From the NCBI RefSeq assembly GCF_001194135.2, contig NC_068997.1:2026127-2090126 (forward strand): a stretch of DNA of 64,000 bases, written 5' to 3'. The notes below the pieces were generated by a model. It ran no database searches. It was not told the DNA's origin and was given only the letters and a program-made list of their open reading frames with translations. Shown here piece by piece: positions 1 through 64,000 of this stretch. This DNA is from Octopus bimaculoides (taxonomy: Eukaryota). How positions within the stretch are numbered: position 1 is the stretch's first letter; every line of letters begins with the position of its first letter. A program made the position numbers and the translations under genes.

Positions 1-34
<34 letters not shown>

Positions 35-335
35 TATGCATATATATATGTATGTTTGTGTGTATATATGTATCTATGTATGTATCTATACGCATACATA
101 CATATGTACAAGAATACCTATGCATGTATATATATATATATACATATATATATATGCTATACATACCAAAAGTTATTCTTCTTTCAGATAAATTTTGCAA
201 TTTTACTTTGGTGCTGCTGCTGTTTTGTCCCAGGTCAGGTGTGATCAAGTCCATTAATTTGTATTACTTATCCGCCTATAGGTTTTCTGTCCTATACTTA
301 TCTACATAGCTATGTGCTTCTATATGTTTTTATTG

Positions 336-378
<43 letters not shown>

Positions 379-391
379 NNNNNNNNNNATA

Positions 392-423
<32 letters not shown>

Positions 424-929
424 CATACATATATAAAACATACATGCATTCATTGTATGTTTAGCCATGTTTGTATAACAGTGTATATTATACACTTTAG
501 TTTTCTTTTTAATTTAGCACTAAAATTGATGTGTATAATAGCCGGAAGCTAATGTCGTTGAATACCTATTGTGTTGTTGAGACAAGTCTCTTGCAAAATT
601 ATAGGAACACAAATTTAAAAATATATATGTATATATAGCAATGATATAGTTAACTTTGTTTAATATCAAAACAGCGTGTAGATTGGAAGATTTCTCGCTA
701 AAGAATACTTGGAGGTAATAATTGGCAATTTTTCCTGTTATCGCCTTTGGCAGGATTGATATCTAATCTGATCAAAGCAATAACAATCTTACTTGATTTT
801 TATCTGGTAGCTGCTGAATTAAATATATTACTTAATATGTATTGATTTCTAGAACTGGAGCGCACACATTTGCAGATTGTATCAAGCGTCACATGGGAGA
901 ATATTGTAGATATTACAGCAACACCGGTA

Positions 930-1015
930 TTTTTGACATGGGTTCATGTTATCGGTCCCCGGAAGGATGAAAGGTACACCTGACACTGATGGAGTTTCGA
1001 CCTTCAAACGTAAGC
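930..1015 (-). mobile_element. SINE family B fragment (core only)
   Basis: Reverse complement resembles the ...gtcgactttgcctttcatcctttcggggtcgataa... core shared by about 12 copies in this window; boundaries approximate. Confidence 0.55.
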
Positions 1016-1188
1016 ATTCGTAATAAAGTGTGGCAACAAATTTGATCTATCAGTTTTTTGTGTTTGCTAAAGACCGACCATAGTATAGTGGTTTTCCATA
1101 TAAGTGTGTGTGCACGTAAATAAATATACATGCATATATGTATGTATGTATATATGTATATACATGCATACATACATACATACATATA

Positions 1189-1223
<35 letters not shown>

Positions 1224-2274
1224 NNNNNNNNNNNNNNNNNNNNNNNNNNNNNNNNNNNNNNNNNNNNNNNNNNNNNNNNNNNNNNNNNNNNNNNNNNNNN
1301 NNNNNNNNNNNNNNNNNNNNNNNNNNNNNNNNNNNNNNNNNNNNNNNNNNNNNNNNNNNNNNNNNNNNNNNNNNNNNNNNNNNNNNNNNNNNNNNNNNNN
1401 NNNNNNNNNNNNNNNNNNNNNNNNNNNNNNNNNNNNNNNNNNNNNNNNNNNNNNNNNNNNNNNNNNNNNNNNNNNNNNNNNNNNNNNNNNNNNNNNNNNN
1501 NNNNNNNNNNNNNNNNNNNNNNNNNNNNNNNNNNNNNNNNNNNNNNNNNNNNNNNNNNNNNNNNNNNNNNNNNNNNNNNNNNNNNNNNNNNNNNNNNNNN
1601 NNNNNNNNNNNNNNNNNNNNNNNNNNNNNNNNNNNNNNNNNNNNNNNNNNNNNNNNNNNNNNNNNNNNNNNNNNNNNNNNNNNNNNNNNNNNNNNNNNNN
1701 NNNNNNNNNNNNNNNNNNNNNNNNNNNNNNNNNNNNNNNNNNNNNNNNNNNNNNNNNNNNNNNNNNNNNNNNNNNNNNNNNNNNNNNNNNNNNNNNNNNN
1801 NNNNNNNNNNNNNNNNNNNNNNNNNNNNNNNNNNNNNNNNNNNNNNNNNNNNNNNNNNNNNNNNNNNNNNNNNNNNNNNNNNNNNNNNNNNNNNNNNNNN
1901 NNNNNNNNNNNNNNNNNNNNNNNNNNNNNNNNNNNNNNNNNNNNNNNNNNNNNNNNNNNNNNNNNNNNNNNNNNNNNNNNNNNNNNNNNNNNNNNNNNNN
2001 NNNNNNNNNNNNNNNNNNNNNNNNNNNNNNNNNNNNNNNNNNNNNNNNNNNNNNNNNNNNNNNNNNNNNNNNNNNNNNNNNNNNNNNNNNNNNNNNNNNN
2101 NNNNNNNNNNNNNNNNNNNNNNNNNATATATACCCATACATGCAGACGTACATACAAACATATGTTTATTTTTATATATGTATATATGTGTGTGTATGTA
2201 TATGAACATATCTATATATATATTCGAAACACTTCTCATTTTTTTCGTTTACCAACAATCCGCTTACTCGTGAT

Positions 2275-2380
2275 TTTCTCATAGAAGACACTTCTCAAAC
2301 GGTGTCGTGCTACGGGATCAACCTGGAACCATCCACTTACAAAGCTAATGTCTTAATCAGCAAGCCATTTCTCCCCTCCA
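2275..2380 (-). mobile_element. SINE family A, tRNA-derived head fragment
   Basis: atagaagacacttctcaaacggtgtcg...aacctggaacc is the reverse complement of the family A head (ggttccaggtt...ttgggcaagtgtcttctactat). Confidence 0.6.
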
Positions 2381-3304
2381 TTCCATTATTCAACAATCCT
2401 CACACCATTTGCCTATGTAACACACAAAATCCTTTTAACTGCTTAATATAGTCATCGACGAAATGTGGATTGCATCACGCTATCGATCAGAAATACATAC
2501 TGGCGTCCATTTTGTTATTGTCTCGCCTGGCTAAGCACGTGATGGTAGCCATTTTAGTTGTCCACTTTTAGCAAAAGCCCACATTTGAAATGTCAATAAT
2601 TCAACCTATCAATCATAATCTATTAAAAAAAATGTTATCTGCATAAATAGTTACCTTGCTATCATCATGCAACAACCTTACATGTATGTATTTATACTAA
2701 TGTATCTTTATTATTAATCTTTATTCCTTACTATCTCCTGCAACATCGCTTTTTTCCTCACCACCACCGCTCTCTTCTTCACTATCATCCCTTCTTCACT
2801 ATCATCCCTTCTTCTACCCCAACCCGTTCATCATCAACGTTTTCTGCTCCGTCACCATTACTCCTTTTGCAACATTCTGTGCCACTACATCTTCCCACAT
2901 TACCCCTACTACTGCTTCCACCACTACTACCACCAACAACACCAACAACAACAATACTACAACAAAAGGCCACTAACTCCTACATTACCAAAAATATCTA
3001 TCGCAATAGCCATTTGGATCGAACTGCAGTTTTCTATAGAAATATCTGCAAACAATGTTTGATGTTATTCTTTGCCTTCAACGTAGTCATTACAACCGTA
3101 ACCACCATCACAAAAATGCATTTCAAAGGACAAAATATTTAAAAATAATACACAGAAACAAAAACACAAAACAAAAACACACTTTTAAAATGATATTTAG
3201 ATATTTGTTTCAATAGATGTCATCTAGGAAGTTGTTTTGTGTATTTAATTATTTTCTGTTTTACTCCAAGCTATTTCATTTTTATTTAAATGACAATCAG
3301 AATT

Positions 3305-3388
3305 ACAGACTATCTATCTATCTATTTATCAATCTATCGATCTATCTATCTATCTATCTATCTGTCTGTCTGTCTGTCTGTCTGTATG

Positions 3389-3477
<89 letters not shown>

Positions 3478-3564
3478 CTATCTATTTATCTATCTAACTA
3501 TCTCTTTATGTGTATATTTATTTATCTGCCTATCTGCATGTATATGTATACGTATATGTATATG

Positions 3565-3650
<86 letters not shown>
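3305..3650. repeat. Compound microsatellite (TATC)n-(TGTC)n-(TA)n-(TG)n, representative of dozens in the window
   Basis: Directly visible; accounts for the IYLS/CVCV-type spurious ORFs. Confidence 0.95.
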
Positions 3651-3654
<4 letters not shown>

Positions 3655-3944
3655 CCTGTTCCTGTATTTGAGTGTGCGTATGTGTGTTTCTATTTGTGTT
3701 CGTTCTTAGAGCCGGACCTGTTACCTGATTAATTTTCTATTTCTCTTTTATTCTACTTTATCTATTGTTGACCATGTGTAGGAGTCTTGTAGTGTTGGGT
3801 TTTTGTTTTCATAAGAACTGTATAAACAGACTAAACCTTCAATGGAATACATACACTTGCTTCAGTGGCCATATTTCATTTAAAGAAATCCACTTGTTTC
3901 GTGGATTCATTGAAGTATCTTCTATCATTTATTTTCTTTCTTTT

Positions 3945-4175
3945 ACTCTTTATATTCTACTTGCTTCAGTCATTAGACTGCAGCCATGCTGGGGCACGGC
4001 CTTTAAAATTTTTTAGTGACGTATATCGACACCAGTGCTTATTCATTTTTTAAAGCCCGGTACTTATTATATCTGTGAGTTTTGCCGAACCGGTAGGCTA
4101 CGGGTACGCAAACACATCAACACCAGTTTTCAAGTGGTGGTGGGAGACAAACACAGCCACAAGGACACACACTTA
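3945..4175 (-). mobile_element. SINE family A 3' half
   Basis: gactgcagccatgctggggcacggcc...gccgaaccggtaggctacggg...caccagtttt matches the reverse complement of the tail of the full-length copy at 18960-19360. Confidence 0.8.
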
Positions 4176-4449
4176 TATACGTATACATATATGCATATAT
4201 ATATGAATATATATATACATACGCATACATATATACACATAAACACATACATAGATACGCATATATACACATGTATATGCATATATATATATGTGTGTGA
4301 GTGTATGTGTGAGAGAACTATCTATATGTAAGGGTGTGTGTGTGTGTGTGTGTGTGTGTAGTTTTCGCGAACTGAAACGCAATTCCCCATATTCTTCTCC
4401 TTGCCTTACCTTGTTTCAATCTTTGAATCCCAATAATTTCACAGATTAA

Positions 4450-4670
4450 ATTAATGATTTCATATTTTGGCACAAGGCCAGCACTTACTTGAGAGAGTGT
4501 AAGTCGATTACACCGACCCAGTCTTCAACTGGTACTTAATTTATCGACCACGAAAGGATGAAAGACAAAGTCAGCCTCGGCGGAATTTGAACACAAGACG
4601 TAAAGACAAGCAAAAATACCGCTAAGCATTTTGCCCGGCGTGTTAACGATCGTACCAGATTGCCGCTTTT
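4450..4670 (-). mobile_element. SINE family B, near full length
   Basis: ttttggcacaaggccagc...tttatcgaccacgaaaggatgaaagacaaagtc...gctaagcattttgcccggcgtgttaacgat; tRNA-like head plus a conserved core resembling the Meta domain of metazoan SINEs (assignment from memory, not verified). Confidence 0.85.
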
Positions 4671-4709
4671 TTCCCCAGTATTAATTACTAACCGAACTTT
4701 TCAATATAT

Positions 4710-4747
<38 letters not shown>

Positions 4748-5402
4748 TATCTATGTATGCATGTACGCATGTGTATATGTATGTATGCATATATATATNN
4801 NNNNNNNNNNNNNNNNNNNNNNNNNNNNNNNNNNNNNNNNNNNNNNNNNNNNNNNNNNNNNNNNNNNNNNNNNNNNNNNNNNNNNNNNNNNNNNNNNNNN
4901 NNNNNNNNNNNNNNNNNNNNNNNNNNNNNNNNNNNNNNNNNNNNNNNNNNNNNNNNNNNNNNNNNNNNNNNNNNNNNNNNNNNNNNNNNNNNNNNNNNNN
5001 NNNNNNNNNNNNNNNNNNNNNNNNNNNNNNNNNNNNNNNNNNNNNNNNNNNNNNNNNNNNNNNNNNNNNNNNNNNNNNNNNNNNNNNNNNNNNNNNNNNN
5101 NNNNNNNNNNNNNNNNNNNNNNNNNNNNNNNNNNNNNNNNNNNNNNNNNNNNNNNNNNNNNNNNNNNNNNNNNNNNNNNNNNNNNNNNNNNNNNNNNNNN
5201 NNNNNNNNNNNNNNNNNNNNNNNNNNNNNNNNNNNNNNNNNNNNNNNNNNNNNNNNNNNNNNNNNNNNNNNNNNNNNNNNNNNNNNNNNNNNNNNNNNNN
5301 NNNNNNNNNNNNNNNNNGAGAGAGAGAGAGACAGACAGAGACAGACAAACAGAGACAGAGAGAGAGGTAAATAGAGAGAGAAAGAGAGTGAGACTGAGGT
5401 AA

Positions 5403-5436
<34 letters not shown>

Positions 5437-5929
5437 TAATTCATGTGTGAGTGCGAATTTATTCACGCACATGTTCATTAATCCATTCCCATGTATGTAG
5501 ATGTTAGTGATTCTGTGTGGATGATTCTGTGTTTCCGTTTGCTTCCTGTGTGAGATTATGTGTGAGATTATGTGTGAGTGTGTACGTGTTTAAGAAGCTA
5601 TTAGTTTCTATGAAGCTGCAGGGGAAAGACCATTTATTAATTCTTCAGTGAAATTATTCCTTAATATCAGACGAAGACAGACTCACTAAAAATAGGAACA
5701 AGTGTGGAAGCAATGAAGCAGTTAGATTACTGATTGGTTAACACTAATTGTTTTCGCCTGGATCTTATACTACAATGAAATGCGTGAAACCAGTTTCATT
5801 CATCACAGGTTCACAGACAAAGTAAACCGGATTTTGTTTTTGCACAGATGCAAGACTTCGATTTGATATAAAGAATAATTATGGGTTGGTCATCTGTCTT
5901 TTTGTGTGTTTTTTATCATTTAGGTCAGG

Positions 5930-6410
5930 AAAGGCGGCAAGCCGGCAAGACCGTTAGCACGCCGGACAAAATGCTTAGCGGCATTTCTTTCGTCCTTACG
6001 TTTTGAGTTCGAATTCGGCCGAGTCCGATTTTGTTTGTCATCCTTTTGGGGCTGATGATATAAGCATCAGTTCTGCACTGGATTCGATGTAATCCACTGG
6101 TATCCTCTCCCCAAATTTCAGGCTTTCTCCTTTAGTGGAAAGAAATATTTAGGCCAGGAGAAAGGATGCGAGCTGACAGAGTCGTTAGCAGAGTTTCGTC
6201 TGTCTTCACTTCTTCAGTCCAAATTCCGTCGATAAAATAAATACCAGTTTAGTACTGGGGGTCGATGTCATACACTAGCCCTCTGCCAAAAAATTGCAGG
6301 TTTTTTGCCAGAAGCCATTATTGTTGTTGAGGCAGAATTGTCAGCAACCCGGGCAAAATGTTTGGTGGCATTTTGTCCGTCTTTACGTTCTGTGTTCAAT
6401 GAATCATTGT
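5930..6410 (+). mobile_element. Cluster of three SINE family B copies or fragments
   Basis: Head motif ggcaga(a)tcgttagcacgccgg.caaaatgcttagcggcatttc recurs at about 5935, 6170 and 6330. Confidence 0.75.
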
Positions 6411-7300
6411 TTATAACCAGGCAGACAGAGCATGGCATCGGACTGTCGTGGAACCCTTGACTTGCTAGAAATAGCAGCCAGGATTTCCTTTCGATTAGAA
6501 TTGAATTAGAAGTGAATTCTTTGGAAAGAAACTGAAAGAATCTTTCACAAGTACGAAGTTTTAAAGATATTCTTAAATTTATTTCCATAGACTTTTAATG
6601 ATTCTTTGGTTGTTCTTTCTTCGATTACGCTTTATTCAGTTCTATTCATTTAATATTATTCTAAAAATAATTTCTTAATTAAAAATCTTATGTTAATTAT
6701 AACTCAATTCTGATATGAAAACCAATGTCCTAATAATGGATGATACTCATTCCATTGTTTGACGTCATTGCTGATTAACTGATTACTTTCGATGTAGCAC
6801 TACCAAATATGTTCGCCTCTTCAAATCCTGATTTTCAAATAAAACTGCTCACTTTGTTGTTACAGTGTGCTCCTTCCTGATGGGAACGAAACGTTAAGAA
6901 TGAAGATCTTCATTCTATAGAACATTGATGATGTACAAAAGCCATTGGTGAAGCTGGGTTGGAAACAAAGAGAATGAAATAAAACTATTATTTCAACAAT
7001 AGAGAGAAATGAATCACAGAAAGGATATGGTTTAGATGTCCGTCTTCTGAGTTCGAGACTAACATGAATCAGCTAATTTTAAATTTTGCATAAAAAAAAA
7101 AGAAATGATAAGGCAGTTGATCCCTTTCAAATGCCATTTTGATCAGACTTAACCAATTGGGTACGGAATTGTTCTCTTCATTGAAGATATAATTTGGTCA
7201 ATTAAAATTCTGAAACTGCCACTTCACATCTGCTAGAGCATATCTCACTATAAAACTCAGTATACAGGGACATCTTATACATACAAACAAACATACATAA

Positions 7301-7363
<63 letters not shown>

Positions 7364-9122
7364 CATACATACATATACAAACATACATACACANNNNNNN
7401 NNNNNNNNNNNNNNNNNNNNNNNNNNNNNNNNNNNNNNNNNNNNNNNNNNNNNNNNNNNNNNNNNNNNNNNNNNNNNNNNNNNNNNNNNNNNNNNNNNNN
7501 NNNNNNNNNNNNNNNNNNNNNNNNNNNNNNNNNNNNNNNNNNNNNNNNNNNNNNNNNNNNNNNNNNNATATATATATATATATATATATATATATACGTA
7601 TACATATATCTATATATATACACGTATACATATATCTATACACATTCACACACATGCACATGGTGATTGCTCCATCTTCACAAATGATCACTGTCTACTT
7701 GTGTGTGCTTCCTTGTTGTCATTTGCATTTCTGACTATCCGGCCATGACCTCTGAAATGACTATTCTGTCCCGCTGCAGATCTGCGTGATTTGAAGCATA
7801 AGTGACAGAGAAAAGTTATTGCATACTGTTCGCTTCATACTCAAGACATGTGTATGTGTGTGTGTTTGTTTGTGTGTTTGTGCGTATGCGCTTGTGTGTG
7901 TGTTTGGATGTGTGTGTGTAAAGAAAGAGAGGGGGAGTAGTAGAACGAGTGAGATCATGGTACGCTAGTTCATTGACAGGAAATTAAGAATTTTAACAAT
8001 TCGTCAAAGAGCACGATGGCGGTGGTGATGTATTCAAATAGTTTGCCAGAAACAAAAAAAAAATAGTAAAATACTATACACAGAAAAAAGTAGAATCGAA
8101 CCCGTTTATTTGACACCAACAATATGCAGTACACCAAACACCTGGAAAATCTTTCTTATATTGTTATCGATTATTTGTCCCAAAAGCTCTACTAATCCAA
8201 TATCCGCCCAAAACAAACGTTGACAACCGATAGACCTGCAATGAATTGAAATAATTGCGCTCGCTCGTATAAAATATTTCCAGTCACATGACAACATTCG
8301 TTGCCATCTTGCTTTCTCTTTCAGACATTTAAAAAATGTTTCGGCCGACAGCAAACAAACCCAATCAGCATAATTAATAATCGTTTATTACAGTAGTAAT
8401 AGTAGTTGTAATAAGGCATGTTTTAATCTTTGGTCGTCTACGGATGCAAATACGAGGAATGTGTGCGGGTGTTTGCGTGAGTATATGTGAGTGTTGGAAG
8501 CTTTAGATGTGTTTGAAGATACACATGTTGGTATTTATATGTACATATGAGTTTAATATCGTCTTTGCACGATAACTTATGCAAATGTGTGCTTTGTGGT
8601 TGCAGTTCCTAACCATGTATGAATGTATGTGCGAATTTCTACGTGTGNNNNNNNNNNNNNNNNNNNNNNNNNNNNNNNNNNNNNNNNNNNNNNNNNNNNN
8701 NNNNNNNNNNNNNNNNNNNNNNNNNNNNNNNNNNNNNNNNNNNNNNNNNNNNNNNNNNNNNNNNNNNNNNNNNNNNNNNNNNNNNNNNNNNNNNNNNNNN
8801 NNNNNNNNNNNNNNNNNNNNNNNNNNNNNNNNNNNNNNNNNNNNNNNNNNNNNNNNNNNNNNNNNNNNNNNNNNNNNNNNNNNNNNNNNNNNNNNNNNNN
8901 NNNNNNNNNNNNNNNNNNNNNNNNNNNNNNNNNNNNNNNNNNNNNNNNNNNNNNNNNNNNNNNNNNNNNNNNNNNNNNNNNNNNNNNNNNNNNNNNNNNN
9001 NNNNNNNNNNNNNNNNNNNNNNNNNNNNNNNNNNNNNNNATATATAAATGTATTACAAGATTAATTTCAATCACCCTTATGTACGCCTCCTCCACAAAGT
9101 TTGCCTTGCAAACAAACACTCA

Positions 9123-9171
<49 letters not shown>

Positions 9172-9970
9172 CTCTCTCCCTCTTACTCACTCTTTCACTC
9201 TCTGTATATATATATACGCACACACATACATTATATACAAGTATACGTATATATATACATATATATATAAACAAATATCGGTATAGGCATAGCAATATAT
9301 ACATAGATAGATGCATGTACATATGTGTGCATATATAATCACTTGTAAATACAGATGCATGTATCTATATATACGTATATGTATATGCATGTCCATGCAA
9401 ACCTATAACGGCTAATATTCACACAAACACACGCACACACGGACACACACGCACACAGAACTTCCTTCGTATACATAAAAACCTTTAAAAAGAAATAAGA
9501 TATACTTTGTGTTGCAAATTATCTTTTACAATTTATTATTGAATATTTAAAATTTATTCCAATCGTTGTTGTTAATTGTGGAAATATGATACATTTTTCT
9601 CGTTCATTCATTAACAATTGTAATTATATATTTGTTAATTTATTTATAATTTCTACCAATAGCAAAATACATTCCACAGCGGAAATCATTTTCCGATATG
9701 CAAACAAGGAAGGAAAAAGGTAAAAATTTAAGAAAAATCTATTTTCAAATTGACGATATAATCTGTTCAATCTATCAGGCCTCTTCCCTCTACAAGCTAC
9801 TCCTGCTATTCAAATGCCATAATCAGTTGTTGACATTTTGGAATCGTCTTCTAGAATGTGGTCAAGTTCTAGCAGTAGTCCGCCATTGTCGTGTGTTATG
9901 TAGTATTATTGCTGATAGAAATGTCACATATCTATTTCTATTCTTACACACATTCACGCACTCGCTCCCG

Positions 9971-10033
<63 letters not shown>

Positions 10034-10170
10034 NNNNNNNNNNNNNNNNNNNNNNNNNNNNNNNNNNNNNNNNNNNNNNNNNNNNNNNNNNNNNNNNNNN
10101 NNNNNNNNNNNNNNNNNNNNNNNNNNNNNNNNNNNNNNNNNNNNNNNNNNNNNNNNNNNNNNNNNNNNNN

Positions 10171-10220
<50 letters not shown>

Positions 10221-10399
10221 CAAATAATAATTGAGTAAATGCATATATACGTACATGTATGCACAGAACTACATCGACATGTATATATAGATGCACATCT
10301 GGGTACAGGACGATGTAAAAAATCGTGGACAAAATGATAAACAGAGCACAGAAAACACACAGGCCACACAGAGAACACCCCCCCTATCAGCTGCCACCA

Positions 10400-10660
10400 C
10401 TCCAAAACCAAGTGCCTCGAAGAGTTAGGGCAGGACGTATCGCCAGAATGGCTCCTTCCACGGACCACAAATTAAATTGGTACAATGGAGGAATATAGTG
10501 GCGGACAGAAAACAAGACAGGAAAATGAAACTGAAAATAAACAAAAAAGGCTATACGGTCAGACGTGAAAAATGTGTATACTGAACGCTGTGAAGCAACG
10601 AACTGGAAGGAAGCGGGACGAAGAATGTTCGGGTTCGAACTTGGTGATGGCCAAGATAAG
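10400..10660 (+). mobile_element. Highly decayed RTE/L2-like LINE ORF2 3' end
   Basis: Translation RAGRIARMAP...W..ENK...NWKEAGRRMFGFELGDG resembles the W-A-G-H-x-x-R-M...W-x-x-x-A-x-x-R C-terminal motif of RTE/L2 ORF2; contains stops. Confidence 0.4.
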
Positions 10661-10934
10661 AAAGGAAGTAGTAGCCGGACACATGTGACCAGCGAGGGGG
10701 TAAGGAGAAAGAGCGGTAGAGGGAGAAAAAGGGGAGGAAGAAGAATATAGGTGCGCAACGAGAGACAGGGAAGAAGAGAGAGATATAGTAGTGAAGGGGA
10801 GAGGCGAAGAACAACAGAAGAAAGAAAGAGAGGGGGAGAAAGATATGCATACATACATATGTGTGAGTGTGTATGTGTGTATATATACACACTCATATGT
10901 GTATGCATATGTGTATGCATGCATGTATACATAG

Positions 10935-11222
10935 TCGCAGGCGCGGCTGTGTTATAAGAGGCACGCTTCCAAACCACGTGGTTCAGCCTTCGACTAAGAA
11001 CTTGGGGTGTCAATTTAATGAGGGAAACTGAAAGACAACCGTTGGAAAAAATATGTTTGTATAAAGCTATGTGTGTGTATGTCTTTGTGTTTGTGTTTGA
11101 TCGCTACCACTGGTTGACAACCGGTATCGGTTTGTTCCCCGCCAAGTTTGACAAAAATACCCATTGAATAAGAGGCAGGCTTTTAGAGAGTATGTACCGG
11201 TCTCGATTCATTCGACTAAAAC
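10935..11222 (+). mobile_element. SINE family A, diverged and internally deleted
   Basis: gcaggcgcggctgtgtt...ggaaactgaaag...ttgacaaccggt...gattcattcgactaaa aligns by eye to 18960-19360. Confidence 0.7.
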
Positions 11223-11223
11223 T

Positions 11224-11299
11224 CATGAGTCGTTCCAGTTAACACGATACATGAGTCGTTCCAGTTAACACAATACAGGAGTCGTTCCAGTTAACACGA

Positions 11300-11300
<1 letters not shown>
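11224..11300 (+). repeat. 26-bp minisatellite, 3 copies
   Basis: catgagtcgttccagttaacacgata repeated three times with 1-2 mismatches. Confidence 0.9.
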
Positions 11301-11301
<1 letters not shown>

Positions 11302-11355
<54 letters not shown>

Positions 11356-11363
11356 TATTATTA

Positions 11364-11443
<80 letters not shown>

Positions 11444-11445
11444 TT
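11302..11445. repeat. (TTA)n microsatellite
   Basis: Directly visible. Confidence 0.95.
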
Positions 11446-11876
11446 TTTTTTTATATTTTTTTATTCATTTTGTATTCATCATTATTTTGCTTTATTCAAT
11501 TTCAGAAAAATAGTTTACCAATTGACAAATAGAAATAAAGAAGTGAAATAGAGCCAGTGCATGTGTTTATTATTGGCGTAATGACCCTCCTGAGGNNNNN
11601 NNNNNNNNNNNNNNNNNNNNNNNNNNNNNNNNNNNNNNNNNNNNNNNNNNNNNNNNNNNNNNNNNNNNNNNNNNNNNNNNNNNNNNNNNNNNNNNNNNNN
11701 NNNNNNNNNNNNNNNNNNNNNNNNNNNNNNNNNNNNNNNNNNNNNNNNNNNNNNNNNNNNNNNNNNNNNNNNNNNNNNNNNNNNNNNNNNNNNNNNNNNN
11801 NNNNNNNNNNNNNNNNNNNNNNNNNNNNNNNNNNNNNNNNNNNNNNNNNNNNNNNNNNNNNNNNNNNNNAGTGGTG

Positions 11877-11930
<54 letters not shown>

Positions 11931-11951
11931 GTGCTGGTAGTAGTAGTGATG

Positions 11952-11996
<45 letters not shown>

Positions 11997-12259
11997 ACAG
12001 TAGTTATGGTGTTGGTGCTAGTTGTAGTAGTGCTAATAGTAATGGAGATCGAAGTGGCGTGACTAAGGAAGAGAGCACCGGCGGCGCCACCACGGCTGTG
12101 GATTTGATAGAAAGTTTGGTTGAAAATTGCGAGTACATTGTTGAATAGAGAAGGAATCTGAAGAGCGCAGGAAAATACAATGATTGAAATGAGGAGGCTG
12201 GAGGGAGAATCAGGAGGAGTAAGAAAGATAAGGAGGGCACTGGTTTGAATACAGCAGAG

Positions 12260-12400
12260 TGTAGCTTTGTGGTAAGAAATTTGATTCTCGACCACATGAT
12301 TCCGGGTTCAGTTCCACTGTGTTGCTCCTTGGGTAAGTGTCTTCTACTATAGCCTCAGCTCGACCGAGGCATTGTGGGGGGATTTGGGAAACGAAAAAAT
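12260..12400 (+). mobile_element. SINE family A 5' half
   Basis: tgtggtaagaaatttgattctcgaccacatgattccgggttcagttccactg...ccttgggtaagtgtcttctactatagcctc: A/B-box tRNA head plus a CORE-like segment. Confidence 0.85.
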
Positions 12401-13487
12401 ATCCAACATGTGGACGATCTGATCCGAAACTCCGCCACGATTGAAATTAGTCATTACTCATTTTGCCCAATTTAGACATCGTTTTTTGAGAATGGAAAAT
12501 TATCAAATTAGATATTAATGTGGAAAAAAATTGGCATGGAATCCAACAGAGAAATGAAGACTAATTGTTAAACACTAAAAATTATCCAGTTGTTTCATTA
12601 GCAACCTCAATTACAATCGGGTCGAATTTGAAGAAAAGATTCCTGAAAGAAAAGTACCTCTCACCTGATTGTGTTTCAAAACTGTCTCGACTTCAACAAG
12701 AACTATGCTGACCAATTTTTACTCCCAAAAAGATGATGCATCAGAACAAATTATGCAATACTCGCAATGTAATAGCTTCAAAGATGTAGGGAGTAGATAA
12801 CAAGAAATCAGAAAATACATTTTTGCCCCACCCCCTACCGTAATTTCAAATGCTTGACGAATTTGAATGGTACAAAACAATGAAAAATGTAGACAAAAGT
12901 AAGAAAGAAAAAGGTCCGATTTAATGAAAAAAATTTGGAGATATATGCAATAATTTTATAGCCGAAAAAAAGAAAAAACGAATGTTTTTAGCTGTTGTGA
13001 GATGTATTTTTATGGCTGAAGCTAAATTCGAATTTACATTTTAGAACATTTCTTACATGTTCGTTCATAAAGAACAGTTTTCGATGGCTCGTAGAAATAA
13101 TGAAGTTTACTAGTACCAATGTATGTATGTTCATATGTGTATGTGTGTATTTGTGTGTGTGTGTGTGTGCTTGTGTGTGTGTTTGTATGTCTGTGTTGCC
13201 TAAATATATGCGTGTGTATGTAAGTGTGTGTGTGTGTGTGTGCGTGCATTAATGTGTATATAAAGTTAGTTACACTTTATCATTACTGACTAACTTTCTG
13301 CTATATTATATATTTTGATTTCTATTAATTCCCTGGGGAATTCTTCACCAGCTGCTTTGCTTAATTGTTTCAATTTGTTTTCTAAATTTTTTATTCTTTC
13401 TCTAAGACTTCATATATTTTCTTCGAAACCAGTTTTCTTTTTCATAAGCCCCTTACATACTAGCATGGACCCTCGTATATGGACTCT

Positions 13488-13780
13488 ATATCTCTGTCTG
13501 TCTGATTGTCTGTCTACCTGTCAGTTTATCGCTCTCTCTCTCTCTTTTCCCTCTCTCTCTTTCTTCCCTCTCGTTCTCTTTCTGTCCCCTGTCTCTCTCT
13601 TTCTCCATCTGTTTCTTTCTCTCTCTCACATTGTTTCTTATTGTTTCTACTAAAGATTCTGCACTTTTGAAAAAAACACAGTTATTAAAACTCTACCATC
13701 TCACCCGGTTCCCCCCACCCCATAACTGATTCTGCACTTAACAACACTTCACCCAATTCTTCTCTCCACAAAACTAAAAT
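13488..13780 (+). repeat. ~290-bp dispersed or locally duplicated segment, copy 1
   Basis: Shares ttcttattgtttctactaaagattctgcactttt...cttcacccaattct...ccacaaaactaaaa with 17620-17915. Confidence 0.85.
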
Positions 13781-14685
13781 CGAGAAAGCTAGTAACCTGA
13801 CCAGACCACCACTGCATACTATATATATATATATANNNNNNNNNNNNNNNNNNNNNNNNNNNNNNNNNNNNNNNNNNNNNNNNNNNNNNNNNNNNNNNNN
13901 NNNNNNNNNNNNNNNNNNNNNNNNNNNNNNNNNNNNNNNNNNNNNNNNNNNNNNNNNNNNNNNNNNNNNNNNNNNNNNNNNNNNNNNNNNNNNNNNNNNN
14001 NNNNNNNNNNNNNNNNNNNNNNNNNNNNNNNNNNNNNNNNNNNNNNNNNNNNNNNNNNNNNNNNNNNNNNNNNNNNNNNNNNNNNNNNNNNNNNNNNNNN
14101 NNNNNNNNNNNNNNNNNNNNNNNNNNNNNNNNNNNNNNNNNNNNNNNNNNNNNNNNNNNNNNNNNNNNNNNNNNNNNNNNNNNNNNNNNNNNNNNNNNNN
14201 NNNNNNNNNNNNNNNNNNNNNNNNNNNNNNNNNNNNNNNNNNNNNNNNNNNNNNNNNNNNNNNNNNNNNNNNNNNNNNNNNNNNNNNNNNNNNNNNNNNN
14301 NNNNNNNNNNNNNNNNNNNNNNNNNNNNNNNNNNNNNNNNNNNNNNNNNNNNNNNNNNNNNNNNNNNNNNNNNNNNNNNNNNNNNNNNNNNNNNNNNNNN
14401 NNNNNNNNNNNNNNNNNNNNNNNNNNNNNNNNNNNNNNNNNNNNNNNNNNNNNNNNNNNNNNNNNNNNNNNNNNNNNNNNNNNNNNNNNNNNNNNNNNNN
14501 NNNNNNNNNNNNNNNNNNNNNNNNNNNNNNNNNNNNNNNNNNNNNNNNNNNNNNNNNNNNNNNNNNNNNNNNNNNNNNNNNNNNNNNNNNNNNNNNNNNN
14601 NNNNNNNNNNNNNNNNNNNNNNNNNNNNNNNNNNNNNNNNNNNNNNNNNNNNNNNNNNNNNNNNNNNNNNNNNNNNNNNNNNNNN

Positions 14686-14717
<32 letters not shown>

Positions 14718-15724
14718 CGAGAGAGAGAGAGAGAGAGAGAGAAAGAAAGAGAGAGAGAGATAGAGAAAGAGAGAGAGAAAGAAAGAGAGAGAGTTTTATA
14801 TGTGTGCGTATCCTGAATTGAACGCTTAACCAACCATGTTACGTGCAATGTCACATTGATTCTGACCTTTAGTTTAAGGTTATGTGTGTCCATGGAATAT
14901 TGTGGCCATTGTAATTGAACAGCTCGTTCATTGATATATCGATTCATTGATTGATTACACTATTATTCATATAATTGAACGATAACAGCAAGAAAACTAA
15001 CAACATCAAGAATTATCAGCAAAAATAACAGAAACAACAACAACAACAGCGGCTGCAGCAACGACAGCAGCGACGCCAATAGTAACAGACCATAACAACA
15101 ACAGCAACAGCAACACAATCACTTGAATCACACCAGCGGTAAATGTATGAAGAACAACGACATCCAGAGAAACGCCAACAACAGAAGTACTGACAGTTGC
15201 AAAAGCAAAAACGAATACACCCCAGCAAAATAGCAACAAACAAACAACAACAAGAACGACAAAGAGCGACAACAACAACAACAACACTAGAAAGGAGAAA
15301 CAGCAATCACCAGAACAACAGGAACGACAATAACACCAATAATAATGATAACAACAACGAATTATCAATTGGTTATTATGTGATATAAACGTGGATGTTC
15401 TCAAGTGCAAAAGAATTATCAGGCAAACACATAACATGTACAATAGACGGAGTTGGAAATGCATTAATACAGCATGTTGATATGAAGAAGGCGGAAGAAC
15501 TAGACGAGGTTTAACGGAGAACGGTGTTGCTGCTTATGTTACTGGATGTACCTGCGGGTTTACGTAGGTCTTAGTAACATTTCTATTGATATTCTCTCCC
15601 AATAAATTATTGGTTTGTCAACTGATAACCGCAATTTACAAATCTGTTCACTTCATTGACGAAAAAAAATTCAACAACATCACAACACACACACACACAC
15701 ACACATACACACACATACACAAGT

Positions 15725-15780
15725 GTGCTCTAGCGGTTAAGATTCCTTACTCTCAACACGGCGACCGGGGTTTGGTTTGT
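15725..15780 (+). pseudogene. Decayed tRNA-Glu-like fragment (pseudogene or SINE head)
   Basis: gtgctctagcggttaagattccttactctcaacacggcgaccggggtt resembles eukaryotic tRNA-Glu (ggtctagcggttaggattcct...tctcac...ggcggcccgggttcg); T-arm and acceptor stem are broken. Confidence 0.45.
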
Positions 15781-15794
15781 TGCTTGAGAAAACG

Positions 15795-15953
15795 CAGGCA
15801 TGGGCGGGTGGTAAGAAGTTTGTTTGTCAACTATATGGTGTCGGATTCAATGCCCCTGCGTTGCACATTGGGCATATGTCTTTATTATAGCTTTAGGACG
15901 AAAAAGAAAACCCTGTGATTGGATTTAGTGGGCGGAACGGAAAGAATCCCGTC

Positions 15954-16006
<53 letters not shown>

Positions 16007-16012
16007 CGTATG

Positions 16013-16062
<50 letters not shown>

Positions 16063-16250
16063 GCGTCTGTGTGTGTGTCTTTGTGTTTGTGCTTGTCTCC
16101 CGCCACCACTGTGTTGGTTTGCTTACGTCCCCGTGACTTAGCAGCTTAGCAAACCCAGCCCAATAAAATAAGTAGCAAACTTACAAAAAAATAAAATAAC
16201 TACCTTTCAAAGCAGTGCCCCAGGATGGCCGTAATCTAACAGCTAAAATA
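15795..16250 (+). mobile_element. SINE family A, full length with internal (TATC)n/(TA)n expansion
   Basis: gcaggcatgggcgggtggtaagaag...ttgggcatatgtcttt...gcttacgtccccgtgacttagcag...gcagtgccccaggatggccgtaatc. Confidence 0.8.
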
Positions 16251-16819
16251 AATATAAGCGATAGAAGACATACTGCACTTATGTAACAGAACACGCACAC
16301 ACATACAGCACAATGCATAAAACCCACACCATACGTATATAACTATAACACAAATATAGACATATACACACTCACTGGCATATTTATGTAAATTAGTAAA
16401 AATATGTAGAAAAATTTACTTATATGACTCTGGTTTGTGTAAATGAAATACAGCTGTGAATATGGCGGCTTTCAAAAATATAATTTTTTTTACCAATTTT
16501 TTTAATGATATTTTTTTTGCATTGAATTTCATGATATGAAGTGATTTTTGTTCATACTTTATTGAACTCGAAAATATTTTTAAATAATTCAGTAGTCATT
16601 GGAGATTGCAGGAACTAAAATTAAATAGAATGGAAAATAAAGTTAATAATAACAACGACAAAAATCATCAAAGTAGTAGTAGTAGTAGTAGCAGCAGCAG
16701 AAGCGCTAGTAAATAGTAGCAGTAGTGACGGTGGTAGTAGTAGTAGTAGTAGCAGTAACTATAATAATAATAGTAATAATAATTCTGGTAATATTATAAA
16801 TAGTAATAATAATAAAAAC

Positions 16820-16883
<64 letters not shown>

Positions 16884-16886
16884 ATG

Positions 16887-16923
<37 letters not shown>

Positions 16924-17548
16924 TAATAATAATTAATAACAACAACAACAGCAACAATAACAACAACAGTAAGAATAACCAATACATGGCCATATATTCA
17001 ACAAATGTTATTTATATTCGGTTTTGTCTTCCATTTTGAAATCTCTGTTGAAGTGGAAGTCGTACCTTTTCATAAAACTTCCGTCATGTGTGAACATATT
17101 GATTTGTAACACAAATCAATGACTGGAAATTATCGAATTAAATGAATCGCGGAGATCATTCCCTGTCAAAAGGGAACATATTCATTTTCTGGATTGTTTA
17201 TTTATTCATTTGATTGTTTATTTTGACCAAATCTTACATTTCCTCTTATTCATCACGAAAACATACGAGGAACGGGATTTCTGAATAAGTTTGCCATTCT
17301 AAAATTTGGTTAAAGAAGATTGTTAGTAGAATTAGCGATCAGCTTTCTACAAATGTTGGCGTATATTTTGAAGTAAATCTTTTCACAATAACTCATAGTT
17401 ATCCCAAAGCAATCAACACTCTTGCTAAAATATAGCTCTTTTCTAAGGTTGGGGTCATTGCTGGACACACAAACTTAACGACATCGAAAAGAAGGCCACC
17501 ATTCCACTTTTAATCAATTATTTTTTACCAATATCCCTCTCAATCACG

Positions 17549-17586
<38 letters not shown>

Positions 17587-17619
17587 TATATATATACACA
17601 CACACATACACGTACATAA

Positions 17620-17915
17620 TCTCTGTCTGTCTGTTTGTCTGTCTACCTGTCAGTTTGTCGCTCTCTCTCTTTTCCCTCTCTCTTTCTCCCCTCTCCCTCT
17701 CTTTCTGCCCCCTGGCTCTCTCTCTCTCTCTCTCTTTCTCCCCTCTCTCTCTCTTTCTCCGTCTCTTTCTTTCTCTCTCTCTCACTTTGTTTCTTATTGT
17801 TTCTACTAAAGATTCTGCACTTTTGGAAACAACCACAGTTATCTCACCCGTTTTTCCCATCCCCATAACTAATCCTGCACTTTACACTTCACCCAATTCT
17901 CCACAAAACTAAAAA
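17620..17915 (+). repeat. ~290-bp dispersed or locally duplicated segment, copy 2
   Basis: Same-orientation, diverged copy of 13488-13780. Confidence 0.85.
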
Positions 17916-18799
17916 CTTCTAGGGTCTCAACGTACATATGTTATCTCTACTGAAATTCAAGTAAAACATCTATGATACTAGTCACACTATTTTAGAAGGT
18001 AATGAGTTCTATTCGTCATTACCTGATTATCTTACATTAGGAAACAATGGCTGGGAGGTATTAGAGGATTTGTCGAAATCAGGCTTCACTCAATACTTAG
18101 AAGTCTTAAAAAAATATCAGAAAATTGTCAGATGTCACCTTGAAAGTAACTCATTACATTTGACCTAAGATAAAGGACAAACAATGCAGCAAGAATGAAT
18201 TTTGAGGATGGTAGAGACATGTGACCCAATGGATAACGTATGACTCGACAAAGCTTGTGTTGTTGTGTTGAAGAAAACACCCGACAAGCTGCTTCACAGC
18301 CTGATGAGACAGCTACTCCTGCATTGGGAGACAGGGTACAGTAGTATGCCCAGGATGAAAGCGCTACAAATGTCTATCATATTAAAATAGCAAAATAAAT
18401 TTCATGATACATACCCGGCAGTTGACAATACAGTAACATGAGACACCATGATAAGTCAGAAGAAACTATTAACTTTGTGATTAGTCCAGGTTAGAACTAA
18501 TACCTTATGATTTAAGCTAATTAAAAGCACAATTAATATAATTAACAAATCTATTTAGAGAAGAAGCATTAATTGAATGTAAATATTTTCCGAAACTGTT
18601 AATTTCCGTTCTGTTAAATAGCGACATCAATGGTCTCTCTGCTAGTTTTGATGATGAGCATCCGCCTGGGTGATAAAATGAATTCTTTCTCGGGAAATTT
18701 TAATTGATTGAGTAGTCTATGGGTATTTGTAGCCATGATACTTGAATTAGATGTAATCTGAAGAAGGAAACAGACAGAGAGAAGAAAAGACTCAGTACT

Positions 18800-18920
18800 G
18801 ACGGTGAACTGGCAGAACAGTTAAACTTCTGTAGCAAATCCCTGGCAACACTCATTTCAACTGTCTGCTGTCTGAGGTCAACTTTGGCATTCATCTTTCT
18901 AGGATCGATAAACTAGCTAA
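18800..18920 (+). mobile_element. SINE family B fragment
   Basis: gaactggcagaacagttaa...gaggtcaactttggcattcatctttctaggatcgataaac. Confidence 0.65.
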
Positions 18921-18959
18921 ACAGCATTGTATCCGTATTTTCTTGAATAATAGGCGAGA

Positions 18960-19360
18960 AAGACGCAGGCGCGGTTGTGTGGTAAGAATCTTGATTTCTG
19001 GTTTCAGTCTCACTGCGTTGCATCTAGGGTAAGTGTCTTCTACTATAGCCTCGGGCCGACCAAAGACTTTTGAGTGAATTTGGTAGTCGGAAACTGAAAA
19101 AGGACCATCGTATATAAATATGTATGTGTATGTGTGTGTGTGTGTCTGTGTATTTGCCCCCTTCCACCACTACTTGACAACCGGTGCTGGTGTGTTTACG
19201 TCTCCGTAACTTAGAGGTTCAGCAAAAGAAACAATAGAATTTGTACTAGACTTAAGAAATAAGTCCTAGGATCGATTGGTTCGACTAAAAGACTCTTCAA
19301 TGCGGTGCTCCAGCATTGCCGCAGTCAAATGAGTGAAACAAGTAAAAGAGTAAAAGAGTA
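18960..19360 (+). mobile_element. SINE family A, full length
   Basis: tRNA-like head, CORE-like ggtaagtgtcttctactatagcctcgggccgacc, internal TG tract, tail gcggtgctccagcattgccgcagtc ending in the tandem repeat (gtaaaaga)n. Confidence 0.9.
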
Positions 19361-19424
19361 TTATTAATATTGTAAATATTAAACAACATTTTTATGCCGC
19401 TTGCATTTCGCAGAGAATTTTTGA

Positions 19425-19523
19425 TCTTGTAAAGTCATTTTGGTGTATAAGTCAACCCGCCATTCTTTTTTGGCTGTAGATTTTGGTCTGAAAAGTTCGA
19501 CCTGTTTGCCGAAAAATACGGTA
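19425..19523 (-). mobile_element. pogo/Tigger-like DNA transposon terminus (single TIR)
   Basis: Minus strand reads TA|ccgtatttttcggc...gtcgaac...gggttgacttatacacc, the terminal pattern of pogo-type elements; the partner end was not found. Confidence 0.5.
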
Positions 19524-19529
19524 GTTTAG

Positions 19530-19955
19530 TTTTATTATGGCCAAGTTCCAACGCGGACCGCAGCAAAAAGTCTACCCACTGTACTTCTCAGTCCATCATC
19601 GTTCCCTCCATGTGCTGGATATATTCCTGGCCAGTGTCCGTAATCAAGTTGTCGATATAAGTATGACGATGTTTTCCTCTTCTTACGTCAATATGAAGTG
19701 GGTTCCACATGACTAATTTGGATGCTTTCCGTTCAGGGTGGCGTACACATTGATCACATAGTTACACCCATCTTTGCCTGATCTTCTCGTTAACTTTCGG
19801 CAGGTTTCCATAATGGTGTTCATTTCTCATATGTTGCTTCCATTTCACATTTAGCGCCATTCGTAGCATCCTCTTGTGGTATCCATTTATCCCGTTTGAT
19901 AAGTTCTTTGTCAGTGTCTATGTTTCACTGCCATATAATAGCACAGTGCTATTAA
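19530..19955 (-). mobile_element. RTE-clade LINE, 3' end of ORF2 (pseudogenised)
   Basis: Minus-strand translation ALLYGSET*TLTK...KRMLRMALNVKWKQHM...CVRHPERKASKLVMWNP...RRGKHRHTYIDNL: LLYGSETW and post-RT motifs typical of RTE; frameshifts and stops present. Confidence 0.85.
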
Positions 19956-20310
19956 AATACTGTAAATAATGCAATGATTGTCATTAAAGACAGAACAAAT
20001 GAGAGATCCCATATAGTTGATCCTGTAAGTACTGTCCGGAAGTGAAGGAAATAGTCGCTACTGTTATCGTTATTTGAACTCACATCGACAGGATACTTTT
20101 AAGGTAGATAAACAAGTAATATAACTATGATTGTGTTCATTCTCCGCCTTCAATAAAAACGAAAACAAAAATCAGTTGAGTTTATATATTTACAAATGAT
20201 TTATAATTACTCTTCGGAAAATAAACAAAATAATAATTGTTATTTTTTCTTTAATTAAAACTTGACGGCAATTATAAATCAGTACTTCACTAATGTAAGA
20301 AAATAATATT

Positions 20311-20365
<55 letters not shown>

Positions 20366-20831
20366 GCATACAAACACACACACACACACACATGTATATA
20401 TGCATGTATACAAACACACAAGGAAAAGTTTGACATTTATGGTGTACATGTATATGTGGGTGCGCGTGTTGATATTTGTATGTATATATGTGTGCTTGTG
20501 TGAGGGTTTGTGAATGTATTATGTATATTTGCGTGAGAGTTTTGTAAGAGTGAGTGTGTGTATGTGACGAAGAGAGAGAGAGCGAAAGAAAGAAAGAATT
20601 CGAATGAAATAATGAAAAGGAGGGGAGAGAACTGAAGAACGCACAGAAGTGATTAACGAAACCTTGAAGTTATACTAGTCTGACGTAGAAAAATGGCAAT
20701 GTCTCCGTTTCTCACACTGACACTCTTATTCAACCACCACTCCATCACAGCTTTCATTCTCTCTACATCTTGTTCTTGACTCAGTCACGAAATTTCTTTT
20801 TTTTTTATGTTTTACCTTTTCCCTCCACACA

Positions 20832-20876
<45 letters not shown>

Positions 20877-20924
20877 GGGTTTCCATAAATTACGCTTACA
20901 ATTTGATACAATAANNNNNNNNNN

Positions 20925-20968
<44 letters not shown>

Positions 20969-21379
20969 GGGTTTCCATAAATTACGCTTACAATTTGATA
21001 CAATAAATTGTGTAAGTTATAAAGATAATTTATGAAGATTCTGTATATGAGAATGGTCATCACCAAAGATACGTAATTCTATTTTATTTGTCTTTGTTGG
21101 CATGCTTCACACATAAAATTCTGTTTGAGTTAAAGTATCTCCACTTGTCAGTCTGAAACCTCTGCATGGAAATGAATATTTTAGAGTAACTCGATGCGAT
21201 GTACAGTCATGACTACAATCATGTAACACCGAATTTTATTTATCTAAGTGTTGTTGTTGAAGCAAATAAAGAAAAATTCTGAACGAAACGAGAAGCTATG
21301 TTTAATCATGAATCAGTAAAAACTAGTGAAAACAATATTAACTTTGGTTGTAGCTTAAAGCTAAACATGGCGCTATAAT

Positions 21380-21580
21380 AGGTACATGAAATGGTCAGAT
21401 TCTGTTAGATCCGTGAAACTTCACAGGGCAAAGCTTAAAGACCAAAGTCTTATATAACAAGATCACGAGGGTTCCTTCAAAGAGCACTTGATTTTTAAGA
21501 AATAGCAGCCAAGACATTTTCTTAAATCACACCAAATCCTTTTAAAATAGGAAGGACAAACTAGATCATGCAATCCAGAT
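21380..21580 (+). repeat. Unclassified dispersed repeat family D (related copies near 26060-26230, 37090-37230, 43900-43990, 47290-47520, 47815-47965, 48370-48650)
   Basis: Shared motif gaaatagcagccaa...aaatcacacc...ggacacattagataatgtagtcctagat or its reverse complement. Confidence 0.65.
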
Positions 21581-22211
21581 TTGTAGTCCCTTTAGTTGCG
21601 GCGTGAACGCCTTGATCATTGTTCTTCCCAGTCGAGTGTTTTAACTCTGAACAACAACGGTTCAGTATTCTATAATATTTCGGTAAATGCAGAAGTCACT
21701 TCCGGTGGAAAATATCTTCCATTTTAAACCACATCTTGCAGATTATTTCATTTATGTTTATTGTTTAGAAATATATTCTGAAATGGAAAAATCTGAGGTG
21801 AATCGGTTTTCGTAAAATGATCCTAATGAAATCACCGTATTCAGACACAAAAGCCAAAATTCTGTCTTTATTGCTACTTCATATTGGCGACATAATCTAT
21901 CATTTGGTAGCCTAGAGATCTCTCTTCTAATTCTATTAAGCAATTTTTCTCCCCGTAATTTGATATTTGTGAAAACAAGTCGTATTTATGCTTCAAATAA
22001 CAGATAGAAAGCTTGTCATAACAGCTATCTCGAATCTTCAATCAATTCAGTCAAGGAATCTTCATCTATGGTTCAAGATTAGTTCATCTGAAGAATTCCG
22101 AATTCGTTCTGCTTTTTTTTTATTTATTTTTATTTTTTTATAGTTAATTTTGGCTTCTAACGTTTGAAACAGAAGATCAAAAGTGACTAGCACGCATATC
22201 AGAATAAATAA

Positions 22212-22244
<33 letters not shown>

Positions 22245-23038
22245 NNNNNNNNNNNNNNNNNNNNNNNNNNNNNNNNNNNNNNNNNNNNNNNNNNNNNNNN
22301 NNNNNNNNNNNNNNNNNNNNNNNNNNNNNNNNNNNNNNNNNNNNNNNNNNNNNNNNNNNNNNNNNNNNNNNNNNNNNNNNNNNNNNNNNNNNNNNNNNNN
22401 NNNNNNNNNNNNNNNNNNNNNNNNNNNNNNNNNNNNNNNNNNNNNNNNNNNNNNNNNNNNNNNNNNNNNNNNNNNNNNNNNNNNNNNNNNNNNNTATATA
22501 TACATACATACATACACACATATTCTCGTGTGCATGCTAGTCAGTTTTATATATATATATATATATATGAAATAGAGAGAGAGAGAAAGAGAGAGTGGGT
22601 GTCTGTGTGAGAGAGACAAAGATAGTACAGTTGAAAGAGTGGAATATAATAAAACCTTACAGTAATCTACTTGTAAATGTGTGGCTTCTAGACCAAGTTT
22701 GTCCTTAATTTCATCTTTTGCTGTAACTCAATGAAGACTTGCTTTGTTCATAATCTTTCAAGTATCGGAAAACTGATTCGGGTTCCTTTTAAAGAACTCT
22801 GCAGGCAAACACACACTCACAATAATATTAACCAAATCTCCATTAAACAGTAGAGTGGCGTGCTAGCGATATAATCCAATTCTTCCGGGTTATTGTAGAA
22901 TACTAAAGAAACAAAGAAATCTTGAGTAAACATTACCAAGGACATAAGGTGCCATATGTTACGTTCATATACACATACACAATGATATNNNNNNNNNNNN
23001 NNNNNNNNNNNNNNNNNNNNNNNNNNNNNNNNNNNNNN

Positions 23039-23069
<31 letters not shown>

Positions 23070-23477
23070 TGATACATATATATATGTATATACATGTGTA
23101 TGTCTATATCTATATATCTATGTATAAAATAAATATATATATGTATGTTGTGTGTGCGTATGTTTGTGTATAAACACACACATTGGCAGACATAAGTGCA
23201 TACATACACAAGTTGTTATTGATAGGAGAAGAGAAGAAGCTATTTACTAAAACGAAAGGTGGTCGCAAAAATTAAAAAAATCAAATATGCCATCCATTTT
23301 GAAATGGGAATTCTTTAATATATTCGGGATCCATGAAGGATCTATACTAAAATTTTCAATGAAATGGAACGCAGGTGGATTTAATTATAACAATTGATGA
23401 TTGTCTTAGAATATGAAATAACAACAACGAGAACAATAACGACATCAACAACAATAACAACAACAACAATAATAATA

Positions 23478-24570
23478 TATTTAAATATGGATAATCTAAA
23501 ACTATACACTACAAATGATAAACAGCTGGAAACACGACTACAGACAGTACATGGATTTACCAAAGAAATAGATATGAAATTTAGCTTCGAAAAATGTGCC
23601 AAAGCAGCCTTGAAAAGAGGAAAACTAGTAACAGTAGCAACATCACACTAGATAAAGCCAATGAAATAAGAGAATTAAACTAAATCCAGCCATACAAATA
23701 TTTAGGAATCAATGAACTAGATACGATACAACACACATAAATGAAAGAGAAAATAAAGAAAGAATACTATAGACGAGTTAGATTAATACTGAAAACAGAG
23801 TTCAATGGTAAAAACAAGCATGGAAGGTAAAAATACGTAGGGTCAGTTTGCAAGAGATGTGAACGCCGAGACGAATACAGAGGACCGGTGATTATGGATG
23901 CGGAAGAGTGACCTGAATATAGAGACAGAAGCACTCATAAGCGCAGCTCAAGAACAAGCGTTAAGGACCAACTATATTAAGTGAGGTATAGACAACACTA
24001 CCGATAGCGACAAATTCAGAATGTGTGGTGAGGGAGGTGATACGGTATGACACATCGTTAGCGAATACCTGAAAGTGGTACAATTCGAATACAAATACGC
24101 CATGGCAATGTGGCAAAAATGATCTATTGGGAGCTCTGTAGAAATCACGGCCTACAAAGAGCAAAGACATGGTATGAGAAAACTTCAGAAGGAGTTATCG
24201 GAAATGAGAACTGCAAAATCCTGTGGGATGCAATGATCCAGTGCGATCACCTGACCAGACATCGGAAACCGGACATTGTTGTGGTGAAAAAAAAAAGAAA
24301 GAACACATATGGTAATCGATATTAAATAAATCGAGGAATATCGGGACGTAAATCTACAGATGAAGATATCATAGAAGGCTAAAATGACAATTGCTCCTGT
24401 GGCATTTGGTGCTCCTTGCATAACATCCAAACTGCTACCCAAGAGACTCAAAGATATTGGATTTGAGACACGCTGTAACGATTCGCATCAAAGTGCAATC
24501 CTGTATTCTGCAAGGATCCTAAAGAAGATTTTTATGAGTTGAGAAGACTTGTCATCAAACCCCAGGGTAA
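23478..24570 (+). mobile_element. R4/Dong-type (RLE-encoding) non-LTR retrotransposon, 5'-truncated and pseudogenised
   Basis: RT motif remnant YLNMDNLKLY...MKFSFEKCAK, then YKYLGI, ETEALISAAQEQALRTNY, a degenerate CCHC knuckle (RMCGEGGDTV*HIVS), ILWDAMIQCDHL and the RHRKPDIVVV restriction-like endonuclease motif. Confidence 0.85.
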
Positions 24571-24604
24571 CATTTATACCAATTTAATTATCATGTAATA
24601 ATGG

Positions 24605-24805
24605 GTTTCAAATTTTGGCACAAGGCCAGCAAGTTTGGAAGTGGGTAAATCGATTACATCGACACCAGTATTCAACTGTTATTTTATCGACCCCGAAATG
24701 ATAAAAAACAAAGTCGACCTCAGCAGCATTTGAACTCAGTAGGACAGACGAAATGCCACTAAGCATTTTGCCCAGTGCGGTTACGATTCTGCCAGCTCGC
24801 CGCCT
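24605..24805 (-). mobile_element. SINE family B, near full length
   Basis: ttttggcacaaggccagc...tttatcgaccccgaaatgat...aaagtcgacctcagcag...ctaagcattttgcccagtgcggttacgattctgccagctcgcc. Confidence 0.85.
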
Positions 24806-24985
24806 TAAATTAGCATGTAATAATATTTGAGAAATAAAGTTATGTAACAATATCTGTTATAGTTTCGGGTTTCCGTTACGTAAGTGCATGGTACTATAGC
24901 ATTAAATGTCTCTTGTATAATCTCTTGTATAACAGTATATGCTGTAGTATCAGGTGTCTGCTATGTAACAGCATGTGATGTATTA

Positions 24986-25035
<50 letters not shown>

Positions 25036-25149
25036 TTTTATATAACAACGTATTATCGTGCTGTTGGACTAACATTCCATCGATACCTTTATTTCATCAT
25101 CGTTGTCAGCATTAATTCGCATACAGGTAGTTAATATGTAGCGAGTGAT

Positions 25150-25520
25150 TGCGCCCCTTTATTCTGACAGGTGCGAAGGGTGCCGGTGCCTGAGGTGGTT
25201 TAGAAGAGCCGGGGGCATTATTGCAGGCGAAAGTCTGCTGAGGATGAGGAGGTGCGAGTCACTCTTTGTGTCTTCGACGTCTGATCTCTGCCTCTTGACG
25301 TTTGTTAGTTTTCATCTAGTCCGTTCCCTTCATGTTGACACACTACCATTTTGGCTGGTCTTCAGCGATTGTCTCCCAGGTATTTGGATCAATGGAGCAG
25401 CGGAGGAGAATAGCCTTGAGCTGGTCTCGGAAACGAAATTTGGAGGCACCGATTAGTTTGGCCTGGTCATCAATACCACTATAAACGGGATGTGAGCGTA
25501 TCCGACATCGAGCCCAAAAT
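25150..25520 (-). mobile_element. RTE/BovB-like LINE 3' end (pseudogenised)
   Basis: Minus-strand translation FRFRDQLKAILLRCSIDPNTWETIAEDQPKW...EAEIRRRRHKE...QTFACNN matches the RTE C-terminus that precedes a zinc finger. Confidence 0.75.
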
Positions 25521-26827
25521 AGACATCAGTGGAGATAAGATGGTTTTTAATATTTATTCATTTTTTAATGGTATATTAGATGTGCTATATCAGCTATCGT
25601 ATTTAATATAGTCAACTGTGGGAAAAAGATGGATTTTGTTTTTAAAATGTTGGACAATGGCTGGAAGGAAAATAGAATGTACTTTCCATGATTAAGTGAA
25701 TCTCATTCAATGCAGGTACATTCTTTTTAATGTAAGTACTTAATTCTAGTCATATTACTTCTACACATTAATTTCCTTCATATTTGAGACGCCAGAGACT
25801 AAGAACTTAGAGCGTTTATGGTGTATTTGTTAGCCAATATTTTACCAGAGTTCCGTTGATCGAATCTGTGATGAAGTTCACAGCGTATGTTCGTTGTCGA
25901 TGTCTCATTTACAAGCATTTAGAAACGTTGGTTATATTAAATAAAATTATAAAAGAAATATACTTTCTGTGTGTATGTGTTTGTGAGAGAAAGAAAGGAA
26001 GAAAGAGAGTGTGTGCGTGTGTCTGTGTATGTGATTGTGTTATTAGACATGCGACTGTATGAAGACCTGTTTTTTAACCCTAGATCGGCCTTCATCGAGC
26101 TGACTTATGCTTCAAGTCATCCATAAGACGTTTTTCTAATGTATTCTTTATATTTTACAGTGTGAAGGATGTAATTTGATGGAGACGTGGCTGCTACTTC
26201 TAGCCAGCCGATTTGAGGCCACCACGTGGTATGAGTGGAGTGAGTAGACAGAGCTGTTAAAAAAAAACAAACTGTATTATCATTTTATTAAGAAAAAAAA
26301 GCTAGTTTGGATAAAGAATCATCTTGAAAGATTCCTTCCGTTGTTTTAGCAAGAATTCAAGAAAATAGACTCCAAATATATGCAAACGTTTTCAAACCAA
26401 ATTCTTTAAGAAATAAACAAAAATCGATAATTTGCTATTTTTTTCTTTAGAATTCAGTCAATTATAGTCGATAACAGATTCCTTTTAAGACTAAAAGACT
26501 TATTGTAGTTTCTTTCTTGTATGTTGTAGAAACATATTAAGTGCAACATAGTCTCTAGTCATTACGCCACCTACTTCCAGATCGGAATCTAAAGTTGCTT
26601 TCTCTTGTTTGCTGATGCAGTTGTTGTGTTGTTTTCTATGTGGAATAAATTTAGTCTTGTTGAAATAATTTCTTTAACAGAAAGTAGATGGTTAAACAAA
26701 AGGAATCAAATATAAGAAACACATTTCGTTCGATAAATTTAAAATAAGTATTTTGATGTTGTTGTTTAGTTCAATTACATATTATTGAATAAGCGTTGAT
26801 AGTGATTTTACTGGTGTTGCTGGTGTT

Positions 26828-26850
26828 GTTGTTGCTGCTGTTCTTGTTCT

Positions 26851-26919
<69 letters not shown>

Positions 26920-26925
26920 TGATGA
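26828..26925. repeat. Compound trinucleotide repeat (GTT)n-(GAT)n-(GAC)n
   Basis: Directly visible; source of the poly-M/T/H/R ORFs. Confidence 0.95.
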
Positions 26926-27654
26926 TAATGTCCAAACCAAGTATAATCGAGCAGGCCGATGGCTTGGCATGTGGCCAGTTGACTAAACGGTGAGGTACGG
27001 CTCACAGGCTTTTTTTTACGGTTACATTATGCTTCCATCCGATTGGGTGCAAAGCTGCACCCTCCGACAAGCATTGCTAAATAGTGTGGAGTGGAAAAAC
27101 AACAAGTTGTGCACGACCCAACCTCTTTCCTATTTCAATATAGCTCTAGATTCTGGTAGTGACCGCAATTGCAAATGAAGCGGTTTACATCAAAGCGAAG
27201 TAATTATTGGTTACCTTGCTCATCTTTTTGGCGTTTATAATTCTTGATCAGGGAAATGAATCGGCAGAATCGTTAAATTATTTGTTTCGGCTCTTTACGC
27301 TGTGAGTTAAAATCCTTCCGAAAGTATCTTTGCTTCTCTTCCCTTCATGATAGAGAAAATAAACTAATATTCAAACGCAGAGGATGATGATATCGATAAA
27401 CCTCCTCTCTTGTAACATTGTACTTAAATTCGAAACAAGTAATGATATTAAATGTTGCAGCAACTAAAACCTGATAAATTATTTACCTTGAGGTTTACTG
27501 ACCTTATATGTGTGATAGTTCAAACACGTTGGTGTCGTCGTCCTTATTTTCGTTGTTGTGGACAGCGTTTGTTCATGTTTTTAAAACTCCGGGTCAGTTC
27601 CGAACCTGCTGATATATATGATCGAATTCATTGTAGTCGTGATATAGTTTATCA

Positions 27655-28075
27655 TTGAGGCGGAGAGCAGGAAGAATCGTTACTTTGCAGGACAAAAATG
27701 CTTAGCGCCATTTCGTCCGTACTTACGTTCTGTTTTCGAATTCCGCCGAGGTCGACTTTACCTTTCATTCTTTCGGATTTGATTAAACAAAATAAGTACG
27801 AACTGAGCGCAGGGTCGATCTATTCGACTTACCCTCCGAAATTCCTGGCCTTGTTCCAAAATTTGAAACCAATATTACAATGGAATGGAACAGCGAGCTG
27901 GTAGAATCGTTAGCTCGCCGGACAGAAATGCTTAGTGGCATTTCGTCCGTCCTTAAGTTCTGAGTTCAAACTCAGCCGAAGTCGACTTTGCCTTTTATAC
28001 TTTTAGGATCCATAATATAAGTACCAATTGAGCACTGGAGTCGATGTAATCGACTGACACCCTTCCCCATAACAC
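27655..28075 (+). mobile_element. Two tandem SINE family B copies (plus a decayed copy at about 27255-27400)
   Basis: Heads ggcggagagcaggaagaatcgtta (27658) and gcgagctggtagaatcgttagctcgccgg (27893), each followed by the gtcgactttgcctttcat core. Confidence 0.85.
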
Positions 28076-28759
28076 CCGACCATATGACTCAACTTCGGTT
28101 TCAGGCGATGCTCCGAGAAAATATACATTTATAAGCTAAAAGTACTTAGCTTTTGATACTTAAATGCTTCAGGCAGCATAACAATGTGAATTGCTGGCCA
28201 ATGGTCCAGAAAAGCGATTTAGCTGTGGTCTACCATACAGACGTTTGTTTTTTTATTTTTTTAATCAACCTACCGGGCTTTTCATACTTCAAATAAGTAA
28301 ATAGATTCTTCAAAATAAGCTAACAAATAAACACGTACGTGTCTTTAAAATAACTATTTCAAATTAACCATCGTTAGGTAAACTGCTAATTTATATATAA
28401 ATCTTTAGATCTGTAGATCAAAATTTAATCACTTTCAACAGCTGTTTCATTAGGAATGAGCATCATTAATTTTATAATTACGTAATTAGGATACATAATT
28501 AATCAATATAACTTAGTTTACATTAAATTAATTCAAATAATGTTTATCCCACATCATCAGGAATATTGTAGGCTATTCTAGCTTCAGACTGTTGCTGGTT
28601 TAAATACACGAGAGAAAGGATATATATATATTTACTTTGACTTTCTATGACTTTCAGGTGCTTTAACACTCGGTGCTTTGATAGAGTCATCTCCCCCGCA
28701 CCGTTTTCAGCCTCAGGGCGAACAAGCAGAGTACATACATTGAGTACTTGTGTTCGATA

Positions 28760-28791
<32 letters not shown>

Positions 28792-29099
28792 CGTGGTAGC
28801 CATAGTATGTGGTTGAAGGTTAAACTGTGTGCACCTGTAGATAACATGTTCGCGAGGAAACATTGGCGTCGAGTTTTTTTGTAACGCATATCGTTACTTT
28901 GGCGAAATTCGATTTAATTTATTAAGGAAAGCTGGAAATGATTCGTTGATTTTGTAGCAATATGGCTCAAATTCGACAGCAAAAAGAATGAAATATACGT
29001 AGAGCCCACGATGAAGATGTGATTTTTTTTCTGTGAAGTAGCAGTCAGTGATATATGCTCAATTAAACTTTGATAATGTTCACTTCTTCTCACACAAGT

Positions 29100-30300
29100 G
29101 AACTGTGAACTTTAGCTTATTAATGTTACATTCCTCGTAGCCTATTTACAAACATCTTCCGACAATATGGAAGAAAGCATTTCTGGCAAAGCAGAATACT
29201 GGAAAGTTGTCAATAGACAAGGCAATATTTTTGAACGGAAAAGTCTTTCATGAAAAAGAAAAACTGTGATAGCAATTATTTGCAAAACACCAAGCTTTTC
29301 TGCTATAATTGCTGAAACTACAGACATTTAAGTCACCCACATTCAGCAATAGAGATACATTAATTTGAATAAGTATGATGTCGGAGATATAATGTTATAG
29401 AGAGCAAGTGCTGAATATGAAACGGTCTTTTAATCTTTACAATCCTGTCAAATCTTTGTTGCAATGAAGAAATATTTCTCTAGAAGATAGATTCACAAGT
29501 TATAATTGTTATTCTATGATGGACGCTAAAGTAGATTACAAAAGCTATTGGAAGAGATTGTGTCATATGTTTTCATTACGTGAAACATTTGTCAATATCT
29601 TCATTCTTTGAACAAATCAGGCTGTCACTGTTTTGTCCTATTATTCAAAGACTTTCAAAGATTTCACCTCTTTTCTCGCTGTGATATAAAACAACAGATA
29701 CGCTTTTTAAAGAAACGGTTACAACAATTTGCTATGAAATACCAAAACTTGTTCAAACTTGGTGCTTTTCATGAGAAGCACTTACAACAGTTGTTTTATG
29801 GAGAACCTGATGCATCTGTATTTCCAAAATCAATCGAGAAATGACAATGTTGATGGCACCAGGATAATTTATGTTACATTAAGCAATTGTGCAATCAAAT
29901 ACACGCACTTTTACTATCAGTGTGAATCTTTACTAAATATTTCCGGTTACATGTTCTCTATTTCATGGTACCAGAATGAAATCTTTATATCCAAGATTTA
30001 AAACTGATTGGCTGAAATTTCTCGTGGAACTTAGTATTCAAATCAGAAAGAGGTTTTGCTTAAGCCAAGTTGTAATTATTGCAAAGCTAAATGTATCAAG
30101 CACAAAGGTGACTACTGGTTGCAATATATTTTCTCTGTCTAACATCCTATTAGTATTTCATTTCCTATCCATAGTACCAGAAAACAGTATAAATTAACTT
30201 GGTGATTAATGAAGGAATTATTGCTTAACAGTAGACAATTTGCAGAAAATATTCCTGCATTTAGGTACAACTTAAAAGATAAAACTGATAGACATTTTAA
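29100..30300 (+). pseudogene. Decayed hAT-superfamily transposase (ZMYM1/ZBED-like)
   Basis: FSAIIAETTDI*...*RYIN at about 29295 (cf. FSIIxDETTDIS...RYV) and YDGR*SRLQKLLEE at about 29515 (cf. YDGA...G-x-Q); many stops and frameshifts; termini not found. Confidence 0.55.
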
Positions 30301-30436
30301 TTTAAAATGTAATTTATTTTAGGAGGTTTTGATTAATTTGACGTTTTTTTCATTTGTCAGCGTTGAAAGACTATTCACACTAAGGAACTTTGTCTAGAAA
30401 TGGAAAACTAATTCTTTAAAAGCAGAAACTGAAATA

Positions 30437-31695
30437 CGGAGTGGGACAGAGAGGACGGACGTTTTTGAAATGACTATTACTCAGTCCCAGGGGAAGGGAC
30501 ATATGTCCGACAGGTACCATGCGGTCCGTAGTGTCTTAGAATTTTCCTTTTATTTTCAGTTGAAGTTACAGCGCTATGGACGATAGCGCATCGCATGTTT
30601 GCCTACAACAGTTACATGAAGAATAAACAATTCTTTCACAACAGCTCAATGTGAGTTTCGGCGCCACTTCAACATTCACCGAAATCAGAATGTTTCCACC
30701 CTTAACACAATTTTACATTGGGTGAATTCACTTCGTACACGAGGTACACTAATGAATAGGAGATTGGTGGGGTGCCACGAACAGTATGGACCCCTCAAAA
30801 TGTGGAACGCGTTAGACAAACTTTGATACGGAATCAGAATCGCTCTGCTCGAAGGTATTCCACTAAACTTGGCATCGGTAATCGATCGGTAAGGTGTATT
30901 TTGCATGAATACCTGCATTTTCACCAGTACAAATTGGTCATTGGGCAACAGTTGAAACCATGGGACTATGCACAGCGGCTTAACTTAGCACGTCAGATGG
31001 GAACAAATTTTGAGGCAAATGACAGCCTCATTTTGTTAATGAGTGATGAAGTTCATTTTCATCTTAATGACATGGTGAATCAACAGAACTGTTGTTATTG
31101 GGCTCCTGAAAATCTGAGAGAACTGCACGAAAGACCACTGCACTATCCAACAGTGACGGTCTGGTGTGCTGTTAGAAAAGCTACCATCATTGCTCCTTAC
31201 TTTTTTGAAGACAATAATGGAAATGCTGTTACTCTGAACTATGAGCGTTACATTGACACGATAAACAACTTCTTTGTGCCTAGATTACGACGAAAACGTA
31301 TGCCTATTCGACGTGTGTGGCTTCAGCAGGATGGGGCGACGGCCCACACAGCCAGAACATCAATGGACGTTCTTCGCTCTCTCTTCGGTGACCGACTTAT
31401 TTCCAGGTTTGCTGACATAAGCCCCGCACATTGGGCGATTTGAAGGAAGCTATACGTGTGGAAGTCCCCCAAATCGACGGAGCAATACTGGAGAGAGAGG
31501 AGGCCAACTTTCAAGAACACTTTCAGGAATATATCAATGAAAATGGACGTCATATGATGGATGTTGTTTTCCGCACTTGATTTTAACAAAAGCTAATCCA
31601 ATACAAACACATTGATATCAGTAAAATTTGTTTACAGCTAAAATTAATGATTTTGTGAATTTTTCAAAAACGTCCGTCCTCTCTGCCTAACCCTG
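30437..31695 (+). mobile_element. Tc1/mariner DNA transposon, DD41D (rosa-like) type, both TIRs and TA TSD present
   Basis: Left TIR cggagtgggacagagaggacggacgtttttgaaa; right TIR (reverse complement) cagggttaggcagagaggacggacgtttttgaaa, 24 bp identical; TA at 30435-30436 and 31696-31697. Confidence 0.92.
30568..31580 (+). pseudogene. Transposase of the DD41D element (frameshifted, internally deleted)
   Basis: N-terminal HTH (AQCEFRRHFNIHRN...ILHWV), LMSDEVHFHL (D1), WLQQDGATAHTA (D2), then KPRTLGDLKEAIR...ENGRHMMDVVFRT* in another frame; the WPPRSPDL..D motif is absent. Confidence 0.9.
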
Positions 31696-31924
31696 TACTA
31701 GTTTGAAAGTAATCACTAATTAGAAATGAAATGAAGTAAATTTTGGGTAGGAATTAATGAGAGAAATTAATGCAGGATTTGGAAAAAATGGATGTAAACA
31801 AAAGATGTTTGGAAAGAATTTATAAGAAAAAAAATGCTAGGAATTTTGTTTCAAGAAAACTTAAAGAAGGGCAGTAAATATTTTGATCTACATATCTTCT
31901 TTTTTTTCTTTTCGTTGAGTTATT

Positions 31925-32125
31925 GGCACAAGGCCTTAAATTTTGCGGTGAAGGGTCGATAATATTAACCTATATGTTCAAAAGGAACATATTTTATCGA
32001 CCTAGAAAGAACTAAAGACAAAGATTACCTCGTCGGTCTTTGAATTTAGAACACAAAGCCGGAAGGAATACTACAAAGCATTTACTCCGACTTGCTAACG
32101 AATCTACCGGCACATCGCCTTCATT
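31925..32125 (-). mobile_element. SINE family B, diverged
   Basis: ggcacaaggcc...ttttatcgacctagaaaga...gctaacgaatctacc. Confidence 0.75.
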
Positions 32126-32412
32126 TTGGTCTGCATATTAAAGGAATTACAGTTAACTTCTATATGAAAACCACAATCACAAGGGGGATCCCCGTCTGTA
32201 TTTTTTTTTGCTGTACCTCATTTCGTGAGACTTTTACAGAGAATACTTGTTTGAAATATTTCAACATTGTAATTGTGTCAAATATTGGAAACTCATTACT
32301 GATCTTGTATCGTGTGATCACATATATCTGCCATCGGTTGGGGCTGTATCGTAACCGAAAAGGATATCTACTTCATGGGAGCTAACCAGTAAAAGACTCT
32401 TACACACGCGCG

Positions 32413-32443
<31 letters not shown>

Positions 32444-32929
32444 CAATCATTAAGTGCAAACAGCAATAAAATTCACTGTCAGGATCCGAAAGCAAAGTCA
32501 GGTTAATACACAAATATAAATAGTTATAGTGGTTCTTCAATAGATTTATAGCAGATCTTAAGTATACCGATAGTACTTCCATACATTTATAATGGATCCT
32601 TAGTATATCCTAAGTCTCACTTAATCAAAAACTTATTTCCAACAATTGAGGGAATGTAGAAGACAATGTTATGTCAAAGAATACTGGAAAAGCCAGCAAT
32701 TGATTCAGATATTTGATCTATACGCCGATTTCTTTATTTGTTCGCTTTTGTCATTTCTTCAATTATTGGAATTTGTAATATTTTTGATTAATTGTTTTAT
32801 AATCACAACGTTGAAAACAATTACCTCCATATTACTGCTATTACTGCAGCATTGGCTGCTACTGCACACATATCAATTTCTAACATAGGCATGATATCGA
32901 AAATGCTTTAGCGAGAATCAATCGATCAA

Positions 32930-33075
32930 GCTGATTAAATGCATTCCAGTTCTTCACTGTTGTTATATTTTATCGATCACAGAATTAATAAACGGCAAAC
33001 TGGACCCAGCGGGATTTGAACTCCGAGCACAAAGTACAGTCCCTAAATACCACTCTGACAAATCTGCCACCTCAC
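32930..33075 (-). mobile_element. SINE family B, diverged fragment
   Basis: ttttatcgatcacaga...ggcaaactggacccagcgggatttgaactc. Confidence 0.6.
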
Positions 33076-33310
33076 TGATGTGAGGCTGTTTAGATATATT
33101 AATTACTTTACATAATTATATTAGCTTAAAATGCTTTTAAAACTAATACAATGGGATTACACTGGGGATTAGTAACATGTACAGATTCTCATTGGAATTG
33201 GTCAACAATATCCAATCAATTAGATATTAATCACATTTATATGTATACACATATATGGATGTAAATGCATACCTGCATACATACACATATATGTATTGTA
33301 TACCTATCTA

Positions 33311-33381
<71 letters not shown>

Positions 33382-34169
33382 NNNNNNNNNNNNNNNNNNN
33401 NNNNNNNNNNNNNNNNNNNNNNNNNNNNNNNNNNNNNNNNNNNNNNNNNNNNNNNNNNNNNNNNNNNNNNNNNNNNNNNNNNNNNNNNNNNNNNNNNNNN
33501 NNNNNNNNNNNNNNNNNNNNNNNNNNNNNNNNNNNNNNNNNNNNNNNNNNNNNNNNNNNNNNNNNNNNNNNNNNNNNNNNNNNNNNNNNNNNNNNNNNNN
33601 NNNNNNNNNNNNNNNNNNNNNNNNNNNNNNNNNNNNNNNNNNNNNNNNNNNNNNNNNNNNNNNNNNNNNNNNNNNNNNNNNNNNNNNNNNNNNNNNNNNN
33701 NNNNNNNNNNNNNNNNNNNNNNNNNNNNNNNNNNNNNNNNNNNNNNNNNNNNNNNNNNNNNNNNNNNNNNNNNNNNNNNNNNNNNNNNNNNNNNNNNNNN
33801 NNNNNNNNNNNNNNNNNNNNNNNNNNNNNNNNNNNNNNNNNNNNNNNNNNNNNNNNNNNNNNNNNNNNNNNNNNNNNNNNNNNNNNNNNNNNNNNNNNNN
33901 NNNNNNNNNNNNNNNNNNNNNNNNNNNNNNNNNNNNNNNNNNNNNNNNNNNNNNNNNNNNNNNNNNNNNNNNNNNNNNNNNNNNNNNNNNNNNNNNNNNN
34001 NNNNNNNNNNNNNNNNNNNNNNNNNNNNNNNNNNNNNNNNNNNNNNNNNNNNNNNNNNNNNNNNNNNNNNNNNNNNNNNNNNNNNNNNNNNNNNNNNNNN
34101 NNNNNNNNNNNNNNNNNNNNNNNNNNNNNNNNATATATGTAAAGAGAGAGAGAGAGAGATTGACAGATG

Positions 34170-34260
<91 letters not shown>

Positions 34261-34261
34261 C

Positions 34262-35700
34262 AGAAATAAAATGTTTGTGGGTATGCTGAATCCGAATGGA
34301 GGAAGATGTCTTTCTTCGCCTCTTTCTTGAAGAAGCAAATTGTGGTATGTCCCGATGTGAAAGATATGTTGAAGTCTAAGGGGCTTAGCGAGCCATTTGC
34401 GGCTGTGTGTTCAATGTCGAATTGGATGTTGTGGTGAAGGGCGTTAAAGACATTATGGTCCTTGATTACCTAATCCCTGAATTTGGTTGAGACGATGGCA
34501 TCATCGACATATCTCCGGTATAGGGTGATGTGTTGTCCTGCAGTTTGTCCAGAGTAAGGGGTGGTCAGGATCGTATCAGGACATTTACCCTCCTAGGACA
34601 ATTGCCCTCCATAGGACAATTCCTCCAGACGACAACTAGCCCCTAGGACAATTACCACAATACATTAAGAAGTTTTTAATCATCATCTGTTGTCCTCAGG
34701 GGTAATTGTCCTTGGGAGGTTATTGTCCATGGGGTAAATGTCCTAGACTTGGCCAGGATACCACTGAGTCTGTATCCCATTAGTGGGGCCACTGTATTGT
34801 CGGTAAGTAGTGTTTTTGTACGGAAGCATGTGTTGACAGTGCAGAAATCCAGGAGGGATTTGAGGCCTGTTTGTGGGAAGTCTGTGGCCAGCTTGTGGCC
34901 TCGATCTAGNNNNNNNNNNCAGTGCAGAAATCCAGGAGGGATTTGAGGCCTGTTTGTGGGAAGTCTGTGGCCAGCTTGTGGCCTCGATCTAGTCGCGCTT
35001 GGGTTGTAAGTATGGCCTCAGCCGGTGGTATACTGGTGTACATAGACCGTACATTTAGGCTGAAGAAATCGATGCTGTCCGAGACGGTTCTTTAGGTGTG
35101 CTAGTATGTGTGCCAAAATTGGTTTGAGGAGCTATGCCCCAAGCCACTCCATCTTGCAGAGTGGGGATTTTGTGCTGGCGACGATCCAGTGTACTTTGAG
35201 TTGCCTCAGTTCGTTGCTTTCCTTGTGCATTTTTATTAGGTAGTAGAACGGTTGTGTGGAGGAGGTGTGTGCTGGGAAGTTTCTGTATGTGTGCCTGTTG
35301 AGATCCATGCTTCCGGATATGTTCTTTCATAGGTCGTTGCATTGTTTTTCTATCCTGTTCGTAATTTTTCTTGTAGTTGTGTGCTCGCACGGGGTGCAGA
35401 TATCGCCCTGGGAAAGGTGAGACATAACACCCGCGTCGCGCGAGTCCGTGTCGATCACACATAGTCCTCCCCCTTTGTCCGAGAATAGGAACATGTAGTT
35501 TTTCTCCTTTAGGGAGTCGAGTATGGAAAACTCTTTGGATGCCATGTTTGTGTGTGGTAATCGTCTCTAAGCAGACTCCAAGGCTTTCAGGCGGACGTGA
35601 CATAGCCTACTGACCCTGTTCTCGAAGTGATGGTGGTTTGCTGCACTCTCCTTCGTACGGGTACGGTCTGATAGCTTCGTCCGTCACTGCGTTGGTCTTC
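34262..35700 (-). mobile_element. Penelope-like element (PLE), reverse transcriptase region, pseudogenised
   Basis: Minus-strand motifs in order: FSDKGGGLCVIDT (~35475), FYYLIKMHK, LLKPIL, SLNVRSMYTSIP (~35050), LLDFCTVNTCF, MG..LSGILATL, LYRRYVDD (~34510), FNALHHNIQF, DIFLHSDS; characteristic PLE RT motif order. No GIY-YIG domain seen. Confidence 0.85.
34572..34749. mobile_element. 178-bp fold-back MITE nested in the PLE RT
   Basis: Inverted ends aggacatttaccc/gggtaaatgtcct, internal ggacaatt/aattgtcc subrepeats, flanked by tggtcaggat (34562-34571) and tggccaggat (34750-34759). Confidence 0.85.
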
Positions 35701-35711
35701 GCTGAGCTTCT

Positions 35712-35912
35712 GTGCCCATTAGTGGGGCCACTGTATTGTCGGTAAGTAGTGTTTTTGTACGGAAGCATGTGTTGACAGTGCAGAAATCCAGGAGGGATTT
35801 GAGGCCTGTTGGTGGGAAGTCTGTGGCCAGCTTGTGGCCTCGATCTAGTCGCGCTTGGGTTGTAAGTATGGCCTCAGCCGGTGGTATACTGGTGTACATA
35901 GACCGTACAGAG
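35712..35912 (-). mobile_element. Second, near-identical partial copy of the PLE RT middle segment
   Basis: Nearly identical to 34776-35055 (VRSMYTSIPPAEAIL...APLMG), with a few substitutions (e.g. ttggtggga vs tttgtggga). Confidence 0.85.
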
Positions 35913-36009
35913 GTGGTGATGGTGTGTTCTGGGAGTTTCCGGGTGGTAGCATACTTGGGGTCTCTGCTCAGTATCCCCTTTTCCTCCATTCTCAAATTTT
36001 CAAAGTTCA

Positions 36010-36062
36010 AAAGTTCAGAAGTTTCAAAAGTTTAGAAAGTTTAGAAAGTTTAGAAAGTTTAA
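36010..36062 (+). repeat. 9-bp tandem repeat (tagaaagtt)n
   Basis: Directly visible, running into an N-gap region. Confidence 0.8.
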
Positions 36063-36864
36063 AAGATCTAGCGGCCTTTGATANNNNNNNNNNNNNNNNN
36101 NNNNNNNNNNNNNNNNNNNNNNNNNNNNNNNNNNNNNNNNNNNNNNNNNNNNNNNNNNNNNNNNNNNNNNNNNNNNNNNNNNNNNNNNNNNNNNNNNNNN
36201 NNNNNNNNNNNNNNNNNNNNNNNNNNNNNNNNNNNNNNNNNNNNNNNNNNNNNNNNNNNNNNNNNNNNNNNNNNNNNNNNNNNNNNNNNNNNNNNNNNNN
36301 NNNNNNNNNNNNNNNNNNNNNNNNNNNNNNNNNNNNNNNNNNNNNNNNNNNNNNNNNNNNNNNNNNNNNNNNNNNNNNNNNNNNNNNNNNNNNNNNNNNN
36401 NNNNNNNNNNNNNNNNNNNNNNNNNNNNNNNNNNNNNNNNNNNNNNNNNNNNNNNNNNNNNNNNNNNNNNNNNNNNNNNNNNNNNNNNNNNNNNNNNNNN
36501 NNNNNNNNNNNNNNNNNNNNNNNNNNNNNNNNNNNNNNNNNNNNTTAATGAAACTTTCACGAGACAAAAACTGTCTCTCTATTCTCACCTTCCTTTTCAA
36601 GTGATACTTGAAAAAGTTGATGAGCGATTGGCCAGAGAGGTAAGTCTTCATCTCTAATCCTTTCACTCTAATGCAACATTTAAAAGAAGAGTCAATAAGT
36701 GAAAATAACCAATAAACTGATTCCTTATGGGATTTCCCAATCAAATTGCCAGCAAACCATTTTCAGCCAAACCAATTTCAACAGATTTCGCTCAAATCTG
36801 ATGTCGATGTTACTTATTTTGGTTTGAAATAAAAGACTTAATCATTTAATAATCCTAGCTTAAT

Positions 36865-36893
36865 CCCGAGCAGCGCCGGGTTATACTGCTAGT
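36865..36893 (+). mobile_element. Helitron-like 3' terminus
   Basis: GC-rich hairpin cccgagcagcgccggg followed 8 nt later by CTAG|T, the canonical Helitron 3' end; the 5' end is not resolvable (gap upstream). Confidence 0.6.
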
Positions 36894-38154
36894 TGAAGAT
36901 AAACGGACAATAGCGATGCTGTAGATCCGTGATAGTTATGTAGAAGTGCTACAGTAGTTATGTAGATTCATTGTTTGGAAACTTCTGGTTTTGAACTTTC
37001 TGTGAGCTGATAAAGAAAGAGGTTGACTTAGAGAGTGAGAGAAAGAGAGAGGGGGAGGAGAAGCAGAAAGACAGACAAACAGACAGACAACGGTATCTCC
37101 ACGGCAGATGTTCTTATCTATGAATCACTTTTACACCAAGCGGATCCTGATTGGGCAGACCTTTAATCAAAGACAATCAAAGGTAAAACCGTCTCATATT
37201 TTATGTATAGCCACCATTTAGTAACTCTCTGTCTGTCTGTTTGTCTGTGTCTTTGTCTCTCTCTCTCACTCCCACCCTTTCCCTCTCCCTATCTCTTTGA
37301 TTCACATATTAGCTTTTTAGACCAACAGTTATATTAGACAGATTGATTCAATATAACGGTCACCTTAGATATGACCATCATAATTATTGCCCATCATCTT
37401 AGGTGGAGAAAGACACATTCTGCTTTGTGTTGGACGCTTAACAAAATTAATTTTACAGTTAGCTGTGTTTGCACCATGAAGATAAATGTATTTACATCAG
37501 GATTTCACAGCCTTCGCAATTAGCCAAAGTAGAAAGGTTTTGAGTCGCGATAAAACCTAATCTATTTCACATAATCTCCTCGACATAATCCGGTTGACAT
37601 AATCTTCTTGCCTTAATGTTCTTGGCATAATGTTTCTCCTAATATTCTGAAATCTCCATAAGAAACTACAAAACTATTTCGACCATACTTGCTGTTCCCA
37701 TCGTGTATTCCTTCATATATTAAGCATCAAATGTTAAGGTCGGAACTAACTCGTAGAACATAAATGCTTCAAGGTATTTTTTCTTCGAGGCACCGATTCT
37801 TTCTATCGCTCCTCTCTATTAAGCACATACCTACTAAGGTATGACAATAATAGTTAATTACCCCCACTTCCATAATAATATATATTCTTTAAAGATTGGT
37901 TAGTCGTATAAAGTAAGAATTATGGACGTAGAAGTTATGAGTATCATGCCTTTCTATAAGGTCATTAAAGAAGTAACTGATATAAATTCCCCCAGGAAAC
38001 GAACCTTGCACAGAACGGTACACTTGCTGCACAAATGGTTCTTTTGACATTACTCTATATAGAATCACTCATAGACCTAGTGACATACTCACCTGCACAC
38101 ACATACACATATTTGTGTAGGTGGTATGTATATATAATACTATGTATGTGTGTG

Positions 38155-38187
<33 letters not shown>

Positions 38188-39069
38188 NNNNNNNNNNNNN
38201 NNNNNNNNNNNNNNNNNNNNNNNNNNNNNNNNNNNNNNNNNNNNNNNNNNNNNNNNNNNNNNNNNNNNNNNNTATATGTATATGCATATATACATATATA
38301 AATGTATATTTATGTATGCATATGTATATATGTATATTTATATATGAATATACATGTGTGTGTATACACACGCATACACGTATATATATATATGTATGTA
38401 TATATATATATATATATGTATATGAAATATACATATGTATATATACGAAATGAATTTCATTTATCTTGTAGCCTCTGGATATAGAAGAAGAAGGCTATAT
38501 ATGTTTAACTTCATGAGTGTGTGTATAATCACGAATAGATTGAGTATTTTTTTTTCCTTTTCATGTTTGCCTCATTAAGATTGAATATTAAAGCTACAAT
38601 TGACTGTATGTATGCTTGTCTGTGTATACACAGACACACTTATATGTACACACTCATATAATACACACACATCAATATGCGTGTCTGTACGTGTGTCTAT
38701 GTGCAAGCGTGTATGTATAAAGCTTGTACGTATGTATGTATGTATGTATATGTATATGTATATATGTTTACACGCAGAGAAAGTAAAAAGATAGCTGAAG
38801 GATTTCTGAAAGCAAGAGGGAAGTGTGCTTGGTTGCAGTGGAAGGAAACTAATCAGACAGTCTTTAATTTCCAAAATGCCTTTACTGAAGTAAATCTTGT
38901 CTCTAATTTTAGAGAGCTACGTGATTGGAGTAAGTTATTCCTATTTAAACCATCCATCATGATTGCCATCCCGTTGGTAGTCTTCTGTAAGCAACATAAA
39001 CGTATGACCAACAATAATAATAAATAATGATGATGAGGATGGGGATGAGGACGTTGATGATAATGATTG

Positions 39070-39101
<32 letters not shown>

Positions 39102-39313
39102 ATGAGGAAGGGGAGGATAAGGATGAAGGATGATGATGATGGCGGTGCAAGAGGTTGGTCTAATCCAATCATGGGACATTAGAAAGAAATGCGAAATGTC
39201 GTGAGATTCTATCTAATATGTATGAAAAGATGGTTTATTAGCTAACAAATAATACGGTTAGGGATTGATAAATATAATAATAAAAGAAATCAGACTAATG
39301 AAAATAAATTATA

Positions 39314-39350
<37 letters not shown>

Positions 39351-39414
39351 TCCCTCTCTTCCCTCCATGTCTATATATATATATATATACTCTTTTTACT
39401 TTTTTTTTTTTTAC

Positions 39415-39660
39415 TTTTTTCAGTCTTTCGACTGTGGCCATGCTGGAGCACCGCCTTTTAGTCGAGCAAATCGACCCCAGGACTTATTCTTTAGAAGCCT
39501 AGTACTTATTCTATCGATCTCTTTTGCCGAACCGCTAAGTTACGGGGACATAAACAGACCAGCATCGGTTGTCAAGCGATGTTGGGGGGACAAACACACA
39601 CATACAAACATACACACACACATACATATATATATACATATATACGACGGGCTTGAATAT
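39415..39660 (-). mobile_element. SINE family A 3' half, well conserved
   Basis: gactgtggccatgctggagcaccgcc...gccgaaccgctaagttacggggac...gtcaagcgatgttgggggg. Confidence 0.9.
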
Positions 39661-39668
39661 ATATATGT

Positions 39669-39704
<36 letters not shown>

Positions 39705-40011
39705 NNNNNNNNNNNNNNNNNNNNNNNNNNNNNNNNNNNNNNNNNNNNNNNNNNNNNNNNNNNNNNNNNNNNNNNNNNNNNNNNNNNNNNNNNNNNNNNN
39801 NNNNNNNNNNNNNNNNNNNNNNNNNNNNNNNNNNNNNNNNNNNNNNNNNNNNNNNNNNNNNNNNNNNNNNNNNNNNNNNNNNNNNNNNNNNNNNNNNNNN
39901 NNNNNNNNNNNNNNNNNNNNNNNNNNNNNNNNNNNNNNNNNNNNNNNNNNNNNNNNNNNNNNNNNNNNNNNNNNNNNNNNNNNNNNNNNNNNNNNNNNNN
40001 NNNNNNNNNNN

Positions 40012-40066
<55 letters not shown>

Positions 40067-40191
40067 TTCTCTCTCTCTCTCCATTATATATATATATATA
40101 TAATTATATAATTACATATAGCTGTATAAACATACACTCACGCACTCACACACTCACGCACGCACACAGACACACTCTCACACACACACAC

Positions 40192-40322
40192 ATACGCTAA
40201 CGTTCTTTGCCGCTACAACATGGCTGTTCTGTAAAGAACTGTGTTACTACAATTTAATCCCAGGAAAATATCTTTTACCGACACACAACCTGTGTCCCAT
40301 ATATTATGAGTAAGACCAGGTA
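40192..40322 (-). repeat. Inverted partial copy of the 350-bp hammerhead-containing unit
   Basis: Reverse complement ctacctggtcttac...ggacacaggttgt...ggtaaaagatattttcc...tgtagtaacacagttcttt...aacagccat aligns to 40367-40530 with an internal deletion. Confidence 0.85.
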
Positions 40323-40327
40323 GGTGT

Positions 40328-40372
40328 CCAGTACCGATGAAGAGTAAAGACCTAGAAACTATGGTCTACTCG
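40328..40372 (+). ncRNA. Type I hammerhead ribozyme-like motif, copy 1 (degenerate)
   Basis: CCAGTA-CCGATGA-AGAGTAAAGACCTA-GAAA-CTATG-GTC-TACTCG; mismatches in stems I, II and III. Confidence 0.55.
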
Positions 40373-40677
40373 TCTTACCAAGCTGGAGGGGAATGATTCG
40401 CTCCCTTACTCACAAAGCATTGGACACAGGTTGTATAGCATTAACCAGTTGGAAAAGACGTTTCCTTATGTTAAAATGTAGTAACACAGTTCTTTATAAA
40501 ACAGCCATCTTATAGTTACAAGAAGCGTTACCGTATAGTATTGTTACTACTTATACCGCGTTTAGAGATTTTAGAACTAGCTATTTTGATCGTTACGAGA
40601 CCAGCTGCTGTCTGCTGCTCCTTTGTTTATATATTCTGAGCAGGGAGGATTCACTACCATCTCTAGCAGGCAGATGT

Positions 40678-40722
40678 CCAGTACCGATGAAGGGTAAAGA
40701 CCCAGAAACCATGGTCTACTGG
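40678..40722 (+). ncRNA. Type I (minimal) hammerhead ribozyme-like motif, copy 2
   Basis: Stem I CCAGTA/TACTGG (6 bp perfect), core CCGATGA (U4C variant), stem II GGGT-AAAG-ACCC, GAAA, palindromic stem III ACCATGGT, predicted GUC cleavage after 40716. Confidence 0.75.
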
Positions 40723-41760
40723 TCTTGTCAATCTGGAGTGGAGTGATTCGCTCCTATAATGACAATATATCGGACACAAGCTGTGGGTCGTTAAGCAGCT
40801 GGAAAAGATGTTTTGCTGAGGTTAAAATGTAGTGACACAGTTGTTTATAGAACTACGTTATTGTGGTAAAGAATCGTTGCCGTCTAGTATTGTGACCATT
40901 TATATCTCGTTTAGAGATTTTAGAACTTGCTATATATATATATACTTATCCACATACATGTATATGGATATATATGTTTCCCCCACCTCTCTCTNNNNNN
41001 NNNNNNNNNNNNNNNNNNNNNNNNNNNNNNNNNNNNNNNNNNNNNNNNNNNNNNNNNNNNNNNNNNNNNNNNNNNNNNNNNNNNNNNNNNNNNNNNNNNN
41101 NNNNNNNNNNNNNNNNNNNNNNNNNNNNNNNNNNNNNNNNNNNNNNTATATATGTACATATGTCTATGTCTAAATATATATATGGATCAAAACAGCTTGA
41201 TTCAAATTCGTTGGTACTCTTGAGTTTCAAGCGTGATGATAGTTGTCAGCCATTTTGAATTTGAATGCGCGCGCGTGTGTATATGTGTGTGTGTGTGTAT
41301 GAGAGAGAGTGTGTGTATGTGTATACATAAGCAAAGTTGTATGATTCACAACCCATTCTTTGATTTTATATACCCATATCAAATTATGTAGACTAACTGC
41401 CAAGATAGACTAACTGCCAAGATAGACTAACTNNNNNNNNNNAGTTCCAATTAGCTGCAGTGATGAACTAAATTGTTATAAGAGTATTTCTCGTATTTCC
41501 CTATATATCTATATATGTACATATGTCTATGTCTATATATATATATGGATCAAAACAGCTTGATTCAAATTCGTTGGTACTCTTGAGTTTCAAGCGTGAT
41601 GATAGTTGTCAGCCATTTTGAATTTGAATGCGCGCGCGTGTGTATATGTGTGTGTGTGTGTATGAGAGAGAGNNNNNNNNNNNNNNNATGTGTATACATA
41701 AGCAAAGTTGTATGATTCACAACCCATTCTTTGATTTTATATACCCATATCAAATTATGT

Positions 41761-41838
41761 AGACTAACTGCCAAGATAGACTAACTGCCAAGATAGACTA
41801 ACTGCCAAGATAGACTAACTGCCAAGATAGACTAACTG
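41761..41838 (+). repeat. 17-bp minisatellite (agactaactgccaagat)n, about 4.5 copies
   Basis: Directly visible; a partial copy also lies at about 41391-41432 next to a gap. Confidence 0.9.
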
Positions 41839-43058
41839 ACAATCCAACAAACTGAATTTGGTTCTTCATCACACACAGAGACACAATCAGCCAAAAACAT
41901 TGACTGATCAGGGAACTAGCGTTCTGCAAATCTGAGTTAACCTCTTCTCCCACGTAATTACTTACATCATGTAAATATTGCGTGTTATCAGGAATTCTCG
42001 AAAATTACCAGTAGCCATTTTTTGTTTTATCATAGTTTGGTGCTAAGTATGAGATCAAGGTTCATGCCAGAAGTTTTGAGATTATTTTAAGAGTGAGATT
42101 AACTTCAAAGACTGCATTCTACAAACTAGTCAGCTGTGACATGCAGAATTTAGTAGGGTGTGCTCAAAGTGTTGTAACAGCCCTCTCCTTCAGTCTTGAA
42201 TAATAAGAAAAAATATTTGCAGGTCATCTTATTAGATGCATAGTGATGATATACTAAAATTACAATAATCTTGGACAGTTATAACCGACTCGCATAAAAA
42301 AAAATGTCTAAATCCTTCTGGAATACACCTCATAGATTTGAACATCCTACATGTCAAGTTACTCCTGCCTAACTCCAAAATTTGAATGCTGGTGAGGCTC
42401 CCGAAATGAACTTAGGATGGAATACTAGGTAGTCAATTCAGTAAGTGGGGCCTCACATCATTGAACGGAGCTGGTGTGTCGTAAAGCCGTCCAGAAGAAT
42501 GCACCGAAATAGTGCGCATTTACTTCCGATTCCCCTTGAAAACCTCTGACGAGCCGTATGCGGAGCGCTTAATCAATTGCACGTGCACAAGCAAAACACT
42601 TTCAAAGTCTCGTCCTGACGTGAACGTTGAGTCGCTAAAAATATCCCCATTAATGTAGGATACAAAACAGCACCTTGTGTGTGTGCGCGCGCGCGCGCGC
42701 GTTTGTGAGAGAGAGAGCGCATATGTTGCTGTTTAAATTATTTGAATTCATCTCACAAGGGATCTGAGTTCTAACAAAATTATAAAGCTTCGTCTCTGGA
42801 GTTAGGATGATAAAAACAGAGTTATGTGCTGAACTTAAGAAAATCCAGTATATTTATACCGTTGTACTTACAGCTTTTTGAGATTGTCGTTTGAGCATTT
42901 ACTAACATAGCCAACGGTGCCGAGGACTAACAATATGAACGTGAATTTAGTTCAGGGAGACGAGCTGCAAGTTTCCAGGCTGTACTCCGTAAATAGTTTT
43001 CTTCATGCTGACTCTGGAAGACATATCCACATCTGCACACCACTTAAACTCTAGGTGT

Positions 43059-43091
<33 letters not shown>

Positions 43092-43365
43092 ATTGAGTGA
43101 GTGAGTGAGTGAGTGAGTGAGTGAGTGAGTATAGTATGTATGTATAAATGCTTCTATGGGTGTTTATATCCTGCTACAGCTATCAAGCTATCAAGCATAT
43201 ATGAATGTTTGCATATGTGAGTATGTCTGTATGGGCGAATATACATATTGATGTCTATATTGTGTGTGTGTATGTGTGAGTGAGTGTATATATACAGAGA
43301 GAGGGAGAGAGAGAGAGGGAGAGAGTGAGAGAGAGAGAGAGAGATAAAGAGAGAGAGAGAAATAG

Positions 43366-43416
<51 letters not shown>

Positions 43417-43445
43417 CTGTATGTATGCATACGTATATATGTATG

Positions 43446-43479
<34 letters not shown>

Positions 43480-43483
43480 TGTA

Positions 43484-43518
<35 letters not shown>

Positions 43519-44497
43519 ATATGCATGTATGTAAGTGTATCTATGTGTCTACATGTGTCTGTGCATAAGCGAATAGAGAAGTTTGCGGTCCGGTAGGGTG
43601 TTTGGGGCTGTGGTTGTTTCTATGTAAATATATATGTTTGCTTTTGTGGGTGTTTATATCCTAGTACAGCTATCAAGTCTTTAGCTGTTATCACCCGCTG
43701 TTAATTTCGTCATTTACTGATATGTTAATGAACCATATGACTATACTTTGATAGCTATTAAGACTATCGCTTAATATTTTTTGCTTAGTGATGTGCATTG
43801 CAGTTACTACTTGCTACAAGTACACAGTGAAGTGGGGAGAAATTTCATACATGCTTTGCCAATATAACATTTGGGGTGGTGACCTTAACAATTTTCACAA
43901 TTATCCAATGTGTCCTTTCCTAAGACAGCGGGGTTGTCATTTAGAAATGTGACTCAGTTGCTATTTCTAGAAGATTGAGTGATCAGGTCAGAGTTTCCTC
44001 ATCGGTTCATAAGTCTATAATCCACATACCTAGTATATAACGTAAATCCTTATCATGGTACCTATCATTTTGACAATAATTTCTCAGTTCAAATTCCACT
44101 GTTGTCAACTTCTTTTTCCACTATGTAAGGGGAAAGCAACTTTTACTAGTTAAGTACTAAATCTATTACATCGATTATATGCCGCCTCTATATGTTGAAG
44201 ATCCGATGCAGAAAAGAATTTCTATGTTCATACTTATTGTCACTCTTATTCAATATTGCACATTCATTTAATGATTTACCCATTACCCCTGCAGCAACGA
44301 AATTGACATCAAGGCTTCGCTGAGGAGATGAAACTAGAGTGAACTCTAACCGAAGCTTACTCCCGTACTTGTTGAAATAATGAAAGTACTGTTAGTTATT
44401 TAACTAACGTTTTCTTTTCCACAGTCACTGAGTATTTTAATTGGGTTGGTGGGGCATATTGGATTAAGTGTAAGCGTTATATGTGTGTGTATGCATA

Positions 44498-44528
<31 letters not shown>

Positions 44529-44937
44529 GCATGTGTGTGTGGATATATACATATATATATATATATGTGTATATATNNNNNNNNNNNNNNNNNNNNNNNN
44601 NNNNNNNNNNNNNNNNNNNNNNNNNNNNNNNNNNNNNNNNNNNNNNNNNNNNNNNNNNNNNNNNNNNNNNNNNNNNNNNNNNNNNNNNNNNNNNNNNNNN
44701 NNNNNNNNNNNNNNNNNTATTTATTTATTTATTTATTTATTTATGTGTTTCAGCCAAGTGGCTGCGGTCATGCTGGTGCACCACCGTGAAAAAATTCGCA
44801 GCCTCGCCATATATATATATATGTATATATATGTATATATGCATATATAGATATGTATATTTAATGATATATATATATATATAGAAAGATTACACACACA
44901 CACATACGCACACACACACATACACACACAAGCACAA

Positions 44938-44968
<31 letters not shown>

Positions 44969-45531
44969 CCATAGTTATGGCCGTTAAGAAATTATTTAAG
45001 ACTGAATATATTAATAGCCTATGCAAGCTAATGTATTTTTGCAGTTATCGAAAAATAATTTAATGAGATAATATCTTAATTAGATAAATTATTTTGTTAT
45101 CTAATTAGTACCTTTCCAGTTGACTCCATTTTTCTGCTAACGAATAGCTCAAAGAATAAATTTCTGATAAACTGCATTCAATGGAATTCTTTATAACCAG
45201 ACTAGCTTCGACATTTATGGTATATGGCTCGAATGTGTGTATTTATAGGTGTATATATATATTGCATGATTGTATAAGCAATAAATATTAAGAATGCTTA
45301 TAAGGATATATAGGCATGTGTATGAATGTAGATGTGTGCATTTGCGCCAGTTGAGATTAAAGTTTCTGATTGATTGAATGAAGAGAAAATAAGCAATTGA
45401 GTGAATGGACGAGAAATAAGCCGAATGAGGGGAAGAATAGAAAGAGAAAAATAAATATGTAGACATAATGAGGAGTATTGGACAGAGAGAGTGGTTAGAG
45501 TGAGAGAAACATTTGAGGAGGTAATATAGAG

Positions 45532-45589
<58 letters not shown>

Positions 45590-46526
45590 AGTGGGTGACA
45601 AGTTTAACGTAATGATAAAGATTGAATATATTGATGCATGTTTAATAATATATTGGTATATTATAAATAAATGAGTTAATTTTGAAAGAAAGATGAAAAT
45701 AATAAATTCAAATATTTATATTTCAATATTTTAATTAAGACTTTTGTAATGAAGAGAAATTCAGGAGGAAAATGTGATAAAACGGAAAGTATGGAGCATT
45801 AATCTACGTCATTTAAAGCGGGGTGTCTTTTATTAGCGTTCATAGGAAAGGAACCAGTTCCATTGAAGAATTTAGCTTCAATTTTGCTTCAAGGAAACAT
45901 TCGCTACGATACTGTTCATTTTTATGTGGAAACAAGAAAACTGAAGAATAAAATGGTGTTTTTAAGATGATATATTTAATGAAGAAAATATAAAAGAGCA
46001 GCATTAGTTTTTATATTTCTTTGGCTAATGCTTCAGCGCAATTTTCTAATTCTATATCAGCTCACTTCCTTTTAACCAAATCCTTTTTACAAATCTTAAT
46101 TCTGTAATCCTTTCTTCCATTTGATAGATAATAGGCTATTAATTTTTATATTCATTCCACATTTAATCAGTCGGTATTATGGTTTTATGGAACTGGCACA
46201 CTGCTAATAGACTAGCAGAGGAAATGCCACGCGATATATTGTTGCAAATGCGCAGGTTATGACTTCAATTCTCACTAGGGTTGACTTCCGCTTTAATACT
46301 TCTGAGTCGATACAACAAGGCACTAGTCATATACTGGAAAAGGTATAGTTGACCTAGTCCTATTCTCTGTATCCTTGTCATAAATCATACTATTACAGAA
46401 AGTGGTAGATAGGCAGAGTTGGTGGAGCGCCTAACACCGGGCCTTGTTATATTACTAGTTATTTCTAGCTCACATATCGTTGGGATCGATACAAGAAGTA
46501 AAATCAGATATCGTAATCAACTATAA

Positions 46527-46588
<62 letters not shown>

Positions 46589-47539
46589 TGTGTCCGACAT
46601 TACCTGTCACCCAGTGTACCATTCTCACCTTGTTCATGAATGCTTTTATTGGAATTTACCCGGTTCTTAAAACCTTACATACTTACTCGTTTTTTTTTTA
46701 GCTCTAGTAAGGCTATCCTTCTCCAAGGAGGTTTAATAAGTTTGAAACTCGTCATTTATTATCATTACGACACCAAAATCTCTTCCCACTGCATGCCTAT
46801 TTTATATTTTCATTTAATTTTACTTAATCTAAATATCAAATTAATAATTTTATGCTCTCTTCAAATATAATTCTACACTTACAACACTAACACCAGCTTA
46901 AGTACAATATATTAGCTTAACCACAGGGCCAGTTCTTTGCACCATAAATTAGATTGCTGTTGCGTCAGTTTATTTTAGTTTGTAAAATACGATGCTATTT
47001 AAGATATTAAAATATTTCAATATTTAATTATTGGCTGTTAACAAACAACAATTTCATTTGTACACACAATAAGAAGTGATGACTAAACATCAATTTTACA
47101 CCTCGCTCTTGTTTCATTGCGTTTCATGTTTATTTTGTGAGATTAAGGAGAATCTTAGCAGCAAAACATGGCGTCTTTAATTTCTTCATCGACAAATAGC
47201 GGCAACAGCTTCAAGTGTTCACACTTCTTTCCCGTCCTTTGTTACGTAATCGAGAGGGAATAATCTCCGCCAGGATATGAAACCATGTCAAGGCGAAGCA
47301 CCGTGAAGATATTATGAGGTAGTTTCAATTGCAAGAAGCAGCAGATAAGTCTCCCTCACATTTCACCTTTCCATCTTAAATGGGTAAAAGACATATTGGA
47401 TAGTGTTGTCCTAGATACAGAATATCTTAATAAAAATAGGATGGTTAAGATTGGAAGTATATTAATCTTAGACCTCGTGTGACATGAACGATCTGAGATT
47501 AACCATCAGTAAGAAATGACATATTAAATAATGTAATCC

Positions 47540-47810
47540 GAGATATCATGCGTGATCACGTGACCGACCAGGCTATCAGATGTTTACATCGCTGATCACA
47601 ATGCACTTTTGCATTGGTTTAGCCTTCAAATGACGTAACCCCCCTGGCTCGGTGAGCAGGCCAACAATACCCCCTGATGGAAGAGAGACTGAAGCAATGT
47701 GAAATGAAGTGATTTGCTCAAGAACACAACGTGCCGCCCAGTCAGGGAATCGAGCCAACTATCTAGTGGTCGTGAGTGCAAAAGCCTAACCAGTAGGCCA
47801 TGCGCCTTCA
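47540..47810 (-). mobile_element. tRNA-derived CORE-type SINE (family C)
   Basis: Minus strand gtgaaggcgcatggcctactggttagg...ggctcgattccctgac (A/B boxes) then ttgtgttcttgagcaaatcacttcatttcacattgc (CORE-like). Confidence 0.8.
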
Positions 47811-48689
47811 CAAAATCCTAGATATACTGTGTCTAAATAATAGACGGGATTATCATATCTGAAAGGACATGAATCATAGGTATGCTGGATTTTGGGATGG
47901 CTAAACAGCTACAAGGAAGAACACATTAGTCAATGTAGTCCTAGATGCACTATACCCGGATAAAAAATGGAAGGTTCACTACTGGTATGTATTTATCAAC
48001 ATGATCGACATGATCAGAGCTGAGATCTTCATGAAATGTCCCAACGGTCTAATATGCTATGAAAATATATGAGACGATTTCTGAACTAACTTAAGCAACC
48101 AAGCCATTACTACTATTTTGCTTTATTCCTATATTTTCCGTTTAGTCTTGATATGTGTTTAGCCTTCCTCTTCGACAAAGATCTATATTATATACTGAAC
48201 TTAGGTTTTCTGTTAGGAAAAATGAATGTGGTCTTTGTTGTGCGAACCCTAGCATATCGTTGTTTCGTTGAGAGAGGACAAAATAAAATGTTTGATAAGA
48301 AACTGTAACCCATATCTTAATCAGAACCGTCTTGTAAGTTTTCTTCTCTTTATTTTATTTATTTCTAGAACTACATTATCCAATATATGCTGGATGCTAT
48401 TTGAAAGTGATTAGGCTGTTTTTTTTTTTTTTCCTAACAGGTCAAACGATCACGTAGACTCGTCGCCAGTTTAGTTGTTATTTTTTAGCCGCAGGCTGGC
48501 TCTAGTCAAGCGGACTTCTGATCAAAAAGGTGTATGTGTTTTTTTTTTGTCTTTTTTTTAAGACGATAGCACACAATTTGAAGTGGATTTCCTGGGCATA
48601 TCTAGCAGACTGAGTGACCAAATATAGGTTCCCTCGTATAGTACAGTAAATAATATCAGATGGTAAAGTGAGCTATTAATCTCCTATTT

Positions 48690-48900
48690 AACTTCCGCTA
48701 CGTCTAAAATATTCTAAAGCCTGAAATTTGGTGTGGATATAGTCGTTCACATCTGCTCCAGTGCACAACTGGTATTATTTCATCGACCTAGAAAAGATGA
48801 AAGCAAAGTCGATCTCGATGGAATTTGTAGCCAGAACATAAACAGCCGGAAGAAATGTCGCTATGTTCGGCGTGATAACGACTCTGTCATCTGGCAGTTT
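48690..48900 (-). mobile_element. SINE family B, diverged
   Basis: cctgaaatttggtg...tttcatcgacctagaaaagatgaaagcaaagtcgatctcg...gataacgactctgtc. Confidence 0.75.
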
Positions 48901-49256
48901 CATATACATTTCAAATATATAACACCTTCATGTTCAGACAAATATTGTTCGCACTTATACGAAAAGATAATACCAAAGCTTATTTCGGTTGCCAGACCAA
49001 AATCATTCACTTTATTTGTGCTATTAATGTCCAAGAGAAAGCATGGCATGAATATCGCAATACCATGCTTCATTGTGCACTTTAAACTAGTCTTGTATAT
49101 TTTTGAGGAAACAATGTGTTTCTTTGTGTAATTTTGTGCAGAGTGCAAAAAATATTATAAAAGCTAAGATAGACAAAGAAATACATCACGTCTATCGAAA
49201 TATATGCACATATATAAAGATATGTAAATATGATTACACACACGCACACACACACA

Positions 49257-49319
<63 letters not shown>

Positions 49320-49795
49320 ACATGCACGTAAGTCTTGAACACATTTTCATATCCTTGGAGTTATTTGCTAAAAATCCTTTGCACGAAAGAAAATTGTCGA
49401 TTGTAGCTAAGTGATTCTATTATAGAAAATATTACTATTATTATTGTTGTTGTTGTTGTTGTTGTATGAAGGTATTGTCTTATAAACAACATAAAGGTAT
49501 ATAGAAGGGGTAGAAATGCAAGGAAGCAAATGAATTGTTTTCGTTTCGGGGGAATGTCAGTTGAATCAGACGAAACGACTTCTAGAATGCGTTCTTGTTA
49601 AATTGCTATGATAAAAGAGACGTCAGTTTCAGCTGTAGGAGTTCAAAACCGACATTCCTCTCTAGTGGTGTTCTGCTAAATTGTTAAAACGTAATAACAT
49701 ACGTTAGCTCACACCACGTCATGTGTGTGTTTGTGCTGTGCAGTCGTGCATGTGAGTGTGTGTGCGTGTGTGTGTGCGTGTGTATCCATATATAC

Positions 49796-49835
<40 letters not shown>

Positions 49836-50529
49836 NNNNNNNNNNNNNNNNNNNNNNNNNNNNNNNNNNNNNNNNNNNNNNNNNNNNNNNNNNNNNNNNN
49901 NNNNNNNNNNNNNNNNNNNNNNNNNNNNNNNNNNNNNNNNNNNNNNNNNNNNNNNNNNNNNNNNNNNNNNNNNNNNNNNNNNNNNNNNNNNNNNNNNNNN
50001 NNNNNNNNNNNNNNNNNNNNNNNNNNNNNNNNNNNNNNNNNNNNNNNNNNNNNNNNNNNNNNNNNNNNNNNNNNNNNNNNNNNNNNNNNNNNNNNNNNNN
50101 NNNNNNNNNNNNNNNNNNNNNNNNNNNNNNNNNNNNNNNNNNNNNNNNNNNNNNNNNNNNNNNNNNNNNNNNNNNNNNNNNNNNNNNNNNNNNNNNNNNN
50201 NNNNNNNNNNNNNNNNNNNNNNNNNNNNNNNNNNNNNNNNNNNNNNNNNNNNNNNNNNNNNNNNNNNNNNNNNNNNNNNNNNNNNNNNNNNNNNNNNNNN
50301 NNNNNNNNNNNNNNNNNNNNNNNNNNNNNNNNNNNNNNNNNNNNNNNNNNNNNNNNNNNNNNNNNNNNNNNNNNNNNNNNNNNNNNNNNATATGTGTGTG
50401 TGTGTAATATACATGAAATATGTGTGTGTGTGTGTAATATACTGATAATCTATAAATGTATTTCTGTACGTAAGTGCGTGTCTACTTTCATATATCTGCG
50501 TGTGTGTGTGACTGCACGCGCATTGTGTC

Positions 50530-50576
<47 letters not shown>

Positions 50577-51346
50577 ACGTTTTCACTTCTACAGTTTAGC
50601 TGTTCAGTATTCTATATAACGCGCTGTGTGTGTGTTTGTTAGTGTGTGTATTAGTGTGTGTGTGTGCAACAGTTCCTCAGGTAGACGTGTACAGAGGTAG
50701 GCAAGGTGCGTCAGTAAGCTTAAGTTTTCTTTCTCAATTTGTTCTTTCCAAAGTGCCAGCTTTTACGGCACCATCTTCTAGAACGATTCCTAATTTCAGT
50801 CACAGACTGGAGACAGCTGAAATGGATGAGATTATAATGAAACATTTCAGAAAGTTCTTTCCTTTAAAAATAAATTATATACCAATATATCTTTGGACAA
50901 CTCTTTTATCTGTTGCTACCTCCACTTTCACTTTCTTCTACTTTTCTTCACATTGAATTCTTCAAAGTTTGGCGAATATAAGTTTAAACATAATTCTTGC
51001 AAGTGCTGGTATTAGATGTTTAAACAATTTTAATAGTTGTACATATAGATATAGGCATACATGCATACACATATATGCGAAAATGCATATATACAGACAG
51101 ACAGACACATACACATATACATATGTACATTCATATATACATGTATACATACATGTGCATATGTATATATATATACATACATATACATTTGGTGATACAG
51201 ATAGGAAAAATACACACATCTATACACACTCCCACTTACACACACACACACACACACCACATATGATCTGTATTATTAATCGGAAAAAGTTTCAAAGGAA
51301 ACTCTCTGTCCATGCGTTACTCTGTAACTTCTGTTGTTTATTAGTA

Positions 51347-51388
<42 letters not shown>

Positions 51389-51466
51389 CTATAAACACGC
51401 GCACAAACGCACATGCACACATATATATACGGACATGTATACATGTGTATTTGTGATATGTGTATA

Positions 51467-52272
51467 TGTGATCTGATCAATAAGTATCCGGACTGTTGCC
51501 ATAGTAACGAAGCTAAAGAACGGAGAGTGAAGCCGCATAGCACAAATTTGTCTTAAACTCTGCTACGCATGTGCACTAAGTTTTAACGTTCTAGCCCACT
51601 TCCGCTGTTTACAGTAGTGTTTGGAAGGAACGTGTGTAGCGTGTGATCGTCGTCTTGGCCAAGACAGAGAAAGTTGAGCAGATAATCTACGTCAAATTTT
51701 GCCAAAAGCTTGGCGATACCTGCTCTGAGGCCTACACGAAGTTTTTCAAAATGTTTTCATCGTTCTCAATACAAACAAAGCAATCTTATGCAACTGAAAC
51801 CCGAGTGTCTTTGTGGATATCTGCACATTCTCTGATAACTCGAAGATGGTGATTCGATTATTTCCCCTCACAGCTGCACTTACATCTGCGATGTCTTTCT
51901 CAGTTCTGCTGGCTGCGGGTCTCCCAGAACGTTCGTCAATATCGACATTTTATCGAGCATCTTGGGAACATCTGAAACACTCGTACACTTGTGCGCGGCT
52001 CATATACTCCTCTCCATACACTTTCTGCAACTTTGCGCAGACATCTATGTAGGTATCACCATGAGAGCTTTCTTTGTCGTGTCAATGCGACGATCACACG
52101 CTACACACGTTCCTTCCAAGTACTGCTGTAAACAGCGGAAGTGAACTAGAACGTTAACGCTCAATGCACATGCACAGCAGAGTTCAAGGTCAATTTTGCC
52201 AAGCAGCTTCACCCTGTATGCTTTAGCTTCGTTAATATGGCAACAGTCATGATACTTATTGATCAGACCTTG
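51467..52272 (-). mobile_element. Non-autonomous fold-back mariner element, copy 1
   Basis: TIRs tgtgatctgatcaataagtatccggactgttgccat / caaggtctgatcaataagtatc, TA on both sides, long inverted arms, only HTH-region transposase remnants (KVYGEE..SRAQVYECF...DERSGRP). Confidence 0.9.
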
Positions 52273-52299
52273 TATATATATATGTATATATATGCACAC

Positions 52300-52470
52300 G
52301 CCGAGCTTCTCTTACTTTCCATCTACCAATTTCGCTAATTCACTCACAAGGCTTTGGTCGGCCCGAGGTTTTAGTAAAAGACATGTCGATGGTGCCACGC
52401 AGTGGGCTTGAACCTGGAACAGCTTAGCTGAGAATCAAGCTTCCTATCATAGAGCCTCGCCTGCGCTAAT
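52300..52470 (-). mobile_element. SINE family A 5' half
   Basis: tcactcacaaggctttggtcggcccgagg...ggtgccacgcagtgggcttgaacctggaac...cctgcgc. Confidence 0.8.
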
Positions 52471-52489
52471 ATATATTTTCTTATTAGTA

Positions 52490-52660
52490 ATCGGCAGAAG
52501 TCACACATGCAAAAGGCTATCTCGTAGAATGTTTGGTACGCCCGGCGAAATGCTTAGCGGCATTTCGTCCGCACTTATGTTCTGAATTCAAATTCCATCC
52601 ATCCAATCAGAGTTCAGCTAGGGATCGGGATCAGTGTTGTTGACTAACCTCACCTCCATT
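52490..52660 (+). mobile_element. SINE family B, diverged and interrupted
   Basis: gcccggcgaaatgcttagcggcatttcgtccgcacttatgttctgaattcaaattcc. Confidence 0.7.
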
Positions 52661-53580
52661 AAGTATTACTTTTCTTGATCTTCATGAATGTTTTCTTGTC
52701 TCTGAGTAAATTACTTACATTTGTATTATATTTATCTCTATCCATGATAACAAATTACTTTTGTCACCCTTACTGATATTTGTGTTGATGTCTTTAAAAT
52801 TGTGAGATGCTTTTAACATTTATTTTATTTACCATATGTTTGTTGTTTTGTAAGATTTTATTATATCCTCTGCGGAGCTTGTTTTTGTTTTGGTCTTTTA
52901 AGTTTTTTAGCTTTCGGGTGTTTTAGCTTTCAAGGATTTTTTTTGGCTTTCAGCTTGATCTCAACATTTTTCTTCATTTGGTTGTTTTTAGGTTGTAGCT
53001 ATAAGGTTTTACCTGATCTAATCGTTTGCATTTATATGTGTGTGTATGATTGTGTTTGTGCATATGTGTGTATGCATAACTATGTCTCTCTCTCTCTGTA
53101 TATATATATATGCACATATATATATATATATATATGTGTGTATGCGTGTGTGTATAATATATATANNNNNNNNNNNNNNNNNNNNNNNNNNNNNNNNNNN
53201 NNNNNNNNNNNNNNNNNNNNNNNNNNNNNNNNNNNNNNNNNNNNNNNNNNNNNNNNNNNNNNNNNNNNNNNNNNNNNNNNNNNNNNNNNNNNNNNNNNNN
53301 NNNNNNNNNNNNNNNNNNNNNNNNNNNNNNNNNNNNNNNNNNNNNNNNNNNNNNNNNNNNNNNNNNNNNNNNNNNNNNNNNNNNNNNNNNNNNNNNNNNN
53401 NNNNNNNNNNNNNNNNNNNNNNNNNNNNNNNNNNNNNNNNNNNNNNNNNNNNNNNNNNNNNNNNNNNNNNNNNNNNNNNNNNNNNNNNNNNNNNNNNNNN
53501 NNNNNNNNNNNNNNNNNNNNNNNNNNNNNNNNNNNNNNNNNNNNNNNNNNNNNNNNNNNNNNNNNNNNNNNNNNNNNNNN

Positions 53581-53880
53581 ACGACGGGTTTCTTTTCAAA
53601 ATCCACTCACAAGGCTTTGGTCGGCTCGAGGCTATAATAGAAGACTTGCCCAATGTGGACCCGGACCCATATATCCGTGTGGGCATCTCTGGATTTTACC
53701 GAAGGCCATTTCTGTATATCTTATCTTTTACTTGTGTCTGTTATCAGACTGCGGTCTTGCTGGGGTTCGGCCTTGAAGAATTTTTAGTCAAATGAATGAA
53801 TCGACCCCAGTTCTTATAGTTTTTCTTTTTCTTTTCAATCCTAGTACTTATTCTATCGGTCTGTTTTGCTGAACCATGTA
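53581..53880 (-). mobile_element. SINE family A fragments
   Basis: tccactcacaaggctttggtcggctcgaggctataatagaagacttgccca and gaatcgaccccag...ctagtacttattctatcggtctgttttgctgaacc. Confidence 0.75.
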
Positions 53881-54579
53881 TACAGTTCTATCAATTACAT
53901 TTGGGGTTATATTTCAAAAGTCTTCGTTTTATATATATACCTAACGAAAAACTGTGGAAAATATGTAAGATAAAAGTGTAACACTTTCAGCTGTATTTTT
54001 TATGCATTCATTCATAGATCTTCTTACTATTGTTTCATTATGTTAAACCTTTCGACTGTGCTTGCGATTTGAATTCACAAAAGCAGAATAATACAGACTT
54101 TCTCTCTTTTCCCCTCTTTTTATCTATTTCTCTTTCTGCTTCCTTCCGGTTTCCCCTTTCTATTTTTTTTTCACTTAATTCACCATTTCCGTTGCTTCCT
54201 TTCTCTCTCCTCCCACCGCTTCTCTTTCTATGCTATATCTTTCTCCATTCCAGATATTACTTCTCTTGCGTAACACGCACTAAATCAGACAGATCGCAGG
54301 AACGCGTAGAATAATATTATAGGTGTTAGGAAAGGATTATAACACTGGTAAATACACCGTATAACGTTACTTAGATAGTGTGTAGGGTTAGAGAGCATAA
54401 TGAAATTGTAAAAAAATGATTATATAACTATTAAGGGATCAAATAAAATGAAAATTTAAAAAAATTAGCATTTGTAAATAATGCAGAGTAAGCTAACGTA
54501 TTTATTTACGGTTATGTAGTTTGGTTTGAAATGTTTGTACGTTTCAGAGATCCTGTGTATGCAAAGTGAGATTTGTTCA

Positions 54580-55075
54580 TGTTTGTTTAGAAGGGGAAAC
54601 GAGGCAAGGAGTACTTCGAGGAAGAATGTAGAGGGTGAGTAGTTGCCGGAGAAAGAGTATAAGGAAGAAAGTGGAGCGAAGGATAAGATGTAAGAGGAGA
54701 AAGAGAAGAACAAGAAAAAAAGGAGAAAAGGAGACGGGGAGAAAGAAAGAAAGAAAGGAGGTAGTAAGACAAGAAGGGGAGGATGGAAAAGGAAAGCCAG
54801 TAGATGGATAAGTAGAAGGAGAAAGGGAAAAAGGAAGAGGAGGCGGAGGTGGAGGCGTGGGAGGAGAAGGAAATTGTCGAGGTAAAGGAGAGTAGAAGTA
54901 GAAAGAATTGGAGAAGAGAGGGGAGGAGGTGGAGGAGAAGGAAGAGGAAAACCCAGCAAAGATTGGACGAGGAAAAGAATGAGGAATGAAAGAAGTGAGT
55001 AGAAGATAAGAGGAGACGGTTAAAGAGAAGGGAAAACCAATGACAGGAAATTGCATGTTTAAAAGAGGAGAATAT
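54580..55075 (+). repeat. ~500-bp purine-rich (GA) low-complexity tract
   Basis: Strongly A/G-skewed, no clean period. Confidence 0.85.
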
Positions 55076-55452
55076 TCGCTCAGTATTATGCTGGGAAAGA
55101 TATTCAAGTATTTGAAAATTCTATAAATGTAAGCCTAACTACATATTAATAAAATTAAAAACGAAATATCTATAACGACAGATAATTAATTAACTCGATG
55201 GTCTTCTCTGTCCAAATTTACCTTATGTATTAATTAATTTTCACTCCACCTCCCACTTTTAACTTCACCAACACCTTACAGTTTTCTGTTGTCTCGATTC
55301 ATTATAATTATGGCATTTTACTCGACTATTTTCAAAACATGCAATTTATATTTACAGAACTGAGAAGCATGAGAGTACCTCGTGCAGAAGATATTCTCTC
55401 CTTTTTGCTCATTCTTTCGTCACTATCTTTTCTTCTTCTTCTTCTTCTTCTT

Positions 55453-55483
<31 letters not shown>

Positions 55484-55739
55484 TTCTTCTTCTTCTTCTT
55501 CTTCTTCTTCTTCTCCTCCAACCTCTTATAATCGTCATTTACTTCTAAACTCCTCTCCACTTTCTAGAACCATACTACATGTTTGTCATATTAACCAAAT
55601 ACCCTCTTTCTGTCATCTATTTCCTCTACAACAGTAGATTTTCATATCTCCCGCCAATAAAATTGCATTTATAAACTATTGTTATCTCCTTTTACTAGCA
55701 TTTACATACATACATTACATTTATTTTAAATCTTTACCT

Positions 55740-55920
55740 TTTTCTCACTCATTGGAATGCAGCTATGCTAGGGCACCGCCTTGAAGGGTTTTAGTCGAAC
55801 AAATCGACACCCAAATACTTATTAATTTTTTAAAACCCTGGTACTATCGGTCTCTTTTGCCGGACGTAAACAAACAAACGCTGGTTGTCAAACAGTGGTG
55901 GGAGATAAATACGAACATAA

Positions 55921-55958
<38 letters not shown>

Positions 55959-56150
55959 TCAACACAACGCACAGATATATTCATGTATATATATACACCA
56001 ACCTTCGTTAAGTATCCGTCTACCAAATCAAGTCAAAAGGCTTTGATCAGTCAGGGGCTATTAAAGAAGACACTTGCTAAAGTTGCCAGACGGTGGGACT
56101 GAACCTAAAACCGTGGGGTTGGAAAACCTCTTAACCACACACCCACATCT
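55740..56150 (-). mobile_element. SINE family A, full length
   Basis: Tail gctatgctagggcaccgcc through to head gggactgaacctaaaaccgtggggttggaaaacctcttaaccacac. Confidence 0.85.
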
Positions 56151-56267
56151 ATTATTTATTAAAGTTAGACTTGTCGTTCATACTCTTAGCTATTCCATAG
56201 ATTTATACATTTAGAGACACACTAGAACCAAATTCTTGGATCTTACAACTATCATTCCGCTCAGATA

Positions 56268-56597
56268 GTGCATCAGTCTCTTTATATGCATGTTGGATGG
56301 CGAACAAGGGTGTGGAGTGGAGTGAAAGCATTTGAAGAGGCCAGGATGATGCAAGCAGGGCTCAAGAGACATTTAAGGAAAAAGGTGAAGACTGAGAAGG
56401 TGAATGACAAGGACCTTTTTGTGTGCACAGTCTGTGACAGACCATGTCTGTCCTTGGCTGGCCTCAAATCTTACCTGCGAACCCATGGAAAACAAACCTC
56501 ACCCAGCTATTCTGATTATATGTCTGTGCACACGTTTGAATGTGGTGTGTGCCAGAGGGTTTGCAACTCCAATGGGGGTCTTAAAAGACATGTTAGG
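56268..56597 (+). mobile_element. RTE-type LINE 3' end carrying two C2H2 zinc fingers
   Basis: WRTRVWSGVKAFEEARMMQAGLKRHLRK (RTE post-RT motif), FVCTVCDRPCLSLAGLKSYLRTH, and FECGVCQRVCNSNGGLKRHVR (cut by a gap). Confidence 0.7.
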
Positions 56598-56623
56598 NNN
56601 NNNNNNNNNTGTATGTATGTATG

Positions 56624-56657
<34 letters not shown>

Positions 56658-57525
56658 TGTATGCATGTATGTATGTATGTATGTATATATGTATGTATGT
56701 ATGTATGCATGTATGTATGTGTGCGTATGTGTGTATATATATATATATATGTATGTAAGTATGTATGTATGTGTATGCATATATGTATGTATGCGTGTTT
56801 GTATGTATGTGTGTGTATTTATATATATATATATGTAGATATGTGTATGTATGTATGTGTGTGTATGTATGCATGTATGCGTGTAATGTATGTATGTATA
56901 TATGCGTTATGTGTGTGTATATATGTATGCATGTATATGTGCGCGTGTACACATGTGTGCATGNNNNNNNNNNTGTATATATGTATGCATGTATATGTGC
57001 GCGTGTACACATGTGTGCATGTGTATACATATGTGTATGTATACATGTGCGTATGTATACATGTATACATGCGTGTGCGTATGTATGTGTATTTGAGTGT
57101 GTGATTGGTGAGCGTTTATCAAATGGGTGATTCTCTGTATATGTGTGGGCGTGTGTGTGCATGTGATTGTATGCGTGTGGGTGTGTGGGCGTGTGTGTGC
57201 ATGTGATTGTATGCGTGTGGGTGTGTGGGCGTGTGTGTTGGCTTTGAGTATGCACGTATTTTGCATGAATCTCTCTGTGTACGTCCAGGTATGCTTGTGT
57301 GTACAATTGTCTCTGTTTGCTTAAGTGCGTGCGCGCATGTGTATGTGAGTGTGTGTGGGGTATGTGGGTGTATGTGTGTGAATTCGGGTGTGGGTGGGTG
57401 TGATTTATTTGAAGTTATGTTCTTAGAAATAACAGCGATCACAGGAACAAAAACTATAATAGAAAGAACTAGAATTACAACAACGGCGACAACAATGACA
57501 ACTTGCTGCTAATAATAATAATAGT

Positions 57526-57592
<67 letters not shown>

Positions 57593-58051
57593 ACAACAAC
57601 TATAACAACAACAGCAGCAGCAACAACAACAACAGCAATAAAAACAAAACAAACAAACGAGTAGAAATTACGATTGAATGAAGATTATGATAACTAGGAT
57701 TATGGTTTACATTAGTTAATATGAGAGTAAAGAAATGTCTTTGAAGTTTCCGGTAGATATTGGTAATGGAATTCTAATTAAGCCGAGAAAGGAAGCAAGG
57801 AAGAATAGGAAACTCTTATATGATATGGTTCATATATTTTTCAACCATTTCAAGATCGTTGTAGTCAGATCTTAACACAATGCTACATATCTCCACATTT
57901 ATATAATTTTATCGCGTGCGTTTATATATATGTATGTATGTGTGTATATGAGTGTATACATATGTATATGTGTCTGCATGTGTAAGTATATCTGTGTGTG
58001 CGTGTATGTATGTCTATATAAATATATGAATGTATCTATGTGTATATGTGA

Positions 58052-58126
<75 letters not shown>

Positions 58127-58977
58127 TTATCTTGTTGTTTCAGGTGATATTTTAAAGAACAGAACTCCATTCGTCAGTGTTGTTTCGTGTCAACACTATT
58201 TCCATGAAGATACACATCATGTAACAATACATAATACAACCAACAACACGTCAAAGATGTACAACTTGTATCACAACATAAAACACGTACACACATCTAC
58301 AAGGTACGAGGAAACATCTATTTCCTCACAACGTACAAGAGGAAGCTATACAACATCTAATAAGCAAATATCAGAAAAACCAATTACAACAAAATTTTCC
58401 CAACCGGCAACACGATATACAACAATGCAATTGGCATTACTATAAGGCTAAGGAAAACCCTTACAGCATAACATCTCAAGACAAAATGTGCAACACAAAA
58501 CGTCACAAGATATCACCACATTGAACAAAACAAATACATAGTTTAAGTAAGTAGGACTTACTACAAAACAAGGTAGAAGACAAGAGGTGAGATATTACAC
58601 GAGGCGGCAATGATTTGGCACACAACATATAATGATGGAGAACGTAAGAATTGCAGAGAAAACGACACAAGCGACAACTCAACAGATTATAGAATGAAAG
58701 GCTATAACTTATATAAAGCGTACTCACAACGCACACACTGACGCATATACATGCAGACACACTCACGCGCACGCATGCACACACATTCACGCACACTCAT
58801 ATACACGCAGACTAACACACAAAGTCCACTTTAGTGGTCATTCCTCTTAATTTTGTATGTAATATCATTTTTCATCTTCGGATTTTTTAAATATGCTAAG
58901 CCACTGGTTTAATTGATTAATATTAATTTCTACACTCATTATTTAATTTTATATATACATATATACACAAACACACA

Positions 58978-59869
58978 CAAGGTCTGCTCAATAAGTATCC
59001 GGACTGTTGCCATATTAACGAAGCTAAAGCTCGCAGGGTGAAGCCACTTGACAAAATTGGCCTTGAACTCGTCTGTGCATGCGCACTTAGTTTTAACGTT
59101 CTAGCTCACTTCCGCTCTTTACAGCAGAACTTCGTAGGAAGGTGTGTAACGTGTGATCGCCGCATTGTCCATGACAGAGAAAATTGTCATGGCGATACCT
59201 GCTCAGAGGCCTACACAATGTTTCAGAAAGTGTATGGAGAGGAGTGTACTAGTCACACTCAAGTGTACGAGTGTTTCAGATGTTTCCAAGATGGCCGAAA
59301 AAATGTCGATACTGACGAACGTTCTGGAAGACCCGCAACCAGCACAACTGAGAAAAACATCGCAGATGTGCATGTAGCTGTGAGGGGAAATTGTCGAATC
59401 ATCATTCGTAAGTTATAAAAGGATGTGCAGATTAGCTACGGTTCAGTTCAGTCCATTATCACTGAAGATTTTGGTATGAGATGCATGTCTGCCAAGTTTG
59501 TGCCAAAACTGTTTTCAGCTGACCAAGAAGACACTCGGGTTTCAGTTGCACAAGATCTCTTTGATTGTGTTGAGAACGATGAAAACTTTTTGAAACCTTT
59601 ACGTGGGCCTCTGAGCAGGTATCCCCAAACTTTTGGCGAAATCTGATGCCGATTCTCTGTTCGACTTTCTCTGTCATGCCCAATGCGACGATCACACGCT
59701 ACACGCCTTCCTTGCAAGCACTGCTGTAAACAGCAGAAGTGAGCTCGAACTTCAAAAAATAGTGCAAATGCACAGCAGAGTTCAAGGTCAATCTTCACCA
59801 ATCGGCTTCACCCTGCGTGATTTAGCTTCGTTACTATGAAACATCTCGATACTTATTGATCAGATCACG
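58978..59869 (+). mobile_element. Non-autonomous fold-back mariner element, copy 2
   Basis: Ends caaggtctgctcaataagtatccgg and gatacttattgatcagatcacg|TA; remnant GDTCSEAYTMFQKVYGEE...DERSGRP...MRCMSAKFVPKLF...ENDENFLK joined to an inverted 5' arm. Confidence 0.9.
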
Positions 59870-59913
59870 TATATAGTATGAATACGCGCGCGCACGCACG
59901 TACGCGCACGCGC

Positions 59914-59949
<36 letters not shown>

Positions 59950-61156
59950 CAGAAGAGCGTAGGGTCAAAACATCAAAAACTTCCATTTTTCCTGCGTGTC
60001 AAATTCATACATCTTGTTTGTTGTTTCCTCACGTATCTGTTGAACAACTTTGAACCATATATATACATATACAGTATAAATCATACAATACACATATACA
60101 CATTTACATGCCTTATATACAACGCATACACAACACGACACATACATGTAACATCAGAGGACACACATCATTCACATCACGTACTTAAACCCATACACAA
60201 CACCTATACCATAGAAAACACTTACACGCACAATGCATATCACGTAAACAAGTCAAAATATCATATATTTATGCAAATATCATGTACAAAACACGCATAT
60301 ACGTATAACATCAACAACACCCACATGCATATACACACATGCACACACATACGCAATTGATATGGCAAATTTAGAGCAATGAAAAACAGGAAAACAGTGT
60401 CTGTTGAAGTATTGTGAACGGAAGGTGACACCGACAACAGCATCAATGTTTGCGTGTGTTGTACATGGCATAGGTATGTGCTGTGCATGGTGTTTATATG
60501 TGTCGTAAACGCTGTATATATGGGTTGTGTATGTGTTTTGTATGGTATAGGGGTTGTTGAAAATTCCGTGTCTTTAAACGTATCGTGAGAGGCCTGGTTG
60601 AAAGCCCAGCCTTCCGACTGCTTTTACATGTCATAGAAAACTGGAAGACCGCTGAAATAAGTGTGTGAATCTGAGAGGGAAACATGTTGCATTGTTGAAT
60701 GAAATCATATTTAACTGATCCTCCTGTATTTTCTTTTACTCAAAGCCTGGACCTTTTCAGTGCCTCCTCGTGTATGTATGTATGTATGTATGTATGTATG
60801 AACGTACGTACCTACGTGCGTATGTATGTATGTATGTATGTACGTACGTACGTATGTATGTATGTATGTATGTATGTATGTATGTATGTGCGTTTGTGTG
60901 TGTGTGTGTGCGTGTGTGTGCGTGTGTGTGTGTGTGTGTGTGTGCTGTGTATGGTTTATGCATTGTGCTGCGTCTGGTGTATATACGTGTTGTGTATGTG
61001 TATATACATGTATATACATGTATGGTATGTGCTGTGTACGGTGTATGTATGTGTTGCATATAGTGTATTTATGATGTGTGCATACGTGGTGTAACGCTAA
61101 CCACATGACATCACAAAGTAAACTTTATAAACAATTTCTAAAGGCGACATTAGTCC

Positions 61157-61820
61157 CTGGTGCTGCGATATCGGTAAAGAACATCTCCTTCACAACACTT
61201 TACTCCCTTTTTAACGATAACAAACGAAACTGAACCCTAAATCTATCACATAAGTAGAGAACATCCCCTTACAACACAAAGCTCCTTAACCAGGAAGAGA
61301 AACATTGGCTCCTCGTGCTATGGCAGAGGTAGAAAACATCCCCTTTTCAGCATAACTCTCTAATCAGCAATACAATGCAAACTGAGAAAGCTCCCTTTAC
61401 GATATAAGTCCGCCATGAGCGATAACAGCCTAGACATGCCCCTTTACAACATACAACTCTTAAATCTGCGATAACAACTCAAACTGGACGCTAAATTTAT
61501 AACAGAAATAGAGAGCATGCCCTTTACAACACATAGGTCTCTAATCAACAATTAAATAACCACTTTAAATCAAACACCTTCCTAATCAGCGATAATGACC
61601 CAAACTGTGCCCTGGAGCGATGACAGTTATAACGCACAACTTCTCAATTAGAAACCGAACACATTGGCCCCTGGAGTTACGACAGAGAGAGTGAACACCC
61701 ACTTTAAAATAACACAATCAACGATAATGGCCCAAACTGGGCCCTGAAGCGATGACAGAGATAGGGAACGTTGGCTTTTGCAAAGAACAACTTCCTAATC
61801 AGCATCCGAACACATTGTAC
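61157..61820 (+). repeat. Degenerate minisatellite, about 75-100-bp unit, roughly 7-8 copies
   Basis: Recurring blocks (g)aacatcccctttacaacac, ctctctaatcagcgataa, caaactg and gccctggagcgatgacagag. Confidence 0.7.
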
Positions 61821-62758
61821 AATATAAAGCAGTTATATAAAATTTATTTCACTAAACAGAACATTCAATTAAACAGAAATAAATAAATTTTAGTTAATTT
61901 CTCTCTAACGCGCGTTTATAACTTATTACTTCGCATAATATGCTCGGTGAAGGTTAAAAACGATTAAGTCTTAAGAAAGTTTTCATTAGAATAATTTGAA
62001 AAGACGGTGAAAGAACACTATTAATCGTTCGTGAATTCTGCTGTGTAAAGAAATATTTGCGGACATTCTGTTAGAGAAAATATGTTTTAAAAATATTATG
62101 AAACTGTTAAAAATCCAATGCGTGCAAGCAGAAAATATATTTGGACAAAACTTATTACACTGGCAGGAATTAACGGAAAGTTCTGAGAAAGAGAAGAAAA
62201 AAAAGAAAAAGACTACATTATTCATCAGCTTAATTCTATAAAGTAATTACAGAAAAGAAAAGAAAATATAAAAAGGAAAACAGTTAAGAAATAAACGACT
62301 CTATGATCCGGAAGATATTCTGTAATTCACGCTAAAATAAATGTGAAAAAGAAACTGCAGTTTAAGAAAAATTCCAAGTTTCTATTTAAATATGCATGCA
62401 ATTAAGTGAGAGCTTATCAATGTGCTCGCTTGTGGCTTCCCATACCTGTGTGAGTTGTATGAGTGTGCGTGTGTATATGTGTGAGCGTGTGTGTGTGTGT
62501 TTGAGTTTGTGTGTAAAATATGTGTGTGTACGTAAATACTCTTGTATGTATATGTATGCATTGCATATATATGTGTGTGCATGTATGTATGTATGTATGT
62601 ATGTATGTTTAGGTATGCGGGTATGAGCGAGTATAATATATATGTATANNNNNNNNNNNNNNNNNNNNNNNNNNNNNNNNNNNNNNNNNNNNNNNNNNNN
62701 NNNNNNNNNNNNNNNNNNNNNNNNNNNNNNNNNNNNNNNNNNNNNNNNNNNNNNNNNN

Positions 62759-62792
<34 letters not shown>

Positions 62793-62808
62793 TATAATAA
62801 TAATAGAG

Positions 62809-63038
62809 TGGCTAGCAAGCTTAACCAAAATAGGTAAAATATGTATAAAAATTAGGGTACATTTGGTATAGATAGATAGATAGACATATTTATGTACGCA
62901 TATATACATGCATACATACATACATACATATATGTATATGTATGTATATTTACGTACATAAATATATCTATGTATCTATACTAAATGTACCCTAATCTTT
63001 ACATATATTTTGCCTAATTTGGTTAAGCTTGCTGGCTA
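62809..63038. repeat. Long imperfect palindrome (fold-back) centred at 62930/62931
   Basis: Left arm gctagcaagcttaaccaaaataggtaaaat...attagggtacatttggtatagat; the right arm is its reverse complement at roughly 85% identity by eye. Confidence 0.9.
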
Positions 63039-64000
63039 ATTTATTATTATTNNNNNNNNNNNNNNNNNNNNNNNNNNNNNNNNNNNNNNNNNNNNNNNNN
63101 NNNNNNNNNNNNNNNNNNNNNNNNNNNNNNNNNNNNNNNNNNNNNNNNNNNNNNNNNNNNNNNNNNNNNNNNNNNNNNNNNNNNNNNNNNNNNNNNNNNN
63201 NNNNNNNNNNNNNNNNNNNNNNNNNNNNNNNNNNNNNNNNNNNNNNNNNNNNNNNNNNNNNNNNNNNNNNNNNNNNNNNNNNNNNNNNNNNNNNNNNNNN
63301 NNNNNNNNNNNNNNNNNNNNNNNNNNNNNNNNNNNNNNNNNNNNNNNNNNNNNNNNNNNNNNNNNNNNNNNNNNNNNNNNNNNNNNNNNNNNNNNNNNNN
63401 NNNNNNNNNNNNNNNNNNNNNNNNNNNNNNNNNNNNNNNNNNNNNNNNNNNNNNNNNNNNNNNNNNNNNNNNNNNNNNNNNNNNNNNNNNNNNNNNNNNN
63501 NNNNNNNNNNNNNNNNNNNNNNNNNNNNNNNNNNNNNNNNNNNNNNNNNNNNNNNNNNNNNNNNNNNNNNNNNNNNNNNNNNNNNNNTTGAATTTAGGAC
63601 GTTTATATTACCTATGAGGTTTCTATATTTTTCAGCAAGAGTGTAGTTAGGTCTTCAAGGAGTGGTACAAACCTAGCAATATGTCTTTTATAATGTAAAC
63701 AAAATTTCCATTCAAATGGCAATTACCGGACGATTTTCTGTTCGAGTCTAAGCGTCTGAACTCGTAGTGGAAACGCGACGTACGTCGCAAAGAGGCAGAC
63801 GAATATTGGATAAATTTCATAATTGAAAAATTTACTATATTTTGCACATACGAGTATATCACACTGTATATGGGCTCACGGGCACAATTGCGCCCGCGGG
63901 CAGAGGTTTCCCTACCCCTGGACTATGAATTGTCCTACAATCCTTATTTGGACCGAAAACTCTGCACAGGCATTACTGACCTCAGCTCGGTATGCGGTCC

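What the first reader, a model, noticed from the sequence alone, without database searches (positions are those of the whole stretch)
40326..40930. Tandem 350-bp unit carrying a type I hammerhead ribozyme: candidate cephalopod non-LTR retrozyme
Seen: two diverged head-to-tail copies exactly 350 bp apart, with no coding capacity. Each starts with a hammerhead-shaped motif. Copy 2 (40678-40722) reads CCAGTA-CCGATGA-A-GGGT(AAAG)ACCC-A-GAAA-CCATG-GTC-TACTGG: a perfect 6-bp stem I, stem II, palindromic stem III (ACCATGGT) and a GUC triplet in the type I order. Established: minimal type I hammerheads with short palindromic stem III occur in Penelope-like elements and in 170-400-nt tandem non-LTR retrozymes of several metazoans, where cleavage at adjacent motifs releases a monomer that circularises. 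Inference: this is such an element and a transcript would yield a ~350-nt monomer or circRNA. I do not know of this family being described in cephalopods, but cannot confirm novelty. Caveats: the core has C instead of U at position 4, there is an extra A on each side of stem II, and copy 1 is decayed.
Basis: partly seen in the sequence, partly recalled or inferred. Interest (0 to 1): 0.85.

Follow-up and report, generated by a model that had tools for sequence, protein, structure and literature searches.

The report
Old hammerhead-ribozyme tandem retroelement relic
This is most likely the decayed remnant of a small non-coding mobile element of a known kind, a 350-bp tandem unit with a self-cleaving hammerhead RNA motif copied by Penelope-like retrotransposons; only one of its two ribozyme motifs is still well formed.

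Summary
Two head-to-tail copies lie 350 bp apart (40317-40666 and 40667-40933, 80% identical), and each carries a type I hammerhead-shaped motif at the same phase. A covariance model built only from four experimentally cleaving retrozyme hammerheads ranks 40678-40722 first in the whole window (22.3 bits, E about 4e-4; next hit 12.8 bits). Random sequence gives under 0.005 such motifs per window. Copy 1 is decayed (6.8 bits). The layout is the published signature of Penelope-like-element insertions: an inverted truncated copy, a partial tandem, and microsatellite flanks. A degraded RT of the RT + C-terminal GIY-YIG type lies 4 kb away. The "extra A" pair reads as an A.A mismatch at 10.1-11.1, like the U.U in an active axolotl retrozyme. 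U4C is a known low-activity natural variant. Against: Rfam finds no hammerhead, there are only 1.76 direct units, the copies are old (K2P 0.23-0.34), the monomer fold is not unusually stable, and no other family copy could be found. Family consensus, covariation, activity and the cephalopod origin therefore remain untested. Verdict: probably a fossil retrozyme-like or pLTR-derived element, a new member of a known kind, of modest interest.

The parts
40012..40191 (.). Left flank: (TC)n, (TA)n and CA-rich microsatellites directly after an assembly gap. This is the likely target region.
   Evidence: Microsatellites are common in this window: 26% of positions lie within 60 bp of one. The flank is therefore only weak support for a target-site bias.
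40192..40314 (-). Inverted, 5'-truncated partial copy of the unit (unit columns 88-221, with a 10-bp deletion). It joins direct copy 1 head-to-head and lacks the hammerhead part.
   Evidence: the repeat finder I1-I3. blastn gives 72-74% identity. Three-way alignment A2. Distances.
40317..40666 (+). Direct copy 1 of the 350-bp non-coding unit.
40328..40372 (+). Hammerhead motif of copy 1, decayed. Helix II has a G.U plus an A.C mismatch. Helix I has a C.C mismatch. Loop 3 is UAUG. The cleavage site would be after C40366.
   Evidence: Model R1 scores it only 6.8 bits, with helix II unaligned. The energy of the hammerhead fold is +2.6 kcal/mol.
40367..40716 (+). Predicted 350-nt monomer between the two C17 sites.
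   Evidence: Inference from the motif positions. The fold is -83 kcal/mol with z = -0.7, so it is not unusually structured.
40667..40933 (+). Direct copy 2, 267 bp. It ends at unit column about 265, against a (TA)n tract.
40678..40722 (+). Hammerhead motif of copy 2, with all helices intact.
- Helix I: 40678-40683 / 40717-40722 (6 bp)
- Core: C3 C4 G5 A6 U7 G8 A9 at 40684-40690
- Helix II: 40691-40704 (A.A, then GGGU/ACCC, loop AAAG)
- G12 A13 A14 A15.1: 40705-40708
- Helix III palindrome ACCAUGGU: 40708-40715
- C17 = 40716, predicted cleavage after it
   Evidence: Sequence. It is the only descriptor hit in the window. It is the top hit of model R1 at 22.3 bits, E 4e-4, full length. The homodimer minimum-energy structure is a double hammerhead, -32.2 kcal/mol.
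40934..40994 (.). Right flank: (TA)n, an AT-rich palindrome and (CT)n, running into an assembly gap.
   Evidence: (I4, I6).

Best explanation
The locus is a fossil of one old insertion of a short, non-coding, hammerhead-bearing retroelement that depends on Penelope-like elements (PLEs). It is either a non-LTR 'retrozyme' or its close relative, a pLTR-derived element.

Shown:
- The insertion consists of an inverted 5'-truncated copy, a full 350-bp unit and a 267-bp unit, head to tail, between microsatellites.
- Each direct unit carries a type I hammerhead with a 6-bp helix I, a 4-bp helix II closed by an A.A, and a 2-bp helix III with a palindromic CAUG loop.

Inferred mechanism for the live ancestor:
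1. A multimeric transcript is made.
2. Neighbouring hammerheads pair through the 8-nt palindrome ACCAUGGU into a double hammerhead.
3. Each cuts after C17 (GUC|U) and releases a 350-nt RNA with 5'-OH and 2',3'-cyclic phosphate ends.
4. A tRNA ligase of the RtcB type circularises this RNA.
5. A PLE reverse transcriptase/GIY-YIG endonuclease copies the RNA back into microsatellite DNA. This produces the tandem-plus-inverted layout.

At this locus the element is probably dead. Copy 1's ribozyme is broken, and both copies carry C4 instead of U4.
For: - A covariance model built only from four retrozyme hammerheads shown to cleave (coral, mussel and two axolotl; sequences from the supplement of PMC7229834; alignment; model) ranks 40678-40722 first in the 64-kb window. 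It scores 22.3 bits, E about 4e-4, with a full-length match; the runner-up scores 12.8 bits.
- My descriptor finds only this site. Shuffles and 50 Mb of Markov sequence give 0.003 or fewer per window at this quality.
- The motif is at the same phase in both units, 350 bp apart.
- The unit is non-coding, has 41% GC and is 350 bp long. This matches the published ranges: 150-450 bp, GC below 45-50%, and 350-390 bp in mussel.
- Helix III is an 8-nt palindrome, like mussel ACGCGCGU and axolotl ACACGUGU. Its duplex energy is -11.2 kcal/mol, against -10.3 to -13.4 for the others. The RNAcofold minimum of two copy-2 motifs is exactly the double hammerhead, -32.2 versus 2 x -11.9 kcal/mol.
- An inverted 5'-truncated copy next to a partial tandem, and a microsatellite target, are described as typical of PLE insertions in PMC8557442. 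This is what searches show.
- The three copies are equidistant (73-76% identity), as expected from one composite insertion event.
- A degraded RT at about 34200-36010 (-) has 550 homologs (best E 2e-40). The top ones carry RVT_1 plus a C-terminal GIY-YIG domain, which is the canonical PLE architecture.
- The hammerhead is better conserved than the rest of the unit (91% versus 78%, hypergeometric P=0.03).
Against: - Rfam's hammerhead families give no match at gathering score, nor at E<=10 on the 801-bp island.
- The core has C4 in both copies. U4C is reported to lower activity considerably.
- The 10.1-11.1 position is A.A rather than G-C.
- There are only 1.76 direct units, and TRF does not call a repeat.
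- Copy 1's hammerhead is broken.
- The 350-nt monomer is not more stable than shuffles (z -0.7 and -1.3), whereas retrozyme circles are described as highly self-paired.
- No second locus of the family was found in the window or in any collection I could scan. Consensus and covariation are therefore untested.
- At about 20 bits or at the relaxed descriptor, a genome of a few Gb is expected to hold tens to hundreds of chance motifs. The motif alone is therefore not decisive.
Confidence: 0.62

Rival explanations
1. It is the 3' end (pseudo-LTR region) of an autonomous Penelope-like element that inserted as two heavily 5'-truncated tandem copies plus an inverted truncated copy. In this case the hammerhead is a PLE hammerhead, and 350 bp is an accident of where truncation fell, not the length of a circular RNA.
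For: - PLE insertions are described as highly 5'-truncated, in partial tandems, with an inverted truncated copy at the 5' end.
- PLE hammerheads typically have an extra base after A9 and a palindromic helix III. A real PLE contig shows CUGAAGA-A-GCC...GGC-GAAAC 57 nt upstream of its RT ORF.
- A canonical PLE RT remnant is 4 kb away.
- The stretch 40585-40666 is present only once. The downstream copy could therefore be a truncated longer element.
Against: - Helix I of 6 bp and helix II of 4 bp are the 'canonical' retrozyme dimensions. The published PLE minimal type has a 4-5 bp helix I and a 6-8 bp helix II.
- No RT/EN coding sequence adjoins the units.
- The unit shows no similarity to the PLE remnant or to anything else in the window.
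Confidence: 0.2
2. It is a chance hammerhead look-alike inside an unrelated old tandem/inverted duplication or an unclassified repeat. No ribozyme ever existed here.
For: - The core deviates from consensus at U4 and at 10.1-11.1.
- Rfam finds nothing.
- There are no other copies and no covariation data.
- The relaxed descriptor is expected to hit about 0.02 times per window at minimal thresholds.
- The monomer fold is unremarkable.
Against: - Random sequence gave no hit at the observed quality (helix I 6 bp, helix II 4 bp, 8-nt palindromic helix III) in 50 Mb.
- The independent model built from active ribozymes gives E about 4e-4, with a 9.5-bit gap to the noise.
- The motif coincides with a 350-bp non-coding tandem that has a PLE-type inverted copy.
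- The minimum-energy dimer is the double hammerhead.
- The motif is the best-conserved part of the unit.
Confidence: 0.15
3. It is a SINE-like, pol III-transcribed hammerhead element of the Schistosoma Sm-alpha kind, or a hairpin-RNA/miRNA-type locus formed by the inverted copy.
For: - Sm-alpha-type elements also carry type I hammerheads and occur in tandem.
- The inverted copy and copy 1 form 73-nt arms that are 78% complementary. Rfam gives a weak MIR2646-like match (20.9 bits).
Against: - No tRNA-like region was found.
- The MIR2646 match is far below its gathering score of 245 bits and only reflects the inverted repeat.
- The layout fits PLE insertions better.
Confidence: 0.03

Closest known systems
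Axolotl non-LTR retrozyme Rtz_353 with HHR_Amex2 (Cervera & de la Pena 2020, PMC7229834)
   Same: - Tandem unit of about 350 bp.
- Type I hammerhead with a 6-bp helix I.
- Helix II with a non-Watson-Crick pair at its base (U.U there, A.A here).
- Helix III of two pairs capped by a palindromic tetraloop, giving an 8-nt palindrome (ACACGUGU versus ACCAUGGU).
- Works much better as a dimer.
   Different: - No sequence similarity outside the motif.
- The axolotl core is CUGAUGA; here it is CCGAUGA.
- The axolotl has about 60,000 copies in long arrays and proven circRNAs. Here there is one decayed 1.76-unit locus and no expression data.
Mytilus galloprovincialis retrozyme Mg353 (same paper)
   Same: - Mollusc element with 350-390-bp AT-rich non-coding tandem repeats.
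- Type I hammerhead with a 6-bp helix I, a 4-bp helix II and the ACGCGCGU palindromic helix III.
- Lacks most of the loop-loop tertiary-contact nucleotides.
   Different: - Canonical CUGAUGA core and a G-C pair at 10.1-11.1.
- About 5000 copies.
- Cleavage measured at kobs about 0.1 per min, and abundant circRNA demonstrated.
- No primary sequence similarity to this unit.
Minimal hammerheads in the pseudo-LTRs of Penelope-like elements (Cervera & de la Pena 2014, PMC4209133; Craig et al. 2021, PMC8557442)
   Same: - Extra base after A9.
- Palindromic 15.2-16.2/loop 3, predicted to act as dimers.
- Insertions in the form of partial tandems with an inverted 5'-truncated copy, with a microsatellite bias.
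- An example was seen in a real PLE contig.
   Different: - PLE minimal hammerheads usually have a shorter helix I (2-5 bp) and a longer helix II (6-8 bp).
- They lie next to an RT-EN ORF. Here helices are 6 and 4 bp, and no ORF belongs to the unit.
Newt satellite 2 and Schistosoma Sm-alpha hammerhead repeats
   Same: Type I hammerheads in short tandem genomic repeats whose transcripts self-cleave to monomers.
   Different: - Those motifs are recognised by Rfam Hammerhead_1; this one is not.
- Sm-alpha is SINE-like with a pol III promoter, for which there is no sign here.

Membership tests
Hammerhead ribozyme, type I | Conserved core nucleotides C3, G5, A6, G8, A9, G12, A13, A14, the A15.1-U16.1 pair and H17, in the order helix I / CUGANGA / helix II / GAAA / helix III / UH / helix I | tested here: met
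   All are present in both copies, in type I order.
Hammerhead ribozyme, type I | U at position 4 | tested here: not met
   Both copies have C4 (CCGAUGA). U4C is a reported natural viroid variant with considerably reduced activity in vitro (PMC3088659). C4-G5 is a CpG kept in both copies, so by inference it was already in the inserted ancestor.
Hammerhead ribozyme, type I | G10.1-C11.1 pair directly flanked by A9 and G12 | tested here: not met
   An A lies on each side of GGGU/ACCC. Model R1 reads them as an A.A pair at 10.1-11.1. U.U at this position exists in active natural hammerheads.
Hammerhead ribozyme, type I | Three helices closing the core | tested here: met
   Copy 2 has helix I of 6 bp, helix II of 4 bp and helix III of 2 bp intramolecular or 8 bp as a dimer. 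Copy 1 has a broken helix II and a mismatch in helix I.
Hammerhead ribozyme, type I | Match to the curated Rfam hammerhead covariance models | tested here: not met
   There is no hit at gathering score in the window. No hammerhead family hits at E<=10 on 40195-40995.
Hammerhead ribozyme, type I | Compensatory changes in the helices across family members | not testable with these tools
   Only two copies exist here, and their four differences all damage copy 1. No other copy was found.
Hammerhead ribozyme, type I | Mg2+-dependent self-cleavage after position 17 | not testable with these tools
   This needs in vitro transcription.
Non-LTR retrozyme (Cervera & de la Pena 2020; Li et al. 2026 preprint) | Non-coding head-to-tail repeats of about 150-450 bp with low GC | tested here: met
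   The period is 350 bp, GC is 41%, and there is no coding signal. However, there are only 1.76 units, and TRF does not call the repeat.
Non-LTR retrozyme (Cervera & de la Pena 2020; Li et al. 2026 preprint) | Complete type I hammerhead in at least two consecutive units (the preprint's criterion for an 'active' element) | tested here: not met
   Copy 2 is complete and copy 1 is not.
Non-LTR retrozyme (Cervera & de la Pena 2020; Li et al. 2026 preprint) | Multi-copy family dispersed in the genome | tested here: inconclusive
   There is no other copy in the 64-kb window. The source genome is not in any searchable collection.
Non-LTR retrozyme (Cervera & de la Pena 2020; Li et al. 2026 preprint) | Highly self-paired monomer RNA | tested here: inconclusive
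   The minimum free energy is -83 kcal/mol, but z is only -0.7 on the plus strand. The copy is about 12-17% decayed, which would blur any signal.
Non-LTR retrozyme (Cervera & de la Pena 2020; Li et al. 2026 preprint) | Co-occurrence with autonomous Penelope-like elements | tested here: met
   There is a degraded RT at about 34200-36010 (-). Its homologs carry RVT_1 plus a C-terminal GIY-YIG domain.
Non-LTR retrozyme (Cervera & de la Pena 2020; Li et al. 2026 preprint) | Expression as linear and circular monomer RNA | not testable with these tools
   No transcript data are available.
Penelope-like element insertion / pLTR | Partial tandem with an adjacent inverted 5'-truncated copy; microsatellite target | tested here: met
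   The layout is shown, and the published description. The microsatellite flanks are weak evidence, because 26% of positions in this window lie near one.
Penelope-like element insertion / pLTR | RT plus GIY-YIG ORF within the element | tested here: not met
   No ORF or RT similarity is found in 40192-40933. The nearby RT remnant shares no sequence with the unit.

The most novel reading that the evidence does not exclude
The unit belongs to a still-active retrozyme family of this animal, possibly a cephalopod. Its consensus hammerhead would really use C4 and an A.A pair at 10.1-11.1, would cleave efficiently as a dimer, and would give abundant 350-nt circular RNAs. That would be a natural, fit hammerhead core variant and the first retrozyme circRNAs described in cephalopods.
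Probability: 0.1. Interest if true: 0.6.

Novelty: new member of a known kind. Interest (0 to 1): 0.33.

Why it matters
If the family is confirmed genome-wide, it would add one more animal lineage to the known range of hammerhead-bearing, PLE-dependent small retroelements. No paper in the searched library links hammerheads or retrozymes with cephalopods, apart from a remark on hammerhead-less Naiad PLEs. It would also offer a natural test of how much a U4C / A.A(10.1-11.1) core can cleave when it is helped by dimerisation. Retrozymes are already documented in molluscs and many other invertebrate phyla, and this particular locus is a decayed relic. The gain is therefore incremental rather than conceptual.

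Tried and rejected
- **Rfam.** A search at gathering score on the window, and at E<=10 on the island, found no hammerhead or other ribozyme. It returned only spurious AT-rich or hairpin miRNA-like matches far below threshold.
- **Search for other family copies.** None of these gave a real match:
  - blastn of the unit against the window;
  - exact-pattern scans of metagenome contigs (two patterns), viral contigs (two patterns) and prokaryote genome contigs. These gave either nothing or 20-25-nt chance matches;
  - a six-frame pseudo-protein query, meant to catch spurious ORF calls on other copies;
  - exact look-ups of ORFs within the unit.
- **Identifying the organism.**
  - The exact ORF look-up failed.
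  - The mariner-like transposase has relatives only at 77% identity or less, on anonymous metagenome contigs that share no DNA with the window.
  - The taxon stays unverified.
- **First attempts on the RT remnant.** Pfam, PDB and the word-indexed protein search all gave nothing. Only the full HMMER scan resolved it.
- **tRNA/SINE origin.** Rejected; ARAGORN was negative.
- **Bacterial-type promoter and terminator scan.** Not informative for a eukaryote.
- **Second-best R1 hits.** The hits at 33069, 44314 and 42455 were inspected. They lack helix II or the core and are noise.
- **Homology to published retrozymes.** There is no primary-sequence similarity to the published coral, mussel or axolotl retrozymes outside the motif.
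Full report
**What is in the sequence.** The finding lies on a 983-bp island between two assembly gaps (39705-40011 and 40995-41146). The repeat finder reports a direct repeat, 40317-40463 versus 40667-40813, with start-to-start spacing of exactly 350 bp. Two further blocks are spaced 349 and 351 bp. MAFFT and blastn give 80% identity over 267 aligned bases.

Copy 1 is a full 350-bp unit (40317-40666). Copy 2 stops after 267 bp at 40933, where a (TA)n tract begins. There are thus 1.76 direct units, and Tandem Repeats Finder does not call a 350-bp period.

40192-40314 is an inverted copy of unit columns 88-221, joined head-to-head to copy 1. All three pairs of copies are about equally distant in the shared part: 73-76% identity, K2P 0.31-0.34. 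This fits a single, old, composite insertion.

Nothing else in the 64-kb window resembles the unit. The unit has no convincing reading frame: the longest is 76 open codons. A six-frame query found no protein relative.

**The hammerhead-shaped motif.** Copy 2 (40678-40722) reads as follows:

| Element | Sequence | Coordinates |
|---|---|---|
| Helix I | CCAGUA / UACUGG | 40678-40683 / 40717-40722 |
| Core | C3 C4 G5 A6 U7 G8 A9 | 40684-40690 |
| Helix II | A.A, then GGGU/ACCC, loop AAAG | 40691-40704 |
| G12 A13 A14 A15.1 | GAAA | 40705-40708 |
| C15.2, loop CAUG, G16.2, U16.1 | CCAUGGU | 40709-40715 |
| C17 | C | 40716 |

Copy 1 (40328-40372) differs at four positions, and each change damages a pair. 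Helix II gets a G.U and an A.C. The helix III palindrome gets a U.G. Helix I gets a C.C.

**Is it more than chance?**
- A descriptor I wrote finds this one site on both strands of the window. It allows C[CU]GANGA, 0-1 extra base on each side of helix II, GAAA, UH, and helix I of at least 4 bp.
- Dinucleotide shuffles of the window give 0.023 hits per window at the minimal thresholds. They give 0.003 with helix I >=6 and helix II >=4.
- In 50 Mb of Markov sequence there were 11 hits at minimal thresholds and 2 with helix I >=5 and helix II >=4. There were none at the observed quality and none with a palindromic helix III.
- As an independent test, I took the four retrozyme hammerheads whose self-cleavage was shown experimentally: coral Amil224, mussel Mg353, and axolotl Ax353 and Ax330. 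Their sequences come from Supplementary Table 2 of PMC7229834. I aligned them and built a covariance model with the textbook structure.
- With filters off, the best hit in the whole window is 40678-40722 on the plus strand. It scores 22.3 bits, E about 4e-4, with a full-length match. The next hits score 12.8 bits or less, and on inspection they lack helix II or the core.
- Copy 1 scores 6.8 bits.
- In a contig that encodes a real Penelope-like RT, the same model finds a minimal hammerhead 57 nt upstream of the ORF (CUGAAGA-A-GCC...GGC-GAAAC). This serves as a small positive control.
- The motif alone would not be significant genome-wide: tens to hundreds of chance hits are expected in a genome of a few Gb. 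Its position at the same phase of a 350-bp tandem repeat makes chance unlikely.

- *C4.* Perreault et al. 2011 record U4C as a natural viroid variant. It lowers activity considerably in vitro but supports infectivity. C4-G5 is a CpG present in both copies. By inference, C4 was therefore already in the inserted ancestor rather than being later decay.
- *The two extra A's.* The model pairs them as an A.A mismatch at 10.1-11.1. The active axolotl HHR_Amex2 has a U.U at this position, and Perreault et al. also report U10.1-U11.1. An unpaired base after A9 is a conserved trait of PLE hammerheads.
- *Still non-canonical.* Even so, this core departs from the consensus, and Rfam's hammerhead models do not see it even at E<=10.

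**Dimer behaviour.** Helix III, ACCAUGGU, is an 8-nt palindrome of the same design as mussel ACGCGCGU and axolotl ACACGUGU. Its duplex energy is -11.2 kcal/mol, against -10.3 to -13.4 for those. The RNAcofold minimum for two copy-2 motifs is exactly the classical double hammerhead: the cores are unpaired and helix III is 8 bp. Its energy is -32.2 kcal/mol, against 2 x -11.9 for two monomers. With the real pair (copy 1 plus copy 2) the double hammerhead is no longer the minimum. Copy 1's hammerhead fold has a positive energy of +2.6 kcal/mol.

**What kind of element is it?**
- Published non-LTR retrozymes are non-coding tandem units of 150-450 bp with GC below 45-50%. They carry type I hammerheads with a 6-bp helix I, a 4-bp helix II and a short palindromic helix III. 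The mussel family has 350-390-bp units. This unit fits: 350 bp, 41% GC.
- Craig et al. 2021 describe PLE insertions as strongly 5'-truncated partial tandems. They often have an inverted 5'-truncated copy at the 5' end and a bias for microsatellite targets. This matches the layout here.
- The microsatellite flanks weigh little, because 26% of positions in this window are within 60 bp of a microsatellite.
- On the minus strand at about 34200-36010 there is a frameshifted RT remnant. Pfam, PDB and the word-indexed protein search missed it. A full HMMER scan found 550 relatives, the best at E 2e-40. [quoted passage not shown]
- This remnant shares no DNA with the unit. It shows only that such elements live in this genome.

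**What argues against, or stays open.**
- The 350-nt monomer is not more stable than shuffles (z -0.7; minus strand -1.3).
- The hammerhead is only modestly better conserved than the rest of the unit (91% versus 78%, P=0.03).
- No other family member could be retrieved from any collection. None of them could be done.
- At this single locus I cannot separate a 350-bp retrozyme from two truncated 3' ends of a longer PLE. The 82 bp at 40585-40666 occur only once.

**Verdict.**
- Most likely (about 0.6): an old, inactive insertion of a retrozyme-like, PLE-mobilised, hammerhead-bearing unit.
- About 0.2: a truncated pLTR of an autonomous PLE, which would still be a real hammerhead.
- About 0.15: a chance look-alike.
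- The mechanism is inferred from the published family, not shown here. It comprises dimeric self-cleavage after C17, circularisation by an RtcB-type ligase, and reverse transcription by a PLE enzyme.
- This locus itself probably no longer releases a monomer.
- It is a new member of a known kind, of modest interest unless the family proves to be live with a C4 core.

Noticed in passing
window 34200-36010, minus strand: Frameshifted, stop-ridden reverse-transcriptase remnant with motifs SDKGGG, ..IV.S..SP and RYVDD. A full HMMER scan gives 550 relatives (best E 2e-40). The top relatives are 800-1160 aa and carry RVT_1 plus a C-terminal GIY-YIG domain, so this is a canonical EN+ Penelope-like element. 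Its 3' part is lost in the gap 33382-34132.
   Followed up: yes
window 34776-34909 and 35715-35848: A stretch of at least 134 nt is repeated at 99% identity on either side of a 10-N gap, inside the otherwise very degraded RT remnant. It looks like a scaffolding or assembly artefact rather than biology.
   Followed up: partly
window 30772-31443, plus strand: Nearly intact C-terminal two-thirds of a Tc1/mariner-type transposase. Its relatives are annotated DUF4817 or 'DD41D transposase'. The closest relatives are only 77% identical and sit on anonymous metagenome contigs.
   Followed up: partly
window 59038-59418 (+) and 59448-59801 (-): Two short ORFs in opposite orientation with similar N-termini. 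The first has a Mos1-type HTH_48 domain (E 2.5e-5), so they are probably mariner fragments.
   Followed up: no
window about 32990-33090, minus strand: The sequence GGAGTTCAAATCCCGCTGGG resembles a tRNA B box and T-arm, suggesting a tRNA-derived SINE. ARAGORN finds no tRNA.
   Followed up: partly
window 41389-41432 and 41760-41842: Two arrays of a 17-bp tandem repeat, TAGACTAACTGCCAAGA (98-100% matches), lie 330 bp apart just downstream of the finding.
   Followed up: no
window 56268-56597, plus strand: ORF with two C2H2 zinc fingers (zf-C2H2_4, E 6e-7). It runs into a microsatellite-coded low-complexity tail.
   Followed up: no
L016 261-295 (ENA metagenome contig encoding a 1040-aa PLE-type RT): Minimal hammerhead CUGAAGA-A-GCC GUUAA GGC-GAAAC-GUUUAC-GUU, 57 nt upstream of the RT ORF. 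It has the extra base after A9 that is typical of PLE hammerheads, and only about 2 bp of helix I.
   Followed up: partly
window 44314-44356, plus strand: GCUUCG-CUGAGGA...GAAAC...CCGAAGC scored 12.3 bits with the retrozyme hammerhead model. It has no helix II between the core boxes and is judged a chance match.
   Followed up: yes
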